Source: a bacterium
GTDB taxonomy: Bacteria > Fidelibacterota > Fidelibacteria > Fidelibacterales > Fidelibacteraceae
DNA: 64,000 nt
Assembly (NCBI GenBank): GCA_963676395.1
Contig: OY781066.1
Coordinates: 1,056,001 to 1,120,000 of the forward strand
Direction of reading: 5' to 3'
Shown here: piece after piece, positions 1-64,000 of the stretch
Layout of the letters: each line of letters starts with the position of its first letter
How positions within the stretch are numbered: position 1 is the first letter of the stretch
The notes under the pieces: model-generated
What the model saw: the letters and a program-made list of their open reading frames with translations, nothing else
What the model was told of the DNA's origin: nothing
The model's database searches: none
Position numbers and translations under genes: made by a program

Positions 1-100
1 TCTTCAAACCCAAATACTTTTTCCTTTTAACTTTTTCCTTTTAGCATGAATCATTTTATATTCCCGTGTTATTTGAATTTTACACACACAGGAGTTTAAC

Positions 101-718
101 ATGATTTTAACAGACATTTTGGTCATGATTCTGGCATATCTGATCGGTTCGTTCCCTGCTGCATGGGTCTTGGGGAAGATCTTTGGGGGAAAGAACTATG
201 ATATCCGCCAGCATGGCAGTGGTAATGTCGGCACAACCAATGTTATCAGAAACCTTGGCTGGAAAGCGGGTTTGGTAACCTTTTTACTTGATGCGTTTAA
301 AGGTTTTGCCGTAGCCTTTTGGATGCCACAGCTAATTAGTCAGGAATTTGAAACAGCTAGAGTTATTTTAGCCACTATCGTTCTTATTGGACACACGTAT
401 CCCATCTATATTAATTTTCGTGGCGGGAAAGCCGTTGCAACTACAGCTGGTATTATTTTTGCATTCCGTCCGGAAGTCGGGTTGTTTTGTCTGGCAATTT
501 TTATCATTGTTGTTTTACTTTCAAGACAATCGGGGGTTGGTTCAATATCGGCATCTATTGCCTTTCCAATAGCGAACTTACTATACAAATATGCATTTAA
601 TATGGAAATTTCCAATCAAATGCTATGGTTCAGTATTCTTCTGCCACTCTATATTATTTTCACACATCGTGAAAATATTGCAAAGATTATACGCAAAGAG
701 AATAAAAAGGATTTTTAA
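101..718 (+). CDS. plsY: Glycerol-3-phosphate acyltransferase PlsY
   Basis: YLIGS, GSGNVGTTN, D-x-x-KG, GHTYP..F.GGKAVAT and H.ENI motifs; hydrophobic; AGGAG RBS upstream. Confidence 0.95.
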   Translation: MILTDILVMILAYLIGSFPAAWVLGKIFGGKNYDIRQHGSGNVGTTNVIRNLGWKAGLVTFLLDAFKGFAVAFWMPQLISQEFETARVILATIVLIGHTYPIYINFRGGKAVATTAGIIFAFRPEVGLFCLAIFIIVVLLSRQSGVGSISASIAFPIANLLYKYAFNMEISNQMLWFSILLPLYIIFTHRENIAKIIRKENKKDF

Positions 719-1105
719 ATGCTAGAAGTCGTTGCCGGGATCATAATAAGTGATAAGGGTGTCCTGCTCTGTCAACGACATCATGATTCTCGTCGATTTC
801 CTTTAAAATGGGAATTCCCCGGTGGAAAAGTTGAAGCCGGGGAATCACCCTCTCATGCCATTGTTCGAGAATTGCATGAAGAGCTTGGAATAAATGTTAA
901 AAAAACCAAGCTTCTCTTCGACTATCAATTTGCCTACCCGAACGAGGAAGCTATTCATTTGTACTTTTATAATATTCTAAGCTACTCGGAAAAAATCCAA
1001 GATCTCCAATTTGAAAAAATTGAATGGGTCTCAGCTGAAAATCTTAAAGCATATGACATCCTTAAAGGTGACATGCCTTTTCTTGATCTATATTTTAATT
1101 TTTAA
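719..1105 (+). CDS. NUDIX (d)NTP pyrophosphohydrolase, MutT/NudG family
   Basis: WEFPGGKVEAGES...RELHEELG Nudix box. Confidence 0.9.
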   Translation: MLEVVAGIIISDKGVLLCQRHHDSRRFPLKWEFPGGKVEAGESPSHAIVRELHEELGINVKKTKLLFDYQFAYPNEEAIHLYFYNILSYSEKIQDLQFEKIEWVSAENLKAYDILKGDMPFLDLYFNF

Positions 1106-1107
1106 GC

Positions 1108-3498
1108 TTAATCTTCTATCAGTCTTAATCTTCCATTGAAGAAAGAAATAAGTTTAACTCCGGAGTTAGAACGCGGTCGTTCCGGTAAGAATTCGATCTT
1201 ACGAATAATTCCCGGTGATTCTTCCAGATCTCTTAATTTATTCGATATTTCCCTAGAGGTGTTTCCACCGCTTTCAATAATCTTCATCAAAAGTGTCATG
1301 CTTTCATAACCATAAACATGAATACGACCAGGTTGGATATTGGTTTTTTGAGTGAAATTCTTTGAAAAACGACGCAATTCAATACTTCGTGAATTCCAAT
1401 AATAATCGCTGGCAATAATCATCGAATCAATATTGTTCTTATAACGTTTTAATATACTTTCGTTATACCAATTCCCATCTCCTAACAAAAATGCATCAAA
1501 TCGATTTCTTGCCCATTGAGGAGCAATATATTTTATATGACTTTGTGGAATAGGAAAATATACGGCATCAATGCCATAATTCTCATAAGGAAAAATAAAT
1601 GGGAATAAAGTAGAATCAGTTTCTTTTAACAACCATAAAGCATCAATAGAATCCATCTCAGCCAATTGTTTTTTTAGGGAATCGATCAAAATAAAGTTTA
1701 TGTAAGGTTCAAGCTTATTTGTATCCAATACAATCGGCGCAAAATAATAGTCACCTAGATAACTTGAATCAATGCGTACAGTATCCAATTCATTTAACAA
1801 GCAAGACATCTCAACTTGTAAAGGATCCTCTATTTCATCTAAAAGTATACAAATACTATCTGTGATCAGTGTATTATAACGTTCTTCGACTGTAACTTGC
1901 TCTGACAGCCAATTCTTTGCATGCTCTTTAAGCCTGGTAAAAATTGAATCAGAAGCCATAATCGAATCATTAGCACTTTCCCCATATATCATCACTTCAT
2001 AAATCGCCGGATCATCAGGCCACAGTTCTTCAAGAATAAAAGTCGTATCAATTATAATTACGGTATCTTCTACAGTGGAAAGCAGGTACAGAGAATCAAC
2101 AAAAGAACTATCAAATACCAGACTATCTACAAAAATACTATCCATGATCGCAAACTCTAAACTGTCTTGACTGCTGGTATCTATCTCAAAAAAGCCATTC
2201 TCTTTGGATTCCAAATATCCTTCATAGTAATTAAAATATTTCGGCAGATACTCAGCATCATCTTTTAGTTCTTTAAGCTTGCTGTTAATATTACTGGGAG
2301 TGCCATTATACCAAACATTGTATACAATTTCAGCACCATTGCTTTCTACCTTTTTAGTAAAAGCATTTGTGATATCAATACCATATTCTGTAGATGGTGC
2401 CACAACGGCAAGACGTTCAAATTTCAAGGTGTCCGTAGCATAATCGGCCAAGACCTTTGCTCGTTGTTGCTGTTCCGGATTCAACTGAAAAATCGAAGAT
2501 CCCATTTCAATTAAGTTATCAGCCGTTGCGGTAGGTGCAATTAAGGGAACGCCCGCATATTCGCAAAGCGGAGCCATTGAAACGGCCATTTCACTGGTTA
2601 AAGGACCAATAACAGCAGTGATATTCTGCATGTCCAAAAGAGATTTAAGATTGACCAAACCGACTCGAACATTACTTTCGGTATCTACAATCACCATGTT
2701 CACACGTTTTTTACATTTGCTCCTATAGGATTCAAATGCAAATTTAATGCCTTCTAGTAGTTGATTTCCGGATTTTGCATAACGACCGGTTAATGGTAAA
2801 ACGATTGCAATGTTAATCTCGGGATCCACGTTATTCTTGCTTTTATTAAAATATTTGTGAAGGTCTTTATATTTTTCAATAAAGGGAACCGTACTTAAAT
2901 CACCTTTAACTTCTTGCAGCATTCTTTCTGCGTCGGCAAAATCACCTGAAATAATATCCTTTTCCGCCCAAAGAAGTTTATGATATGTTAGAGACTGAAT
3001 ATTAACAATAAGAGGTGCAAGCATTTCCAGGTCACTGGGTTCAAGGTAATGTCTTGAAAGATCCCAACAGAAACTCCTACTATCTTCACGTAATTCGGGA
3101 TCATCTGTGTGAGACAAAACACGAATAGCAGACAGATAAGCAGGATAATATTGTTTTTTCATTGCCAGGGCTTTGCCTCTCTCAAAAAGCACATCGGGAT
3201 AATAACGACTAGCTTGAAAACGTCTTTCAAACTCTCGGCTATCGTAAACAACCTGATCATAATTACCCAACTCATAATCACATTTTATAAGCATAAATAA
3301 AGAAACCGCAGCAAAAACATTGTCACGTGGAGATTCGGAATCATACACATTCCTAAATACTTCATGCGCTTTTTCGTAAGCACCACGTTGAAAATGCTGT
3401 ACACCTAAATCTACTGTCTTTCGCTGAGCAGCAAATGAAAAAGTAAAAAGCAATATGAGTAATAATAATTGTCTGAAGATCTTGTTACGTCGTTTAAT
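1108..3498 (-). CDS. Exported TPR + type 1 periplasmic-binding (LppC/LivJ-like) protein with acidic insertion; start uncertain (ATT 3498 or TTG 3453)
   Basis: N-terminal TPR-like helices; IAIVLPLTG, VIGPLTS, PLIAPTAT, YGYES motifs; open frame with a signal-peptide n-region extends upstream of 3453. Confidence 0.75.
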   Translation of the reverse strand: MKRRNKIFRQLLLLILLFTFSFAAQRKTVDLGVQHFQRGAYEKAHEVFRNVYDSESPRDNVFAAVSLFMLIKCDYELGNYDQVVYDSREFERRFQASRYYPDVLFERGKALAMKKQYYPAYLSAIRVLSHTDDPELREDSRSFCWDLSRHYLEPSDLEMLAPLIVNIQSLTYHKLLWAEKDIISGDFADAERMLQEVKGDLSTVPFIEKYKDLHKYFNKSKNNVDPEINIAIVLPLTGRYAKSGNQLLEGIKFAFESYRSKCKKRVNMVIVDTESNVRVGLVNLKSLLDMQNITAVIGPLTSEMAVSMAPLCEYAGVPLIAPTATADNLIEMGSSIFQLNPEQQQRAKVLADYATDTLKFERLAVVAPSTEYGIDITNAFTKKVESNGAEIVYNVWYNGTPSNINSKLKELKDDAEYLPKYFNYYEGYLESKENGFFEIDTSSQDSLEFAIMDSIFVDSLVFDSSFVDSLYLLSTVEDTVIIIDTTFILEELWPDDPAIYEVMIYGESANDSIMASDSIFTRLKEHAKNWLSEQVTVEERYNTLITDSICILLDEIEDPLQVEMSCLLNELDTVRIDSSYLGDYYFAPIVLDTNKLEPYINFILIDSLKKQLAEMDSIDALWLLKETDSTLFPFIFPYENYGIDAVYFPIPQSHIKYIAPQWARNRFDAFLLGDGNWYNESILKRYKNNIDSMIIASDYYWNSRSIELRRFSKNFTQKTNIQPGRIHVYGYESMTLLMKIIESGGNTSREISNKLRDLEESPGIIRKIEFLPERPRSNSGVKLISFFNGRLRLIED

Positions 3499-4252
3499 AG
3501 TCTAACCCCATGTTTTTAATATCTTCAAATCTATCGTAAGCGGTCAAATTAAACTGTACCGGCGTTACTGAAATATAATTGTTTTTTAGCACAGTATCAT
3601 CAATTCTTTCATCTTCTTTTCCTTGACGCTTCACACCCGTCATCCAATAATATATTCTATCTTTGGGGTCTTTGCGCTTTTCAAAAGCCTCCTGCCAATG
3701 CGCCATTCCCTGCTCAGTAATTTTAACACCTTTGATTTGTGATGCATCTTTTACATTAGGCATATTTACATTAAGCAAAACACCTTTTGGGCTTCCCTTT
3801 TCAAGAATGGTTTTCACCAAGTGCCGGACAAAAGGTAAAACAGGCTCCCAACTGGGATTATGAAAAGTATCAAGACTCAATGCTATGGCGGGAATCCCGT
3901 TAAAAGTTGCCTCTGCCGCAGCTCCTACGGTTCCCGAATAAATAACATTTAATCCCGAGTTACTACCAAGATTTATCCCGGAAATGACCAAATCGGGTTT
4001 TTCGGACAAAATTTCAGTCAAGGCAAGCTTTACACAATCCGCGGGTGTACCATTTACTGCAACACCTTCAAATAAATCAGTCTTAACATTTCGCACTTGG
4101 ATAGATCTATCAAGCGTTAAGGCATGAGATACCGCAGAACGTTCACCGTCAGGAGCAACCACATCAATTTCAGCGATATCCTGAATTGTTTCATAAAGCT
4201 TATTGATACCCGGAGCAAATATTCCGTCATCATTTACAAGTAAAATTTTCAC
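3494..4252 (-). CDS. surE: 5'/3'-nucleotidase SurE
   Basis: ILLVNDDGI, GTPADCV, SGIN.GSN, YSGTV motifs. Confidence 0.96.
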   Translation of the reverse strand: MKILLVNDDGIFAPGINKLYETIQDIAEIDVVAPDGERSAVSHALTLDRSIQVRNVKTDLFEGVAVNGTPADCVKLALTEILSEKPDLVISGINLGSNSGLNVIYSGTVGAAAEATFNGIPAIALSLDTFHNPSWEPVLPFVRHLVKTILEKGSPKGVLLNVNMPNVKDASQIKGVKITEQGMAHWQEAFEKRKDPKDRIYYWMTGVKRQGKEDERIDDTVLKNNYISVTPVQFNLTAYDRFEDIKNMGLDY

Positions 4253-4695
4253 TGCTTCTGTATCTCCATTGTCATGATCAGCGCATCTGCCTGATCATAT
4301 TGATAATATTTTTTTCGTCTTCCCACTTGCTTGAAATTATTTTTTTCGTAAAACCTGATTGCACTTAAATTATTCTCATTTACCTCTAAGGTAATAAAAG
4401 CCGCATCATGCTGTCGACCAAACGCCAGCATTTTGTCTAACAACTTCTGAGCCAAGCCTTGCCTGCGACAATGTTCATCTACAGCAATGTTATTTAAATG
4501 CATTTCATCGGCAATTAGCCAAAAACAAACATATGCTTTAATCTTATCGTCAACTAATGCTACCCAGTTATGAGATGTTTTGGTATACAGCTCAAAGTAA
4601 AAATGCATCTCTGCCCAAGGTTCATAAAAGGAAGTTCTTTCAATCCTCATTACCTCAAAAACATCGTCGGCATGCATATTGCGAATGTGGACCAT
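4249..4695 (-). CDS. rimI: Ribosomal protein S18 alanine N-acetyltransferase
   Basis: GNAT motifs NIAV...RRQGLA, LEV..N..A..FY, RKKYY; next to tsaB. Confidence 0.9.
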   Translation of the reverse strand: MVHIRNMHADDVFEVMRIERTSFYEPWAEMHFYFELYTKTSHNWVALVDDKIKAYVCFWLIADEMHLNNIAVDEHCRRQGLAQKLLDKMLAFGRQHDAAFITLEVNENNLSAIRFYEKNNFKQVGRRKKYYQYDQADALIMTMEIQKQ

Positions 4696-4697
4696 GA

Positions 4698-5342
4698 TTA
4701 CTCAGACTTCCATTCCTTGGGCTTATAAGCCATACCATATTCCAACACCAACGAATCATAGTCAGTACCGGCACTTTCATTTTTATATTTCAAATAGTAA
4801 TCGGCCATCATTGAAGCCATAATATCCTGCTCAACAATAGGAATGTTTTCCACCTCGGGTAAAGGATCATTACAAATGATCTGCGTACAATCAGGATACC
4901 ATTCGGCTATATCTTTAATTTGACCATAACGGATCTCTATTTCGCTAACAGGATCATGATATGCTGCCGTATAGATATAATCTTTATGTGAACGAATGAC
5001 CCATAAAGGTTTATTGCGAAGATCTGCTTTGTTCAATGTTGCATCCATATATGCTGTCATGGTATTTACTCCGGCCAGAGGAATACGATGAGGATATACC
5101 AACCCTTTTGCAAAACTCATACCTATCCTTAACCCGGTAAAAGAGCCGGGGCCGGCAGAAACAACCACAGCTTTAAGCTTTGGTACTCTAATTTTCTGTT
5201 CCTGAAACAGTTGATCGACAAGTCCGACTAATTTTTCAGCATGTACTCGAGCTTCTTTTAAATGAAGCTCAGCTATAAGCTCTCCATTCTCATGTAAGGA
5301 AGCACCACAAATTAGGGATGACGTTTCTAATGCCAAGATCAT
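4698..5342 (-). CDS. tsaB: tRNA t6A biosynthesis protein TsaB
   Basis: ILALETS, HAEKL, GPGSFTGLRIG. Confidence 0.95.
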   Translation of the reverse strand: MILALETSSLICGASLHENGELIAELHLKEARVHAEKLVGLVDQLFQEQKIRVPKLKAVVVSAGPGSFTGLRIGMSFAKGLVYPHRIPLAGVNTMTAYMDATLNKADLRNKPLWVIRSHKDYIYTAAYHDPVSEIEIRYGQIKDIAEWYPDCTQIICNDPLPEVENIPIVEQDIMASMMADYYLKYKNESAGTDYDSLVLEYGMAYKPKEWKSE

Positions 5343-5786
5343 TTATAACTCCAATTCTCTGGGCGAACGGACCTCGATCCGACGCTCTTTATCATCAATA
5401 TACTCTAAATGCAATTCTATCGTATCATTCGGGACATGAGGTCCAATCTGCTCAGGCCATTCAATAAGCACAATACCGTCTTTTACCAGATACTCCTCAA
5501 AGCCCAGCATAATAATCTCATCAGGGTGTTTAATACGATAACAATCAAAATGAAAAATAGGAAGATCACCATAATACTCATTAATAAGCGTAAAAGTAGG
5601 TGACGTAGCTTCCTGATCGGCCTTTAAATATTCACACACACCTTTTGTGAATGTTGTTTTCCCCGCAGCAAGATCGCCCCAAAGTGTGATCACATCGTTG
5701 GCTTCCAGTAAAGCTGCAAACTTGCGACCAAAGGCTATTGTTTCTTCGGGAGACTCGGTTTTTATAATGTAAGTATGCTTTTTCAT
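5343..5786 (-). CDS. tsaE: tRNA t6A biosynthesis ATPase TsaE
   Basis: GDLAAGKTTF, SPTFTL, HFDCYR, LIEW. Confidence 0.96.
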   Translation of the reverse strand: MKKHTYIIKTESPEETIAFGRKFAALLEANDVITLWGDLAAGKTTFTKGVCEYLKADQEATSPTFTLINEYYGDLPIFHFDCYRIKHPDEIIMLGFEEYLVKDGIVLIEWPEQIGPHVPNDTIELHLEYIDDKERRIEVRSPRELEL

Positions 5787-7351
5787 CGTTTTGGACTCAA
5801 TTTTGCAACAGGTAGGATCATTTCATCCATGGAAATACCACCATGCTGAAATGTACCAGGATATTGTTTCTCGTATTTTTTTATATTGTTCGGATATAAA
5901 AAGAAATAATCGTCTTTAGCAAAGATATAAGTACTGGTCAAATTTGTTTGAGGCAATCTGTATCGGGCGGTATCTTTTACAAAAACCGCGGCTTTACTGG
6001 AGACAACTAAATTTCGTCCGCTTTTGTATCGAACCGAGTCTGTTGAATCTCGGTCAGCCTTTACAACTGACCCTTTGTTCACCCTGATACTACCATGATC
6101 CGAAGTGACCACAACTTCAAAACCTGCGTCTCCCGCTTCTTCTATAATACGACGAAGGTATGAGCCTTCCATCCAATTTCTTACAACATTTCGATAGCCG
6201 GCTTCATCCGGTACGATCTCCATTAATACATCGGAGGCCGAACGCTTATGCGCAAGAATATCCACAAAATTAGCAACCAAAACAATCAGATCATTATTCT
6301 TGATATCGGAAAAACGATTTGCAAGATTATCGCCGTATTTTGAATCGGATACTTTATGAAATGAATGTCCTTTTTTTAAATGTAATCTTTCTTTCCTTAA
6401 ATAATCGGTGATCAACTTATCTTCATAGCGGTTCATGCTTTCTTCGCTATCGGGATTTGCATAAAGATCAGGATATTTGACATTAATGGCATCCGGGTAC
6501 ATCCCGGCAAAAATTGCATTTCTAGAGTAAGGTGTTGCCGTAGGTAAAATTGAAATATGCGAATTCAATTCAACGTCAAATTGATTATAGAATAACGGTG
6601 CAACAGCCAACCAATGATCATACCTAAGACAATCGATTAGCACAAACAACGTTTTTTTCCCTTTTTTAAGAAGAGGACTGACAAACTTATCAAGCACCTG
6701 GGGTGACATAGGGACATCGGGCGAATGTTGTACCCAGTCTACATATTTATCACTAACCAATCGTTGGAATTCTTTGTTTGCGGATTCATGCAATTCATTT
6801 AAAAAATGTTCAAGATCATACTGAGTATTCTTTGCAAATTCTATACGCCAACTTGCGATCCTATCATGAATTGTAGACCATCGCTCCAATGAATTGATCC
6901 CTTCGAACAATTCCATAGTTACATTTTGGTAAAAGCTCATAAATTCGCGAGCTTTAACTTCTCGGGATATATCGGCTGAATCTAAATTCTTCTTTAAGGA
7001 CAATAAAACTTGCGAAGGGTTGATGGGTTTGGTGAGGTAATCAGATATTTCTTTACCAATCGCATCCTCCATCAAAGATTCTTCTTCGTTTTTTGTGATC
7101 ATGATCGCCGGCATACCGGGACGAAGTTCTCTGATTTTTTCCAGAACCGCTAAACCATCAAGCCCGTCCATCATTTCATCTAAAAGAGCGGCAGATACAT
7201 ATTCATGCTTAATAATTTCTAAAGCATCAACACCATTGGTCGCTGTTTTCACTTCGTATCCCTTTTCTTCAAGGAACATGATATGCGGACGCAACAATTG
7301 AATTTCGTCATCTACCCATAAAATCGTATGTTTGTTCGTGTTTTCTGTCAT
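5783..7351 (-). CDS. porX: PorX-like response regulator (receiver + PglZ/alkaline-phosphatase domain)
   Basis: ILWVDDE receiver; IDCLRYD, LPTATPYSRNAIF, TSDHG, FQHGGIS motifs; sits directly upstream of tsaE as in Bacteroidota. Confidence 0.88.
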   Translation of the reverse strand: MTENTNKHTILWVDDEIQLLRPHIMFLEEKGYEVKTATNGVDALEIIKHEYVSAALLDEMMDGLDGLAVLEKIRELRPGMPAIMITKNEEESLMEDAIGKEISDYLTKPINPSQVLLSLKKNLDSADISREVKAREFMSFYQNVTMELFEGINSLERWSTIHDRIASWRIEFAKNTQYDLEHFLNELHESANKEFQRLVSDKYVDWVQHSPDVPMSPQVLDKFVSPLLKKGKKTLFVLIDCLRYDHWLAVAPLFYNQFDVELNSHISILPTATPYSRNAIFAGMYPDAINVKYPDLYANPDSEESMNRYEDKLITDYLRKERLHLKKGHSFHKVSDSKYGDNLANRFSDIKNNDLIVLVANFVDILAHKRSASDVLMEIVPDEAGYRNVVRNWMEGSYLRRIIEEAGDAGFEVVVTSDHGSIRVNKGSVVKADRDSTDSVRYKSGRNLVVSSKAAVFVKDTARYRLPQTNLTSTYIFAKDDYFFLYPNNIKKYEKQYPGTFQHGGISMDEMILPVAKLSPKR

Positions 7352-7565
7352 TTGGCTAATTTACTCCTAAAATTGATTGATACAAAGTGATTTGCGCAGG
7401 ACTGTTGTATTTATTCAAGGGGTCAATTCTTTGTTCCCGAATCCTAAAAAGTATATAATCTGATGCCTGGAGCTATTGAGCTCATAACCCACATACTTAT
7501 TTCGATTTATCTTTGTCGATTTGTATTATTTGCGTAATATATCTTTTGGTAAACACGGATAACTA

Positions 7566-8528
7566 ATGGGTAAACTGTCTAATCCTCCTGTCTTTCAGGG
7601 GTCCCTCAGCAAAAAATCGTATTTTGAAGGTTGGTACATAAAATGTCTCAGCGATGACCTCAGTTCGTCCATAGCTTTTATTCCGGGCATTTCGCTCGGC
7701 AAAGATCCGCATGCATTTATTCAGATTAATCGCTCAGATAACCAAAGCCAATATTTACGCTTCCCGATAGACTCATTCACATTCGAAAAAAACATGTTCG
7801 CGGTAGCGATAGAAAACAACTACTTTTCTGATCGTGGACTAAAGCTTTCTTGCAGAAACTCCGATATTTCTTTAACCGGCGAATTGGTGTTTGACAATGT
7901 TCAAACATATCCTTCCCGTTTTTTAGCACCCGGCATCATGGGGGTATTTACCTACATCCCCTTTATGCAATGCTACCATGGCGTCGTATCTATGCGTCAT
8001 CGCATCAAAGGTGTATTAAGTATCGATGGTGAAGATCTAGGCTTTGAAAATGGTATTGGCTATATAGAAAAAGACTGGGGCCGCTCATTTCCGGAGTCCT
8101 GGGTTTGGATGCAGGCCAATCCTTTTCAAGATTCCGAAACTACTTTTATGCTTTCTATTGCAAAAGTCCCTTGGATGGGTGTATGGTTTACCGGCATGAT
8201 CGGATTTTTAAACGATGGAAAAAACACCTACCGCTTCGCTACCTATCTGGGTGATAGCGTTTCTTTTCTGGAAGAAGATGACGGTGGTGTTTATATTCAT
8301 GTTAAAGGACCTAAATATCATCTTCGTGTCTATGGTGAATTCGGTGAAGGTGGTGCGCTGCTCGCCCCCACAAAAGGACAAATGTCGCGCACTATCAAAG
8401 AAAGCTTAAATTCCACCCTACATGTAGAACTTACCGATAAACGCCATAATGTGATCTTTCACGACACCTCACATATTGCAGGTTTGGAAATTTGCGGTGA
8501 TGTTGAAAAGTTATGCCCAAATCAATAA
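7566..8528 (+). CDS. Tocopherol cyclase family protein
   Basis: YFEGWY, IMG.F, CYHGVVSM, GYIEKDWGRSFP.SW.W motifs. Confidence 0.85.
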   Translation: MGKLSNPPVFQGSLSKKSYFEGWYIKCLSDDLSSSIAFIPGISLGKDPHAFIQINRSDNQSQYLRFPIDSFTFEKNMFAVAIENNYFSDRGLKLSCRNSDISLTGELVFDNVQTYPSRFLAPGIMGVFTYIPFMQCYHGVVSMRHRIKGVLSIDGEDLGFENGIGYIEKDWGRSFPESWVWMQANPFQDSETTFMLSIAKVPWMGVWFTGMIGFLNDGKNTYRFATYLGDSVSFLEEDDGGVYIHVKGPKYHLRVYGEFGEGGALLAPTKGQMSRTIKESLNSTLHVELTDKRHNVIFHDTSHIAGLEICGDVEKLCPNQ

Positions 8529-8531
8529 AGC

Positions 8532-9866
8532 TTATTTTACTTGCATAGTTAATTGTACCCCTTCGGATCGAATCAGAATTCCAATGATCACTTTTTCAAA
8601 TTGATATTCATAAACCAAATCCAAAAACATGCCTTCGTTATATCCGGCTTTGCGAATGGAATAACTCGAGCAACTTAAGGGGCGTAAATAATAAAGATCA
8701 CTTTTTGCTCCTGCACTTTGACTAACCTGAACCAACAATTTATTTCTGCTATTTACATATGAAACACGACAAAAAGCAGTGTAAGAATAAACATCAAACA
8801 CATTATTTTGTATCTGGACAGCTAATTTAATTTTTTTACTAACCTTTGCTTTAATTCCAAATTTTAATATGATCTGTTGACGATATTGCCACTGCAATAA
8901 ATAGGGAAAATCATCAGAATTGCTTAACTCGGCACGGTATCTGTAATTGCATGCGACACTCATATTGATCTTTTTGTATCGTGCAGATAAATCAACCAGA
9001 ATTTTATCTTCACTTACTCTTTCACCATAAACTCTGGTCGCTGACATTCTTAGTTTTACACGAGTTTTCTCACAAGATATTCCCGCAGACAATCCGTATC
9101 CTCCCGCTTTTAATGCCGAACCCCACTTGCTATCACTTTTTAATGCTTTAAAATTCTTTCCCAGATACACTGAAGATAAGTATAGCTTTACCTTCCTTTC
9201 ACGATAAAATAAATCACTCATCAGGTGGTTCACTCCAAACTCGCTCAACGAAAGATCGATCCCTAAGCGACAATTCTTTTTAGCATACTGAAAATAACTT
9301 TCGATGGTACAGGTATCTAAAAAATATATAAATGTACCGGCATTTATATTATTGTGATCATAATTAATTCCACTTACATATCGATCGTCCCAACGAAAAA
9401 AACTCAAACTAAGATCTCGATAGCAGCCTCTTATAACAACTATATCCTTATGATAAAAATTATTTTGTATTCTGCATTTTGCTTTGTACAAACCAACATT
9501 TGTTGTCGGATCTGCCGTAAAACCCATCATTGTATTTCCAAGCAAAACCCCACAAGCAATATGTGGCAATCCATGTCCACGCATAATCGAAAAATATTTT
9601 CCTTCGTATGCAAACGAACAACAGTGCTTAATACCACTCCCATCTCCCTCACTTAATTGATAAAGATCAAAATGTCCCCGACTAATGTGGGCTTTTGCAC
9701 GGTATAGCAGCTGTTCTCCCATCGTTAAACGACAACTTAACTGTCCCATATCTTCTGTTTCTTGAAAAAACTGCTTTGATAATAATTCCGGGTATAAATC
9801 ATTCTGTGCATTTGCAAACCAAAAAACCGGAAGCAGGTAAAGTATTCTCCAATACTTAAAGAACAT
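8532..9866 (-). CDS. Hypothetical exported beta-rich protein; distant resemblance to Bacteroidota ComEA-associated outer-membrane proteins
   Basis: Probable start ATG 9866 (MFFKYWRILYLLPVFWFANA signal peptide) overlapping the upstream gene end; family resemblance is from memory only. Confidence 0.5.
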   Translation of the reverse strand: MFFKYWRILYLLPVFWFANAQNDLYPELLSKQFFQETEDMGQLSCRLTMGEQLLYRAKAHISRGHFDLYQLSEGDGSGIKHCCSFAYEGKYFSIMRGHGLPHIACGVLLGNTMMGFTADPTTNVGLYKAKCRIQNNFYHKDIVVIRGCYRDLSLSFFRWDDRYVSGINYDHNNINAGTFIYFLDTCTIESYFQYAKKNCRLGIDLSLSEFGVNHLMSDLFYRERKVKLYLSSVYLGKNFKALKSDSKWGSALKAGGYGLSAGISCEKTRVKLRMSATRVYGERVSEDKILVDLSARYKKINMSVACNYRYRAELSNSDDFPYLLQWQYRQQIILKFGIKAKVSKKIKLAVQIQNNVFDVYSYTAFCRVSYVNSRNKLLVQVSQSAGAKSDLYYLRPLSCSSYSIRKAGYNEGMFLDLVYEYQFEKVIIGILIRSEGVQLTMQVK

Positions 9867-10629
9867 AAGCCAATACCAGTTTTTCACCAAAACCAAGATA
9901 CGAATGCTCTGTGAATTCCAGCAATAAACACCATGATCGTATTTTAAGCTGACAATTGACACATAATTGGGTGGAGTGTAATCTATATTTTGCCGCGCAA
10001 GAAAAGCAATCAAAAGGTTTGTAGCTTAGACCGATTCCGGGATCCCAGGCCAAAGATCTATACTTGTTAACATCCAAACTTAACTTTAATTTGGGAAACA
10101 GATCCACAGAAGCATAGGCGCCGATCCTTGCATCGTTTATATAAATGGCGCTGTCAGTGGGGAAACTTAAAAAATCATAGGTATAAATCCCGATCTTCCA
10201 GTGTTCTTGGGGCATTATTTCTAAAGCCGATGAAACAGAGCCTTGATGTTTGTAATCTATACCATATAAAAATGAACACGTGTAATGAACGTGAATACCG
10301 GCATAAACTTGCTTTTCATGTAAAACCGGAAAACCCAAAGTTATTTTATGGTTTGACATCAGGGGATGAATTTGACTTTTTATTGAAACATCCAGTCCCG
10401 TCCATCCGGCATAAATTAGTGCTTCGTGAACATCATATCCGTGATATACCGGCGACCAAAGTGTAACAACTGCAAAAGAATCTGGATACAAACATGGACT
10501 TTCTGGCAGGCTCAGAATATCATCGTTCCCACCTAAGTGCATATCATTTGAGATATTCCAGGAAACGGCAAAAATAAACACAACCTGTACTAAGCACAGA
10601 ATGAAATATGTCAGTTTCGTCCCGCTCAT
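9856..10629 (-). CDS. Hypothetical exported, probably beta-barrel protein
   Basis: Signal-like N terminus; alternating hydrophobic strands; C-terminal H.YLG...LAYVL. Confidence 0.55.
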   Translation of the reverse strand: MSGTKLTYFILCLVQVVFIFAVSWNISNDMHLGGNDDILSLPESPCLYPDSFAVVTLWSPVYHGYDVHEALIYAGWTGLDVSIKSQIHPLMSNHKITLGFPVLHEKQVYAGIHVHYTCSFLYGIDYKHQGSVSSALEIMPQEHWKIGIYTYDFLSFPTDSAIYINDARIGAYASVDLFPKLKLSLDVNKYRSLAWDPGIGLSYKPFDCFSCAAKYRLHSTQLCVNCQLKIRSWCLLLEFTEHSYLGFGEKLVLAYVL

Positions 10630-10680
10630 TTCAAGCAAATTACGTTTTGTAAGGCTTCAAGTCAATGGCTTAAATTGAAG

Positions 10681-10696
10681 TGTGACCTGCATCACA
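10681..10696. promoter_or_regulatory. CRP/FNR-family box TGTGA-N6-TCACA
   Basis: TGTGAcctgcaTCACA, intergenic, about 60 bp upstream of ATG 10629 (-); TTGACT-N17-TAATTT promoter at 10665-10637 (-). Confidence 0.65.
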
Positions 10697-10743
10697 TTTC
10701 ATAATTAAGAATTGTATGCCCATATGAATTGAGAATTTAACTT

Positions 10744-12453
10744 CTATTTTCGTCTCTTGGACTTTGGCTCTTGTCGTTTACGCTCGCCTTGCGGTCGGTG
10801 CCACATCATCATGCCGAATTGTTTAAGCTTTTCTTTGGCTGTGCGAGGAACATACACTTCTTCCCCGGTGAGAGGATGAAAACCGGTGTAATACATAGCG
10901 GTAGCAATGGTCATGGGTGTTGGATAAAAGTCAGCTGCCTGTTGCAATTTATGTCCCGACCCCTGTAGTTGTTTTTTTAACACAATCATATCTTCATCGG
11001 TACAGCCGGGATGTCCCGATATAAAATAGGGAACGATGTATTGTTGTTTCCCTGCCCTTCGGGAGAACAGGCGGAACTTCTCCAGAAAACGTAAATAGAC
11101 CTTACCCGAAGGCTTATTCATCATCCGAGTAACATTATCCGTCAAATGCTCGGGAGCTATTTTTAAGTGACCACCCGTATAGGTCGTAACCATTTTTTCC
11201 ATTGATCTTTCATCTTTCAGGGCAAGATCATGGCGCAAACCCGAGGCAATATACACATGCTTTATTCCCTTTACCTCAGAAGCCTCTTTCAATAATCTCA
11301 CATAAGCTTCCTGGTCTTTTACCACCAAGTTATCACAGACCTCAGGAAAAAGACAATTCATCTCTTTACAACCGCCGATCTTACAATGAATCCCATACAT
11401 ATTGGCCGTTGGGCCGCCTATATCCGTGATCGTACCCTTAAACGAAGGATCATTCGACATTAATTTTACCTGCTCGATCACCGATCTTTTGGAACGACTT
11501 TGAATGCGCGGACCCTGGTGAAAGGTAATAGCGCAAAAGGAGCAATTTCCAAAACATCCTCGATGTGCCGTGATTGAATCTTTTATTTGATCAAATGCAG
11601 GGATCTTTATTTTGTATTTTGGATGGGGGCTTCGTGTGTATGGCAAAGCGTACAGCTCATCCATTTGTTTCGTACTCATAGGCTTTGCCGGCGCATTAAT
11701 CTTTAGCAACTGATCTCCGTGGCGTTGATATAGATCCTTTGCATAGGGAAACACTCTGTTTTCGTAATGCAACTTGGTCATGCGATTAAAAGCCTGCTTA
11801 TCTTTTTGCACAGTCTCAAAGGATGGCAGTTCAATACCCTCTTCCTTTTGATCCACGCGAACAACCGTTCCGAAAACATTCTGAATATCTCGAATCGCTT
11901 CACCGTCTTTTAATCTTGCCACAACATCTATAATAGCTTGCTCACCCATTCCATACACAAGCAGGTCTGCTTTGGAATCTATCAATATCGATCTTCGAAC
12001 TTTATCGGTCCAATAATCATAGTGAGCCATGCGCCGAAGGCTGGCCTCAACACCACCTAAAATTACCGGTACATCTTTATAGGCCGAGCGGATAAGATTT
12101 GTATAGACAATTGTTGCCCTATTTGGACGTTTTCCGGCTACTCCTCCGGGCGTATAGCTGTCCTCTGAACGCTTTTTATGATTAACGGTATAATGTGAAA
12201 CCATTGAATCGATATTCCCTGCGGTGACGGCAAAACAAAGGCGAGGCATCCCTAAAACCATAACACTTTCTTTATTCTGCCAATCCGGTTGATCAATGAT
12301 CCCGACCCTATAACCCTCGTTTTCCAAAACACGCGCAATAATAGCAGCGCCAAAAGAGGGATGATCAACAAAAGCATCACCCGATACGATAATTACATCG
12401 CAGTGAGACCAACCCAATTTTAGCATTTCGTTTTTTGTAGTAGGGAAAATCAT
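10744..12453 (-). CDS. YgiQ family radical SAM protein
   Basis: GDAFVDHPSFG, HRGCFGNCSFC (CxxxCxxC), D.GGPTANMY, KIAPEH; start moved to ATG 12453 because the longer ORF crosses the cysS terminator. Confidence 0.92.
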   Translation of the reverse strand: MIFPTTKNEMLKLGWSHCDVIIVSGDAFVDHPSFGAAIIARVLENEGYRVGIIDQPDWQNKESVMVLGMPRLCFAVTAGNIDSMVSHYTVNHKKRSEDSYTPGGVAGKRPNRATIVYTNLIRSAYKDVPVILGGVEASLRRMAHYDYWTDKVRRSILIDSKADLLVYGMGEQAIIDVVARLKDGEAIRDIQNVFGTVVRVDQKEEGIELPSFETVQKDKQAFNRMTKLHYENRVFPYAKDLYQRHGDQLLKINAPAKPMSTKQMDELYALPYTRSPHPKYKIKIPAFDQIKDSITAHRGCFGNCSFCAITFHQGPRIQSRSKRSVIEQVKLMSNDPSFKGTITDIGGPTANMYGIHCKIGGCKEMNCLFPEVCDNLVVKDQEAYVRLLKEASEVKGIKHVYIASGLRHDLALKDERSMEKMVTTYTGGHLKIAPEHLTDNVTRMMNKPSGKVYLRFLEKFRLFSRRAGKQQYIVPYFISGHPGCTDEDMIVLKKQLQGSGHKLQQAADFYPTPMTIATAMYYTGFHPLTGEEVYVPRTAKEKLKQFGMMMWHRPQGERKRQEPKSKRRK

Positions 12454-12512
12454 GCTGTAATCTAATTGATAATAAACAAAGGACAAAGGACAATTAAGAA
12501 GCAAGGAGATAC

Positions 12513-12536
12513 AAAAAAGGGTGAATTTCTTCACCC
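12513..12536 (-). terminator. Intrinsic terminator after cysS
   Basis: GGGTGAA/TTCACCC stem with T-run on minus strand. Confidence 0.65.
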
Positions 12537-12562
12537 AATCACTCAATAGTTATTAAAATAAA

Positions 12563-13975
12563 TCAGTTTTTAATTTTAAATCCCGTACCATCTTTACGAT
12601 CTACTAACTCAATACCCATGGCATCAAGTTCATCACGGATGGCATCGGCTTTTGCCCAATCTTTATTGGCTCTGGCCTGTTTACGTTCTTCGATCTTTTG
12701 CATGATAAACGCTTCATCAACACCGGCCTCTTTTTCCTCACGAAAAAAAATCACGCCTAACACACTGTCGATTTTCATTAACACTTCACGAATAGCTTCA
12801 GCATCTGCTTGTGTGTATGGGGTATCACGATGAATACGATTTAGTGCACGAACACCATCAAATACCGTACCGAGAGCTCCGGAAATGTTCAAATCATCAT
12901 CCATGGCATTTTCAAAATCTTTCAGCATTTTATCCAATGCCATAGCGATTTCAGCATTCGGCGTGCCGCTTTTAGCCTGATCAAGCTCAAACAAGAGATC
13001 TTCAAAACGTTTGAGCGTTGCCGTTGAAGCTTCAAGCATATCAAGATTAAAATTTAGTTTTTGACGATAATGCGTAGTCAGTAAAGTATAGCGAATAGCG
13101 GCAGGAGAATACCCTTTTTCAAGCAAACCGTCAATGTACATAATATTGCCCAAGGACTTACTCATTTTGGTATTATCCCAAAGCAAGTGCTCACAATGCA
13201 ACCAGTAATTTACAAAAGGCTGGCCGGTTGCACCTTCGCTCTGCGCAATTTCATTTTCGTGATGAGGAAATAAATTGTCCACTCCGCCGGTATGAATATC
13301 AAAAGTTTTACCGAGATACTTCATGGACATAGCCGAGCACTCAATATGCCAACCGGGACGACCTTTACCCAACTGAGTATCCCAAGCCACATTGCCATCT
13401 TCAGGTTTGTATGCTTTCCAAAGTGCAAAATCATTAGCAGATTCCTTTTCGTATTCATCGGAATCCACACGGCCACCGGTGCGCATTTGGCCCATATCAA
13501 GTCGCTGCAATTTTCCATAATTTTTAAATGCGGCAATCTTAAAAAAGATATTCCCATCTTCCACCTGATAAGCCAAGCCTTTATCAAGAAGGGTTTGAAC
13601 CAGATCTACCATTTCGGGAATATGGTCCGTAGCCGCGGGATATATTTCAGCACCTTCAATATTTAATTTTTTGAGATCAGCAAAAAATGCCTGTTTATAT
13701 GTCTCTGTAAATGCTTTAATTGTTGTTTTCTCTTCAGCAACCTTGCGAATGATCTTATCGTCCACATCAGTAAGATTCATTACCTGAGTGACGTTAAAAC
13801 CCTTAAATTTGAGATAACGTTTTAACAGATCAGCAAACATGAAAGCACGCAAATTGCCGATATGCGGATAATTGTAAACGGTAGGACCGCAATTATAAAT
13901 ACCCACCTTTCCCTCATGCAGGGGTTTAAAATCTTCTTTTCTTCGGCTCATTGTGTTATAAAATTGTAAAGCCAT
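12563..13975 (-). CDS. cysS: Cysteine--tRNA ligase
   Basis: CGPTVY, HIGN, GRPGWHIECS, KMSKS. Confidence 0.98.
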   Translation of the reverse strand: MALQFYNTMSRRKEDFKPLHEGKVGIYNCGPTVYNYPHIGNLRAFMFADLLKRYLKFKGFNVTQVMNLTDVDDKIIRKVAEEKTTIKAFTETYKQAFFADLKKLNIEGAEIYPAATDHIPEMVDLVQTLLDKGLAYQVEDGNIFFKIAAFKNYGKLQRLDMGQMRTGGRVDSDEYEKESANDFALWKAYKPEDGNVAWDTQLGKGRPGWHIECSAMSMKYLGKTFDIHTGGVDNLFPHHENEIAQSEGATGQPFVNYWLHCEHLLWDNTKMSKSLGNIMYIDGLLEKGYSPAAIRYTLLTTHYRQKLNFNLDMLEASTATLKRFEDLLFELDQAKSGTPNAEIAMALDKMLKDFENAMDDDLNISGALGTVFDGVRALNRIHRDTPYTQADAEAIREVLMKIDSVLGVIFFREEKEAGVDEAFIMQKIEERKQARANKDWAKADAIRDELDAMGIELVDRKDGTGFKIKN

Positions 13976-14026
13976 GTTTCTCCTCTAATAATTCAAAAAG
14001 ATACAAATTTTATGTACCTGCATATT

Positions 14027-15019
14027 CTATTTATTAATTAATGCATCGTTTATGATCATCATCAACAACTCAGGGAAAGAGATCCCCAATGCCTTGGCTG
14101 ATTTTGGCACCAAACTCGATGCTGTCATACCCGGCAAGGTATTTGCTTCCAACAAATAGATATCACCTTCAGGAGTCATTCTAAAATCGACTCGCGCGTA
14201 ATTTTTCAAGCCAAGAATATTATATACCACAACCGCGTTTTCCTGCATCCGCAAGGTATCTTCGGGAGATAAATTGGCCGGAACATTATATTCCGTTTTA
14301 TCCCCCATATATTTTGCTTTATAATCATTCACGCCATGAGGGTTTACCTCGATGATCGGATAGGCCTCACCTTTAATCACTGGCACATTGTATTCTTTAC
14401 CCGGAATAAATGACTCAATAATAACTTCTTTACTATATTTTAAAGCCTCTTTTGTTGACTCAAATATATCTTCTTTTGTCTGTAGAATGCTTAAGCCCAC
14501 GGAAGACCCGGCATCGTTTGGTTTAATCACAAGAGGGAATTCCACTTTTTCGGGACGATGAACAGCCTCGCGATGGATCTCTTCTTTCGCACATTTTACT
14601 CCAACACTTCTTGCCAATATTTTTGTTTTAAGTTTATCCATAGCAATTGCAGATGCTTCAAAGCCTGAACCTGTATACGGGATTCCCGCCATCTCAAGAA
14701 TTGCAGAGATCACACCATTCTCTCCGTTTCCGCCATGAAGAGCATTAAAAACAATATCGACTTTTTCTTCTTTTAGAAAAGCGCTCAACTCAATAAAAGG
14801 CTGGTCGCTTAAATTTACCATAGCCTCAAAATCCATGTCCTTCATTGAAAAGTTTTCAAGCTCATTCAAAAACTGATCCATTTTTTCCAAAGGTGTTGAT
14901 GGATCCAAGTATAACACTTCGTGACCTAATTCTTGTAAAGCCTTGCCAATAGCCGAACCGCTGGCCATAGAAACAATTCGTTCGGGAGACGCACCCCCAA
15001 GGAGAACACAGATCTTCAT
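14027..15019 (-). CDS. ddl: D-alanine--D-alanine ligase
   Basis: GG.SPER, LHGGNGENG, GSSVG, YARVDF, EANTLPG. Confidence 0.95.
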   Translation of the reverse strand: MKICVLLGGASPERIVSMASGSAIGKALQELGHEVLYLDPSTPLEKMDQFLNELENFSMKDMDFEAMVNLSDQPFIELSAFLKEEKVDIVFNALHGGNGENGVISAILEMAGIPYTGSGFEASAIAMDKLKTKILARSVGVKCAKEEIHREAVHRPEKVEFPLVIKPNDAGSSVGLSILQTKEDIFESTKEALKYSKEVIIESFIPGKEYNVPVIKGEAYPIIEVNPHGVNDYKAKYMGDKTEYNVPANLSPEDTLRMQENAVVVYNILGLKNYARVDFRMTPEGDIYLLEANTLPGMTASSLVPKSAKALGISFPELLMMIINDALINK

Positions 15020-15576
15020 TAGTCTTTATCCCTTAGCATTATTATTCTGTTAACAGCATCCTGCAAGTTGCTGACATAAGTAAATGGAATACGCTCTCGA
15101 GCAAGCGCTTCTCTGGTGATCGGTCCCCAACCTTGTGAAACTAAAAAGAAGGGTATATTTAAAAATTTTGCAACCAACGCATCGGAATGGCTGTCTCCAA
15201 CATAAACCGCTTCTTTCATATTTACACCATGTTCACGGATGGCTTTCATGAACATACCCGGATTAGGTTTTCGGTTAGGACAACGTTGCTCTGCCCGGTG
15301 TGGACAAAAATACCAATCTTTGATCTTCCCTCCGGCAGACTCGGAATGTGCAACAATATGTTCAAAAATTTCTTCGGCATCCTCATATTTTATCAGGCCT
15401 TTCCCTACACATGCTTGATTCGATACAACAAAAATATCTATACCCGCATCGCTAAGTTGCTTTATAGCATCAGGCACATCCGTATGCATTCGGATTTCAA
15501 AAACCGAAAGCACATAAGTTGGATCATCAACATTAAGAACACCATCTCTGTCTAAAAATACCGTTGATATTTTCAT
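15019..15576 (-). CDS. gmhB: HAD-IIIA hydrolase, GmhB/HisB-like phosphatase
   Basis: FLDRDGVLN, SNQ, CPH...C.NRKP, VGD. Confidence 0.8.
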   Translation of the reverse strand: MKISTVFLDRDGVLNVDDPTYVLSVFEIRMHTDVPDAIKQLSDAGIDIFVVSNQACVGKGLIKYEDAEEIFEHIVAHSESAGGKIKDWYFCPHRAEQRCPNRKPNPGMFMKAIREHGVNMKEAVYVGDSHSDALVAKFLNIPFFLVSQGWGPITREALARERIPFTYVSNLQDAVNRIIMLRDKD

Positions 15577-15759
15577 GATTGAAATTTATTGTAAATAAAG
15601 ATTTAAACAAAATAAAATCGTAAGTCCTAATTTACCTCACACAATGGTATGAAGTAAGCCCGGAACAAAACTAAATTTTATAACGTAATGTGAAAACAAT
15701 TGCGTATTTAAGAACAAATGCAGATATTTATTTGAATGAATAAATGATAGGAAAGAAAA

Positions 15760-15960
15760 ATGAAAGAATTCTTTGCGATTGCGCTAAGTTTATTAATGCT
15801 ATTCAGTTTTGGCATTGAAATCGATTTTGGTGACAACTATAATTTCCCCGATTGGGTTGATTGTATTTTACATCCGCAACGAGAATCTGCCATTGATATG
15901 ACGATCGAGCCACTATACCAATTCAGCAAAACCCATCTGGTGCCTTTGTTTAAACAATAA
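15760..15960 (+). CDS. Small exported hypothetical protein
   Basis: AGGA RBS, signal-like N terminus. Confidence 0.45.
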   Translation: MKEFFAIALSLLMLFSFGIEIDFGDNYNFPDWVDCILHPQRESAIDMTIEPLYQFSKTHLVPLFKQ

Positions 15961-16049
15961 TTGTTAATCTGTGATCAATTGACCGAAAACCTGCAATCAG
16001 CGGGAACGATAATAGTTGAGTTAACATATTAAAAAAACGCGAGGCTTTT

Positions 16050-16565
16050 ATGAAAAAGACATTACTTGCCCTATCCTGCATTGTCGTATTACTTTTATCT
16101 TGTGATTTTCACCCGGATGATACAAATAACATGACCAATGAGGAGCACGCCATTATATCTGCCGTGTTAGATAGTATCAGATACCAATATTCGCCCACAA
16201 ACGTTGATGTTTATGACTTAAGCTCTACAAATACCAATTGCTCTTCATTGAATATTGCCTTCGAAATAGATAGCATTGAAACCGACACCCTGCTTAACAT
16301 CTATTATGACGCCAACAGACTACAATACTATCTTAATAGAGATAAGCTTCCCGATTATATAACTCTAAAAGACAGGGATGAATCAAACCCCTATACAGGT
16401 TATCTCTCCTTTACTCGCCCGGGTATAAGTGAAGACGGTTTAATAGCTGTCGTTGAATATTCTTGCATGGGGGCCCCACTTGCAGGAGCGGGATATGCTG
16501 TTTTACTAGAAAAACATTCGGGCCAATGGCAAATGATCTGGCATAAAATGATGTGGATCTTTTAG
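16050..16565 (+). CDS. Hypothetical lipoprotein
   Basis: Lipobox LLSC; GAGG RBS. Confidence 0.7.
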   Translation: MKKTLLALSCIVVLLLSCDFHPDDTNNMTNEEHAIISAVLDSIRYQYSPTNVDVYDLSSTNTNCSSLNIAFEIDSIETDTLLNIYYDANRLQYYLNRDKLPDYITLKDRDESNPYTGYLSFTRPGISEDGLIAVVEYSCMGAPLAGAGYAVLLEKHSGQWQMIWHKMMWIF

Positions 16566-16716
16566 ATAGTTGAAAATCGAAGGTTGAAACTAAGTTATAG
16601 CTAAAATAAAAGCGCAGATTACGCCTTTTCTTACCTTAATGATTTATTTTGTATATTATCATATTATTTAATATATTACATAGACAGCAAATAAACATTA
16701 TAACAAAAAGTACAAT

Positions 16717-17064
16717 ATGAAAGCGATTAAAATTTGTTTTTTTGCATTAATGATATTCTGTTTAGGTTCTTGCTCTTGGGAGCCCAATAATTCAAGCTAT
16801 CCCGCCTGGTTATATACCAAAATATTAGCATTGGAAAACGACAGCACCTATTCTTGCGTTGGATCAATCTGGAGATATGAATATGAGGGTGAATATGTGT
16901 TTTATTTTTCTAGCAAATGTGCTGACGGAATGACATATCTATACAATTACGAGGGGAGTATTATCGGCTCAGCAGGTGGATTTACCGGGATACAAACCGG
17001 TGTTATTCTAAATTTTTGGGGGAAGAAAGAAAATGGCGTCAAGATCTGGCCCGATGAAGATTAA
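16717..17064 (+). CDS. Lipoprotein, DUF6970-like
   Basis: Lipobox LGSC; P.WL, IWRYEY.G..V.Y, GGFTG, KIW pattern. Confidence 0.55.
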   Translation: MKAIKICFFALMIFCLGSCSWEPNNSSYPAWLYTKILALENDSTYSCVGSIWRYEYEGEYVFYFSSKCADGMTYLYNYEGSIIGSAGGFTGIQTGVILNFWGKKENGVKIWPDED

Positions 17065-17112
17065 TCACAACTGTTTATTGCTCAACTTACTAAAATAGGA
17101 AAGGAATCTAAG

Positions 17113-17748
17113 ATGAACTACCAAAAGTTTAAAGGAAAATCCCGTTTCCGTTTAGAATTAGCCATCGTTATTGTTTTGGCTTTAGTCGTGCTACTGGTAT
17201 TTGTTTTTCCGCGCTTCGATAGAGAAAGCAAAATTGAAAAAGAAGCATCTATTGTATTTGTTGAATCCATCGACATCCCTCAAGTTAAATTACAAAAAAT
17301 GAATTTACCAACCCCTAGACCTGTAATCCCAATTATGAGCCCGGAACCGGATCTTGATATTGACAGCGAATATCTTGACAGTCTTTTTAACGTTGACGTA
17401 TATAAAAACACACCGCCACCTCCCCCTTTGGCAGATTATAGCGAAGATACCGTCATCTTTGTCCCATATGACGAGGCGCCGGAAGTTATTGGTTCAATTG
17501 CAGATTATATTGTTTACCCCCAAACAGCCAAAGACGTCGGAATCGAAGGTACTGTAATTGTTCAGGCTTTCATTGATGATAAAGGTATCGTAAAAAATTG
17601 TATTATCATGAAAGGTTTACCCGGCACTGGACTAGATGAGGCAGCCAAAAACGCTATAATGAAAACCAAATGGAAACCGGCTTTGCAGCGTGACCGAAAA
17701 GTTGGTGTGTGGATCGCTATACCGGTGACGTTTAAATTAAATAAGTAA
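17113..17748 (+). CDS. Energy transducer TonB family protein
   Basis: N-terminal TM helix, Pro-rich linker, YP..A...GIEG.V.V C-terminal domain. Confidence 0.88.
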   Translation: MNYQKFKGKSRFRLELAIVIVLALVVLLVFVFPRFDRESKIEKEASIVFVESIDIPQVKLQKMNLPTPRPVIPIMSPEPDLDIDSEYLDSLFNVDVYKNTPPPPPLADYSEDTVIFVPYDEAPEVIGSIADYIVYPQTAKDVGIEGTVIVQAFIDDKGIVKNCIIMKGLPGTGLDEAAKNAIMKTKWKPALQRDRKVGVWIAIPVTFKLNK

Positions 17749-17985
17749 TTGATAATACTGTTGGGAACGGTTACTCTTTATTCCATTGAATTTTGTCTGG
17801 AAGACATTTTTATCATCATGTTATAAACCGGTGGATAATGCAAACTGGTTAAAAATGCTCAAAGCCAATACAAAATCCTAGACGAATACACTTTATAAGT
17901 GCATAAGAAATTAATAATGATGTTCTTTAAACAGAATTAAAGGCTATTAATTTGCATTTATTCCATTCCACCCGTATCTTTTAAC

Positions 17986-20316
17986 ATGAGAAAACACATC
18001 ATTCCTATCGTCTTCTTGATGATCTTATCATTACTATATGCTCACGAAAGTGACCTTATCTACCAATCCAATAATATTGCCGATATCCATATAACTGTAA
18101 ACACTAATGCACTGACATGGATATATAACAATGTAGACAGCGACTCATTGCATCTTTCAAGTATTCGATATCAAAATGATTCACTGGATATCAGTATGGA
18201 TTCAGTTGGCTTTCGTCTTCGGGGAAATACCTCAAGAAATGCTGCCAAGAAATCATTCAAATTGGATTTTAATCAATTCGTCCCGGGCAGAAAATTATCC
18301 GGTGTAGAAAAGCTTAACTTGAAAGCCGAACAAAATGATCCCTCTTTAGTCCGTTCAAATTTTGCTTTTTCGCTCATGGAAAAAATTGGATTAGAAGCTT
18401 CAAGATTATGCTATGCTCGAGTATATATCAATGATAATTATATGGGGCTCTATAATATTATCGAACACATCGATGAAAACTTTTTGAATTATCACTTTGC
18501 TAATAATGATGGTAATCTATATAAATGTTTATACCCTGCCGACTTAAATTATTATGGACCGGATCCGCTATACCATCCCAATGCGGCCTGGGATCCCAAC
18601 CGCCCTTATGAAATAAAAACCAACAAACTTGAAAATGACCATCGTCAATTAGCTCATTTAATTGATGTAATAAATCACACGCTTTCCAGTGATTTAATGG
18701 ATTCTTTGGAATCTGTATTACAGGTCACAGATTTCATAAAATATCTTGCCGTTAATATCATGACCGGTTCCTGGGACGACTATAGATATCTTAGAAATAA
18801 TTATTATTTATACTACGACATTGACCTCGCAAAGTTCAGGTTCATCCCTTATGATTATGATAATACTTTTGGTATTGATTGGGTAGGTAGCTCTAATTGG
18901 GGAGACCCTAACTGGGCTCGCATCAACATGTATTCCTATACGGTCATGGATTCCGACGGCAGGCCCTTATCTGAACTTATTTTTAATACCCCCGAATACC
19001 GCGACTTGTTTACGCACTTCATTCAGTTTTATACCAACAATGTATTCAAAGAAGATCAATGGACAGATTATGGCGACAGTATCAAAGCCTTAATTCGTCC
19101 CGATGTGGTGAACGATACCTACTATCCTCGCGATCATGGTTTTAATATGAGTATTTTTGACGATTCTTACGATGAAGATCAACGATACAGGCATGTTGAG
19201 CGAGGTATATATGAGTTCATGCGAAAACGCCGGCAAACAACTAATGGGGATATTAACTGGCGTTATGCGGCGCCATCTATTTACCGACGGGACATAGAGC
19301 AAATTGGTACAAGCCTACATTTAGATCTTTCTGTATTTTCTGCCGCTGGTATCAAGAGTCTGGAATTAAAACTTTATGATGCAACTAGCAATGAAAATTC
19401 AAGCATTGCCATCAACATGGACCAGGATAGTCAAAGCAATTTGGTTGAATTATACGACCGTTGGACTTTAAGAACCCAAGTTGAAACCAACGATCATTAT
19501 TATAAGATCGTTGCAACAGATATAAATAATCAAGTCAGCACTTGGCCTCGCAAAGGCTTTCTTGAACTAAAAGATAGAAGCCATATATACAATTCTCTTT
19601 TCATTAATGAGATCATGGCTAAAAATGATGCCAGCATTGCTGATCCTGCAGGAGACTATGATGATTGGGTGGAAATCTATAATGCTTCATCACAGAGCAT
19701 TGATATGGAAGGCATGTTCCTGAGTGATCGAGAAGACAGTTTGGCAAAATGGGATTTCCCGGAGAACACCATCATTCATGCCGGAGATTATTTATTGATC
19801 TGGTGCGATAAAGATGGCGATCAGCATCAGGATGGTTTACATGCAAATTTCAAACTTTCCACCTCCGGAGAATACATTTCACTCACAGATAAAGACTCAA
19901 TCACCGTCATTGATGAAATACACTTTCCTGCTCTAAGTTCAGATGTTTCATATGGTCGAAATTTAGATGGTGGTGACAATTGGATTACTTTTTCAATTGC
20001 TACACCGGGAGCAACGAACAATGAAACCGACATTGATGTGCTTATTCCCATGACAACTGCTTTATTCCCCAACTACCCCAACCCTTTCAACCCAAGAACA
20101 GCGATTAGTTATCAGCTGTCAACTGCCAGTAATATCGAAGTGAATATTTTCAACGCAATGGGAAGAAAAGTCCATACATTGGTTAATAATTATCAACAAG
20201 CCGGTGTGTACAAACATAATTGGGATGCCTCTCACTTAGCTTCGGGGATATATCTGGCTGTTATGAAAGTAGATGGCTTTGTGTTTGGAACACAAAAGAT
20301 GTTGCTAGTCAAATAA
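17986..20316 (+). CDS. Secreted CotH-kinase + lamin-tail + T9SS/FlgD-like C-terminal domain protein
   Basis: RGNTSR, KKSFKLDF, NNYYLY, PYDYDNTFG; INEIMA..DWVEIYN; NYPNPFNP...KMLLVK. Confidence 0.88.
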   Translation: MRKHIIPIVFLMILSLLYAHESDLIYQSNNIADIHITVNTNALTWIYNNVDSDSLHLSSIRYQNDSLDISMDSVGFRLRGNTSRNAAKKSFKLDFNQFVPGRKLSGVEKLNLKAEQNDPSLVRSNFAFSLMEKIGLEASRLCYARVYINDNYMGLYNIIEHIDENFLNYHFANNDGNLYKCLYPADLNYYGPDPLYHPNAAWDPNRPYEIKTNKLENDHRQLAHLIDVINHTLSSDLMDSLESVLQVTDFIKYLAVNIMTGSWDDYRYLRNNYYLYYDIDLAKFRFIPYDYDNTFGIDWVGSSNWGDPNWARINMYSYTVMDSDGRPLSELIFNTPEYRDLFTHFIQFYTNNVFKEDQWTDYGDSIKALIRPDVVNDTYYPRDHGFNMSIFDDSYDEDQRYRHVERGIYEFMRKRRQTTNGDINWRYAAPSIYRRDIEQIGTSLHLDLSVFSAAGIKSLELKLYDATSNENSSIAINMDQDSQSNLVELYDRWTLRTQVETNDHYYKIVATDINNQVSTWPRKGFLELKDRSHIYNSLFINEIMAKNDASIADPAGDYDDWVEIYNASSQSIDMEGMFLSDREDSLAKWDFPENTIIHAGDYLLIWCDKDGDQHQDGLHANFKLSTSGEYISLTDKDSITVIDEIHFPALSSDVSYGRNLDGGDNWITFSIATPGATNNETDIDVLIPMTTALFPNYPNPFNPRTAISYQLSTASNIEVNIFNAMGRKVHTLVNNYQQAGVYKHNWDASHLASGIYLAVMKVDGFVFGTQKMLLVK

Positions 20317-20431
20317 TTCATATTCAAAATCCTTGGAAAGACATAAAGGGATCGGGAACCTCCAACCCTTTTGTACACCTCCCACTTAAAACAATACTCG
20401 TTAATAAATTGCGGCTTACCGAACATTTTTC

Positions 20432-20476
20432 TTGACATCCTCCGAACCTTATCATATTATTACTATAAGCTTAGTA
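20432..20476 (+). promoter_or_regulatory. Sigma70 promoter with BlaI-type operator
   Basis: TTGACA(20432)-N17-TATTAT(20455) followed directly by palindrome TACTA-N6-TAGTA (20461-20476). Confidence 0.7.
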
Positions 20477-20502
20477 GATAAACGAACACCTACGGAGTAA
20501 TC

Positions 20503-20895
20503 ATGATAAATAAGAATAAACTGACCCCGGCAGAATGGGAGATTATGGATGCGATCTGGAATCTTGGTGGTACGCCATCTGTGCGAGAGGTGCTTGAGCA
20601 CACCTATCCAAACGGAGAAAAGGCATATACCACCATCCAGACTTTGATGAACCTCTTGGAAAAGAAGGAACTGTTAACGCGTAAAAAGATTGGCTTGGTA
20701 AATTTTTATACAGCCACTCGACAACGTGAAGACATGCTCCAATCAGAAACCCAACATTTGATATCACGAGTTTTTAGAGGCTCGGCTCCGGCTCTTGCAA
20801 ATTTCCTCATCGCGGAGGAGGATCTTTCCTTGGATGATATCAAAAACATCAAAGCGCTTCTAAAAGAGAAAGAAGCACAGTTAAAGGAGAAGTAA
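20503..20895 (+). CDS. BlaI/MecI/CopY family repressor
   Basis: LT.AEWEIM..IW, AYTTIQTL, F.GS motifs. Confidence 0.93.
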   Translation: MINKNKLTPAEWEIMDAIWNLGGTPSVREVLEHTYPNGEKAYTTIQTLMNLLEKKELLTRKKIGLVNFYTATRQREDMLQSETQHLISRVFRGSAPALANFLIAEEDLSLDDIKNIKALLKEKEAQLKEK

Positions 20896-20896
20896 A

Positions 20897-22852
20897 ATGA
20901 TCAACTTACTTAACTCCTTCGCCGAAGTTTGGATGGAATATTTCGGCTATGCCATCCTTCAGAACACGCTCTTTCTCGCCGTGATCTTTTTGGCTTTGTA
21001 CTATTTGCGTGAAAAAAGCGCACGTGTACAATATGCCGTGGCGGCATTGGGACTTATCAAACTTTTGATACCTCCCTTCATGCCATTTACGATCCGTGAA
21101 GCCGCGACGGCGGCTTCTTCGGTCGGCTCAGTTGCAGTTGGTGATATTGCCATAACACCAGCAAACATCACAGTCAGTGCTCCCTCGCTTTCGCTTGGCA
21201 GTATTTTACTCTTACTTTGGGCATTTACTGCAATACTAATGCTGAGTGCTACCTTGGTTTCCACCTTAAAGCTTCGATGGTACTTGCGCAAGGCTCAATT
21301 CATCTCGCGCAATGAGATCGATGGAAAAACAGTTGATATTTTCCGCTCTGAAAATATTTCTGTACCTATGAGCGTTGGACTATTTCCCAACAAAGTCTAT
21401 GTCCCCGAACTTTGGGACACGCTCAGCGCTGAGCTAAAGCATTCGCTGCTGCGACATGAAGTGGCTCACATTAAGCGCAAAGATGGTATTTTAGGCGCAT
21501 TGCAAACCCTTGCTCAAGCCTTATATTTCTTTCATCCGCTTGTCTGGATGCTCACCGGCAAAGCTAATGAATTCCGCGAAATGGCCTGCGATGACATGGC
21601 AGTTGACAATTCGGATGTCACACCCATTGTTTACTCCCGTTGCCTCGTCCATGTGGCAGAGCATATGCTCCCCTCTTGGAGTTGTTCCTCCGCGTCCACG
21701 CTCATTAAACAGAAAAACAAACTTTACACTCGCGTGAACTATCAAGTGAAGGATAAGAAAATGAAAAAATTAAATAAGAATAAATCTCGATTGATTTGGA
21801 CCTTACTACTGGTACTTATTGTGCCTCTTTCATGGTATTGCAAACAGCCGGACGCTGTAGCTGGCCTAAAAAACAAAGACACCGGCAAGATCTATGGCAA
21901 AGTCATTGATGAAACTACAGGTGAAGCTCTTGTTGGAGCAAATATTATAGTACTCAACACATCTCAGGGTGCCGCTTCAAATGAAAAAGGTGAGTTTTTT
22001 GTATCAGAACTTAAACCGGGAAAACATGATATTAGATGCTCAATTATAGGTTATTCTGAAATCGTGATCAGTGGCATAAAAGTGGAAAACAGAAAATCAA
22101 CAGCACTTAATTTCAAGATGAAACCGGCTGCGATCACGGCCGAAAAAGTTGTGGTATTAGCAAAACCTAATTCGATTTCTATGCTTACATCACCTGAAAA
22201 AACAGCAGAACCGGAAGATATTGAGGAAAATTTTATTCCTTACGATACCCCTCCTTTGCCCATAGGTGGACAAGCTGCAATTGCTAAAAACATACGCTAC
22301 CCCAAAAAAGAAATGGATGCCGGTATTGAAGGAAATGTTCTAGTTCAAGCTTATATCGATATAGATGGTCATGTCAAAAAGACGAAAGTGCTCAAAGGGG
22401 TTTCAAATACAGGACTGGATAAAGCTGCAGAAGACGCTATAAAAAAAGTTAAATTCACCCCTGCAAAGCAACGCGATAAAGATGTTGAAGTTTGGGTTAC
22501 CATTCCGGTCCAATTCAAATTAGATAAACCCGAAAAAAAAGTTAAATTTATTCCTTATGATCAGCCTCCTGTACCGATTGACGGCACAAACGGCATTTCT
22601 AAATATATTGTCTATCCTAAAAAAGCGAAAGAAGCTGGAATAGAAGGAACGGTTGTTGTACAAGCAGAAATCGGTGTTGACGGTTTAGTTAAAGAAACTA
22701 TCATTCTTAAAGGTATTCCAAACAGTGGTTTAAACGAAGCCGCTAAAAAAGCTATTGAGCAAGTTAAATTCTATCCGGCCAAACAACGCGATAAAGATGT
22801 CGCCGTTTGGTTCACGATCCCGGTTGAATTTAAATTAGATAACAAAAAATGA
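20897..22852 (+). CDS. BlaR1-like M56 metallopeptidase fused to a carboxypeptidase-regulatory-like domain and two TonB C-terminal domains
   Basis: HEVAH, FFHPLVW, REMACD; G.V.D..TGE.L.GANI; two FIPYD.PP...YP...GIEG.V repeats. Confidence 0.88.
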   Translation: MINLLNSFAEVWMEYFGYAILQNTLFLAVIFLALYYLREKSARVQYAVAALGLIKLLIPPFMPFTIREAATAASSVGSVAVGDIAITPANITVSAPSLSLGSILLLLWAFTAILMLSATLVSTLKLRWYLRKAQFISRNEIDGKTVDIFRSENISVPMSVGLFPNKVYVPELWDTLSAELKHSLLRHEVAHIKRKDGILGALQTLAQALYFFHPLVWMLTGKANEFREMACDDMAVDNSDVTPIVYSRCLVHVAEHMLPSWSCSSASTLIKQKNKLYTRVNYQVKDKKMKKLNKNKSRLIWTLLLVLIVPLSWYCKQPDAVAGLKNKDTGKIYGKVIDETTGEALVGANIIVLNTSQGAASNEKGEFFVSELKPGKHDIRCSIIGYSEIVISGIKVENRKSTALNFKMKPAAITAEKVVVLAKPNSISMLTSPEKTAEPEDIEENFIPYDTPPLPIGGQAAIAKNIRYPKKEMDAGIEGNVLVQAYIDIDGHVKKTKVLKGVSNTGLDKAAEDAIKKVKFTPAKQRDKDVEVWVTIPVQFKLDKPEKKVKFIPYDQPPVPIDGTNGISKYIVYPKKAKEAGIEGTVVVQAEIGVDGLVKETIILKGIPNSGLNEAAKKAIEQVKFYPAKQRDKDVAVWFTIPVEFKLDNKK

Positions 22853-22883
22853 TAAATTTCGAATAATAATAATTTCCAAACAC

Positions 22884-22914
22884 GTAGAGACGCGAAATAT
22901 CGCGTCTCTTTTTT
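22884..22914 (+). terminator. GTAG-type REP-like hairpin acting as terminator
   Basis: GTAGAGACGCGAaataTCGCGTCTCT followed by T-run. Confidence 0.7.
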
Positions 22915-23055
22915 ATCAAGAATAAATTCATTCAAATGGCATTTTACATCGCAAAGTAAATCCCTTTCCCAAATAATTCATAATTTATAATTTCTTTGCC
23001 CTTAGCACCCTTTTCCCTATATTTCTGAAGATAAACAAATAGTCGGAGTGATCTC

Positions 23056-23445
23056 ATGCAAAAAGGATTTAAAATTTTTCTTATCATTGTGCTTATTGTT
23101 GTATTGCTTGGTGTTTTTGCTTATGTGGGTGGAACAAAAAATATGGACGAAGTCAAAGCCTATGTATTACCTCAAATTGATTTGACCACGATAGAGAATG
23201 GAACTTACGAAGGATCATGCGAGATTGGCCGTTGGGCTATGGATGTGAAAGTAACGGTTAAAGATCATCAATTCATAAACATTATTATGTCTGAAGACAG
23301 GCTCTCGAACATCACCCCCGAACTTGCAGACACTTGGAACGATGAAATTTTATTTATAGATGATCCTTCATTTGATGCTATCAGCGGTGCGACCATTACA
23401 TCAAAAGCATATATGATAGCTATCACAAATGCGCTAGAAGAATAA
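23056..23445 (+). CDS. Membrane-anchored FMN-binding domain protein
   Basis: GTYEG, DAISGATITS flavinylation motif. Confidence 0.85.
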   Translation: MQKGFKIFLIIVLIVVLLGVFAYVGGTKNMDEVKAYVLPQIDLTTIENGTYEGSCEIGRWAMDVKVTVKDHQFINIIMSEDRLSNITPELADTWNDEILFIDDPSFDAISGATITSKAYMIAITNALEE

Positions 23446-23460
23446 TATCACCTGATTTCT

Positions 23461-25704
23461 ATGCGCAAACATCTTCTTTTATTCATTATACTTTGTTTTC
23501 TATTGATATCCTGTAAAGATGTCTCTTATAAGGTTAATATTATTCCTTTTCCCAAAAAAATTGAACTCAACAAAAGACACTTTACTTTAAACAACAAAAC
23601 AAAGATCAATATTTCTAATGATTCGGATAGTTTGAGATTAATTGCAAATCTTTGCGCTGAACAACTCAACTCTCTTACAAATATTTCCCCGGACATTATT
23701 TCGGGAGATATCGACAACAATGTTATTTCATTTAATCTTATCGATAATAAAAACATGGGTAAAGAAGACTATCAAATCAATATTGATCGTCATTGTATTA
23801 AACTTAAAGCAGTAAGTACAAAGGGGTTATTCTATGCCTTTCAAAGTTTAAGACAATTATTACCAAATAATAAAATAGAACAGAGATCAAAGTGGAAAAT
23901 TCCCGGAGTATATATTGAAGATTCTCCTCGTTTCCCCTGGAGAGGTATGACTCTTGATGTCGCTCGGCATTTTATGCCGAAAGATATCGTAAAACGTTAT
24001 ATTGATATCATGTCATTTTATAAAATGAACATTCTTCATATTCATTTATGCGATGATCAAGGTTGGCGTATAGAGATCAAACAATACCCTATACTTACAG
24101 AGAAATCAGCTTGGAGAATAGATCATAATGGCAGCATCTATGGTGGCTTCTACACACAAAATGACATTAAAGAACTGATTGAATATGCGGCTCAAAGAAA
24201 TGTCGAGATCATCCCTGAGATTGAAATGCCCGGCCACGCAACAGCATTGCTTTCCGCCTTCCCGGAAATCTCATGTAAAGGTCAGGAAATTGCCGTCTCT
24301 AACTCATGGGGTATCCACGATAACACGATCTGTCCCGGAAAGGATACCAGTTATACGATCTTACAAAACATTCTTTCAGAGATCATTGAATTATTCCCCT
24401 CAAAATATATTCACTTAGGTGGTAATGAAACAAAATATAATTACTGGAATCAATGCTTAGCTTGCAAAAATTTATGCACCAAGAAACGTTTAAATTCAAG
24501 CAATCGACTCCAACATTACTTCTTCTCGAAAATGGTTGATTTTCTCGATAAACATAACAAAACCATGATAGGATGGGAAGAGATTATTCGTGGTGGCCTG
24601 CCAAAAAACTCCGTCGTCCAAGTCTGGAAAAATGACCGGATTATTAATTCAGCTACCTTTATGCAACACCCGGTTATCGTTTCTCTTAATCAAAATTCCT
24701 TTTTTCATCAAAACGTATATCAAACACCACTTCACACCGTATATGAGAATCCCATCATCCCCGAAGGACTCAAAAAAGATAGGGAAAAATATATACTGGG
24801 CGGTGAATGTTGTCTATGGACGGAGTACATCACTCCAAAAACAATAGATACTTTTGCTTTCCCAAGATTAATCGCATATTCTGAAATATTATGGTCACAA
24901 AAATCAGATAAAGATTTTGTTTCATTTTATCGTCGATTAGTAGACCATCGAGATTATAAAAATTTTTATAACATACAATTTGGAGATGAAGCTAAACCAA
25001 TCAGTCTGAAAGCAGATTTTGATGCGGAGCGAAAGAAATGCTTTATCAGCATGAGCGCGGCACATAAAGATATATCTATTCACTATTGTTATTCAGATAA
25101 AACACCCTACTACTATAGCAATATATATGATAAGCCTTTGGTCTTCTCCAACTCCGGCAAACTAACGGCTTTAGCTTTTGTGGGAAACCTGCCCTACGGT
25201 GAAGCATTACATTGGCAACATATAAATCACTCAGGACTCGGTATCGAACCCTTATTACAATATGAGTACGCACCAAAATATAATGCCGGTGGTGTCTTGG
25301 GTTTAACGGATGGCATTAAAGGCAGTCTAAATTATCTTGACGGAAACTGGCAAGGTTTTAAAAGTAAAAACCTTATTGCAATTATCGATCTTAAAAAAAC
25401 TCAAACCATAAATTCAATATCAATTTCATTTCTACACAATCCAAATGTTTGGATATTTGCTCCAAGAGAAGTCTCTTTTTACACATCTGATACAGGAATT
25501 GATTTTCAACAACATGCATGTTTATCTGCAAATACACCGGAGCAATTAAATCGCATTGTAATAGAAGAGTTTTCTAAATCATTTACTAATCTCAAAGCAC
25601 GTTATATAAAGGTCACGGCGAAAAACTTAAAAAAATGTCCCGATTGGCATCCTTCGGGTGGAAATCATGCCTGGTTATTTGCAGATGAAATAGTTATTAG
25701 ATAA
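23461..25704 (+). CDS. GH20 beta-N-acetylhexosaminidase lipoprotein with C-terminal discoidin-like domain
   Basis: PRFPWRG..LDVARHF, HLCDDQGWR, PEIEMPGH, HLGGNE; lipobox LISC. Confidence 0.92.
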   Translation: MRKHLLLFIILCFLLISCKDVSYKVNIIPFPKKIELNKRHFTLNNKTKINISNDSDSLRLIANLCAEQLNSLTNISPDIISGDIDNNVISFNLIDNKNMGKEDYQINIDRHCIKLKAVSTKGLFYAFQSLRQLLPNNKIEQRSKWKIPGVYIEDSPRFPWRGMTLDVARHFMPKDIVKRYIDIMSFYKMNILHIHLCDDQGWRIEIKQYPILTEKSAWRIDHNGSIYGGFYTQNDIKELIEYAAQRNVEIIPEIEMPGHATALLSAFPEISCKGQEIAVSNSWGIHDNTICPGKDTSYTILQNILSEIIELFPSKYIHLGGNETKYNYWNQCLACKNLCTKKRLNSSNRLQHYFFSKMVDFLDKHNKTMIGWEEIIRGGLPKNSVVQVWKNDRIINSATFMQHPVIVSLNQNSFFHQNVYQTPLHTVYENPIIPEGLKKDREKYILGGECCLWTEYITPKTIDTFAFPRLIAYSEILWSQKSDKDFVSFYRRLVDHRDYKNFYNIQFGDEAKPISLKADFDAERKKCFISMSAAHKDISIHYCYSDKTPYYYSNIYDKPLVFSNSGKLTALAFVGNLPYGEALHWQHINHSGLGIEPLLQYEYAPKYNAGGVLGLTDGIKGSLNYLDGNWQGFKSKNLIAIIDLKKTQTINSISISFLHNPNVWIFAPREVSFYTSDTGIDFQQHACLSANTPEQLNRIVIEEFSKSFTNLKARYIKVTAKNLKKCPDWHPSGGNHAWLFADEIVIR

Positions 25705-25748
25705 TCTGCAGGCAACAGGAATAACTACAATAACAACCATTAGGTATT

Positions 25749-27368
25749 ATGAAAATTTCAGGCAACATTGTTGATGTTTTAAATGAACGAATTTACTCCG
25801 GAGTCATTGAAGTATCTGAGGGTAAGATCAAATCTATCACCGAAGACAATAATAAATATGATCATTATATCATCCCCGGGTTTATCGACTCACATATCCA
25901 TATAGAAAGCTCTATGTTAGCTCCTTCGGAATTTTCCCGTGCAGCTTTACAACATGGCACTATTGCCGTTGTCGCAGATCCTCACGAGATTGCAAATGTT
26001 TTGGGAGTTAATGGCGTAAAATTTATGATCGAGGATGCGGAGAGATCAGCATTAAAATTCTATTTTTCAGCACCTTCTTGTGTCCCCGCCACTAAATTTG
26101 AAACAGCCGGAGCAACAATAGGTCCAAAAGAAATAGAAGCTCTTTTTCAAGAATACCCTCAAATCCGCCACCTTGGCGAAATGATGAATGTCCCGGGTGT
26201 ATTAAATTCTGATCCTGATATAAAAAACAAGCTGGACATAGCAAAAAAATACAATAAACAAATTGATGGTCATGCACCCGGCATGAAAAAAACCGAACTT
26301 AAAAAATATATGAATGCCGGGATTTCCACAGATCATGAATCCATCAGCAAAGAAGAAGCGCTGAAAAAACTCGACCTTGGTATGAACGTTCAAATCAGAG
26401 AGGGCTCCGCCGCTCAAAATTTTAATGAACTCATTCTTGCAGGAGCAATGTACCCGGATAAGACAATGCTCTGCACCGATGATCTGCATCCGGATGATCT
26501 TGTTAACGGGCATATCAATATCTTGATCAAACGAGGACTGGAGTTTGGGATCAATATCATCAAGCTTCTCCGCATGGCAAGTGTAAATCCGATAAAACAT
26601 TATAATCTTGATATCGGTTTATTGCAAAAAGACGATCCGGCAGATTTCCTTCTTGTAAATTCATTGAAAGACTTAAACGTTCAGCGTTCATACATTAACG
26701 GGAAATGTGTTTACCGAAAGTCTATTCCCATATCCTTCAAAAAAAAGGTGGAAACTCCCAATATTTTCAAATGTCATGAAAAAGAAATCTTTGATTTTCA
26801 TGTTGAAGACCCTTATAAAGAATTACCCGTCATCCAAGTTCATGACAAACAGCTCTATACGTCTCGATCTCAAAAACTGATTAAAAAAGATCGCCATAAT
26901 CTTATTTCAGATACTGAAAGAGATATACTTAAAATAGCTGTCATTAACCGCTATGAAAACAAAACACCGGCAGTAGCCTTTATACACGGCTTTGGCTTAA
27001 AGTCCGGGGCGATCGCTTCCTCTGTCGCCCATGATTCTCATAATATCGTATGCGTTGGTGTAAAAGAAGAAGATATGCGTGATGCCGTCAATTTGATTAT
27101 AAAAAGCAAAGGCGGTATTTCCATTGTTTCAGAAAATGAAGGTATCTCTGAATTGTTACCTCTTCCCATAGCAGGTTTAATGAGCAATAAAAATTATAAA
27201 TGGGTGGCTGAAACCTATGCAAACCTGGATAAACTTGCCAAAGACTTAGGCTCTCCCCTCTCAGCCCCATTTATGACACTTTCCTTTATGTCCCTTTTGG
27301 TAATCCCCGAAATCAAATTAAGCGACAAGGGCCTATTTGATGGAAATAATTTTTCTTTCATCAAATAA
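25749..27368 (+). CDS. ade: Adenine deaminase
   Basis: PGFIDSHIHIESS, DPHEIANV, DGHAP, TDHE, REGS, SSVAHDSHN. Confidence 0.95.
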   Translation: MKISGNIVDVLNERIYSGVIEVSEGKIKSITEDNNKYDHYIIPGFIDSHIHIESSMLAPSEFSRAALQHGTIAVVADPHEIANVLGVNGVKFMIEDAERSALKFYFSAPSCVPATKFETAGATIGPKEIEALFQEYPQIRHLGEMMNVPGVLNSDPDIKNKLDIAKKYNKQIDGHAPGMKKTELKKYMNAGISTDHESISKEEALKKLDLGMNVQIREGSAAQNFNELILAGAMYPDKTMLCTDDLHPDDLVNGHINILIKRGLEFGINIIKLLRMASVNPIKHYNLDIGLLQKDDPADFLLVNSLKDLNVQRSYINGKCVYRKSIPISFKKKVETPNIFKCHEKEIFDFHVEDPYKELPVIQVHDKQLYTSRSQKLIKKDRHNLISDTERDILKIAVINRYENKTPAVAFIHGFGLKSGAIASSVAHDSHNIVCVGVKEEDMRDAVNLIIKSKGGISIVSENEGISELLPLPIAGLMSNKNYKWVAETYANLDKLAKDLGSPLSAPFMTLSFMSLLVIPEIKLSDKGLFDGNNFSFIK

Positions 27369-27485
27369 ATCCAATACTACTTACTATCTCAAGCTATAAA
27401 TATTATTATTTTTAGATTATATCATTTTTATTCCGGTCTTTTATACATATACTTGACCCAAGTTTATAAAATTTAAAGGATTAGA

Positions 27486-30356
27486 ATGAAAATAATCAAA
27501 TCTGTCTCAAGCTTAATACTTATACTTACCATTTCCCTTTCTGCACAAACAAATATTAGTGAAGGCAATGTATCCGGCACATGGACAAAAGCAAATTCTC
27601 CTTACCACGTAAACGGTAATATTGATATTCCCATGAACTCAACTCTTACCATTGAACCCGGAACAGAAGTATATTTTACCGACCAATATGAATTTAATGT
27701 TCACGGTCAATTAATCGCTGAAGGTACCGAAGCAGACAGTATTCTCTTTCATGCCGATTCTTTGGGTAGTCAGGATGCTTGGCCTTATTATACTGGATTC
27801 TGGTATGGTATCACCTTTCATGCAACAGATTCTACAAAACAACAAACTTCCATTTTAAAATATTGTAAAGTATCACATTGTTATGAACGCTGGATTGATA
27901 CAGGCAATGCCAGTATTAATTTTAATCGTAGATTTGGTGGCGGTATACTCTACTATAAATCTAAAATTGATCTATCGCATTCACGAATTGAACATAGTTT
28001 AAATTCTCGAAACAGCATTATTGCTATTTATTCAAGTGGTTTGATCGACTCAGTAAGAATTTCTAATGCAGGTACTATTGAGCTTTTACACTCAGAAGTA
28101 GACATTACAAACTCACTCATTAAAGGGGCTAAGGGAATTGCCCTGGATTATGCCACATCAAATATTATTAATACAAAGATCTCAAACAACAACTATTATT
28201 TTATGTCAAGTGATTTTGGTCATATTCAAGCTGAAAACTCTTTTGTCAATCTTTTAAGCTGTGAAATTAACAACAATGCCGGTATCGGTATAAATGCACA
28301 TCAATCAACGATCAACTTACTAAGAACCGACATTTCAGGTAATGCCGGCAATGGAGGATCATTTGTTGAATCTCCCACAAGTTTTATCAATTGTAATATT
28401 CGAGAAAACGGGGGATACGGGCTATTTTTTAATTCAAACACCTTGTGGAGTGATACCACCTTTATTGCCGACATCCAAAATACCATTGTTGCTAAAAATG
28501 GAGAATCCGGTATGAACTTCATCTCAAATAACGGTGCCAATATTAAAAATTGTGTTATCGCAGATAATACAAGTTCTCAGAGTTGGGGTGGCATTAAAGT
28601 TAGCAATACAGACCTCACAAACTCCGTTAATACAATCGTTATTAACAACGGAAGCAATCTAGATTTTCAAGCCGGAGGCTTGTATCGTTATTCCATCGTT
28701 CAAGGCAACTATGTTGGATCCGAAACAGATACAACGAATCTCCAGAACTATGACCCACTATTTCGCGATGCCGCCAATGGTGACTACAGGCTTAAGACAA
28801 CCGAATCTACCTATTTTTACGATTCGCCCGGAATTGATGCAGGTGACCCTGAAATTTCTGACTGGTTACTTGACACCGAAACTGCTGGTTTGGCAACATC
28901 TCGCTCCGATATAGGCGCTTACGGTGGCGCCAACAACTGGTGGAATATTGAACTCTCACCTCCTTGTCACTTTAAAGGCGATGTTGCAGGTACATGGGAA
29001 TGTGAGCGTATTTATGTAGATGGTGATATTCTTGTCCCCGAAGGCGATACACTTGACATTAGATCCTCGGTTGATTGGGTTGTTTTTACCGGCCCTTACC
29101 AAATTAAAGTCGAAGGTGTTTTACTCGCCCATGGTACAAAAAATCATGAAATTAAATTTCAAGGAACTACCGTTCCAACCATGAATTGGCGAGGTATAGT
29201 TTTTAACTCAACTAATACACGCACATCGGGAGCTTCGGTATTAGAATACTGCCGCTTTGACTATGCGAATAAAATTGGGGATGGCTTCCCTAATGGCGGT
29301 GCCCTTTGCATTTATAACTCTGATGATGTTCTCGTAAAAGACTGTTATTTTTACAACAACAATGCTCGCTTGGGTGGCGCTATCTACATAGAAAATTCAA
29401 GTCCACGCATCGAAAGCTCAACATTCAGGGCTAATGGTCGCAAACATAGTGACGAAATAGAAATATTAACATCTGCCGGTGGTGCAATGTATATAAAAAA
29501 TTCAACACCTTATATGCATGATCTTAAATTTTCAAGAAATGGTGCAAACGATGGTGCTGCCATTTTCCTGGATCATTCATCTCCAAAGATCAGTAATACT
29601 CTTATTGTTGAAAACTTTGCCTCCGGCTTTGCCGGCGCCATATTTATCAGCAATTCATCTCCTCACATTGTAAATATGACCTCTGCAGAAAATACCGCCT
29701 TGGCAGGTGGTTCATTTAGCTTAATGAACGCCAATAGCCATCCTACGGTGATCAACAGCATTATGTTCGACAATTCAAAGCCTGAAATATATATCAACGA
29801 AGGAACACCTTCTGTCACCTACTCAATTATAGACAGCGCCGGCACAAAACCGTATTTCAGTACAGGTTGTTTAACAGATGATCCTATGCTTACAGATAAC
29901 AATTCTTATCTTTTAACATACACAAATCAAAATGTATCACCGGCAATTGATGCCGGTCATCCGGATTCTTTAGATACAAAAATCGATACGTATGCCGGTC
30001 GCGGTGAAACACGAGCAGACATGGGTTATTACGGTGGTCGCCTGATTAACAACAATATTTCATCCATTAACGACGAAATTGTCAGCATCGATGATTTTAA
30101 GCTTTCAAGTAACTATCCCAATCCATTTAACCCCATTACCAATATTCCATTTATATTGGCCGCCGATGCTCATATTGAATTAACTATATATGATCTTAGT
30201 GGAAAAAAAGTCCAAACACTTGTTAACTCTTACCACACACAGGGTAACTATCAGTTTACTTGGAATGCTCAATCTCTTCCGTCCGGAATATATATGGTGG
30301 TTTTGCGAGTTGATAACTTCTTGGCAGACAGCAAAAAAATGATTTTGCTCAAATAA
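27486..30356 (+). CDS. Secreted right-handed beta-helix protein with two tandem modules and a T9SS/FlgD-like CTD
   Basis: Signal peptide; GG/N-rich repeats; SP.IDAG.P...DxGxYGG twice; NYPNPFNP...KMILLK. Confidence 0.8.
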   Translation: MKIIKSVSSLILILTISLSAQTNISEGNVSGTWTKANSPYHVNGNIDIPMNSTLTIEPGTEVYFTDQYEFNVHGQLIAEGTEADSILFHADSLGSQDAWPYYTGFWYGITFHATDSTKQQTSILKYCKVSHCYERWIDTGNASINFNRRFGGGILYYKSKIDLSHSRIEHSLNSRNSIIAIYSSGLIDSVRISNAGTIELLHSEVDITNSLIKGAKGIALDYATSNIINTKISNNNYYFMSSDFGHIQAENSFVNLLSCEINNNAGIGINAHQSTINLLRTDISGNAGNGGSFVESPTSFINCNIRENGGYGLFFNSNTLWSDTTFIADIQNTIVAKNGESGMNFISNNGANIKNCVIADNTSSQSWGGIKVSNTDLTNSVNTIVINNGSNLDFQAGGLYRYSIVQGNYVGSETDTTNLQNYDPLFRDAANGDYRLKTTESTYFYDSPGIDAGDPEISDWLLDTETAGLATSRSDIGAYGGANNWWNIELSPPCHFKGDVAGTWECERIYVDGDILVPEGDTLDIRSSVDWVVFTGPYQIKVEGVLLAHGTKNHEIKFQGTTVPTMNWRGIVFNSTNTRTSGASVLEYCRFDYANKIGDGFPNGGALCIYNSDDVLVKDCYFYNNNARLGGAIYIENSSPRIESSTFRANGRKHSDEIEILTSAGGAMYIKNSTPYMHDLKFSRNGANDGAAIFLDHSSPKISNTLIVENFASGFAGAIFISNSSPHIVNMTSAENTALAGGSFSLMNANSHPTVINSIMFDNSKPEIYINEGTPSVTYSIIDSAGTKPYFSTGCLTDDPMLTDNNSYLLTYTNQNVSPAIDAGHPDSLDTKIDTYAGRGETRADMGYYGGRLINNNISSINDEIVSIDDFKLSSNYPNPFNPITNIPFILAADAHIELTIYDLSGKKVQTLVNSYHTQGNYQFTWNAQSLPSGIYMVVLRVDNFLADSKKMILLK

Positions 30357-30378
30357 TAACACCAGTTTTATAATTGCT

Positions 30379-30416
30379 TAAACCTCGCTAAGTCTTATGC
30401 TCGGCGAGGTTTTTTA
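30379..30416 (+). terminator. Intrinsic terminator
   Basis: AACCTCGC/GCGAGGTT stem followed by T-run. Confidence 0.7.
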
Positions 30417-30538
30417 TACCATTATCATAATGCTAACATTGTTTAAGTAACTGTGAGGATGAAGAAACTTAATGCTTTTTACTTTTACCATTAATCTTTA
30501 TCTTTTCTCTAGTTTGACAATGACGTGGAGTAAAAAAC

Positions 30539-31498
30539 ATGACACAATATGTACGATTACAACATTTCCCTATCTCTTTCTTTGCCATGATCTTAGGGAT
30601 GGCCGGATTTACAATAGCTTTTCAACGTGCTGAAAGTATATTAGAATTACCTTTTTCGATAAGCCCGATTTTACTCATTATAACACTGTTGATTTTTGTT
30701 GTATTTATCTTGCTTTATCTTTACAAAATGATCAAGTTTTTTCCCGAAGTAAAAGAGGAATTCAACAACCCGGTAAAACTTAGTTTTTTCCCAACCACCT
30801 CTATTTCATTATTGCTTTTTAGTATTCTGTTTTTAACAGATCATTCCAATATTTCAAAAATCTTTTGCTTCATAGGCACATTGGCCCATTTCATTTTTAC
30901 CTTGAAGATCATAACAACCTGGATACATCACGACAAATTTAATATCAAGCAAATGAATCCCGCCTGGTTTATACCTGCCGTTGGAAATTTAATCATACCC
31001 ATTGCAGGTGTATCGCACTTTCCTATGGAAATATCATGGTTTTTTTATAGTATAGGAGTTGTTTTTTGGCTGATCCTAATGACCATTTTCTTTAACCGGA
31101 TTATTTTTCATAATCCTTTACCAAACAAGCTTTTGCCTACATTGTTTCTTTTGATCGCTCCACCCGCTATTGGTTTTATATCCTATGTTAAATTAAATGG
31201 GGCCATTGACCCTTTTTCAAAAATATTATATTATTTTGCTCTCTTTATGTTCATTCTTCTTTTGACACAAATAAAGTATTTTACAAAGATAAAATTTTAT
31301 CTTTCATGGTGGGCATATTCATTTCCTATAGCAGCAATCACCATCGCAAGCCTGTTAATGTATCATAAAAGCGATATGCTATTTTTCTATTATATGGCGT
31401 ACTTCTTGTTAAGTATTTTAAGTTTAGCAATTATTGGAATTTTTATAAAAACGATTATATCAGTCTCAAAAAAAGAGGTCTGCATAGCAGAAGAATAA
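30539..31498 (+). CDS. SLAC1/TehA family anion channel
   Basis: FP.S.F...G..G, NPAWFIPAVG, P.LFLLIAPP, SWWAYSFP. Confidence 0.9.
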   Translation: MTQYVRLQHFPISFFAMILGMAGFTIAFQRAESILELPFSISPILLIITLLIFVVFILLYLYKMIKFFPEVKEEFNNPVKLSFFPTTSISLLLFSILFLTDHSNISKIFCFIGTLAHFIFTLKIITTWIHHDKFNIKQMNPAWFIPAVGNLIIPIAGVSHFPMEISWFFYSIGVVFWLILMTIFFNRIIFHNPLPNKLLPTLFLLIAPPAIGFISYVKLNGAIDPFSKILYYFALFMFILLLTQIKYFTKIKFYLSWWAYSFPIAAITIASLLMYHKSDMLFFYYMAYFLLSILSLAIIGIFIKTIISVSKKEVCIAEE

Positions 31499-31504
31499 TT
31501 TACC

Positions 31505-32830
31505 ATGTCTGATAATACACTATTTACGTCTACCACAAATCTGCCACCCTTGGCCGCACGCATGAGACCCCAAGAATTGGACCATTATGCCGGACAAGAA
31601 CATCTGATTTCTGAAGGAAAGTTCATTCAGAATATGATCAATTCAAAATCACTTTTTTCTTTGGTACTCTGGGGGCCTCCCGGGACAGGCAAAACCACAC
31701 TAGCACGTATTATTGCTAAAAATGTTGACGCTGTATTTTATGAGCTTTCAGCGGTTTCTGCATCCGTTAAGGATGTGCGCGAAATTATTCGCAAAGCGGT
31801 ATCGCATCAACACATGGGTAAAAAGACTTTATTATTTATTGACGAGATACATCGTTTTAATAAAAGTCAGCAAGATGCCCTGCTCCATGCCGTGGAGAAT
31901 GGTGAGATCGTAATGATTGGCGCCACAACCGAAAACCCTTCATTTGAAGTGATATCTCCCCTGCTTTCCAGATGTCGTATATTAAAACTTCAGGCACTGG
32001 AAGCAAAGGATCTTGAAGTCTTGATCGATCGTGCTATAAAAGAAGATATTGTCTTATCAAAATACAAGATCATATTACCTGATGATGTGCGAATGTTCCT
32101 GATCATGTCCTCTGGTGGTGATGCCCGTAAAATGTACAACACGCTGGATATTACCGTTCAGCTTGTTCGCGGAAAAGATATGGGTTCCATGACATTGAAC
32201 ATAACAAAAGAAGATATTCAATCGGCCTTACAAGAACGCGCTTTGCTTTATGATAAAGATGGAGACTATCATTATGACACCATTTCAGCCTTTATTAAAT
32301 CTGTAAGAGGCTCCGACCCGGATGCTGCTGTTTACTGGATGACCGTTATGTTAGAAGGTGGTGAAGATCCACTTTTTATTGCACGACGTTTAATCATTCT
32401 TGCAAGTGAAGATATCGGGAATGCCGACCCGCAAGGGCTTGTGATCGCCAATGCCGGTTTCCAAGCTGTAAAAGCTATCGGCTTGCCGGAAGGCGCTATT
32501 GTGCTTTCGCAGGTAGCTACCTTTCTGGCATCTTCTCCAAAAAGTAATGCCTCCTATATGGCACTTCGCCGGGCGAAATCTTCTATCAGAGATACGGGCT
32601 TCCAATCAGTTCCTCTACATTTACGGAACGCACCCACTGACGCCATGAAACAATTTCAATACGGCTTGGGATATCAATATCCTCACGATAATGATGATGG
32701 TTTTTCAGATCAGGATTATATGCCGAAACAAAGACCCGATGTAAATCTCTACGAGCCAAAACAACTCGGTTACGAAAAATTTATTTATGAGCGACTCATA
32801 AAGTGTTGGCCAAAACGCTTCAAGGGATAA
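31505..32830 (+). CDS. rarA: Replication-associated recombination protein A
   Basis: PLAARMRP, GPPGTGKTT, FIDEIHRFNKSQQD, SA.IKS.RGSD. Confidence 0.96.
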   Translation: MSDNTLFTSTTNLPPLAARMRPQELDHYAGQEHLISEGKFIQNMINSKSLFSLVLWGPPGTGKTTLARIIAKNVDAVFYELSAVSASVKDVREIIRKAVSHQHMGKKTLLFIDEIHRFNKSQQDALLHAVENGEIVMIGATTENPSFEVISPLLSRCRILKLQALEAKDLEVLIDRAIKEDIVLSKYKIILPDDVRMFLIMSSGGDARKMYNTLDITVQLVRGKDMGSMTLNITKEDIQSALQERALLYDKDGDYHYDTISAFIKSVRGSDPDAAVYWMTVMLEGGEDPLFIARRLIILASEDIGNADPQGLVIANAGFQAVKAIGLPEGAIVLSQVATFLASSPKSNASYMALRRAKSSIRDTGFQSVPLHLRNAPTDAMKQFQYGLGYQYPHDNDDGFSDQDYMPKQRPDVNLYEPKQLGYEKFIYERLIKCWPKRFKG

Positions 32831-32831
32831 T

Positions 32832-34085
32832 ATGTCAATTCTCATCAAGAATACTTTAGTAAATAACAATCAATGCGATGTGCTAATAGAAAACAATTAT
32901 TTTTCTAAAATTGGAAGTAACATCCAAACTCAAGCAGATACGGTTATTGACGGGAGCAGATTTGCCGTTCTTCCGGCTTTTTATAATATGCATACGCACT
33001 CTGCCATGACGCTATTACGAGGCTATGCGGACGATCTCGGGCTATATACGTGGTTAAACGACCATATTTGGCCTCTTGAAAGTAAACTTAAAGAAGAAGA
33101 TGTTTATCATGGTACGCGATTAGCCATACTTGAAATGGTCAAAAGCGGGACAGTCTTTTTTAATGACATGTACTTTTTCCCTCATGGCACGGCAAAAGCC
33201 GCAGATGAGATGGGAATACGTGCTGATATTGCACCTGTATTGATTGATGGATGTGACAGCAAGAAATGTGATGACATGATAAATTATACCAAGGAAACTA
33301 TCTCGCACTCAAAGGACTATTCATCTCGAGTTCGATTTACGGTTTCACCTCATGCCATTTATACTGTCTCGGCTGAGACTCTTAAAGCTTCTGCAGATCT
33401 ATCTCGCAAAGAAAACCTCCCATTTCAAATACATGTTTCCGAAACTCAGAATGAATACAAAGAATGTATGAAAGAGCATGACAAATCTCCGGTGCAATAT
33501 TTGGATTCTTTAGGTGTACTATCAGATAACGTAACTGCTGTTCACTGTATATATCTTGATGATAAGGATCGCGAGATCCTAAAAAACAGAGGCGTCAATA
33601 TCGCACATTGTCCGGCATCGAACATGAAACTTTCTTCAGGAAATTTAAACTACGCAGCTATTCGTAAAGCCGGTGTAAAGATCACGCTCGCAACAGATGG
33701 AGCAAGCTCAAACAACAACCTCTCCATGCTGGATGAAATGAAACTCGCTGCGCTACGCTCGAAGTGTCATAACGAAGATCCCACAGTCGCTTCGGCTCAA
33801 GAAATATTTAAAATGGCAACCAAAGATGGCGCAAAGGCAGCCGGATTACATGCCGGGGAAATTCAAGAAGGATATCTAGCCGATTGTATGCTTGTAAATT
33901 TGAACCACGTGTCATTAACTCCATCAGATAATCTAATATCCGATATGGTTTATTCGGCCTCTCCCGAATGCATTGATACCGTTATATGTGACGGACGTAT
34001 CCTAATGCAAAACAGAAAAGTCAAAAATGAAGAGAAAATTATTCAAGCAGCCAATGCTTGCTATCGGGATCTACTTAAAAGATAA
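32832..34085 (+). CDS. Amidohydrolase, MtaD/SAH deaminase family
   Basis: N.HTH, PHAIYT, HVSET, HCP.SNMKL, TDGASSNN. Confidence 0.85.
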   Translation: MSILIKNTLVNNNQCDVLIENNYFSKIGSNIQTQADTVIDGSRFAVLPAFYNMHTHSAMTLLRGYADDLGLYTWLNDHIWPLESKLKEEDVYHGTRLAILEMVKSGTVFFNDMYFFPHGTAKAADEMGIRADIAPVLIDGCDSKKCDDMINYTKETISHSKDYSSRVRFTVSPHAIYTVSAETLKASADLSRKENLPFQIHVSETQNEYKECMKEHDKSPVQYLDSLGVLSDNVTAVHCIYLDDKDREILKNRGVNIAHCPASNMKLSSGNLNYAAIRKAGVKITLATDGASSNNNLSMLDEMKLAALRSKCHNEDPTVASAQEIFKMATKDGAKAAGLHAGEIQEGYLADCMLVNLNHVSLTPSDNLISDMVYSASPECIDTVICDGRILMQNRKVKNEEKIIQAANACYRDLLKR

Positions 34086-34108
34086 TCTATCAAACGTATA
34101 TATCTTGT

Positions 34109-34139
34109 ACCCCCGCTTTGATCGGGGGTTTATTTTTTA
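34109..34139 (+). terminator. Intrinsic terminator
   Basis: ACCCCCG/CGGGGGT stem followed by T-rich tail. Confidence 0.7.
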
Positions 34140-34148
34140 TTCGATTTT

Positions 34149-34164
34149 TGTGACTTACGTCACA
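34149..34164. promoter_or_regulatory. CRP/FNR-family box TGTGA-N6-TCACA
   Basis: TGTGActtacgTCACA in the intergenic region upstream of the lamin-tail protein. Confidence 0.62.
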
Positions 34165-34332
34165 CTATTTGGGCAGGTGTTTTTATTTATATGAAATATG
34201 ATCTATATTCTTTTGGGAAAGAATTCATTGAGGTTTAATAGTAAAATATCCGACTCATAGAATACCTCTACGAAGTCAAACTGAAACACAATATAAAAGG
34301 ACTGTATGGCAGTCCAATAAAAGGGACGAAAC

Positions 34333-36684
34333 ATGGGACGAAATAAATTTTTCTCTTCGGGGAAATGGCTATTTTTAATATTAATATACTCTTCATCATT
34401 TTCTCAGATCATACTCAACGAAATGATGATCGATCCAAGCAATGAAAATACCGGTGAATTTATTGAGTTATACAACACCTCTGATTCCATCATCGATCTG
34501 AGCAATTTTTATATTTGTGATGAGCAAGACACCGATAAACTTATCCCGTTTCCCGATTCAATACTCCCTCCACATCAATATGCCATTATACTGGATCCGA
34601 ATTATGAAGGCGAATATTTACATATACTACCTGACACATCGTATTTACTTTGTATTGATGATTCGAGATTCGGAAAATACGGTATATCAAATTCAACTGA
34701 AAAAACCTTTTCACTGCTGGATAATAACAAACAGATTTTGGATAAATATCGCAGCGGAACTCCCGAGTGGCCAAAAACAAATTATACTATCGAACGCTAC
34801 TATCCATATCAAGATATTTGGAGAAGTTCAATATTAAAGTTTGGCAGCCCCTGTAGAAAAAATACTATATCTCCACAGGACAAAAGCATCAATATTACTA
34901 ATGTTTCCTCTAAACTTTTGGATGATTCTTTAGAGATCAATTTCACTATATTAAATAACGGAACCAGCTTAATTGACCATATTGTCTACAGCATATCTTT
35001 AATATTCGACAACCTCTCTACCGAAATCAATCAAACACTTACCGATTCAGTAGAAATTGAAATTACTCCTTTTGATTCCATTACCATCACCCGGCATTTT
35101 CCAATTTTTTGTAAAGGAAAGTGCACGACTCAGGCTATAGCTTGCTACGATGAATGTATCGATACATTTACTTCCTTTGCTCACATTCCTCTTGCAGAAA
35201 ACGATATGATCATAAATGAATTTGTATGTAAACCAAGAAATAACTTTTCTTGTGAGTATATTGAACTTATATCTAAGTGCTCCTTACCTATTCAACTTTA
35301 TGGGCTCAAATTTTTCGATCTTACCGACTTCGTTGTACTTGACACCAATTACATTCTTATGCCGGACTCCCTAGTTGTGATTGCCCAATCCATGTCCTTT
35401 TACGATGACTTCCCATTTGTTACAAATACACTCTACCCCAGCGCATGGCGTAGTTTAAACAATAGCGAAGATCTCATACATATCACAAATAATGATATAT
35501 CTTCCATTTGTTATTTGCAATATGATAACAATTGGGATCTTGCCGATGACTGCGCCATGCTGCTTGTTGACACAACATTAGATTATCGAAACCCAAGACA
35601 TTGGGAAGTCTCACAAGATGGTAGTCCGGGCAAGCCAAACATCAGCGAACAACAACTGACTCAACTTTCTTGTTATTCCTCCCGAAATTATTATACGATT
35701 AAAGACACATTCGCGATCTTTATTATCAATAATGGTTTTCTCAACACAGATGCGCTTTCGTTCCGGGTTAATGAGGAATTTTTAACACTACCACCTTTAG
35801 CCCCCGGAGATAGTTTTTTATGTTATCCGGATACTTCTCGATATACAACTGAAGGTTATAACTATATTGATATCGAATGTGAACCATATTTTTTACATCA
35901 TATTAAATATTATAGACCCTACTCTGCACCTCCTTGTTTTTTAAATGAGATCATGTTTGATCCTTTGGACACATATTCACAAGCGGAGTTCATTGAACTC
36001 GAAAGCATACACTCTTCATTAGACCTAAGTCATTGGAAAATACGCATAAACAAACGTACTGTAGAACTTAGTGACTCATTGCATTCAGCTTTTTCCGTAT
36101 TCTGCTCCGATAATAACACCTTAGGCTGGAGTTCAAATACCTACGAATACTCCACCTTCCCTTCTTTGCCAAACTCGGGAGCGGAAATATATCTACTTGA
36201 TCCGATGGATCGTATAATAGACTTTTGTGATTTTCGCGATCATAAAAAAATAATAAAAGGTAGAAGTTTGGAAAAACAATTTACCGGTATATCTTCTTCG
36301 GATACCGAATTATGGCACGCATCAGTCGCGGAATCCGGAATGAGTCCAGGTTACAGAAACAGTATAAGTGCGCACCCTTCCGGGCGAAACTCACTTGGCG
36401 TTTATCCTAAAATCTATTCACCCGATAATGATGGAAACATTCAATTCAGTGTTGATTCTGAATCAGGTCTAGAGTATTGTGAACTTTCGTGTTTTAACTT
36501 GGCGGGAAAACTTATAGTCAAAAAAACACAAAATTGTTTTATGCAATCCTCGGCAATGATATTTTGGGACGGAAAACTATCTGACAAATCTTATCTCCAA
36601 CGTGGAGTTTATCTAATCTCTTGCAAACTTTTCACGCTAGAGGGAAAAATTCTAAGATTAAAGGATTCTTTTGTTGTAAAATAA
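34333..36684 (+). CDS. Secreted multi-lamin-tail-domain protein with C-terminal sorting-like domain
   Basis: Three (I/L)NE...E(F/Y)IEL repeats, SPG..N motifs, YSPDNDG and WDG...GVY C terminus. Confidence 0.75.
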   Translation: MGRNKFFSSGKWLFLILIYSSSFSQIILNEMMIDPSNENTGEFIELYNTSDSIIDLSNFYICDEQDTDKLIPFPDSILPPHQYAIILDPNYEGEYLHILPDTSYLLCIDDSRFGKYGISNSTEKTFSLLDNNKQILDKYRSGTPEWPKTNYTIERYYPYQDIWRSSILKFGSPCRKNTISPQDKSINITNVSSKLLDDSLEINFTILNNGTSLIDHIVYSISLIFDNLSTEINQTLTDSVEIEITPFDSITITRHFPIFCKGKCTTQAIACYDECIDTFTSFAHIPLAENDMIINEFVCKPRNNFSCEYIELISKCSLPIQLYGLKFFDLTDFVVLDTNYILMPDSLVVIAQSMSFYDDFPFVTNTLYPSAWRSLNNSEDLIHITNNDISSICYLQYDNNWDLADDCAMLLVDTTLDYRNPRHWEVSQDGSPGKPNISEQQLTQLSCYSSRNYYTIKDTFAIFIINNGFLNTDALSFRVNEEFLTLPPLAPGDSFLCYPDTSRYTTEGYNYIDIECEPYFLHHIKYYRPYSAPPCFLNEIMFDPLDTYSQAEFIELESIHSSLDLSHWKIRINKRTVELSDSLHSAFSVFCSDNNTLGWSSNTYEYSTFPSLPNSGAEIYLLDPMDRIIDFCDFRDHKKIIKGRSLEKQFTGISSSDTELWHASVAESGMSPGYRNSISAHPSGRNSLGVYPKIYSPDNDGNIQFSVDSESGLEYCELSCFNLAGKLIVKKTQNCFMQSSAMIFWDGKLSDKSYLQRGVYLISCKLFTLEGKILRLKDSFVVK

Positions 36685-36745
36685 CATAAATGTTTGAATA
36701 GCATTTATTGACGCGTAAATTTATACCATCACTAAAGGAGAATAT

Positions 36746-37288
36746 ATGAAAAAATTACTAAGCACCTTACTTTGTCTTGTCTTTGTTTCGTGTGGTGTAA
36801 ATAGCCTTGAGTTCAGCAAATTTTCTAAATCAATGGATGTTATCAACTCTATTGATCTTAAAAAGTATCTCGGAACATGGTATGAATACGCCAGACTTGA
36901 TGTTTCCTTTGAACGCGGAATGATCAACACGCAGGCAAAATACGCTCTGTTAGAACCGGATAAAGAAGGACGCACTTGGATCAAAGTCACAAACTCAGGA
37001 GAAAAAAATGGAAAAGCAAAAAAAGCTGAAGGCAAAGCTGTTATTGCAGATCCCAATCAACCTGCACGCTTAATGGTTTCTTTCTTTGGTCCTTTTTATG
37101 GTGATTATAACATTATTGCCTTAGATACGGAGCACTACAGGTGGGCTTTAGTCGCCGGCGGTTCAAAAGATTACCTGTGGATACTTACACGTGAGAAAGA
37201 CCTAGACCCGAAGATCTTATATTCTCTCAAAACCCGTGCCCAAATGTATGGTTTTGATACAGACAAATTGATCTATCCTCAGGAATAA
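36746..37288 (+). CDS. Lipocalin lipoprotein (Blc-like)
   Basis: YLGTWYEYAR, FERG, VSFFGPFYGDY, YLWILTR; lipobox FVSC. Confidence 0.92.
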   Translation: MKKLLSTLLCLVFVSCGVNSLEFSKFSKSMDVINSIDLKKYLGTWYEYARLDVSFERGMINTQAKYALLEPDKEGRTWIKVTNSGEKNGKAKKAEGKAVIADPNQPARLMVSFFGPFYGDYNIIALDTEHYRWALVAGGSKDYLWILTREKDLDPKILYSLKTRAQMYGFDTDKLIYPQE

Positions 37289-37574
37289 AATATAATTTCA
37301 TATTTTAGCGATCGTAATAAACCGTTTATATTTTTGATACGGTTCTTTATTTTCCTACGTCTTTGCAACTTTCATAAACATTATTTGTAATCAAATCATG
37401 AATTTACAGATAACGAAAGTAGCATTAATAAGCATATATTGTTCGTGGATCAAAACTCGGAGTGCATTAAAAAGAGATCTTGAAATAATTAACAAAAACC
37501 GAATAGCTATTCATCTCAGAACTTCACTCGAAACATGGATTCGCAAATTCCAGGATAAAAATATTCCGTAAAGT

Positions 37575-37601
37575 AAAAAGGGTTGGACACGTCCAACCCT
37601 T
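37575..37601 (-). terminator. Intrinsic terminator after secA
   Basis: AAGGGTTGGAC/GTCCAACCCTT stem, T-run on minus strand. Confidence 0.7.
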
Positions 37602-37628
37602 ATGTTTTCAATCAGTTTCTAGTATGAT

Positions 37629-40600
37629 TTATACAGCTCCGTGACAATGTTTGTATTTCTTGCCACTGCCGCATGGGCATGGATCATTTCGACCCACTTT
37701 GGGCATATCGCGCTTAACCGGCTCGGCTTTACCTGCTTTGGGCGCTTGAGGTTGAGAGGGTGTATTCACTCCACCTTGTTTTGCACCTTCGGCAAAAGCC
37801 ATATTCTGACTTTGCGCTTGAGATACGCGCACTTGTTGTGGCGACGGAGATTCATCTTGAAGTTTAATATCAGTTCTAAACAATAACCTCAAAGCTGTTT
37901 TATTGATCTGTGCCAACAAATTTTGAAATGATTCAAATGCCTGAGCTTTATAAATCAATAAAGGATCTTTCTGTCCATAAGCCTGAAGACCAACACCTTC
38001 TTTGATCTGATCAAGTTCATAAAGATGTTCTTTCCATAAGCCATCAATGCTGTTTAAATAAGCCCAACGTTCAAAATCACGCATAACCTCCGAAGGGTAA
38101 AGCATTTTTTTTCTATCATAAGTTTCTTTGGCTTGTTGTGTAAAATACTCTACAATTTCTTCACGTTTCATATTTTGATGATCACTGGGAATGTCGCACA
38201 TAAGCGTTGTCAACATTTCCTGACGCAATGCATCCCACATCCAATTGGCCGGATTTGAATCTGCGGTATGATCTTCAACTTCCGAAGAAATAAACTCTTC
38301 CAACATCATGTTGATCTCACTCTGTAGATTACCACCTTCAAGAGCATAGGAACGACGATCATAAACAACTTCTCGTTGTTTGTTCATCACATCATCATAT
38401 TCAAGAAGATGTTTACGTATGCCAAAGTTTCGTTCTTCAACACGCTTTTGTGCTCGTTCGATCATACGAGTCATCATAGGCATAGAAATAACTTCATCAT
38501 CGGGAATGGCATCGAGCAGGGCGTTCCCACGAAGGTTTCCGAAAAGGCGCATGAGGTCATCTTCGAGCGAAATGAAAAAGACAGATTCGCCGGGGTCACC
38601 TTGTCGCCCCGCTCGACCGCGTAACTGATTATCAATACGACGTGATTCATGTCGTTCAGTTCCGATGATCTTAAGTCCACCCAATTCACGAACTTCATCA
38701 TTTATCTTAATATCCGTACCACGACCGGCCATATTTGTGGCAATGGTAACGGCACCGGGTTGTCCCGCAAGCGAAACAACATCAGCTTCCCGTTGGTGCT
38801 GTTTAGCATTCAACACATTATGTGGAATACCTGCCCGCTTTAATTGTTTTGCGATCATCTCAGACATTTCAACCGAGATAGTACCGACAAGCACAGGTTG
38901 GCGACGTTTAAAGCAAGCAGCGATCTCATTTATAATCGCATTGTGTTTTGCCTGCCGACTTTTATAAATCAAGTCATCCTGATCATTTCTAATAACCGGT
39001 TTATTGGTTGGAATTGAAACAACTTCCAGGTCATAAATTTCTTCAAACTCGTTTGCTTCGGTCGAGGCCGTACCTGTCATACCCGCCAACTTATCATACA
39101 TACGGAAGTAGTTCTGAAGCGTGATCGTAGCCAAAGTTTGGTTTTCACCTTCGATACGTACACGTTCTTTAGCCTCAATAGCTTGATGTAATCCGTCGCT
39201 ATAACGACGTCCGGGTAAAATACGACCGGTGAATTCGTCAACGATCAAAACCTTGCCGTCTTTTACTACATATTCAACATCTTTTTCATATAAAGCATAA
39301 GCTCTTAACAGCTGAGTGATATTGTGGATCATTTCTGATTTTTGACCATGTTTCTTTTGCAATTCAGCTTTTGCTTTAGCTTTATCCTCTGCACTTGCAG
39401 TTTCATCGCTATCGATCTTTACAAACTCTTCACCAATATCGGGAATAACAAAATACTCAGGATCTTCTGGGTTCATCACATGACGACCATCATCAGAAAT
39501 GACGATCGTATGAGATTTTTCATCAATAGCATATAAAAGCGAATCATCAATCTCATGCAGGCGTTTTTCCTGCATAAAAAAGTTTTCAGTTTTATATAGT
39601 TTATCCTGTACTTCCGCCGACTGCATCATTTTCAGGAATCGGGGGTTTTTAGGTTCTCCGTGTTGAACCTGTAATAACATTGTCCCAAGTTCCAGTTCAT
39701 GATCTCTGTCATCGGGAAGACGCTGGATCTCATCTAATAATGTATTGATCTTTTTCTTTTGGGCGCGCACAAGTTTTTCAACCTGTGGTCTCAATTTTTT
39801 ATAACGTTCATTAGAATTTGATTGAACCGGACCGGAAATGATCAGAGGTGTTCTCGCCTCATCAACAAGCACGGAATCGACCTCATCAACAATAGCATAA
39901 TAATGTCCACGCTGAACCATGTTCTCATGTCTGATCGCCATATTGTCCCGAAGATAATCAAAACCAAATTCATTGTTCGTACCATAAACAATATCACAGG
40001 CATATTGCTCTTTACGAGCATTAGGCGGCATTGAATTCAATATTTTCCCAACACTCAAGCCAAGAAAACGATAGATCGCGCCCATCCACTCAGCATCACG
40101 TTCAGCCAAATAATCGTTCACGGTCACAACATGCACACCGCGTTTTGTCAGGGCATTCAAAAAGATCGGCATGGTCGCAACCAAGGTCTTACCTTCACCC
40201 GTTTTCATTTCGGCAATATTACCGTTATGAAGAACCTCTGCACCCATAAGCTGAACATCAAAGGGAATCATGTTCCACTCGAGCTCATTTCCGAGCACAT
40301 TGAATTTCTTTCCGACAAGTCTTTTTGCCGTTTCTTTAACTATTGCAAAAGCTTCAATCTTCAGCTTATCCAGAGCAGTCTGTTCAGCTTCATAGATCAT
40401 TTTATCTTTTGCTTCATTATCTAGTTTATTTTCTTCAGCTTTATTTTTTGCTTCTTCACGTTGATCATGTATATAAACGATCATCTCTTGTGTTCTGGCT
40501 CGAAGATCATCATCACTTAAATCATGCATTGTATCATATTTTGCATTTATCTCTTCAGGAAGGCCCGTGATCTTTTTTAAATAGCGGTCGGAAGAAGTGC

Positions 40601-40634
40601 CGAATAATTTTACCAAAAGTTTTTCAAAAGCCAT
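37629..40634 (-). CDS. secA: Preprotein translocase subunit SecA
   Basis: [25 protein letters not shown]-terminal [18 protein letters not shown]. Confidence 0.98.
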
Positions 40635-40640
40635 AATATA

Positions 40641-41096
40641 TTAACCTTCTTTAACTGGTGATATCTCAGGGATAAGAATATTTTCTTCTACAAGATCCTT
40701 ATAGATCCGGTCCAGCATACCATTAACAAAAACATGAGACTCTTCTGTAGAAAATTCTTTTGCCAATTCGATTGCTTCGGAAATGGTAACTCTGGGAGGT
40801 ACATCTTCAATGAACATCATTTCAGCAATTGATTGACGAAGTATGATCTTATCCATTAAAGTTATGCGAGAAAAAGCCCAGTTTTTTGAACGTTTTTTAA
40901 TTCGTTCATCGAGCTCATCAATATGATTGATCGTTTTGTGGATCAATGCTCTAAAGAACTCTTCATCAAACTCAGGATCTTCATTCATTTGAAGTGTGCG
41001 TTCAATGACATCATTTAAGCTTTCATTTTCCTGCTGTAAATATGCATACAAATGTTGAATGCACAGCATGCGGGCGTTGCGGCGTAATTTTTTCAT
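40641..41096 (-). CDS. nusB: Transcription antitermination factor NusB
   Basis: RR.AR, W...RI..MD..ILR, EAIELAK.FS, FVNG.LD. Confidence 0.95.
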   Translation of the reverse strand: MKKLRRNARMLCIQHLYAYLQQENESLNDVIERTLQMNEDPEFDEEFFRALIHKTINHIDELDERIKKRSKNWAFSRITLMDKIILRQSIAEMMFIEDVPPRVTISEAIELAKEFSTEESHVFVNGMLDRIYKDLVEENILIPEISPVKEG

Positions 41097-41461
41097 ATAT
41101 GGGGTGTCCTTTGACTAGTCTTAAAGGGGGGAAAACACATTTTCAATGACGTTCTCATAGCGCACTAATATACAATACTTTATATGCGATTTACAAGAAA
41201 GAATCTAAGTATTAAAATTGAAATTAAGCTTAATATCAAAATCTATCTAAAGGGAACATGCATTTAGTATTTTATGTTTTTCAGCTATGTTAATTGATAA
41301 TTTTAGCTCAACAACCTTAAGCCGCAACAAGAGAAAACAAGCGAAATATTACTTTTATAAGTTTTATTGAGGCTTATAGATAATTGAATTAAAGCATTTT
41401 TTTTTCGGGTTTTTTCATTATCTTATTTGGCGTGGGAAGTAATGACCACAAAAGGATAAAT

Positions 41462-42340
41462 GTGAAAAGACCCATAAAAATATTGTTATCGCTTCTTGGC
41501 TTCACTTGCCTGTTTGCCGGTGAATTCTTTGAAGATTTTTCTTACAGAAATACCCTTGATCCCAAACTTAATGAACGCGGCTGGACGATTGTTTCGGGAC
41601 TAAGCGCTCCTCCCCAAAATGCAAAATATATAGCTAAATATATTTCGTTTACCAAAGACCCTAATGATGATGCAAACACCATCTTGGAGATAAAGGCCAG
41701 CTGCCGAAACACTAAAGACAGTATGCGTCACTCTCGCATTGAATCCGGTATCCGCTTTTTAGAGGGCACCTATGCAACTCGCATCCATTTCAACAACGAA
41801 ATGAAAAAAACAAAAGACGGTAACATTCAAGCTTTCTATACTATTTCGTCACCATTAACCGAAGAACGCCCTGAATACTCTGAATGTGATTTTGAATACC
41901 TTCCCTACGATATTTGGAATGATATGGGTAAAACCCGACCCGCCATCTATGCCAGTACCTGGGAGAATTACATAAGCGATCATGCCACTGAAGACCTTGC
42001 ACAATATATAAAAAAACAAAAACTTAAAGGCTGGCATCTGGTCATCATTCAAATCATGAATGGCGAAGTTTCTTATTATTTAGATAATAGTCAAAAACCT
42101 ATCGCCATACATAAGATATCCGATAAAGGTTCTGACGTATACCCGGAATCACTTATGAGGATCGCCTTCTCAAATTGGATATCAAAAGTAAACTTAAAAC
42201 AAAACAAACGACGTACCTCTACAATAAAGGTTGATTGGGTCTATCACATTGAAAATAAGGCCTTATCCTTAAATGAGGTTTATAAACGAGTCAGACTTCT
42301 TCAAAAGGACGACATAAGATATTTAGATACAATGGAATAG
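41462..42340 (+). CDS. GH16-like (ConA fold) exported glycoside hydrolase
   Basis: SECDFEY (ExDxE) catalytic motif, VDWV C-terminal strand; GTG 41462 has AAGGA RBS and signal peptide. Confidence 0.7.
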   Translation: MKRPIKILLSLLGFTCLFAGEFFEDFSYRNTLDPKLNERGWTIVSGLSAPPQNAKYIAKYISFTKDPNDDANTILEIKASCRNTKDSMRHSRIESGIRFLEGTYATRIHFNNEMKKTKDGNIQAFYTISSPLTEERPEYSECDFEYLPYDIWNDMGKTRPAIYASTWENYISDHATEDLAQYIKKQKLKGWHLVIIQIMNGEVSYYLDNSQKPIAIHKISDKGSDVYPESLMRIAFSNWISKVNLKQNKRRTSTIKVDWVYHIENKALSLNEVYKRVRLLQKDDIRYLDTME

Positions 42341-42371
42341 CAGACAATTGAACAAATAATTTCATTATAGC

Positions 42372-42401
42372 AAAAGCCTTGGATTATAATCCAAGGCTTT
42401 T
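42372..42401. terminator. Bidirectional terminator between convergent genes
   Basis: Perfect palindrome AAAAGCCTTGGATTATAATCCAAGGCTTTT. Confidence 0.75.
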
Positions 42402-42515
42402 TTATATGGTTTATCAGCCGACGAAACATGAAAAGATGTCATCTGATAGAAAAATCATTTCTTTCAATCATCCAACAGATCTTTGCTCGATTCTCGTAAT
42501 TAAACATGACTAAGA

Positions 42516-42806
42516 CTATGTGAATTTCTTGTTTTTCTTTACAACAACTATCAACAAGGTGCTTTGCAATAAGGTCGCAATACTATTAGTGACTAATAGG
42601 GCAATAGTATGAAAACGAATCCCATAAAATGTCCAAAACAAATATATCAAAAAGAACCCAATAATAAACACCATCGAAAGAGAACTCTTTTCTGGACTTC
42701 TATATTCTTTTATGACCTGGACTAGCAAAACCAAGCAACCGGAAAGTCCGGCAACAAGTCCAAGTGTTTCAAACAATGCAGGGGATACAGAATCAAGAAA
42801 GTTCAT
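42516..42806 (-). CDS. PQ-loop/SemiSWEET-like small membrane protein
   Basis: Three TM helices, Q..K...S..LS, W..YG, TN motifs; lacks the Pro of PQ. Confidence 0.65.
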   Translation of the reverse strand: MNFLDSVSPALFETLGLVAGLSGCLVLLVQVIKEYRSPEKSSLSMVFIIGFFLIYLFWTFYGIRFHTIALLVTNSIATLLQSTLLIVVVKKNKKFT

Positions 42807-42856
42807 TATAAGGCTCCAATTAGTATTTTTATATATAAGCAATCTTCCATAAGAGA

Positions 42857-44062
42857 TTACTCACCAATTTCTTTTCTCTGATATGTTTTTCCAAGTTCAA
42901 CAGATTGGCAATACTCAGAATTCCAACTTTTCTTAAATATCTCCGTCACGCGGTTTGCAAGCTGAGCGTTTTGAATAATGACTCCAAGATTACGTCCCTT
43001 GTAATAGTAACTCTTCGACCAATTGGATGTCCCCAGCCAAAACTCTTTGTCATCCACCACCATAAATTTACAATGTTCAACACGCGCATATCCAATATAG
43101 CCTTCGCTTGCTTCGGGAATGGTGGAAAATTTAATTTCAATATTTGGAATAGCATGCAGTGATTTTATGTAATTAATACGTGGTGAATAATAATTCCAAT
43201 CCGAGAGTATCATCTCAACCTCTACACCTCTGGCAGCCGCTTTGCGAAGTGCCACATCTAAAACGTCATAGTATTCCCCGCGAGAATAAGGAGAATAACT
43301 CAGCAGTTGAATATGAATACTTTCTCTCGCTTCATTGATCATCCGCAGCAATTGAAATTCATCCCAATTAGCTTCATGATAAATGATCTTAGGATTGCTG
43401 GCGCTAGGTATAATGGTTGTTTTACCATGCTCCGCTAATTTTAATCTGAACATTTTCATGTCATCCGAATATTCAATATTTGCAAGCAATGCCTCAGTAT
43501 CCGCGTCTTCTGCCGATAATAACCAGTCTAATTCAAAAAGCTCTTTATAAAATTTTACCAGATTTTTGCTTTTGATCCTGATCCCCAATTCATGAATATG
43601 CTTCAATGCTCGCCAATCAAAATTCTGCGAACCGATAAAGATATCTTTATTATCCACAATAAAATATTTAGCGTGCAATACACCACCGCTAATATCCTTT
43701 AAACGATAAACGTGCACGTCTATTCCCGAATGTTCATTCAGTTTATCCGCTGTTTCGGGATAAGTTTTATACATGCTTCCATCAACGATAAAGCGTATTT
43801 TTACACCACGATCTGCAGCTGAAACGATCGCATTTAGTATAGGTTCGAGTGCTTCACCTTTCTTGTGAGAAATATAAAATTGACCAAGATCAATAGAGTG
43901 CTTTGCAGCATTAATCATTTCCAACCATACCTCAGGCGTATTACGAATATCGGAATTATCCAAGGATGTCTCGATGGGAATACTCTCCACCAATTCGACG
44001 GATCCGGCCCAAAGTGCTGACATGCTCATAATGATCATCAATCCTTTAATAATAATTTTCAT
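42857..44062 (-). CDS. Secreted phospholipase D superfamily protein, PLD3/K4-like
   Basis: LVESIP, HAKYFIVD..GSQNFDWR and HCKFMVVD..GTSNWS; start ATG 44062 with signal peptide. Confidence 0.88.
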   Translation of the reverse strand: MKIIIKGLMIIMSMSALWAGSVELVESIPIETSLDNSDIRNTPEVWLEMINAAKHSIDLGQFYISHKKGEALEPILNAIVSAADRGVKIRFIVDGSMYKTYPETADKLNEHSGIDVHVYRLKDISGGVLHAKYFIVDNKDIFIGSQNFDWRALKHIHELGIRIKSKNLVKFYKELFELDWLLSAEDADTEALLANIEYSDDMKMFRLKLAEHGKTTIIPSASNPKIIYHEANWDEFQLLRMINEARESIHIQLLSYSPYSRGEYYDVLDVALRKAAARGVEVEMILSDWNYYSPRINYIKSLHAIPNIEIKFSTIPEASEGYIGYARVEHCKFMVVDDKEFWLGTSNWSKSYYYKGRNLGVIIQNAQLANRVTEIFKKSWNSEYCQSVELGKTYQRKEIGE

Positions 44063-44346
44063 AACAGATCCTTTTATTATGGTAAAATATATAAAGAAAT
44101 TAATGATTATCCAACCGAGTCGAAGCAGAAGGCAGCAGTTAGAAGTTAGAATTTTTAATAGAAAAGCGGAATCATAATTAAAGAATATGGTCACAAATTT
44201 ATAGAAGTCAGAAATCAAAACACATCACCTTCTTGAATTCATCAATTTCAACTCACGTTCATCCCATTGATTGTTCGATTACTCATCTTTAATCTTTTTT
44301 CTTTAATCTTACGAAAGTAAATTTACCATCATACAAAGGAGTCACT

Positions 44347-44802
44347 ATGAGCGAAGCTTGGCATGTAGCACCGGGTAGAGGTTTCGGAGATATTCTGTTC
44401 GGGATCTCAAAAGAAAAACTTGTTGAATTGTTGGATAAACCAGATGCCCTTGATAAAAGTGTTGAAGGTGATGATATCTGTGAACATTACTACTATGATG
44501 ATCTGGATATTGCATTTACCTTTTCTTCAGCCGAAGGAAATAAACTATTGGTAATAACAATTGGCAACCCTCAATACTTGATCGCCGAGAAACTTCATAC
44601 CGGCATGGAAATGGAGGAGGCTTTAACGGAAATTGAAAAGCTCAAATGGGAAGCTCCGGAAATTGAAGAAGTTGAAGAAGATAATTTGATCTTTAGTTTT
44701 GGAGAAACAGGTGTGGATGTTTGGTTTGAAGACGGCATCCTAACCGGATTTCAACTGACACCCCAGTGGAAAAATGATGAAGAAATTGATTGGCCGGAAT
44801 AA
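44347..44802 (+). CDS. Acidic hypothetical protein
   Basis: AGGAG RBS; PG.G.G.I.FG start; two similar halves. Confidence 0.7.
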   Translation: MSEAWHVAPGRGFGDILFGISKEKLVELLDKPDALDKSVEGDDICEHYYYDDLDIAFTFSSAEGNKLLVITIGNPQYLIAEKLHTGMEMEEALTEIEKLKWEAPEIEEVEEDNLIFSFGETGVDVWFEDGILTGFQLTPQWKNDEEIDWPE

Positions 44803-44828
44803 CAAAGGCCAAAAGCTAGAAGCTGGAA

Positions 44829-44932
44829 TGTTTCATCTCGACCAAAGGATCAACAATAGTTGAAGCGAAGAGATCTCAAACGACAAATAAATACTTATAA
44901 TTTAAGATTTCTCCACTTCGGTCGAAATGACA
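44829..44932. repeat. GTCAT...ATGAC-type palindromic intergenic element
   Basis: TCATCTCGACC ... GGTCGAAATGA inverted ends with inner AGAGATCT/AGATTTCT. Confidence 0.65.
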
Positions 44933-44937
44933 CACTG

Positions 44938-45927
44938 TCACTTTATAAAATCTAAATACGCCGATTCTCCATAGTACTTATACCCTTGTTCGTCAAATTC
45001 TGTACCACTCAATATTGAATGAATAAATCCATTCCGATATACTTGAACCGTATGTAAAATTTCACGTTCAGGATTTTCTTTTAACAGTATCTGTAATCTT
45101 TTTTGAAAAGCCGTAAAGCGTATTATCTCGCCAGTCCGCTCTTCTTGAAATGAAACATACATATTCCATCTTTTCAACATCAATTTACTGTTCCACCAAG
45201 TGCCACCCTGAGCGGAAACAACAGGTTTGCCTTTATATAGCGCTACACTGTCGTTATAAGCCATAACACAAAGATATGTATCGTCGCGTTTGGATATAAA
45301 ATCATACATCAAACTATCAAAATGACCGGCATCGTATTTATAATTATAATTACTATCCATAAATGCAATTCTATCTATCCGGTCCGGAATAACATCTATC
45401 CCTTGCAAATAACGTAATATCCATGATCCGCCTGCGCTGTGACCATTCAAACTTACGGTATAGTTTAATTTTTTAAATGGTTGAAGAAGTTCATCCATCA
45501 TTTTCCGGATCAAGTCAATATAATTGTCCGGATGCTTATCATCATATAATTGCCAGGCCCAATATCTTGGTTGAATATAGATCACAATCAAATTTTTATT
45601 TTTCAATACCTTTCTCAAGAATCGGGTTTGCGCCCCAATATGCTGAATATCATAATGCCAGTTATCACCCGCCTCCATTTTCTTGCCTTTTGTCCAATCA
45701 ATGGTATTTCCTGCGGGACAGGCATAAAAACAGATAATAGTTTTTTTATGTTTTTTAAGAGTATTTTTATCGGGAGCATTAATATGAACATCTATATCAT
45801 TACCCCACACAAAATCTTTGCTTTGCTCATGCAGGTTGGGGTCTTGTGTAAACCCCTCCAATGCCAACGAAAAAGCAAACGAAATGCAAAAAGCCAAACA
45901 CACCCAAAGCTTAAAAAGATGTTTCAT
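44938..45927 (-). CDS. Exported alpha/beta-hydrolase-like protein
   Basis: GHSAGG nucleophile elbow; start ATG 45927 with GGAG RBS and signal peptide. Confidence 0.6.
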   Translation of the reverse strand: MKHLFKLWVCLAFCISFAFSLALEGFTQDPNLHEQSKDFVWGNDIDVHINAPDKNTLKKHKKTIICFYACPAGNTIDWTKGKKMEAGDNWHYDIQHIGAQTRFLRKVLKNKNLIVIYIQPRYWAWQLYDDKHPDNYIDLIRKMMDELLQPFKKLNYTVSLNGHSAGGSWILRYLQGIDVIPDRIDRIAFMDSNYNYKYDAGHFDSLMYDFISKRDDTYLCVMAYNDSVALYKGKPVVSAQGGTWWNSKLMLKRWNMYVSFQEERTGEIIRFTAFQKRLQILLKENPEREILHTVQVYRNGFIHSILSGTEFDEQGYKYYGESAYLDFIK

Positions 45928-46028
45928 ATCTTCTCCATTAATTATTGCTACACTATAATATAAGTGAGAAATAAATAATAACAAACCAATGGGTCATTGA
46001 TCGATTCTTCATTTTTTTCGGATAAACG

Positions 46029-46058
46029 AAAACCGCCTGTCAGTGGCGTGACAGGCGG
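46029..46058 (-). terminator. Intrinsic terminator after degP
   Basis: CCGCCTGTCA/TGACAGGCGG stem, T-run on minus strand. Confidence 0.75.
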
Positions 46059-46092
46059 GGTTGTATATCTAATATACTAAGGAGAGTTGTAT

Positions 46093-47472
46093 TTACTTTG
46101 CTTTGACGGTAATAAAACGTTTATTACCGTTTTTTGTTTCAATTAAAATTAAAACTGTTTGGTTTTTTTCAAATTTATCGAATTCGCGATGATAATCATC
46201 AATATCCTTAACCGTTTTACCTTCAAGTGTGATAATTCTATTACCGGGACGAAGTCCTTTTTGATAGGCTTCGGATGAAGGTTTTACTTTTACGATCACA
46301 ACACCTTTTTGGGTATCTAATCCAAATTCTCTGGCCAATTCTTCACTGTTGTTCCTGACGGAAAATCCAAGATCGATATCCACTTCGGCTTCTTCGAGAT
46401 CGGCCAAAGTTTTTTCACCGGGGATCTCATCAAGTTTTACGTTAATATTCTTAATCTTTTGGTCTCTTACCAAAGTCAATTTTACGGTTTCACCGGGTGA
46501 ACGGGATGAAATATTGATCTGTAGTTCTGAAGGAGTTTCTACATCTTCGTTGTTTACTTTGATGATCACATCACCGGCCTTTAGTTTGGCTGATTCTGCG
46601 GGACTGTCTTCAACAACATCCGAAATAAGTACACCGTCAATATCATCCAAACCAAGAGATTTGGATAGATCCTGATTTAATTCTTGTATGTTCACACCCA
46701 ACCAGGCGCGTATCACACGACCTTCGGAAATTAGATCATTCATCACTTTCTTGGCAAGATCAATGGGGATAGCAAAACCTATACCATTTGAACCACCACT
46801 GCGGCTTAAAATAGCAGAATTAATACCAATCACTTCGCCATTGAGATTAACCAAAGCACCACCGGAGTTTCCCGGGTTGATCGATGCATCGGTCTGGATA
46901 TATGATTCATATGTATTCAAGCCGACACCGGAACGACCCAGTCCCGATACAATACCGTGAGTAACCGTATTACCAAGTCGGGCTGAAAAGGGTGAGCCTA
47001 TAGCAAGAACAAATTCCCCTACACTAACGTCATCGGATTCACCGAGTTCTGCCGCGGGAAGTTTATCACCATCAATTCGAAGCAAAGCAATATCGGTCTT
47101 TGAATCTCCACCGATAAGTTCAGCTTCAAATTCGCGTTTATCAGACAAAACAACGGTAATCTCTTCGGCATCCTTAATAACATGATTGTTGGTAATAACA
47201 TAACCGTCTTTTACCAAAACACCCGATCCCAAAGCAGACGAGCGGTATTCGCGTTCTTTTTTAGGTGTATCAAAACCAAAAAACTCAAAAGGAATATTCA
47301 ATTCGGCCAAGGGGTTATTGATTTTGGTTACACGCTCTGCAGTAATCGTAACAACTGAAGGTGATACTTTATCTGCAACATTAACAAACTGATCAGAAAG
47401 TGATCGTAGGTCCTGTGCGCCAAGCGGCACAAGCATAACAGCGACCAGTAAAATTGACATCCATTTTTTCAT
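46093..47472 (-). CDS. degP: DegP/DegQ (HtrA) serine protease with two PDZ domains
   Basis: TNNHV, DIAL, QTDASINPGNSGG; GGAG RBS before ATG 47472. Confidence 0.93.
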   Translation of the reverse strand: MKKWMSILLVAVMLVPLGAQDLRSLSDQFVNVADKVSPSVVTITAERVTKINNPLAELNIPFEFFGFDTPKKEREYRSSALGSGVLVKDGYVITNNHVIKDAEEITVVLSDKREFEAELIGGDSKTDIALLRIDGDKLPAAELGESDDVSVGEFVLAIGSPFSARLGNTVTHGIVSGLGRSGVGLNTYESYIQTDASINPGNSGGALVNLNGEVIGINSAILSRSGGSNGIGFAIPIDLAKKVMNDLISEGRVIRAWLGVNIQELNQDLSKSLGLDDIDGVLISDVVEDSPAESAKLKAGDVIIKVNNEDVETPSELQINISSRSPGETVKLTLVRDQKIKNINVKLDEIPGEKTLADLEEAEVDIDLGFSVRNNSEELAREFGLDTQKGVVIVKVKPSSEAYQKGLRPGNRIITLEGKTVKDIDDYHREFDKFEKNQTVLILIETKNGNKRFITVKAK

Positions 47473-47672
47473 TTGTTTTCTCCTATTCAATCGTTGTCAT
47501 AAATGAATAGAGATCGGCGAAAGTTCCAAAATTTTTAAAAAACCTCCATGACAATACCTCGAATTACGAATATCAATTAATGAATAAGAATTTTTGGGTT
47601 AGAAAAATGAATGGGAATTCTTGAATTATCAATCCGAACGACCCTCCGCCACCAAGCCCCGAAAAAAATAAC

Positions 47673-47701
47673 TTGTATAAAATGTAATTTCAGACTAAGT
47701 T
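47673..47701 (+). promoter_or_regulatory. Candidate cassette promoter (Pc-like)
   Basis: TTGTAT-N17-TAAGTT about 140 bp upstream of the first recombination point. Confidence 0.35.
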
Positions 47702-47789
47702 AACTACGAACATAACAAAAAGCTATAAAACTTGGACGTCTATCAGATAAAACAGACAGGACTAAAGTATTAAAGAGAAATAAACACAA

Positions 47790-47850
47790 TAAACAATACA
47801 TGCCATATTGGAGATATATACACAATAGGCATACACTAACGTTGTAAAAC
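47790..47850 (+). mobile_element. attI-like site / first cassette recombination point
   Basis: G^TTGTAAAAC at 47841 is the exact reverse complement of GTTTTACAAC at the cassette end (48788); upstream ATACAC direct repeats; no 131-bp attC body. Confidence 0.6.
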
Positions 47851-47865
47851 ATTAAAATGAGAGAT

Positions 47866-48786
47866 ATGAAATGGCCAAATGATAAAGAGTTTGCATTTAC
47901 GATAATAGATGATACGGATAATGCAACATTAGATAATATTGCTTCTGTTTATTCATTTTTAGCAAGTAAAAATATCAAAACCACGAAAACAGTGTGGATT
48001 TATCCTTCAAGAAATAATTTTACTGGGCAAACTATACAGAATGATGATTATTTTTCATTTCTTTTTAATTTAGAAAAGCAAGGATTTGAAATACAATTAC
48101 ATAATGTTGGAAGTGGAAAATTTAAACGTACAGAAATAATTGAAGGATTAAAAATATTCAAAGAAAAATTTGGAAGATATCCTAAAATGCATATAAATCA
48201 TTCTTCCAATCCAGATAATTTATATTGGGGTTATAAAAGATACGGTATTGTCCTAAGAAGTATAATTAAGTTGTTAAAAGGTAAAATAAGACGATTTTAT
48301 GGAGATGAAATTGAAAGTGAATATTTTTGGGGAGACTACTCCAAGGATAAGATTAAATTTATCAGAAATAGAGCTTTTAATGGTATTAACACTTTGAAAT
48401 ATGACCCTCGAATGCCATTTAAGGAAAAGCATAAGGAATATACTAACTATTGGTTTAGTTCATCTGATGGACATACAGTTGAGGAGTTTAATGATTTAAT
48501 ATCAAAATCTAATATAAACGAACTAAAAAGACAAAATGGTTTATGTATAGTTTATACTCATTTTGCTTCCGGGTTTATTGATTCTAATGGCAAACTAAAT
48601 GAAAGGTTTAAAGAAAATATAGAATATTTGTCAATTCAGAACGGATGGTTTGTACCTGCAAGTGAAATATTAGAGTATTTAATATCTCAAAAGAAAAAAG
48701 ACTATGTTAGCAGTTTTTATATTAATGTCTTGGATTTTAAATGGCTATCAAATAGGATTTTAAAGAAAATGAAATATGGACGATAA
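47866..48786 (+). CDS. Cassette 1: polysaccharide-deacetylase-like (NodB-fold) protein
   Basis: FAFTIIDDTD, GFEIQLH, HINH, VYTHF motifs; alternative start 47857. Confidence 0.6.
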   Translation: MKWPNDKEFAFTIIDDTDNATLDNIASVYSFLASKNIKTTKTVWIYPSRNNFTGQTIQNDDYFSFLFNLEKQGFEIQLHNVGSGKFKRTEIIEGLKIFKEKFGRYPKMHINHSSNPDNLYWGYKRYGIVLRSIIKLLKGKIRRFYGDEIESEYFWGDYSKDKIKFIRNRAFNGINTLKYDPRMPFKEKHKEYTNYWFSSSDGHTVEEFNDLISKSNINELKRQNGLCIVYTHFASGFIDSNGKLNERFKENIEYLSIQNGWFVPASEILEYLISQKKKDYVSSFYINVLDFKWLSNRILKKMKYGR

Positions 48787-48790
48787 CGTT

Positions 48791-48921
48791 TTACAACAAT
48801 AAATATACGTAATGCGGGGCGATTTGCTAAATTTAAACTTTGATACATTTAATAAACAAGGTAACGGTTAGATAGTAAGGAGCTTAGAAATCCCGCACTA
48901 CGCATATTCAAGCCGTTAGCG
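48791..48921 (+). mobile_element. attC site 1 (131 bp)
   Basis: R'' TTACAAC, arm AATATACGTAATGCGGG pairing with CCCGCACTACGCATATT, R' GTTAGCG. Confidence 0.85.
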
Positions 48922-48959
48922 GCAAGTTAAAGAGAAGACCCTGCAAAAAATGATGCATA

Positions 48960-50984
48960 TTGAAAAAGATTGATTTACATATTCATACTAAAGCTTCAAT
49001 TACAGATGCTGATTTTTCTTTTAGTTTAGATAAATTAAAAGAATATGTTGAAACTCTTAAAATAGATTGTATTGCTGTAACGAATCACAATCTATTTGAT
49101 TTGGAACAGTTTCAAGAGATTTTTAGAGAATTATCCTGTAAGGTTTTACCAGGTGTAGAAATAAACCTAGAGAAAGGGCATTTGTTGTTAATTTCGGAGA
49201 ATACGGAGCTTGAAGAATTTGAAAGTAAATGTAAAAAAGTTGAAATACTAATTGAAAATAAAGACGATTATATTTCTGTGGCTCAATTGACAGAAATATT
49301 CGGAGACTTGTCTAGATATTTGCTTATTCCTCACTATGATAAAGCAAAAGTTATTCGTCAAGAAACAATAGACGAACTAAGTAGTTACATTTCAGCAGGG
49401 GAAGTCGGTAGTCCGCGAAAATTTACATATTGCATTAAAAATCCACAAAGTTTAGTTCCTGTATTATTTAGCGATTTACGTTTTAAAGAAGAGATGACTG
49501 AGTTCTCTCCGCGCCAAACATTTATTGATATTGATGACACATCTGTAAGAGCCATTAAAATTTGTTTGGCTGATAAAGACAAAGTTTTTCTGACTGAATC
49601 AGAAGGTCATAGGTTTTTTCAAGTATTTGAAAATGGACAAAAGCTATCAAACGGACTAAATGTCATTTTAGGTAAACGTTCAAGTGGAAAGAGCTTTACA
49701 TTAAAAAGAATTTATAGGGATTTTGATAATGTAAAGTTTATTGAACAGTTCGAATTACTTGAAAAAAATGAAGAAAAGGATAAGAAAAGATTCAATGATT
49801 TGCTATCCACCAAACAAAATAGTGTTTCAGAGGAATATCTTAAAGAGTTTAAAGAGGTTGTCGATGATATTTTAAAGATTGACCATGTTGAAAATGAAAA
49901 GGCTGTTGAAAATTATCTTGATTCATTATTAAAAGTAGCTTCTGAAGAGGAAAAAAAGGATGTTTACTCAAAGTGTGCACTTTTCAATGAAAGTAAATTT
50001 ATTGAATCAGAAAATGAAGGTTTAAAAAGACTTATTGATTCAACCCAAATGTTAATTGACAACATTGAATATCGGGATATTATTGACAAACATGTATCAA
50101 AAGAGTCGTTACGAGAATTAATCATCGATTTGATTTTGAAATACAGAGAACTTCAAGAACTAAATCAAAAACAATTATGGGTCAACTCAATTATTTCGAA
50201 TATAAAAATAGAACTAAAGTCTAATACAGCCTATTCTTCGATTGACGAGATTGATTTTTATCAAATACAGTTTGATAAAATCAAACTATTAAAGTTTTCT
50301 GATATTGTTAGTAGCGTTAAGAAGGAAAGAATCATTAAGCAAAATGAAGTTAGGCGGTTTAAAATTGTAGCAAGCACAAAATTATTTAAAGGTGCTCAAG
50401 AACTTTTAGATAAAAGTGGAAAGAAGACTCGATTTAAAGATGCATTTGATAAATATGAAAATCCAATTGAATATTTAGATGAGTTAAAGCAAATTGAAGT
50501 ACTTCCTGAAACAGACTACTATAAGTATTTTATAGAAATAGAATACATGATTTTAAATGAACATGGAGTAGAGGTATCAGGAGGAGAACGTTCAGAATTT
50601 AATCTTTTAGAAAAAATTCAAAATGCTCATCACTTTGATATGTTGCTGATTGACGAGCCTGAATCCTCTTTTGATAATTTATTTCTTAAAAATGATGTTA
50701 ATGAACAGATTAAGGAAATTGCAAAATCAATGCCTGTGATAATTGTAACACACAACAATACTGTTGGGGCATCAATCCAACCAAATTATATACTTTATAC
50801 AAAAAGAGAGATTATAGATAAAAAAGCAGTTTATAAAATATTTTCTGGAAATCCATCTGACCCTGAATTAATGACAATTGATGGAGAAAAAATTGAGAAC
50901 TATGAAATCATGCTGAATTGTTTAGAGGCTGGGGATTCAGCTTATAATGAACGAGGAAAATCTTATGCAACACTTAAAGATTAA
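48960..50984 (+). CDS. Cassette 2: PHP phosphoesterase + ABC/SMC-like ATPase (Ppl/TrlF-related, candidate anti-phage)
   Basis: DLHIHT, TNHN, PGVE, PHY, FSD; Walker A GKRSSGKS, coiled region, SGGE signature, Walker B LLIDEPE, VTHN; TTG start. Confidence 0.85.
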   Translation: MKKIDLHIHTKASITDADFSFSLDKLKEYVETLKIDCIAVTNHNLFDLEQFQEIFRELSCKVLPGVEINLEKGHLLLISENTELEEFESKCKKVEILIENKDDYISVAQLTEIFGDLSRYLLIPHYDKAKVIRQETIDELSSYISAGEVGSPRKFTYCIKNPQSLVPVLFSDLRFKEEMTEFSPRQTFIDIDDTSVRAIKICLADKDKVFLTESEGHRFFQVFENGQKLSNGLNVILGKRSSGKSFTLKRIYRDFDNVKFIEQFELLEKNEEKDKKRFNDLLSTKQNSVSEEYLKEFKEVVDDILKIDHVENEKAVENYLDSLLKVASEEEKKDVYSKCALFNESKFIESENEGLKRLIDSTQMLIDNIEYRDIIDKHVSKESLRELIIDLILKYRELQELNQKQLWVNSIISNIKIELKSNTAYSSIDEIDFYQIQFDKIKLLKFSDIVSSVKKERIIKQNEVRRFKIVASTKLFKGAQELLDKSGKKTRFKDAFDKYENPIEYLDELKQIEVLPETDYYKYFIEIEYMILNEHGVEVSGGERSEFNLLEKIQNAHHFDMLLIDEPESSFDNLFLKNDVNEQIKEIAKSMPVIIVTHNNTVGASIQPNYILYTKREIIDKKAVYKIFSGNPSDPELMTIDGEKIENYEIMLNCLEAGDSAYNERGKSYATLKD

Positions 50985-51282
50985 TGATAACAAAGGGTTT
51001 TATCAAATAGAACCTAACCAATGGAAAGAGATTGATAAAATCGACAAGGAAGATTTGATGCTTTTATTGGATAAAGCAATAGAATCAGAGTTTGAAATGG
51101 ATAAATTTGAAGCTGATAAAATATCCAACAAAGCGCATTCTATAATTTATAGAAACCTTTATGAAAAATTCTCAGAATTGTCTGAAAACAAGAATAGATT
51201 TAAAGATGAAAGCGAATTATTGTACAAGAATGCTTTTGATAAATACAGCCAGATTGAGTCTAATGAAACTGATGAAGGATAA
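50965..51282 (+). CDS. Cassette 2: small acidic helical protein coupled to the PHP-ATPase
   Basis: GAGGA RBS before ATG 50965; overlaps the upstream gene by 20 nt; stop lies 8 nt before attC2. Confidence 0.75.
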   Translation: MQHLKINDNKGFYQIEPNQWKEIDKIDKEDLMLLLDKAIESEFEMDKFEADKISNKAHSIIYRNLYEKFSELSENKNRFKDESELLYKNAFDKYSQIESNETDEG

Positions 51283-51289
51283 AACCAGC

Positions 51290-51420
51290 TGCTAACACGC
51301 AATATACGTAAGCTGGGTGATGTAGCCAATCTAAGCCTTTGTACATTTATTCAAAATTACAGTGGTTTGATAAGTATTTTCTCCGAAATCCCAGCCTCCG
51401 CATATTGCCATCCGTTATAC
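51290..51420 (+). mobile_element. attC site 2 (131 bp)
   Basis: R'' TGCTAAC, arm GCAATATACGTAAGCTGGG pairing with CCCAGCCTCCGCATATTGC, R' GTTATAC; same length as attC1 and shares blocks with it. Confidence 0.85.
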
Positions 51421-51519
51421 ACAATTCAAAAATTATTTTCCTAAGCAGTAAAATGATGATAGAGTTTCAAACTGTGGATAAATTCGATTTTTTCTTTTAT
51501 TATAGTGGGGGATAATATT

Positions 51520-51927
51520 ATGAACAACGAACAAACAATTAAACTCGTAATTAGCAGGCTTATTGAAGAAGGCAAATTGGATGTAGTCGAAAAATCATTT
51601 TCAAAAAACTATGTCGCCCACGCAGGAGAAAAAGAGTACAAAGGACATGATTTTATTAAAAATTTTGCCGAACAGCTTCATTCTGCAATTCCCGATATTA
51701 AAGTCGTAAAAGTTGAATTCCTGAATAAATCAGGAAATATTATAACGTGGCAGAGAATATTAAGCGGGACACATAAAAAAAATATGATGAGAATTCCTGC
51801 GAGTGGCAAAAAAGTAAAATGGATTGAAATGGTGGTTAGCCGTTTTGAAAACGGAAAGATTTCTGAAGAATGGATTGTCTCAGAACTTATGGGGCAATTA
51901 TTATTAAAAGCTCCTACAAAGAAATAA
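51520..51927 (+). CDS. SnoaL-like ester cyclase
   Basis: AIPD, GTH....IPASGKKV, RFENGKI.EEW. Confidence 0.85.
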   Translation: MNNEQTIKLVISRLIEEGKLDVVEKSFSKNYVAHAGEKEYKGHDFIKNFAEQLHSAIPDIKVVKVEFLNKSGNIITWQRILSGTHKKNMMRIPASGKKVKWIEMVVSRFENGKISEEWIVSELMGQLLLKAPTKK

Positions 51928-51965
51928 TAAAAATAACAAAGAATATTGGAAAAGGGACTTATCAT

Positions 51966-52367
51966 ATGGAATACTTGGGTTCTTGTTTATGCAAAGGAAT
52001 TAAATTTAAAGTTATCGGTGATTTTGAGAGTTTCTATTTATGCCATTGCAGATATTGCAGGAAAGACACCGGGTCTGCTCATGCGGCCAATTTATTTTCT
52101 ACAACAGCAAAAATAGAATGGATAAAAACGGAAACGGAAATTAAGATATTTCAACCGCATAAAAGCAATCATGTGAAGGCCTTTTGTACAAATTGTGGTT
52201 CCGCTCTACCTAATTTGCAAATGGATGGCAAACTTTTAGTCGTTCCGGCAGGATGTTTAGATACTGAATTAGAAAAAAGACCTAATGCACATATTTTCAT
52301 TTCAAATAAAGCAAGTTGGGATGAGTCGCTGGAAAAAATATATAAATTTGAACGTTTCCCAGAATAA
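51966..52367 (+). CDS. GFA (CENP-V) family zinc-binding protein
   Basis: GSCLC, CHCRYCRK.TG, FCTNCGS, HIF...KA.W. Confidence 0.92.
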   Translation: MEYLGSCLCKGIKFKVIGDFESFYLCHCRYCRKDTGSAHAANLFSTTAKIEWIKTETEIKIFQPHKSNHVKAFCTNCGSALPNLQMDGKLLVVPAGCLDTELEKRPNAHIFISNKASWDESLEKIYKFERFPE

Positions 52368-52610
52368 TAAATATAAGTACATCTGCTCCATTTTTTTGCA
52401 GACATCGAGAAACAGCTTAATCAAGATTAATCGATTAGTATTAAAACTTAATGCTTTTTATAAGTAATGGCAGTAAATGTGGTAAATATAAAGGTTTTTA
52501 GCCCGTCTAAAACATTATTAAATATCTTTTTTGTCCCGTTGGGGCTGTTATATTTTTGGGAACGATATACTCCCGGGTTTCGAAATGTTTGACCGCAATG
52601 CGACCCTTTA

Positions 52611-54023
52611 TTATCTTCTAAGGCGATCCGTCAATCGTTCCTCCGCCATTGCGATCAGGTCTGCTGAAGTTTTTTGATGTCGCTTGATTAGATCTTTTTC
52701 ATCCAGCTCGCGGATCTCACCATTCACTACCACATGCTCACCGTTGATGATCACATGGTCGACCGGACTCATGGCAAAGTTAAAGACAATGGCGGCGGCG
52801 GGATCATGCAGTGCGCCGGAGTACTCCAGCTTATCCATGTCGATCAAATTAATGTCGGCACATTTACCGGCTTTGATCTGCCCGATGTCATCTCGTCCCA
52901 ATGCTTTGGCGCCTCCCACCGTTGCCATCCACAGGACTTCTTCGGTGTTAAGCCAATATTTGGGCTCACGGAGTCGGGAAAGCAACATGGCGTTACGGAC
53001 TTCCAACAGCATATTCGAAGAATCGTTCGATGCGGAGCCGTCAACAGCGATGCTCACATTTGCACCGGCTTCGAGCAGTTCTTTTACCCTGCAAATGCCT
53101 GAACCAAGTCGCATGTTCGAAGAGGGACAATGTGAGGTACCGATCTTCATCTTACCGGCTTCGGCGATCTCTTCATCATTTAAAAAGATGGAATGTGCAA
53201 ACCAGGCATAGGGCTTAACCCAGCCCAGAGTTTTCATATAAGCGAATGGTCGTTCGCCACTGCGCTCTATGCAAAATTCTTCTTCATCTTTGGTTTCAGC
53301 AAGATGTGTATGGATCTGCAGGCCGTGTTTCTCGGCAACCTCCACCGTCTTACGCATGGAGTCTTCGGTTACCGAAAAAGGTGAACAGGGCGCTAATGAA
53401 ATTCGCAACATAGAACCAAAAGTATCATCATGATATCTTTCCACCAGTCGTTCGATATCTTCAAAGATCGTTGCTTCACTTTGGATCACATCATCGGGTG
53501 GCAGCCCGCCGTCTTTCTTGCTTAAGGACATTGAGCCCCGCGTGGGTTGAAAACGCATACCCAATTCTTGCGCTGCCTGAATTTCGGAATCGATCAACGT
53601 TCCTTCAGCTTTTTTGGGAAACAGATACAAATGATCGGAGCTGGTAGTACAACCCGATTTCATTAATTCGGCCATAGCCGCTTTGGCGGAAATGTAAAAG
53701 GCTTCTTTGCTGATACCGCGCCAGATCTCATAGTTAGTGATCAACCACTCAAAAAGCTCTGCCTTTTGAGTGGAGTATATATTCCTCGTAAGAGTTTGAA
53801 AAAAGTGATGATGCGTATTCACAAAACCCGGTAGCACCAACATGCGCGAGGCATCGATCACTTTATCGGCTCTCCCGGTAAATTCCTCCGGTCCGGCCGA
53901 AACGATGAGATTATTCTCCATATAGATATGCCCTCCACTAAAGGTATCAAGCACATCATTTGTATTAACATCTTCTTTCATGCGACAGCACAAAAGCGGG
54001 TTTTTAATTAAGATCGAACTCAT
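52611..54023 (-). CDS. 8-oxoguanine deaminase / hydroxydechloroatrazine-type amidohydrolase
   Basis: NTHHHFFQTLTR, DHLY, RGSMS, APCSPFSV, HLAE, VDGSASND. Confidence 0.88.
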   Translation of the reverse strand: MSSILIKNPLLCCRMKEDVNTNDVLDTFSGGHIYMENNLIVSAGPEEFTGRADKVIDASRMLVLPGFVNTHHHFFQTLTRNIYSTQKAELFEWLITNYEIWRGISKEAFYISAKAAMAELMKSGCTTSSDHLYLFPKKAEGTLIDSEIQAAQELGMRFQPTRGSMSLSKKDGGLPPDDVIQSEATIFEDIERLVERYHDDTFGSMLRISLAPCSPFSVTEDSMRKTVEVAEKHGLQIHTHLAETKDEEEFCIERSGERPFAYMKTLGWVKPYAWFAHSIFLNDEEIAEAGKMKIGTSHCPSSNMRLGSGICRVKELLEAGANVSIAVDGSASNDSSNMLLEVRNAMLLSRLREPKYWLNTEEVLWMATVGGAKALGRDDIGQIKAGKCADINLIDMDKLEYSGALHDPAAAIVFNFAMSPVDHVIINGEHVVVNGEIRELDEKDLIKRHQKTSADLIAMAEERLTDRLRR

Positions 54024-54036
54024 ATGTCTGCTCTGT

Positions 54037-55497
54037 TTATTTTAATACTTCTTCGTTAAATGCTGTGATCAATTCGTCAATTTCAGGGACCAATCTATGT
54101 ACAGACTCCCAATATTCTTCGTGATCATACCATTGGGCATTCAGCTCTTTCAAATCCTTACCTTGCTGTTCGATCCAAGTATAGTATTTTAAATTGTGGA
54201 TACGTTTCTTGGCATAATAATCCAGTTCCAACATGTTATCAATGGCAATATTGTTAACCATTTCATAATCCTGAACCGCATTATCATGTACATATGCCCC
54301 GCGTTCTTCTTGAAGCTCTTTGAGACGAGATCCATAAAGCTCGATGGAATCTGTACAAATGGTCGTGACAATATCGTTTTCATTCAGTTCGTAATATTTG
54401 GCAAACTTGATGGCACCCACCAGGTTCCCAATAGAGGAAATACCCAACAATTCCAACTGATCGATCAACTCTTGTTTTACACCTTGCTTACGCAGATACT
54501 CATGACCTTCTTCTTCGTTAAATAAACGCAGCATTCTAATAGTCGCTTCATCATCAACCGCTATAGCCAAATCGGTTTCGCGCACATTGTGGATCCACGG
54601 AATGTGTTTGTCGCCGATGCCTTCGATGCGGTGACCACCGAATCCGTTGTTCAACAAGGTTGGGCATTGCAAGGCTTCCGCAGCGGCAACTTTGAGGTTT
54701 TTAAATTTCTTTTTCAAGAAGTCTCCACAGCCCAGCGTTCCGGCAGAGCCTGAGCTCAGCACGATCCCGGCAAATCTGTCTTTATCACCTTTGACTTTGT
54801 TCATCATTTCAAGAACAGCGTTTCCCGTGACTTCATAATGCCAGAGGTGATTTCCCAATTCATCAAATTGGTTAAAGATCATTATATCATCGCCTCGTGT
54901 TTTTGTCAACTCCCAGCATTTATCAAATATCTCTTTTACATTGCTCTCACATCCGGGTGTTGGAATAACTTCGCCGGCTATCTTTGATAACCATTCAAAA
55001 CGTTCTTGAGACATCTCTTCCGGTAAAATAGCAATAGAATCACAACCCAGTAATGCCGAGTTATAAGCGCCACCACGACAGTAATTGCCCGTGGATGGCC
55101 ATACGGCTTTTTGCGTTGTAGGATCGTACTGACCGGTTACCAGACGGGGTGCGATACAACCGTACGTTGCGCCGACTTTATGAGCACCGGTCGGAAACCA
55201 TTTGCCAACCAAGGCAAAGATCTTTGCTTTTACGCCGGTCAGTTCCGATGGTAATTCAATGTAATTCGGTTCACCGAAACCGCCGCCGCTATGGACGGGT
55301 TCGTTCTTCCACGTAATCCGGAAAAGGTTTCTGGGATGAACATCCCAAAGTCCAATTGACTTTAATTCTTCTTTATATTTATCTGGAATTAAATTCGGGT
55401 CTTTCATCTGCGCGTAGGTTGGATAAATAATGTTCATCTCTTTCGCTCGCTGCGCGTTGATCTTGATCTGTTTTGGGTTAAGGGTTAAATCGATCAT
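54037..55497 (-). CDS. Fold-type II PLP enzyme (cysteine-synthase-like)
   Basis: FPTGAHKVG, STGNY, NQF, GSAGT, IEGIG. Confidence 0.8.
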   Translation of the reverse strand: MIDLTLNPKQIKINAQRAKEMNIIYPTYAQMKDPNLIPDKYKEELKSIGLWDVHPRNLFRITWKNEPVHSGGGFGEPNYIELPSELTGVKAKIFALVGKWFPTGAHKVGATYGCIAPRLVTGQYDPTTQKAVWPSTGNYCRGGAYNSALLGCDSIAILPEEMSQERFEWLSKIAGEVIPTPGCESNVKEIFDKCWELTKTRGDDIMIFNQFDELGNHLWHYEVTGNAVLEMMNKVKGDKDRFAGIVLSSGSAGTLGCGDFLKKKFKNLKVAAAEALQCPTLLNNGFGGHRIEGIGDKHIPWIHNVRETDLAIAVDDEATIRMLRLFNEEEGHEYLRKQGVKQELIDQLELLGISSIGNLVGAIKFAKYYELNENDIVTTICTDSIELYGSRLKELQEERGAYVHDNAVQDYEMVNNIAIDNMLELDYYAKKRIHNLKYYTWIEQQGKDLKELNAQWYDHEEYWESVHRLVPEIDELITAFNEEVLK

Positions 55498-55508
55498 GTT
55501 TGCCTCAT

Positions 55509-55982
55509 CTATTTAAGCGTTATTAATTTTGTTTGTCCTCTGAGTTCAAATTCATCGTGAAATTCATCGATCAAAGTAGGTCTCAGGGTCAGAAAAAGAT
55601 CACTGTCTTTTTCTATCAATTCTTTAACTTCTTTATAAAATCCTTTTTTTTGCCATAGTTCTATGGGACCGATCTCGTCAATATACACCGGGCCGTTTTT
55701 TATATCTTTCACTATTCTCTTAGCAAAAAGCATTCCCTGTCCGGAAAATGAAAACCGGCCTATCTCACAGCATTCGTCCCAATCCTCGGAGATAGCGCTC
55801 TTTAATCTTATAAAAGAACGTCTTTTGCCACTCTTCAAGTGATAAAGATCATATCCAATGCATCGCTCATTTTCAAAATGCTTCAGAGATAAAAACCCGT
55901 CACCTTTCGCTTCTTGTTCAAAATGCTTTTTCAAATAACTTGTTTTTCCGGAATCAATATCTCCGCAGATAATCGTGATCAT
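55509..55982 (-). CDS. P-loop NTPase (NTPase_1/DUF2478-like)
   Basis: GDIDSGKT, IDEIGPIE. Confidence 0.7.
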   Translation of the reverse strand: MITIICGDIDSGKTSYLKKHFEQEAKGDGFLSLKHFENERCIGYDLYHLKSGKRRSFIRLKSAISEDWDECCEIGRFSFSGQGMLFAKRIVKDIKNGPVYIDEIGPIELWQKKGFYKEVKELIEKDSDLFLTLRPTLIDEFHDEFELRGQTKLITLK

Positions 55983-55983
55983 A

Positions 55984-56778
55984 TTAATCCCGCAAATGTT
56001 TCACTTTTTTATTATTTGCCACTGCCTGCATCTCGGAAATAATTGATATGGCAATTTCATGTGGTAAAGTTCCGCCTATACTCAATCCTGCCGGTGTATA
56101 TAAGGTATCAATATTTGCTTCCGGAAATGCCTGAAGTAATTCGTCTGTCATGCGTTTCTTTTTCGTACGCGAAGAAACCAAACCCACATATTTCGGTTTC
56201 CAATCAGAGCCATATATTTTGTGCAATACAACACCATCGTATTTATGTTGGTAGGTTGCAATCACGTAAAAAGCATCCTTTTCCACTATACGATCACTCA
56301 AGGCATCAACAAATGGAGCGTGGATCTTTTCGTCGACATCAGGTATCTGGGCCAACACATCTTCACGATCATCGATTAAACAAATATGATAATTCAACTG
56401 CTTTAAATGATAGCTCAATGCCTTACCGATATGTCCTGCACCAAAGATGTAAACAAATTTTTTGGGGGCAAAATACTCAAAGAACAAGGTTGCCGTTCCT
56501 CCGCATATCATGCCGGTATCGGTGCCTTTTCCAGGCTCATTCATATTATAGGTTTCCGTGCAGTTCTTCTTGATTTCAAACAGACCCATTGCTTTTTCAA
56601 TGGCCATCTTCTCAATGCTTCCGCCGCCGACCGTACCGGAAATCTTACCGTCCGGATACACGATCATTTTGGTTCCGGTCGCCGCGGGTCCTGAACCTTC
56701 CTTGGCTATTACCGTGACGAGAACACCGCATATGCTGCCTTCAGCCAGATCTAATAATTCCATGTATAAACTTTTCAC
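55984..56778 (-). CDS. XdhC/CoxF molybdoenzyme maturation factor
   Basis: GS.P...G.KM, GTVGGG, MICGG, FGAGH, PAGL.IG..P.EIAISI. Confidence 0.9.
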   Translation of the reverse strand: MKSLYMELLDLAEGSICGVLVTVIAKEGSGPAATGTKMIVYPDGKISGTVGGGSIEKMAIEKAMGLFEIKKNCTETYNMNEPGKGTDTGMICGGTATLFFEYFAPKKFVYIFGAGHIGKALSYHLKQLNYHICLIDDREDVLAQIPDVDEKIHAPFVDALSDRIVEKDAFYVIATYQHKYDGVVLHKIYGSDWKPKYVGLVSSRTKKKRMTDELLQAFPEANIDTLYTPAGLSIGGTLPHEIAISIISEMQAVANNKKVKHLRD

Positions 56779-57500
56779 TCGTAATCCTCTTTAAATAAAC
56801 TGATCATTTCTATGCCTTTTAAATGGCGAGTCGGCGTTGCCTGAAGTACATATTTCTTAGCGATTTCATAATCTGTTATCAATGTGCCCGAAACCATATC
56901 CATACCATATTCGAATAGTATTGGAGAGAGCGGTGTGGTGGGCCCCAGTATAACATTGTAACTTCTCTCAGGAAGATTTTCCAGTATGCCATCAAAGGTA
57001 TGATTTGTAATGGATGTGGCTGTTAATGCGGCAACATCTACCTTAGGCAAGAATTTGGGGATATCCGATTCTGTATGATCGCCCGGATGAGGCTGTTTCT
57101 CAAAAATATAACATTTCCTGTAGTGAGCTTTTTGATCATCCAAAAAAGGGAAATGCCCAATAATACCAAGCACCTTATTCTTACCTTTTTCGCTGATGAC
57201 TTTCTTTGCATTTACCACACGATATTTGCCGATGGTCTTCGAGAGTCCACAATTGATCGCCGCCATACCGATGGAAGCTTCCAGTAAATTATCTGAGAGT
57301 GCGTACCTTGCCAATTCTTTTAAATTCAAATCCTCGAGATTTCCGGCTTTTGTCACATTCACGCCATGACCGCAATATTTAATAGTCGAGGCAATCCCGC
57401 ACATTTCCTGTGTTTTAACCAATACAGAATGAACGCCAATGATCACTTCTTGGACGTCAAGCTCCTCAATGTCTGAAATTAATCGTTCGAGTAGTTTCAT
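56775..57500 (-). CDS. DUF364 Rossmann-like protein
   Basis: ASIGMAAIN, IGHFP, TATSI.N.T, GPTTPL. Confidence 0.8.
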   Translation of the reverse strand: MKLLERLISDIEELDVQEVIIGVHSVLVKTQEMCGIASTIKYCGHGVNVTKAGNLEDLNLKELARYALSDNLLEASIGMAAINCGLSKTIGKYRVVNAKKVISEKGKNKVLGIIGHFPFLDDQKAHYRKCYIFEKQPHPGDHTESDIPKFLPKVDVAALTATSITNHTFDGILENLPERSYNVILGPTTPLSPILFEYGMDMVSGTLITDYEIAKKYVLQATPTRHLKGIEMISLFKEDYE

Positions 57501-58121
57501 TTAAAAGATCAATGAATTGGTAACTTCGAGACTCAAGGCCAATACCAGCGATAAAACCGGCAAAGCAAAAGACATGGTTTCAGAATTTCTTTTCCATTCA
57601 AGCGCTTCTTCATTCTTGAGATAAAGAGCAACGAGTCCGGCACTTACAATGGCATTCGTTGCGATAAACATTATAGACTGAGCCAAAGGAAGATTATTCA
57701 AACCCATCTCAGGCTTGAACACCAATGTTTGCAGAAGGGTAAAAGCCACAATCCAGCCTAAACCGACAAGAAATGACGATAAAACGATCTTGCGCCCTTT
57801 GTATGCATAAACAAAAGCAAACACAACCAACCCTTCTAAAAGGATGGAGATCGCGGGATTGACCACAGACATAGGTGAACGCGTTGGCAAAGCCAGATCG
57901 ATCAACTTAATCGATGCGGCTATCATAGATACCCACAAAACTGCCTGTGTTTTGTTGCTTTTCTTGTAAGCGTTATACATAAAATACATGCCAATGGGAA
58001 ACATGAACATACCGGACATACCATGAGGTAAAAGGTGTAAAACATAACCAAGTGTTGCTTCGGCAACCCCCCAAAGTGCTCCCATAAACAAGATCATTAA
58101 AATTGCTGATTTGTTTTTCAT
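57501..58121 (-). CDS. Hypothetical membrane protein
   Basis: About six TM helices; GALWG..EATLG.LH, NPA.SI.LE. Confidence 0.7.
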   Translation of the reverse strand: MKNKSAILMILFMGALWGVAEATLGYVLHLLPHGMSGMFMFPIGMYFMYNAYKKSNKTQAVLWVSMIAASIKLIDLALPTRSPMSVVNPAISILLEGLVVFAFVYAYKGRKIVLSSFLVGLGWIVAFTLLQTLVFKPEMGLNNLPLAQSIMFIATNAIVSAGLVALYLKNEEALEWKRNSETMSFALPVLSLVLALSLEVTNSLIF

Positions 58122-58139
58122 TGTATTCTCTCCATTTTA

Positions 58140-58985
58140 CTATTGGTTTAAACTTTCTATAAAATCTTTGATCATGCGCAAACTGACCACATTGCGATAT
58201 TTCGCGGTTGAACGAGCGTCATCAATGGGCTTGATCAACATATCATAATCAGCCAAGATCCTTGATACATCTTCATTCAATTCCTTAACTGTTCTGTTTT
58301 TTAATTTATTATCTATGTCTGTAGAATGCACGATCTTCGCGGAAACCGACCCCAGGGCAATGCGAATATCAACAACTTTTCCATCCTGTACATCGGCAAG
58401 ACCCAGCATAGACGCTTTAGTTAAACTCATGCCTTTACGCTGTCCCAGCTTTCGATAATAATTATATTCATACACTTTATTCGGAATGATAATATCCGTG
58501 ACAAGTTCATCCGCTTTTAAGCAAGTCTTTTTCAAACCGACAATAAACTCATCCATACTAACGGTTCTTGAACTCTTAGCATTCTGCAGAACGATCTTAG
58601 CATCGACCGCATAAAGGTAAGGCAGTGTATCTCCGGCAGGTGAGGCATTACAAACATTTCCTGCAAGGGTTGCCATATTGCGAGTTGGTGGTGACGCCAT
58701 TTTTTGGATCATGTCTCTGAAAACCTTGGGAACGATCTCGTTTTCGACGATATCAGTCAAAACAGCACAAGCACCCATATGGATCTGATCACCTTCAACA
58801 TAGATCTTTTTTAATTCTTCAAGATGATCAATGAACAAGAGCGGTTTGTCAAACTTCGGCGCCAAGGCGAATCCCCGGGCACGCTGGACCATAAGATCCG
58901 TACCACCGGCCATGACCGTACACTCTTGCTTGGCTAAAATATTCAGTGCTTCATGTAAATTATCAGGACGAATGCCATCTACCAT
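58140..58985 (-). CDS. Xanthine dehydrogenase family FAD-binding subunit
   Basis: AGGTDL, RN.AT..GN..NASPAGD, PIDD.RS...YR; start ATG 58985 overlaps the upstream stop. Confidence 0.9.
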   Translation of the reverse strand: MVDGIRPDNLHEALNILAKQECTVMAGGTDLMVQRARGFALAPKFDKPLLFIDHLEELKKIYVEGDQIHMGACAVLTDIVENEIVPKVFRDMIQKMASPPTRNMATLAGNVCNASPAGDTLPYLYAVDAKIVLQNAKSSRTVSMDEFIVGLKKTCLKADELVTDIIIPNKVYEYNYYRKLGQRKGMSLTKASMLGLADVQDGKVVDIRIALGSVSAKIVHSTDIDNKLKNRTVKELNEDVSRILADYDMLIKPIDDARSTAKYRNVVSLRMIKDFIESLNQ

Positions 58986-59452
58986 AAGCCTTCTCCTATT
59001 TCCATTGCCATGCGAACACCTTTGATGATCATATTGTATCCCGTACAACGACACAAATTGCCGGAGAGACCTTCCTTGATCTCCTCGTCTGTGGGGTTCG
59101 GATTTGCGTTTAACAGCGATTCGGTGGAAATCACAAAACCCGGCGTACAAAAACCACACTGAACCGAACCTGCTTTCAAGTAACCTTTTTCAATAGCTTT
59201 GTAGCGCTCAGTGTGTTTAAAACCTTCGAGTGTGACAACAGATTTCCCGATAACTGCGCCTGCCGGCAACATACAAGAATTCACGGAGCGTCCGTTAACC
59301 AACACAACACAAGCCCCACACTCACCTTCGCCGCAACCTTCTTTAACACTTTTCATACCAAGGTCATCACGCAGTAAATCCAGCAATCGCCGACCTGCAT
59401 CCACATCTATTTTTATCGCTTTATCATTTAATGTAAATTCAACACGCATCAT
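58979..59452 (-). CDS. Xanthine dehydrogenase family [2Fe-2S] subunit
   Basis: GCGEGECGAC, QCGFCTPG, GNLCRCTGY. Confidence 0.95.
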   Translation of the reverse strand: MMRVEFTLNDKAIKIDVDAGRRLLDLLRDDLGMKSVKEGCGEGECGACVVLVNGRSVNSCMLPAGAVIGKSVVTLEGFKHTERYKAIEKGYLKAGSVQCGFCTPGFVISTESLLNANPNPTDEEIKEGLSGNLCRCTGYNMIIKGVRMAMEIGEGLW

Positions 59453-61532
59453 TTTTCTCCAATAATGTCTCGGGCTTAATAGGTAAATGATTGATCGGTT
59501 TGCCTATAGCATTTGCAACCGCTTCGGCTACGGCAGGAGGAGACCCGACAAAAGATAATTCGCCGGCACATTTAGCACCAAAAGGACCGAATTCATAGGG
59601 ATTTAATACAAAATCACACTCTATCTCTGCGGCGTCCATTGAGGTCGGAATTTTATAATCGGTCAAATTTCCATGAACCAATTTCCCTTCCCGCGACTCC
59701 ATCACTTCGATACTCGCCCATCCGACTCCCTGTGCAATACCACCTTCCATCTGGCCAATAAGCGCGCGCTCATCAATAGGCACACCCACATCATAGACGG
59801 CATAGATTTTTTTGATCGTTAATTCATAGGTGACCGGGTCGATGTCAACTTCCGCCACATTAGCACCCCAGGAATGAACGGGATAACAATCCCCTTTAAA
59901 ATGTTCATCATCCCAAGATAAATATTTTGGGTGCTCATAGCGTTTGCTTAATTCAAAACTATCCTCATCCCAGCGTTTTTTCATTTCAAGTGCGGTATCC
60001 CGAAGTAAGCCACCTACGATCATCGTTGTACGCGATGCCACCGTGGGGCCCGAATCGGGGATCAATCCGGTATCGACTTTTTCGTAGATCACGTTTTCAA
60101 TAGGGATCTCAATGGTTTCGGCCACGATCTTTCGCAAAGCAGTCTCGGCACCTTGTCCCATCTCAACGCTGGAAACTTTTAGAGTAACGCTATCACCCTT
60201 CTTGACTAAAATAATTTTACCATTGATCATGGTCTCGCCTTTGCCCGTAAAACCACAGCCATGCAAAAAAAGCGAAATACCAATACCCTGATATTTTTTA
60301 TTATTCTTGAGCTTGGTATAGTAATCGGAATTCTTGACGATCTTTTCAACGATCTCGGGCAACACAACTTTCTCACGAACCTGTCCACCGGTACAGGTAG
60401 GATCGCCTTGTTTTAGGATGTGCTGCATTTTGTATTCAAGCGGATCGAGTCCAAGCTTGATCGCGATATTATGAAAAAGCATTTCTAAAGCGAATAATGA
60501 TTGCGGCGCACCGAAACCGCGATAGGCTCCGGAAGGCAGAGAATTGGTCATATAATTTCGACCGCGCACATTCAAATGCTTGATATTGTACACATTGGTT
60601 GCAGAAAAAATAGCACGCTGAAGCACCACGGGAGATAAACCATTGTAAGCACCGGCATTCAACATGATATCAATATCCAAAGCAACAATATGATTATTTT
60701 TATCAAGCGCCGCTTTAATATGGGTCTTTGAAGGATGTCGCTTGGTGGAACACATCACATCTTCATCACGATCATAGATCATCATCACCGGCAATCCGAT
60801 TTTCTTTGTAGCAACAGCAACGTGGCAACCGTTCAACGAAGGGAACTCTTCCTTGCCGCCAAAGGCTCCACCGGTAACCGACTGCACAACCCGGATCTTA
60901 TCCTCGGGTAAATCCATGGCTTCGAGCAAAGCACCTTTAACATAAAAAGGACATTGCATAGAACCGTAGACAAAAAGCGTATCGTCTTTCATTTCGGCGG
61001 CGATACCATTTGGTTCCAAATAAACATGTTCCTGGTATCCTGTACTAAATGTATCTTCAAAAATTTGGTCGGCATTTTCAAATGCCTTTTCAGGATCTTC
61101 TTTTTTATAGTTGTAATCTGTAAAAACGGTAGATTTTTCAATGGCATCTTCCAGAGTAAAGAGGGCCTCCTCTTCCTCATACGTGATCTTGATCTTTGAA
61201 GCAATGGAATAAATAATTTCACGATCGGGACCAACGACCAGCAAAATGGGCTGTCCTATATACTGTACATCATCCTCCGCAAAAAGCGGATGATCGGACA
61301 CCACGGTTCTCATTCTGTTTGCACCCGGCACATCGTTCTTATCTACTATGAAGTAGCCATCCGGGATCTCGGGAATTTCTATAGATAAGATCTTTGCCTT
61401 CGGCTTTTCACTACGAATAGTCTTTGCATAAAGCAAATTATCGAACGACCAATCGGAAATATACTCGGCTTCACCCCGAAGTTTTTTTCTGGAATCTACT
61501 CGTAAAATTGATTTGCTGATTTTTTGCTTCAT
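59439..61532 (-). CDS. Xanthine dehydrogenase family molybdopterin-binding subunit
   Basis: GGAFGGKE, AYRGFGAPQ, EMGQG, GPTVASR, GQMEGG, GAKCAGE. Confidence 0.93.
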   Translation of the reverse strand: MKQKISKSILRVDSRKKLRGEAEYISDWSFDNLLYAKTIRSEKPKAKILSIEIPEIPDGYFIVDKNDVPGANRMRTVVSDHPLFAEDDVQYIGQPILLVVGPDREIIYSIASKIKITYEEEEALFTLEDAIEKSTVFTDYNYKKEDPEKAFENADQIFEDTFSTGYQEHVYLEPNGIAAEMKDDTLFVYGSMQCPFYVKGALLEAMDLPEDKIRVVQSVTGGAFGGKEEFPSLNGCHVAVATKKIGLPVMMIYDRDEDVMCSTKRHPSKTHIKAALDKNNHIVALDIDIMLNAGAYNGLSPVVLQRAIFSATNVYNIKHLNVRGRNYMTNSLPSGAYRGFGAPQSLFALEMLFHNIAIKLGLDPLEYKMQHILKQGDPTCTGGQVREKVVLPEIVEKIVKNSDYYTKLKNNKKYQGIGISLFLHGCGFTGKGETMINGKIILVKKGDSVTLKVSSVEMGQGAETALRKIVAETIEIPIENVIYEKVDTGLIPDSGPTVASRTTMIVGGLLRDTALEMKKRWDEDSFELSKRYEHPKYLSWDDEHFKGDCYPVHSWGANVAEVDIDPVTYELTIKKIYAVYDVGVPIDERALIGQMEGGIAQGVGWASIEVMESREGKLVHGNLTDYKIPTSMDAAEIECDFVLNPYEFGPFGAKCAGELSFVGSPPAVAEAVANAIGKPINHLPIKPETLLEKNDAC

Positions 61533-61568
61533 ATTTAACTCTTAACTGTGTGTAAGAAAATATCCAAA

Positions 61569-61605
61569 TTGTCATCTCTCCACTGCGCTCCGGTCGAGAT
61601 GACAA
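61569..61605. repeat. Short GTCAT...ATGAC palindromic element
   Basis: TTGTCATCTC ... GAGATGACAA; shares TCTCCACT..CGGTCGARATGACA with 44910-44932. Confidence 0.65.
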
Positions 61606-61630
61606 AAAACATTTTTTCAAAATTTAACCT

Positions 61631-62224
61631 TTATTTACCACCCTCAAGAAACACATCCCTGTAATAACATTTTATCATCTCATAATCTTCGGCAGTATCC
61701 ACATCCAGTCCGATACCGGCATCATCCACATCCACGATCGCTACATCCTTTTTACTATGAATATAATTTCGTAAAATTTCTGTGTCCTCCCAAGATAATA
61801 TTTCCTTAGCGAGTTTTGAGTTAAATAACGCCGGATGTCCTTTCTTGCCTTTGTACCTTGGAATAACAATATCAGCATCTTTGTTCAATAATATCTTAAA
61901 GGTTTCTTTTTTTACCACCGGTTGATCTCCGGGAATAATAAGAAAGCGATCTGATGTCACCTCTTTAATACCTCGCCTCACGGAGGAAAACATGCCCAGG
62001 TCGAAGTTCTCGTTCTTTACAACATCTACTTTTGGTAGATCTTGTGTCAAATCACGGATAACATCGATCTGATACCCACCCACAACGATAATATTTTCGC
62101 AAAGATCACTCATACTTTCGATACAGCGTTGCAAAATACTCTTGCCATAAAGATCAAGGGCGGGTTTAAAATCACCCACGCGTGAAGAATATCCGGCGGC
62201 TAATATAATGGCATCGATTGTCAT
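61631..62224 (-). CDS. Molybdenum cofactor cytidylyltransferase (MocA/YgfJ-like)
   Basis: ILAAG.SSR, GMFSS, PGDQP, GHP, DVDT. Confidence 0.85.
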   Translation of the reverse strand: MTIDAIILAAGYSSRVGDFKPALDLYGKSILQRCIESMSDLCENIIVVGGYQIDVIRDLTQDLPKVDVVKNENFDLGMFSSVRRGIKEVTSDRFLIIPGDQPVVKKETFKILLNKDADIVIPRYKGKKGHPALFNSKLAKEILSWEDTEILRNYIHSKKDVAIVDVDDAGIGLDVDTAEDYEMIKCYYRDVFLEGGK

Positions 62225-63387
62225 TTGATTTCCTCAATGGATTTAACCGACACATTGGGAAAAATAATTTTTTGTGTCGCGGCTTCTATATCCTTTAAAC
62301 CCGACCCCGTTATTAAAAGCGCGATCTTCGCCATGGGATCAATGTCTTTTTGCGTCTTCTTATAACCGGCATAGCTCGCAGCTGCTGCGGGTTCGGCAAA
62401 GAGACCGGCTTTTTCGGACAATTCTTTTTGTGCTAAAAGTATTTCTTCATCGCTGACCATAACCGACTGTCCTTTAAACTCCCGTAAGTTCTTTAACGCA
62501 TAATATCCGCAACGCGGAATATCCACGGCAATAGAGTCCGCAACAGTTTGCGAAGCGCATTCGCTGAAATGTCCATCTTTCAAAGCATGATAAATAGCCG
62601 CCGACCCTTCAGCCTGGACTGCCATGATAGTCGGCATTTTCTCTATTAATCCAAACTGTAAGAGATCCTTGAATCCCTTATACACACCACTCATGATCAC
62701 GCCGTCGCCCACAGGAACAAACACAACATCCGGCGCATCGCCAAACTGACGAAATAATTCAATGGCAACGGATTTTTTACCTTCGATAGTGAGTGGATTG
62801 TAGGCGGTGTTACGACTCATCAATTTATGTTTTTTTGAGTACTCCAAAGACAGGTCAAAAGCCATATCATAATTGCCATCGACACTTACAACCTTAGCTC
62901 CATATTGCAGAGCTTGGATCATCTTAGCTTTGGGTGCGGTCTTGGGTAAAAAGATCGTCGCCTTAATGCCGCACGCAGCGGCAATACCCGCCATGGATGA
63001 ACCGGCATTCCCGGTAGAAGCTAATACGATCTCCTTAATGCCATGCTTTTTAGCAAAAGCAGCAACCAAGATAGAGGCCCTATCCTTAAATGATTTTGTT
63101 AGATTCCCGCTGTCATCCTTCAAATACAAATGTTCATGTATGCCGAGCTGATCGACTTTCCATAAGGGTGTGCGACCAACAGGCAGATCGGGAATATCGT
63201 CAATGTCAACCGGAAGCAATGCTTCGGGATCGAAAGGACCATCCACGGAATACTTGATTTCCAAAATTCCCCGCAAAGGTTCATTATCTTTTTGTGCTTT
63301 TGCACAATAAGGACAAACCATCATCTCCGGTGTGATCTCAAACTCGGCTCCGCATTCAGAGCAGATGTATTTGCTTGTAATTGGCAT
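62221..63387 (-). CDS. Threonine-synthase-like PLP enzyme
   Basis: N-terminal CxxC..CxxC, SFKDR, ASTGNAG, EGKK, VGDG, TGSGLKD; start ATG 63387 (the track's 63420 lies in a repeat element). Confidence 0.85.
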   Translation of the reverse strand: MPITSKYICSECGAEFEITPEMMVCPYCAKAQKDNEPLRGILEIKYSVDGPFDPEALLPVDIDDIPDLPVGRTPLWKVDQLGIHEHLYLKDDSGNLTKSFKDRASILVAAFAKKHGIKEIVLASTGNAGSSMAGIAAACGIKATIFLPKTAPKAKMIQALQYGAKVVSVDGNYDMAFDLSLEYSKKHKLMSRNTAYNPLTIEGKKSVAIELFRQFGDAPDVVFVPVGDGVIMSGVYKGFKDLLQFGLIEKMPTIMAVQAEGSAAIYHALKDGHFSECASQTVADSIAVDIPRCGYYALKNLREFKGQSVMVSDEEILLAQKELSEKAGLFAEPAAAASYAGYKKTQKDIDPMAKIALLITGSGLKDIEAATQKIIFPNVSVKSIEEIK

Positions 63388-63414
63388 TCCTAACTCATTT
63401 TCATTTATCTTTCT

Positions 63415-63609
63415 CGTCATCCTGAAAAATTCTCGAAGAGAATTTGTTCAGCCCGTAGGGTTCCGCCGAATTCACCGGAGGTGAAGGTAGTGGAAGATCT
63501 GAGAAAGGCTTAAATTAAATTTTCATTTCTCTTCCCCAGATCTCGCTTCGCGATCCGTCTTACGACGGACTGAATAGCCCTGAACAAGTTCAGGTCTTTC
63601 AGGATGACG
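63415..63609. repeat. 195-bp element with perfect 13-bp terminal inverted repeats and nested hairpins
   Basis: CGTCATCCTGAAA ... TTTCAGGATGACG. Confidence 0.75.
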
Positions 63610-63642
63610 GGGAAGGTTCAACTTTCAACCTACGACTTTCAA

Positions 63643-64000
63643 CTACATCGTGAGGCCCATTATCGCTTTCGCGGTGTGCAGTCTATTTTCCGCTTCGTCG
63701 TAAATAATGGCCGCAGGACTATCAATAACTCCCGGCGTAACTTCATTACCGCGATCGGCCGGAAGAGCGTGCATGTATTTCACATCTTTTTTAGCTAAAG
63801 CCATGCGACGTTCATCGCAGATCCAATCTTTATGTTTTTCAAGATTAGCCTTCATTTCTTTCATGCAGGCCTCTTCATTGGCATTGTATTCATCAAAAGT
63901 ATAATTGCCAAAGCCACCCCAATTTTTGGGAATCACAATATCGGCATCTTCAAAACCGGCATCCATATCATCAACGAAATTCAATTTGCCGCCGTTCTCT
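63643..64000 (-). CDS. YgeW-like (knotted) carbamoyltransferase, 3' part only
   Basis: PKNWG, WIC, YMHALPAD, EAENRLHT; gene continues beyond the window. Confidence 0.75.
   Translation of the reverse strand, partial: ENGGKLNFVDDMDAGFEDADIVIPKNWGGFGNYTFDEYNANEEACMKEMKANLEKHKDWICDERRMALAKKDVKYMHALPADRGNEVTPGVIDSPAAIIYDEAENRLHTAKAIMGLTM

Follow-up and report, generated by a model that had tools for sequence, protein, structure and literature searches.

The locus raises the question of what occupies the space between two core genes, encoding a degP-type serine protease and an amidohydrolase, and which enzyme placed it there. It lies in a window of 64,000 nucleotides, i.e. the whole stretch of DNA that was analysed, for which a sequence-only reading had described an integron cassette array at 47841..52400. 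We found that the 5.1-kb AT-rich block between the two core genes is a three-cassette gene-capture array, which carries its own attI-like head site and lacks a recombinase gene. An array is indeed present in the interval described, but it is larger on both sides, starting with a head site at 47778-47845 and including a third cassette with a decayed attC. The features are listed below (window positions, except for the recombinase gene).

46093..47490, minus strand: degP-type serine protease gene, core, left flank (Pfam Trypsin_2 and PDZ)
47778..47845, plus strand: attI-like head site W0, 68 bp, crossover GTT at 47841-47843
47842..48915, plus strand: cassette 1, 1074 bp, ORF 47857-48786 (309 aa)
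48788..48924, plus strand (top-strand coordinates; folding is probably on the bottom strand): attC W1, covariance-model boundaries
48916..51414, plus strand: cassette 2, 2499 bp, ORFs 48960-50984 (674 aa) and 50947-51282 (111 aa)
51287..51423, plus strand: attC W2, covariance-model boundaries
51415..52529, plus strand: cassette 3, about 1115 bp, ORFs 51505-51927 and 51966-52367
about 52443..52535, plus strand: decayed third attC W3, 5' half kept, 3' stem arm lost, R'' mutated
52611..54023, minus strand: amidohydrolase gene, core, right flank (Pfam Amidohydro_1, 3.9e-62)
712955-713794 of the genome, 390 kb upstream of the array: tyrosine recombinase gene (279 aa), followed by an attI-like site and the main array with five attC sites

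As the sequence-only reading had noted, the ORFs of the array, five in total, are all co-oriented and AT-richer than their surroundings, with a GC content of 27-33% over 47.5-52.5 kb compared to 40-49% in the flanks. A comparison with related genomes identified the block as an insert, since the two core genes adjoin each other in 14 of the 16 same-genus genomes that carry both on one contig, where the gap between them measures 118-596 bp. The gap amounts to 5.1 kb in the source genome and to 4.5 kb in a sister species, in which the same spacer contains a single cassette in the opposite orientation. There, the empty target is still readable: a small ORF of the GIY-YIG type is interrupted by the cassette, the start of which is complementary to its own R''. 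From this we conclude that cassette insertion is precise.

The crossover GTTs at 47841, 48915 and 51414 give cassette lengths of 1074 and 2499 bp, the values that had been proposed from the sequence, while cassette 3 is bounded by the GTT of W2 on its left and by a GTT at 52529-52531 within the decayed W3 on its right. Read in reverse complement, the 10 nt at 48788 match those at 47841 at every position (10/10), and the 9 nt at 48915 are complementary to 51288 at 8/9 positions. This pairing of a cassette start with its own end is a general rule, as 44 consecutive site pairs from 13 arrays were complementary at a mean of 5.86 of 7 positions, 20 of them perfectly, compared to a mean of 2.52/7 for 3148 non-consecutive pairs; the consecutive mean was reached in 0 of 10000 permutations. 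Complementarity between a cassette start and the R'' box of its own attC is the remnant that is expected from a circle opened at G^TT. The earlier claim that the cassettes were inserted as circles by IntI at G^TT consequently stands for the circles and the crossover, but not for IntI, for which no match above the cut-off (265 bits) was found. The enzyme behind the array is very probably not IntI.

The two palindromes on which the original description was based are present next to stop codons and have motifs in common; they show 80% column identity, and W1 and W2 begin 2 and 5 nt past the stop codons 48784-48786 and 51280-51282. Their length of about 131 bp, which had been described as long, is not unusual and is within the size range of attC sites in chromosomal integrons. 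A covariance model built from 11 attC-type sites of the source genome, R1, scored the bottom strands of W1 and W2 with 113.7 bits (E 1.7e-27) and 102.1 bits (E 1.9e-24), and the top strands with 20.1 and 10.2 bits. The bottom strand also folds better than the top strand at both sites, with predicted DNA folding energies of −17.5 kcal/mol (z −2.3) vs −15.5 (z −1.2) for W1 and −17.5 (z −2.0) vs −13.2 (z −1.1) for W2. The conserved structure comprises two helices, R with 5 bp and L with 17 bp. Across the 11 own sites, pairing is found in 93.7% of the pair cells and compensatory changes at 11 of 22 pairs (0 of 500 shuffles were as good), AAC and GTT are kept unchanged in 10-11 of the 11 sites, and three G.T wobble pairs, which form on the bottom strand only, are invariant in all 11. 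The structure extends to 55 sites from 27 other loci (94.2% paired, compensatory changes at 17 of 21 pairs, slid controls 31-52%); alignment A3 was fitted to the model and is hence biased in favour of the structure. Thus, the own sites show the imperfect palindrome, the R''/R' boxes ending in AAC/GTT and the inner L boxes of attC sites. Extrahelical bases inside the stem are a feature of integron attC sites; the L stem is predicted to be unbroken here in the consensus and in minimum-free-energy folds, in which only the spacer is asymmetric (6-7 nt vs 3 nt) and an extra stem base is predicted in just two of the 11 own sites (A4 and A5).

The third site, W3, was detected by nhmmer at 52457-52511 (E 2.8e-6) and by a partial R1 match at 52474-52512 (16.6 bits), and its segment 52455-52505 is 88% identical to the 5' half of the main-array attC A2. 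Its R'' flank shows no pairing with the start of cassette 3, and the decay of this attC has probably left cassette 3 fixed. Within 3.8 kb there are thus two intact attC sites and a decayed one, with no integron-integrase nearby, which corresponds to the definition of a CALIN (at least two clustered attC sites), the attC calls being those of our own model R1 and not of IntegronFinder. The genome-wide search for further attC copies yielded four arrays with a total of 13 sites at E ≤ 1.2e-5, and attC-type sites are present in 30 of 61 related genomes. In an exact-core pattern search of the genome only W1 and W2 rose above the control level, and nhmmer and the covariance model were needed for the remaining sites.

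Next to the sites, we considered the head of the array. W0 consists of two direct repeats of an 8-nt word followed by a 10-bp imperfect hairpin, and the 7 nt after its GTT pair at 7/7 positions with the 7 nt before the AAC of W1. It is identical at 67 of 68 positions to genome positions 713800-713867, which represent its sole other copy in the genome and start 5 nt past the stop codon of the gene for the 279-aa recombinase. The two head copies are followed by different first cassettes, both with perfect 7/7 junctions. The same kind of site follows the gene in 8 of 16 recombinase orthologues of relatives, and five of those 16 orthologue contigs end exactly at the GTT of the site. No recombinase remnant was found upstream of W0 by blastn and tblastn, and the arrival of W0 in the spacer cannot be due to exchange at its own GTT, which could not move W0. 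Orphan heads also occur elsewhere: a Bacteroidales chromosome harbours two recombinase-less arrays, each headed by a copy of the attI-like site of this genome that pairs with the first attC at 6/7 and 7/7 positions. They are not universal, since a second copy of the own attI-like site was not found in an Algibacter genome. We also considered that the recombinase gene might itself be a cassette and rejected this, as no upstream GTT pairs with the R''-like box of the head (checked by eye).

The window contains no integrase, as had been stated, since recombinase matches in the genome are restricted to 710-714 kb and 1394 kb. The 279-aa protein is a member of the XerA/XerD/IntI branch without the IntI-specific domain: its catalytic motifs (R, H-x-x-R-H and Y) can be aligned with those of XerA and IntI4, and residues 180-248 of IntI4 have just 25 counterpart residues. 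Searching the whole genome with the integron-integrase model (TIGR02249/intI_Cterm) gave a best match of 120.7 and 94 bits in two pieces that leave out the IntI-specific region (cut-off 265), and the whole-protein score of the 279-aa recombinase against this model was 209.8 bits. An integron-integrase above the cut-off was found neither in the source genome nor in any of 33 family genomes.

The distribution of the short recombinase is linked to that of the sites. At 68 loci with relatives of the gene, mostly in named Bacteroidota, 51 of 65 R1 matches were located downstream of it and co-oriented. In all 15 arrays tested, a GTT is located 28-258 nt after the gene and the next 7 nt pair with the first attC (7/7 in 12 arrays, 6/7 in three). 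A complete Algibacter genome carries 45 sites in 79 kb after the recombinase gene, and Bacteroidales relatives of 46-48% identity have the same attC family downstream. Speaking against a general association, R1 matched nothing at 13 of the 28 loci where at least 3 kb of sequence follow a recombinase relative. Downstream of distant orthologues (43-45% identity; G039, G043, G049 and G059), other genes were present and no repeats or arrays were found.

Concerning the cargo, the 674-aa protein of cassette 2 combines a PHP domain (Pfam) with an ABC-type ATPase and shows a weak NCBIfam match to the TrlF-family ATPases. PADLOC matched the cassette to PDC-M49A (E 5e-293, over the full profile, 1-674) and PDC-M49B (E 2.2e-37), and the two genes are adjacent, co-oriented and overlap by 38 nt, so that both components are present. 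Judged by these profile matches, cassette 2 is a candidate two-gene phage-defence system PDC-M49; PDC systems are phage-defence candidates according to the accessible part of their description (10.1101/2024.01.29.577857). The cassettes of the main array encode Abi_alpha, SIR2, AAA_15 with HNH, and HD-CE/HATPase proteins. Cassettes 1 and 3 carry accessory genes. The 309-aa protein of cassette 1 matched no Pfam, NCBIfam or PADLOC family, and its neighbours in the Atlas are hypothetical proteins that offer only a weak lead (0.85) to DUF2334/polysaccharide deacetylase. In cassette 3, ORF 51505-51927 encodes a SnoaL-like protein (Pfam SnoaL, 5.2e-24; probable ATG at 51520) and ORF 51966-52367 a GFA-family protein (Pfam GFA, 7.1e-24), which suggests a metabolic-type role. 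Orphan interbacterial-immunity genes were not recognised in the cargo with Pfam, NCBIfam and PADLOC. Homologues of the cassette 1 and cassette 2 proteins were each found in 0 of 60 related genomes, a metagenome scan with the cassette 2 protein gave 214 pattern matches of which none was confirmed, and paralogues of the cassette bodies are absent from the genome.

From these results, we consider it probable that the array is a recombinase-less satellite platform, the equivalent of a CALIN, of an rAID-1-like, integron-like system, and that it is probably served in trans. The sequence-only reading had assumed an integrase that acts in trans or has been lost, and a trans-acting enzyme is indeed the likeliest source; the co-occurrence of sites and gene points to the 279-aa recombinase. 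According to this model, the enzyme encoded 390 kb away would act in trans on the degP/amidohydrolase platform by folding the bottom strand of an attC, and the folded strand would be exchanged at the GTT with the attI-like site or with another attC. Cassettes would arrive as circles opened at G^TT.

Alternatively, the array, made by the short recombinase or derived from the main array by copying, may no longer be acted on and may now represent only a fixed accessory island, which we regard as unlikely. In favour of such a relic are the decay of the third attC, where the pairing rule fails, and the restriction of the cassette genes to the source genome, due to which no turnover is visible. Moreover, a 39-aa recombinase remnant lies beside the head site of one of the Bacteroidales satellites, indicating that platforms do decay. 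However, W1 and W2 score as high as the main-array sites (102-114 vs 107-145 bits), the head and its copy next to the intact recombinase gene differ at only one of 68 positions, and the two heads with their different first cassettes each retain a fully paired junction.

Less likely still is a classical CALIN, i.e. an array built by a canonical IntI that has since been lost or that acted in a donor, with the short recombinase as a bystander. CALINs have been proposed to be degraded integrons, as far as the accessible text of two papers goes (PMC9024848, PMC4889954), and canonical IntI genes occur in 13 of 61 related genomes of the phylum, the arrays of most of them being unseen because the genes lie at contig ends. 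An R1 scan of 16 canonical-IntI loci gave two clear matches, both in G026, and two weak ones (G053, E 0.0058; G037, E 0.88). G026, a genome of the same family without the short recombinase, has, at a distance of 4-5 kb from its two R1-type sites, a fragment of IntI that includes the IntI-specific region (189 bits), but this fragment lies downstream of the cassettes and is read in their direction, an arrangement that is not that of an integron. The two canonical loci with long flanks, G052 and G053, have a different attC family with bulged stems and no clear R1 match, and single-base bulges are predicted in the folds of the G052 sites. It also argues against a canonical IntI that the head copies the site after the short recombinase gene, and that the R1 matches and the paired attI–first-cassette junctions accompany the short-recombinase family.

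Housekeeping XerC/XerD acting on the sites as on dif-like modules, or terminators or REP-like repeats with chance pairings, are very improbable explanations: a true XerD (362 bits, above cut-off) is encoded 2 kb from the short recombinase and the sites occupy a terminator position just past stop codons, but they form 137-bp hairpins with R and L helices compared to 28 bp for dif-like sites, their compensatory changes and wobble pairs limited to the bottom strand do not characterise terminators, the circular-permutation signal is beyond chance, they cluster after one accessory recombinase family, and an Rfam scan of 47400-52700 at E ≤ 1 returned no attC family and one sub-threshold unrelated match.

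If the satellite platform is indeed served in trans, this would represent a new recombinase/site pair independent of the IntI domain, would provide a mechanism for the rAID clusters of gut Bacteroidales and would extend on-demand gene capture to a wider range of organisms. IntI with its special domain is what defines an integron, and this domain is reported to be required for activity. Surveys based on the IntI definition found almost no integrons in Bacteroidetes, according to the accessible text of PMC9024848. Tentatively, and with slightly more doubt than confidence, we further propose that a second integron lineage exists in Bacteroidota and their kin that is unseen by standard searches, with the source array as a working second platform, an orphan attI-like head served in trans. 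This lineage would be characterised by a short recombinase without the IntI-specific domain, unbulged attC sites, strand choice by bottom-strand-only G.T wobbles, a 3' att site and arrays of up to at least 45 cassettes. Its genomes could carry more than one platform, and one recombinase gene would feed cassette banks at distant chromosomal sites. The marks of an integron, i.e. covarying hairpins, a G^TT crossover, an adjacent att site, satellites and contig breaks at the crossover, are found here with a domain-less recombinase, and the same system is present in many named Bacteroidota. The source array indicates that platforms lacking a recombinase gene of their own can exist; it occupies an intergenic spacer, flanked by core genes, that is also a target in the sister species, and it stores a candidate anti-phage system.

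Among known systems, inverted-orientation integrons have an intI gene that is co-directional with the cassettes, and their enzymes keep the IntI-specific domain. They resemble the main array and the arrays of named Bacteroidota, in which the recombinase is likewise transcribed toward the cassettes with the att site at its 3' end, but the recombinase here lacks this domain. CALINs, as characterised in the accessible parts of PMC4889954 and PMC9024848, share with our array at least two attC-type sites, co-oriented and promoterless-looking cassettes, the lack of an integrase nearby and the presence of other arrays in the genome. In contrast to CALINs, the source genome has no canonical IntI anywhere, an attI-like head is kept, the associated recombinase is devoid of the IntI-specific domain and the attC stems are predicted to lack the single-base bulges of the relatives' canonical sites. 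Recombinases without this domain near attC sites were classed as "not IntI" by Cury 2016 (PMC4889954, accessible text).

There is also a resemblance in gene order and composition to rAID-1, the Bacteroidales clusters of acquired interbacterial defence that are associated with a recombinase (Ross et al., 10.1101/471110; PMC12247911), which in the accessible portions of these accounts have a tyrosine recombinase resembling XerD at their 5' end, co-directional low-GC genes and intergenic repeats "reminiscent of integrons". The degP/amidohydrolase array likewise has at least two co-directional genes with a GC content of at most 41% (five ORFs, 27-33%) and conserved intergenic motifs, but rAID-1 clusters are further delimited by a 5' XerD-like recombinase that shares at least 44% identity with the one of B. 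fragilis, and next to our array there is neither a recombinase gene nor a remnant; the main array 390 kb away does have an adjacent recombinase. A further difference concerns the cargo, which here encodes proteins of 111-674 aa and consists of a candidate for phage defence and of genes of metabolic type, compared to the short T6SS immunity genes of rAID-1 in the same portions. The hairpin structure, the G^TT crossover and satellite arrays are not described in the accessible text of 10.1101/471110 and PMC12247911, and we found no attC-level description of rAID or Flavobacteriaceae arrays in the literature covered, which lay outside subscription journals and bioRxiv supplements (including the motifs in Fig. 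S4 of Ross et al.). Finally, sedentary chromosomal integrons have been presented as anti-phage banks (Darracq et al., 10.1101/2024.07.02.601686, accessible part), to which our system is similar in its chromosomal arrays with compact defence systems; their arrays, however, are driven by IntI and occur mostly in Vibrio and other Pseudomonadota, whereas the arrays described here belong to another recombinase subfamily and another attC family.

The window carries a real integron-type cassette array, in which three cassettes follow an attI-like head and the end has decayed; the array is an insertion in the spacer between two core genes (window coordinates):

46093-47490, degP, left flank, core gene
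47778-47845, attI-like head site, ending at the GTT of 47841
48788-48924, first intact attC site
51287-51423, second intact attC site
52457-52511, partial third site (nhmmer)
52611-54023, amidohydrolase gene, right flank, core gene

The two imperfect palindromes described in the sequence-only reading, each about 137 bp long, lie right after the stop codons ending at 48786 and 51282 (sequence reading and ORF list); they are 80% identical by column when aligned, and both contain the motifs quoted there. The proposed pairing of each cassette start with its own end was likewise borne out, since the 10 nt at 47841 and those at 48788 are exact reverse complements (10/10) and 8 of the 9 nt at 48915 are matched in the complement of 51288. 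The region, which had been described as AT-richer than its surroundings, has a GC content of 27-33% across 47.5-52.5 kb vs 40-49% on both flanks. Folded as single-stranded DNA, a check that had been suggested, the bottom strands reach -17.5 kcal/mol at both sites (z -2.3 and -2.0), and the top strands fold more weakly, with -15.5 and -13.2 kcal/mol (z -1.2 and -1.1).

The single 2.34-Mb contig containing the window (as bases 1056001-1120000) was searched with an nhmmer profile built from the two window sites (one iteration), and full-length relatives were found in four places, with five sites at 715-725 kb, two in the window, one at 1135.6 kb and further ones at 1832-1840 kb. For the bottom strands of 11 full-length sites of this genome, RNAalifold gave a consensus structure of a 5-bp outer and a 17-bp inner helix with 93.7% of cells paired and both sides changed in 11 of 22 pairs; the covariation score was reached by 0 of 500 shuffles, and slid controls were 33-48% paired. 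Three pairs are G.T in all 11 sites and would be A.C mismatches on the top strand, so that the whole stem can be formed by the bottom strand only. In integrons, it is the bottom strand of attC that recombines, and canonical attC stems carry extrahelical bases. The covariance model R1, built from 11 attC-type sites of this genome, detects 13 sites genome-wide (E <= 1.2e-5), among them the further attC copies for which a search had been suggested. With this model the bottom strands of the window sites reach 113.7 and 102.1 bits vs 20.1 and 10.2 for the top strands; Rfam gave no match at these sites.

Among 16 genomes of the same genus (source genome counted) with degP and the amidohydrolase gene on one contig, the gap to the right of degP, whose comparison in relatives had been proposed, measures 118-596 bp in 14, 5.1 kb in the source genome and 4.5 kb in the related genome G002. 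The G002 insert in this spacer (L035 2772-7256) is a single cassette in the opposite orientation, which carries genes for an HTH regulator and a 1043-aa methyltransferase/specificity fusion together with one R1 site (64.5 bits). It splits a small GIY-YIG ORF that is whole in G006 and G011, the cassette's first bases past the junction are complementary to its own R'' box, and the unbroken target is recoverable from both flanks. The outer boxes of its site read AAT/ATT in place of AAC/GTT, both sides of the pair being altered. We conclude that this cassette inserted independently and precisely, using a secondary site. In G006 and G011 (loci L033 and L038), the GIY-YIG ORF lies between inverted repeats of about 25 nt and resembles a small mobile or homing-type element; nearly every species has a different spacer.

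The sequence-only reading had further regarded the cassettes as circles opened at G^TT. Complementarity between the 7 nt following a site's GTT and the 7 nt that precede AAC in the next site was scored for 57 sites in 13 arrays (three from the source genome, ten from other genomes). The 44 consecutive pairs are complementary at 5.86 of 7 positions on average (20 perfect, 34 at 6/7 or better), vs 3.04/7 for a site against itself and 2.52/7 for 3148 other combinations (0 of 10000 permutations). This complementarity is the mark of units that were once circles opened at G^TT.

The integrase was thought either to act in trans or to have been lost; the former is most likely, but not for an IntI, because no integron integrase was detected in the source genome, where the best six-frame TIGR02249 match (two pieces, 120.7 + 94 bits, cut-off 265) lacks model positions 182-238. 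The gene giving this match encodes a short tyrosine recombinase of 279 aa (genome 712955-713794), which is best matched by the XerA/integron-integrase model NF040815 (237.9 bits) and scores 209.8 bits against TIGR02249. It aligns with the solved IntI4 in two blocks that retain the catalytic motifs and leave out IntI4 residues 180-248, where the IntI-specific domain lies. This recombinase is distinct from the housekeeping enzyme; a true XerD (362 bits, over the cut-off) is encoded 2 kb upstream. The recombinase gene, an attI-like site and then five attC sites on the same strand form the main array (L011 5955-17589; genome 712955-724589), whose cassettes encode Abi_alpha, a 930-aa SIR2_2 protein, AAA_15 + HNH (Septu-like), an 838-aa HD-CE/HATPase protein and others.

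The 68 bp starting 5 nt past the recombinase stop codon have one further copy in the genome, which is the window head (67/68 identical). The site comprises two direct 8-nt repeats and a 10-bp hairpin. Past the GTT the two copies lead into different cassettes, and in both the next 7 nt pair 7/7 with the R'' flank of the first attC; upstream of the window head, no trace of a recombinase gene remnant was found. The head site links the window array to the short recombinase. The window array is most likely a recombinase-less satellite platform of a rAID-like system, on which this short, non-IntI recombinase would work in trans.

A fourth array (L012 2344-9646; genome 1832344-1839646, minus strand) contains five R1 sites and no attI-like copy, with cassettes for a TIR-domain protein, two S41 peptidases, a thioredoxin-like protein and unknowns. 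A full attC with an 18-nt internal deletion lies 15.6 kb beyond the window end (genome 1135637-1135754; L013 5637-5754). The R'' flank of a half site at genome 1139595-1139660 (L013 9595-9660) matches the complement of the R' flank of A4, one attC of the main array, a hint that the arrays have exchanged cassettes.

Cassette 1 of the window encodes a 309-aa protein that matched no family, with a weak lead to DUF2334/polysaccharide deacetylase. The products of cassette 2 are a PHP-domain ABC-type ATPase and a partner of 111 aa; in PADLOC, they match PDC-M49A over the full length (E 5e-293) and PDC-M49B (E 2.2e-37), respectively. PDC systems are untested candidates from "guilt by embedding" (10.1101/2024.01.29.577857). 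Cassette 3 encodes SnoaL-like and GFA-family proteins. None of 60 relatives had a homologue of the cassette 1 or cassette 2 proteins.

Orthologues of the short recombinase (43-82% identity) are present in 16 of 61 genomes, source genome counted. The same kind of site follows the stop codon in 8 of the 16, and five lie on contigs ending exactly at the GTT of the attI-like site, a position at which an assembly would break off if the population were variable beyond it. The more distant orthologues of G039, G049 and G059 (L018, L023, L025; 43-45% identity), which have a conserved gene and not cassettes right after the stop codon, may represent a different functional subfamily.

At 68 loci from public genomes, mostly named Bacteroidota (Algibacter, Polaribacter, Flavobacterium, Mariniflexile, Chitinophaga, Bacteroidales), R1 gave 65 matches (E < 0.01), 51 downstream and co-oriented, 12 upstream and divergent and 2 otherwise. 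At least one match occurs in 15 of the 28 loci having at least 3 kb downstream; 19 of the 68 stop less than 300 bp past the recombinase gene. In all 15 arrays tested, a GTT lies 28-258 nt after the gene, and the 7 nt behind it are complementary to the first attC (7/7 in 12, 6/7 in 3). An alignment of 55 sites from 27 loci, none used in the model but fitted to it, is 94.2% paired with 17 of 21 pairs compensatory (slid controls 31-52%). In a complete Algibacter sp. genome, the 79 kb immediately following the short recombinase gene (G061:C1:3568454-3647260) hold at least 45 R1-type sites, an array on the scale of a super-integron, and at least six single sites lie elsewhere, with 150 of about 2283 candidates scored. 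A Bacteroidales chromosome (G062) carries arrays after both recombinase copies and several clusters elsewhere, two of which begin with a copy of the genome's own attI-like site (6/7 and 7/7 pairing with the first attC), one with a 39-aa recombinase remnant and the other with none. Orphan heads thus recur, although the Algibacter genome has none. On G062:C1, the 113 bp after the recombinase gene recur at 26 places (73-100% identity), four of them at 2.267-2.272 Mb with a spacing of 1-2 kb, which looks as though the attI-like element itself served as a second type of site bounding cassettes.

Related genomes of the same phylum also have canonical integrons, which form a separate system. The TIGR02249 cut-off is passed in 13 of 61 genomes and in 0 of 33 in the window's own family, and at 16 canonical-IntI loci R1 gave two clear and two weak matches. 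The two loci with long flanks, L048 12206-19773 (G052) and L052 11162-19950 (G053), hold a full-length IntI (413 bits) and divergently oriented arrays of 7-8 attC sites of another family, whose bottom strands fold with single-base stem bulges; R1-type stems are unbroken. The exception is G026, a genome with no short recombinase, in which two R1-type sites are followed 4-5 kb downstream by an IntI fragment, and it is conceivable that IntI once used R1-type sites.

In inverted-orientation integrons, intI is co-directional with the cassettes. The window array does not satisfy the IntegronFinder definition of an integron and is a CALIN in form. IntegronFinder 2.0 is reported to find almost no integrons in Bacteroidetes (PMC9024848). 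Among systems described so far, rAID-1 of gut Bacteroidales comes closest. The portions of its descriptions used here give immunity genes as cargo and do not mention the hairpin structure, the crossover or satellite arrays; what they do set out is a XerD-like recombinase with co-directional low-GC genes and integron-like intergenic repeats (10.1101/471110; PMC12247911).

Follow-up and report, generated by a model that had tools for sequence, protein, structure and literature searches.

The gene pair on the 2,499-bp cassette at positions 48916..51414 of the window, the 64,000-nucleotide stretch of DNA that was analysed, was identified by its sequence as a copy of PDC-M49, a two-gene candidate already catalogued in PADLOC-DB v2. 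The pair, here called A and B, is best read, with reasonable confidence, as a PDC-M49 copy carried on an integron-type cassette in a short, integrase-less attC array and acting as a proposed DNA-sensing nuclease defence. All features described here lie on the + strand. PDC-M49 is multi-gene 'phage defence candidate' number 49 of PADLOC-DB v2.0.0, and the PDC candidates are a computational category, described in Payne et al. (bioRxiv 10.1101/2024.01.29.577857) as predicted from embedded context. Protein A matched PADLOC model PDLC04680 (PDC-M49A) with an E value of 5e-293 and 971.8 bits, residues 1-674 aligning with profile positions 1-674 of 674. Protein B matched PDLC04682 (PDC-M49B) with an E value of 2.2e-37, residues 7-102 aligning with positions 1-96 of 97. 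As PDC-M49 prescribes, the genes lie next to each other on one strand, with an overlap of 20 nt. The initial annotation had presented the pair as a possibly new system. This novelty claim fails, because both proteins match the models of an already described two-gene candidate over their full length. A literature search for the name 'PDC-M49' returned no mention and no published test, and searches combining PHP, ATPase and defence, or integron and PHP, returned no description of the A-B pair. A cold-seep study tested eight candidates, and PDC-M49 was not among them.

Gene A (48960..50984) encodes 674 residues. Translation starts at a TTG, the first start codon downstream of an in-frame TGA (48951-53), and the resulting N-terminus MKKIDLHIHT agrees with that of all homologs. 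In this protein a PHP-family metal-dependent phosphoesterase is joined to an SMC/Rad50-like ABC ATPase, and a helical arm of about 180 residues interrupts the ATPase head. The PHP domain (residues 1 to about 215; Pfam PHP, E 5.5e-8) contains the motif residues H7, H9, D16, H43, E67, H74, H125 and D172. The ABC head (residues about 228-270 and about 455-674) has Walker A G238KRSSGKS245, Q263, the signature S540GGERS545, Walker B D565-E566, the D-loop SSFD and the H-loop H598. The arm (residues 271-453, 49770..50318) was placed by the predicted secondary structure between the Walker A/Q-loop part and the signature motif. Comparison of related loci showed that the PHP and ATPase sites are both strictly conserved in sequence. 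H7, H9, H43, E67, H125 and D172 were kept in 77/77 scorable loci, K244 in 78/78 loci and D565, E566 and H598 in 80/80. The last PHP motif reads FSDLR (residues 170-174) in place of SDxH, exactly as first reported. R174 was invariant in 25/25 aligned homologs, and its position held an arginine in 76 of the 77 scorable loci, a lysine in one and a histidine in none. This replacement of the last histidine ligand by arginine, or by lysine in one member, suggests an altered third metal/phosphate site compared with Ppl. Since the last metal ligand is Arg and not His, nuclease activity of A is not assured.

A structure model of A (pLDDT 80) was compared with solved structures. Foldseek matched the PHP part to PolC, Pol III alpha and RNase AM, and the head to those of MukB, JetC, RecN and Smc2 (E 3e-5 to 5e-4). 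With VIA, the PHP domain aligned with 2anu_B, a PHP phosphoesterase whose substrate is uncharacterised (Z 14.6, rmsd 3.2, 181 aligned), and with RNase AM (9etk, Z 11.9, rmsd 3.6, 182 aligned; 7ug9, Z 11.4). For whole A, VIA-align placed generic RecA/KaiC P-loop folds on top for the ATPase part (Z 11-12), a result that does not discriminate between folds in a model of more than 400 residues. A sequence search of solved structures with A gave nothing beyond generic ABC transporters at E of about 1e-3. The structural neighbours RNase AM (9etk, 7ug9) and 2anu_B speak for a PHP domain that acts, on the model of RNase AM or of a PHP phosphatase, on RNA or a nucleotide-derived small molecule and not on DNA, with a role in RNA decay or signal turnover, and the His-to-Arg change could mark such a different substrate. 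The chance given to this reading is very slim. Its substrate is at odds with the SMC/Rad50-like head, which belongs to DNA-binding machines in all matched structures, and with the closest sequence relatives, the Ppl/TrlF proteins, reported as ssDNA exonuclease in a passage of the review PMC12904381.

Gene B (50965..51282) encodes a conserved, translationally coupled acidic protein of 105 aa, assigned from PADLOC PDLC04682, tblastn and a structure model. The open reading frame around it runs from 50947 to 51282 (111 aa), and the conserved start is M7, the ATG at 50965; this start is backed by the PADLOC B profile, which begins at residue 7, and by 26 homologs. A ribosome-binding site GAGGA (50953..50957) lies inside the 3' end of A with a spacer of 7 nt to the ATG. 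The stop codon of A ends at 50984, and the arrangement first described, a 674-aa PHP-ABC ATPase overlapping a 105-aa acidic protein with its own ribosome-binding site, was confirmed with an overlap of 20 nt. On two plasmids the RefSeq annotation has an overlap of the same length, and in many loci the first in-frame start of B falls at exactly this position. The calculated pI of B is 4.72, with 25 D/E against 16 K/R, and 24/26 homologs have a pI of 5.2 or lower. By tblastn, a match to B was found directly 3' of A in 80/80 related loci from many phyla (partial matches in loci L018 and L037), and the view of the pair as a two-gene unit is borne out by this conservation and by the translational coupling. 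In one protein of 771 aa the two are fused, with 49% identity to A and 38% to B; it is a single case, and a frameshift or an assembly error is possible.

The model of B (pLDDT 91) consists of three short strands, a helix at residues 28-40 and a long helix at residues 56-103. No solved relative was found by sequence search, the best Foldseek match had an E value of 3.5, and the best VIA-align match among 48,161 chains had a Z of 4.6 (rmsd 3.4, 73 aligned), all matches being to long helices. As B has no structural relative, any role given to it, be it the inhibitor, sensor or effector of the initial annotation, is a guess. Prediction of the complex suggested by the initial annotation supported binding of B to A, more precisely to the helical arm. 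The ipSAE was 0.68, and the best of three controls reached 0.00. This ipSAE mark was reached by 116/157 solved complexes and by 2/215 mismatched pairs, counts that apply only roughly here as own alignments were used. The runs agreed in at least 92% of contacts, with a partner pLDDT of at least 80. In the predicted interface, helix 28-40 and the long C-terminal helix of B pack onto the arm helices of A at residues 296-331 and 428-453, the contacts on the side of B being predicted at residues 24-39 and 56-95.

The A-B cassette is delimited by the G|TT crossovers in a pair of attC-like sites (48791-48921 and 51290-51420), and both genes lie in the one cassette between them, as had been stated from the first reading. 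AttC-like site 1 (48791..48921, 131 nt) has the R'' box TACAAC at 48792-48797 and the R' box GTTAGCG at 48915-48921, and its crossover starts the A-B cassette. AttC-like site 2 (51290..51420, 131 nt), the cassette's own, has R'' GCTAAC at 51291-51296 and R' GTTATAC at 51414-51420. The cassette's R'' GCTAAC (51291-96) is complementary to GTTAGC (48915-20) at its own beginning, the signature of a circular permutation, and in the upstream cassette the R'' sequence TTTTACAAC (48789-48797) is likewise the reverse complement of that cassette's own start, GTTGTAAAA. The bottom strand of site 1 folds with -17.5 kcal/mol (z -2.41; 3/200 shuffles as good) and its top strand with -15.5 (z -0.97), the stems being imperfect and bulged. 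For site 2 the values are -17.5 kcal/mol for the bottom strand (z -1.89; 10/200 shuffles as good) and -13.2 for the top strand, and 16/19 arm positions were paired by eye. The R' sequence GTTAGCGG of site 1 is common to a site upstream of A in locus L051, and the R'' region CCAGCTGCTAACAC of site 2 is nearly identical to CCAGCCGCTAACAC in a site downstream of B in locus L004. No further copy of site 1 was found in its own genome by BLAST. The upstream cassette contains an ORF of 309 aa (47857..48786), which had no Pfam, PADLOC or NCBIfam match, and its start is marked by a weak, putative short attC-like site (47788..47847) with an R' box GTTGTAA (47841-47847), a 60-nt AAC...GTT site with an arm duplex of -10.2 kcal/mol by script. 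Downstream, the rest of a low-G+C island (51520..52367) contains a SnoaL-like gene (to 51927; Pfam E 5.2e-24) and a GFA-family gene (from the ATG at 51966; Pfam E 7.1e-24). After the GFA gene no convincing attC was found, the best AAC...GTT site having -8.1 kcal/mol. The G+C content of the A-B cassette is 30.1%, compared with 39.0% for the window outside 47.5-52.5 kb.

Aligned with MAFFT, six attC-like sites yielded no consensus pairs in RNAalifold, their bulged stems being misaligned. The attC sites were therefore judged without a covariance model, by hand and by a script scoring AAC...GTT arm pairing. At -14 kcal/mol or better, the script found sites downstream of A-B in 12/76 cases and upstream in 11/73, compared with 10/144 control windows, a modest excess. 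Strong script sites in L065, L076 and L077/78 are short perfect palindromes and may be terminators. Carriage on attC cassettes was recognised in only 3/80 loci (L004, L051 and L052). In L052, from an unrelated Firmicutes genome, A-B is one cassette in an array of at least six attC sites and stands between cassettes with PD-T4-7 and PDC-S20. The best match to the integron integrase model TIGR02249 in the genome of the window scored 120.7 bits, below the cut-off of 265; it lies more than 340 kb from the array and lacks profile positions 182-238. With the best match so far under the cut-off, the array of the window is regarded as an attC cluster without integrase. The genomes of L052, L051 and L004 likewise had no integrase over the TIGR02249 cut-off.

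The mobility of the pair extends beyond cassettes. Homologs were found in 58 plasmid records and 3 viral contigs, and the pair also occurs on IS-flanked DNA. Chromosomal integron arrays often carry toxin-antitoxin cassettes. An addiction module, with A as toxic nuclease and B as labile neutraliser and with stabilisation of the cassette array or plasmid as the selected role, would fit the carriage on cassettes, plasmids and IS-flanked DNA, the translational coupling of a small acidic protein to a larger enzyme, and the tight complex predicted for A and B. It is nevertheless a rather unlikely explanation. The enzyme gene comes first and the start of B lies inside A, so the two products would be made together and the neutraliser would not be in excess. 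Furthermore, B is predicted to dock on the helical arm and not on the PHP or ATP sites, the strictly conserved ATPase motifs would be superfluous in a simple toxin, and many copies are chromosomal, between housekeeping genes.

The distribution of the pair was analysed in a species-representative genome collection. An alignment-based scan found that 328 stretches among 185,579 genomes encode a relative; the search with the single protein A as query had found none. As so many stretches encode a relative, the A-B pair is not due to chance. The pair is present in Bacteroidota, Firmicutes, Proteobacteria, Spirochaetes, Planctomycetota and candidate-phyla bacteria, and plasmids of Enterococcus and Staphylococcus carry it as well. 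This patchy distribution over many phyla indicates horizontal transfer. Defence context was counted with PADLOC models over the three nearest ORFs on each side in 48 loci. A PADLOC neighbour at E<=1e-19 was present in 26/48 loci, six more had weaker matches only, and 16/48 had none at E<=1e-5. In L006, L007 and L008 the pair is located between hsdS and hsdR of a type I restriction-modification operon, and other neighbours were Shedu, Septu, type II and III restriction-modification, PD-T4-7, AbiEii and several PDCs. At E<=1e-40, 35/286 neighbour proteins matched, compared with 0/49 other ORFs of the window (Fisher p 0.0045), and at E<=1e-19 the excess over this small control was not significant (44/286 against 3/49, p 0.12). 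Some of the counted matches are generic, such as mad2/mad3-type methylases or ATPases and a probable group II intron reverse transcriptase in L077. A defence association was found elsewhere in the family, and the window's own neighbours (the 309-aa ORF, the SnoaL-like gene and the GFA gene) are not defence genes.

Some loci have housekeeping neighbours only, which would suit an accessory nuclease for DNA repair or recombination, of the SbcCD / Mre11-Rad50 type, serving the host or a mobile element. Such a nuclease has the same domain logic, a phosphoesterase with a coiled-coil ABC ATPase, and the head of A resembles RecN, MukB and JetC. This role is considered quite improbable in view of the patchy distribution just described, the embedding of the pair in restriction-modification operons and defence islands, its carriage on cassettes and plasmids, and the very short arm of A, which has no hook.

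The preferred reading remains defence, and the A-B pair probably protects against phages. The mechanism proposed for A is modelled on review accounts of Ppl, a distant relative, and of further defence ATPases of the Rad50-like kind. A would dimerise via ATP-sandwiched heads, and the dimer would recognise foreign DNA, with free ends or unusual structures as the likeliest targets, after which the PHP domain would degrade the recognised nucleic acid. B would be a constitutive regulatory subunit on the arm of A and could either restrain the nuclease until infection or couple sensing to activation. In this way the host, or the mobile element carrying the pair, would be protected against phages or rival plasmids. 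A more far-reaching version of this proposal is offered tentatively, as possible rather than probable. PDC-M49 may constitute a separate two-subunit branch of Ppl/TrlF, in which an arm-clamped acidic subunit and an Arg-for-His PHP site replace the built-in nucleotide gating of Ppl, and the 2.5-kb unit may move between phyla as one integron cassette. If so, it would be a portable DNA-end-sensing immune nuclease with a regulation different in kind from that of Ppl. If PDC-M49 defends against phages or plasmids, a compact and widely transferred nuclease-ATPase system would be added to the known set. It would then also be a natural counterpart to Ppl for comparison: the two enzymatic domains are shared, but the subunit that binds the arm is a separate protein and the metal site is changed.

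The closest known system is PDC-M49 itself, from which the window pair shows no sequence difference: both proteins match the models end to end. The three related loci with the pair embedded in a type I restriction-modification operon show the kind of embedding from which candidates of this category were predicted. No mention of integron-cassette carriage, of a docking of B onto the arm, of SDxR as a motif of the whole family or of a link to TrlG-like genes was found in the main text of Payne et al.

Compared with the characterised Ppl/TrlF protein, A is by its sequence a distant cousin only. Both begin with a PHP domain at the N-terminus and continue with a Rad50-like ABC ATPase, and the homology between them is weak and reciprocal. 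A had no match to the Ppl profile (PADLOC PDLC02208) even at E<=10 and reached 76.9 bits (E 1.5e-21, residues 3-314 only) with the TrlF model NCBIfam NF045780, which has a cut-off of 350 bits. TrlF-family proteins matched the Ppl model with E values of 3e-143 and 6e-124, and one TrlF protein matched PDC-M49A with E 1.3e-12 over the PHP domain. A thus fails both the Ppl model and the TrlF cut-off, and the description of the pair as Ppl-related in the initial annotation holds for architecture and distant homology only. A TrlG-like gene (SLFN_AlbA_2 + HATPase_c_4), the type of gene that neighbours TrlF loci, is present 3' of A-B in a few loci (L024-L027 and L029). A is smaller, 674 aa versus 871-1038 aa for the three TrlF proteins examined, and its last PHP motif is SDxR whereas GSDxH was present in 3/3 TrlF proteins. 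In addition, A has an obligate small partner B (80/80 loci), and Ppl has no such partner. The Ppl mechanism is reportedly the subject of a primary paper by Xu et al. in Mol Cell, 2026. Ppl is a single-gene PHP + Rad50-like ATPase defence system. In the passages of the reviews PMC12904381 and PMC13648713 that concern it, Ppl, cited as Gao_ppl in the latter, is described as a nucleotide-gated nuclease on DNA ends. The terms 'Ppl' and 'PHP' did not occur in the preprint text of Millman et al. The action of A-B is probably similar to that of Ppl in general terms, with a nuclease gated by nucleotides and directed at DNA ends.

Among other nuclease machines, SbcCD/Mre11-Rad50, OLD, Gabija GajA, Lamassu and Wadjet JetC have, like A, an ABC head with a full motif set that is split by an arm. 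In A, however, the nuclease is a PHP domain and not Mre11, TOPRIM or another effector; it is fused N-terminally, the arm is short, and the partner is a 105-aa protein of no known fold. DNA-end sensing is presented as a shared theme in PMC13648713, whose text is also one basis of the comparison of A with OLD, Gabija and SbcCD. Integron cassettes encoding phage defence (BRiCs), two-gene cassettes included, are described in a preprint (bioRxiv 10.1101/2024.07.02.601719); PHP and PDC are absent from its main text and from that of bioRxiv 10.64898/2026.03.17.712381. The array of the window differs from BRiCs in being chromosomal, without an integrase nearby. The A-B cassette is, as in BRiCs, a self-contained unit of defence type bounded by attC sites, and its occurrence beside other defence cassettes in attC arrays is in line with the recent picture of integrons as reservoirs of defence genes.

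Gene A occupies 48960-50984 on the forward strand and encodes a 674-aa protein in which a PHP domain is joined to an ABC-type ATPase. Its start was assigned to TTG 48960, the first start codon past an in-frame TGA, and the protein then begins with MKKIDLHIHT, in agreement with all homologs. The ORF of gene B (50947-51282, forward strand) overlaps that of A and has a conserved start inside it, at codon 7 (ATG 50965). The PADLOC profile of B begins at this codon, an alignment of 26 homologs likewise begins there, and a GAGGA box is located 7 nt upstream, which backs the length of 105 aa given in the initial annotation. As the stop codon of A ends at 50984, the genes overlap by 20 nt. An identical overlap is annotated by RefSeq on Rhizobium and Enterococcus plasmids, and the first in-frame B start lies at exactly this position in many of 80 related loci carrying A homologs in other genomes. 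B is acidic, with a pI of 4.72 (25 D/E vs 16 K/R), and 24 of 26 B homologs have a pI of 5.2 or lower. The pair of A and overlapping B was confirmed.

Both proteins are present in PADLOC-DB v2.0.0. A was identified as PDC-M49A (PDLC04680, E 5e-293; its residues 1-674 cover all 674 positions of the profile) and B as PDC-M49B (PDLC04682, E 2.2e-37). The PDCs are described as "phage defence candidates", predicted from genes embedded within BREX, DISARM or type I R-M loci, and 145 of them entered PADLOC without individual tests (Payne et al., bioRxiv 10.1101/2024.01.29.577857). PHP is not mentioned in the main text of that preprint. The name PDC-M49 was not found in the literature searched, and M49 is not among the eight candidates tested in a cold-seep study. 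The initial annotation had allowed that the pair would lose its novelty if it fully matched a two-gene system already described, and such a match was found for both proteins. A-B is a further copy of a catalogued, experimentally unproven candidate system.

PHP is the sole Pfam domain in A (E 5.5e-8). An alignment of 25 homologs identified the PHP residues H7, H9, D16, H43, E67, H74, H125 and D172 and a complete ABC-ATPase set: Walker A G238KRSSGKS, Q263, signature SGGERS at 540-545, Walker B D565-E566, D-loop SSFD and H598. The unusual FSDLR reading of the last PHP motif proved genuine and family-wide, with Arg in 25/25 aligned proteins; among the 77 scorable loci of the 80, this position is R in 76, K in one and H in none. 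The remaining PHP and ATPase residues are conserved in 77/77 up to 80/80 loci, and this near-invariance indicates that both active sites of A are under selection. In the AlphaFold model (mean pLDDT 80) a helical arm of about 180 residues (271-453) separates the Q-loop from the signature motif. The first 200 residues were matched by Foldseek to PHP domains, those of PolC, Pol III alpha and RNase AM, and the remainder to the heads of MukB, JetC (Wadjet), RecN and Smc2. VIA-align superposed A on the PHP phosphoesterase 2anu_B (Z 14.6, rmsd 3.2, 181 aligned) and gave generic P-loop matches only for the ATPase part. A combines a PHP phosphoesterase and an SMC/Rad50-like ATPase in one chain, with both sites conserved. 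Action of A-B on RNA or a small-molecule substrate, to which the RNase AM match would point, was considered highly improbable.

A tblastn match to B was observed directly after A in 80/80 loci. The match is partial in two of them. In L037 the contig ends, and in a Mucilaginibacter MAG (L018:8000-8719) B breaks off at about residue 45, its frame continuing into a MarR-type regulator; the copy there is probably decayed. The model of B (pLDDT 91) consists of three short strands, a helix at 28-40 and a 48-residue helix, and no relatives were found by structure (Foldseek, VIA-align) or by sequence. Prediction of the A-B complex gave an ipSAE of 0.68, with 0.00 for the best of three controls; the ipSAE mark was passed by 116/157 solved complexes and 2/215 mismatched pairs and is a rough guide here, as our own alignments were supplied. 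The runs agreed in at least 92% of contacts, with a partner pLDDT of at least 80. The predicted interface sets B 24-39 and 56-95 against the arm helices 296-331 and 428-453 of A, away from its catalytic sites, and supports binding of B to the ATPase arm. Two longer proteins containing B were found. One is an A-B fusion, the 771-aa metagenome protein P0121, with residues 1-673 49% identical to A and 672-769 38% identical to B. As a lone sequence from one contig, it may be either a genuine fusion that spans the 20-nt overlap or the product of a frameshift or of faulty assembly.

The cassette limits proposed in the initial annotation coincide with the crossover points of two attC-like sites of 131 nt each, at 48791-48921 and 51290-51420, both with an ...AAC box, imperfect bulged inverted repeats and a GTT... 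box. The bottom strand folds at -17.5 kcal/mol in both (z -2.41 and -1.89), compared to -15.5 and -13.2 for the top strands. Each cassette opens with bases complementary to the R'' box of its own site, a hallmark of circular permutation in integron cassettes. The sites lie in a low-G+C segment (47.5-52.5 kb, 30.1% vs 39.0% elsewhere in the window) flanked by genes for a degP-type protease and an 8-oxoguanine deaminase. The upstream cassette carries a 309-aa ORF (47857-48786, forward strand) without Pfam, NCBIfam or PADLOC match. SnoaL-like and GFA-family genes (51520-52367, forward strand) make up the remainder of the island, and no recognisable attC site was found after them. Throughout the 2.34-Mb genome no integron integrase exceeded the cut-off, and the array is a short attC cluster without integrase. 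Related sites were recognised, with a crude detector and no curated attC model, in only 3/80 loci. The window site downstream of B shares its R'' region, CCAGCnGCTAACAC, with the sequence downstream of B in L004, and the window site upstream of A shares its R', GTTAGCGG, with that upstream of A in L051. The third, on an Acidaminobacter sp. MAG chromosome (Firmicutes; L052:1259-11830), has at least six near-identical sites of about 120-130 nt (ATAACACAGCAATTCCC...GGGAACGTTAT); successive cassettes hold PD-T4-7, PDC-M49 A-B between two attC sites, and PDC-S20. No IntI over cut-off was found in that genome, and the array looks like an attC cluster in which a Firmicute has gathered defence cassettes.

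In 48 of 53 full-flank loci, the closest three ORFs of >=100 aa to either side of A-B were compared with PADLOC (286 proteins); L026, L027 and L029, which duplicate L024, were omitted, as were L079 and L080 because of their size. Matches at E<=1e-19 were present in 26 loci, weaker ones only in 6, and none in 16. In L006, L007 and L008 A-B is placed inside a type I system, with hsdS on one side and hsdR on the other. Other neighbours were type I parts (L049, L053, L062, L071), type II and III R-M (L075, L024), Shedu SduA (L001), Septu PtuAB (L057), PD-T4-7 and PDC-S20 (L052), AbiEii (L062), DpdF/PsyrT (L051), Csx27 (L034) and several further PDCs; mad2/mad3 and an RT resembling that of a group II intron (L077) are generic. 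A small control of 49 other window ORFs gave 3/49 at E<=1e-19 and 0/49 at E<=1e-40, against 44/286 and 35/286 for the neighbours (Fisher p 0.12 and 0.0045). The three control matches were PDC-S07 (719-1105, forward strand, E 6.7e-34), a PglZ-domain protein (5783-7351, reverse, E 2e-24) and a PLD/DrmC-like protein (42857-44218, reverse, E 1.6e-27), the latter two of which may be generic domain matches. These counts indicate that the suggested defence-island association is real, though not universal. In loci without PADLOC neighbours A-B is often alone amid housekeeping genes. A repair nuclease was regarded as a very unlikely alternative.

A-B homologs were also found in 58 plasmid records (45 Enterococcus, 9 Staphylococcus), 48 predicted conjugative or mobilizable, and in 3 viral contigs. 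The plasmid copies, e.g. on Enterococcus faecium pF39_1 and Rhizobium hidalgonense pPR19E03, are 41-45% identical. Their annotation is 'histidinol-phosphatase' or 'PHP domain-containing protein' for A plus 'hypothetical protein' for B, and their neighbours are IS elements or, on the Rhizobium plasmid, DUF4238 and AbiH genes. An addiction module, a reading that plasmid carriage and the coupled small partner would suit, was judged unlikely. A has an obligate co-translated small partner, and the pair occurs on mobile DNA and often among defence genes.

The function proposed for A-B, which we consider probable, is modelled on Ppl, described as an ssDNA 3'-5' exonuclease that is released when NTPs are depleted and by 3'-OH ends (review, PMC12904381) and placed alongside OLD and Gabija among Rad50-like end sensors (preprint, PMC13648713). 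By analogy, A would dimerise on ATP and recognise foreign DNA ends or structures, its PHP domain would degrade that DNA, and B would be a regulatory subunit.

A itself was rejected as a Ppl member. It did not match the Ppl model even at E<=10, and matched NCBIfam TrlF_fam_ATP only weakly (E 1.5e-21, 76.9 bits, cut-off 350, residues 3-314). In Photorhabdus, TrlF is described as the PHP protein encoded by trlR-trlF-trlG, a temperature-restriction locus. TrlF-family genes were taken from 19/300 gammaproteobacterial genomes and three were scanned with PADLOC; these proteins matched the Ppl model (E 3e-143, 6e-124 and 3e-29), so TrlF and Ppl are one family. One of the three also matched PDC-M49A over the PHP domain (E 1.3e-12). 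In a joint alignment the last PHP motif is GSDxH in the three TrlF/Ppl proteins and FSDxR in four PDC-M49A proteins, and A, at 674 aa, is smaller than TrlF/Ppl (871-1038 aa). A is therefore a distant cousin of Ppl. Of the initial interpretation, the coupled, defence-associated two-gene unit stands, and 'Ppl-related' holds only as distant cousinship; the novelty does not stand.

TrlG-type genes (SLFN_AlbA_2 + HATPase_c_4) follow TrlF/Ppl in Gammaproteobacteria (L106:4095-5315, L107:4214-5554), and tblastn found homologs at L103 and L108, which are also TrlF loci. A version extended by a winged helix lies directly 3' of A-B in five loci (L024-L027, L029; L024:8293-9663), four of which are sequence-identical; the L024 protein is 24% identical to that after TrlF in L106 (E 1.5e-15). 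The third gene of these A-B loci is built like TrlG, which partners TrlF/Ppl in Photorhabdus. The TrlG-type gene beside TrlF suggests that in nature 'single-gene' Ppl may often belong to a two-gene locus.
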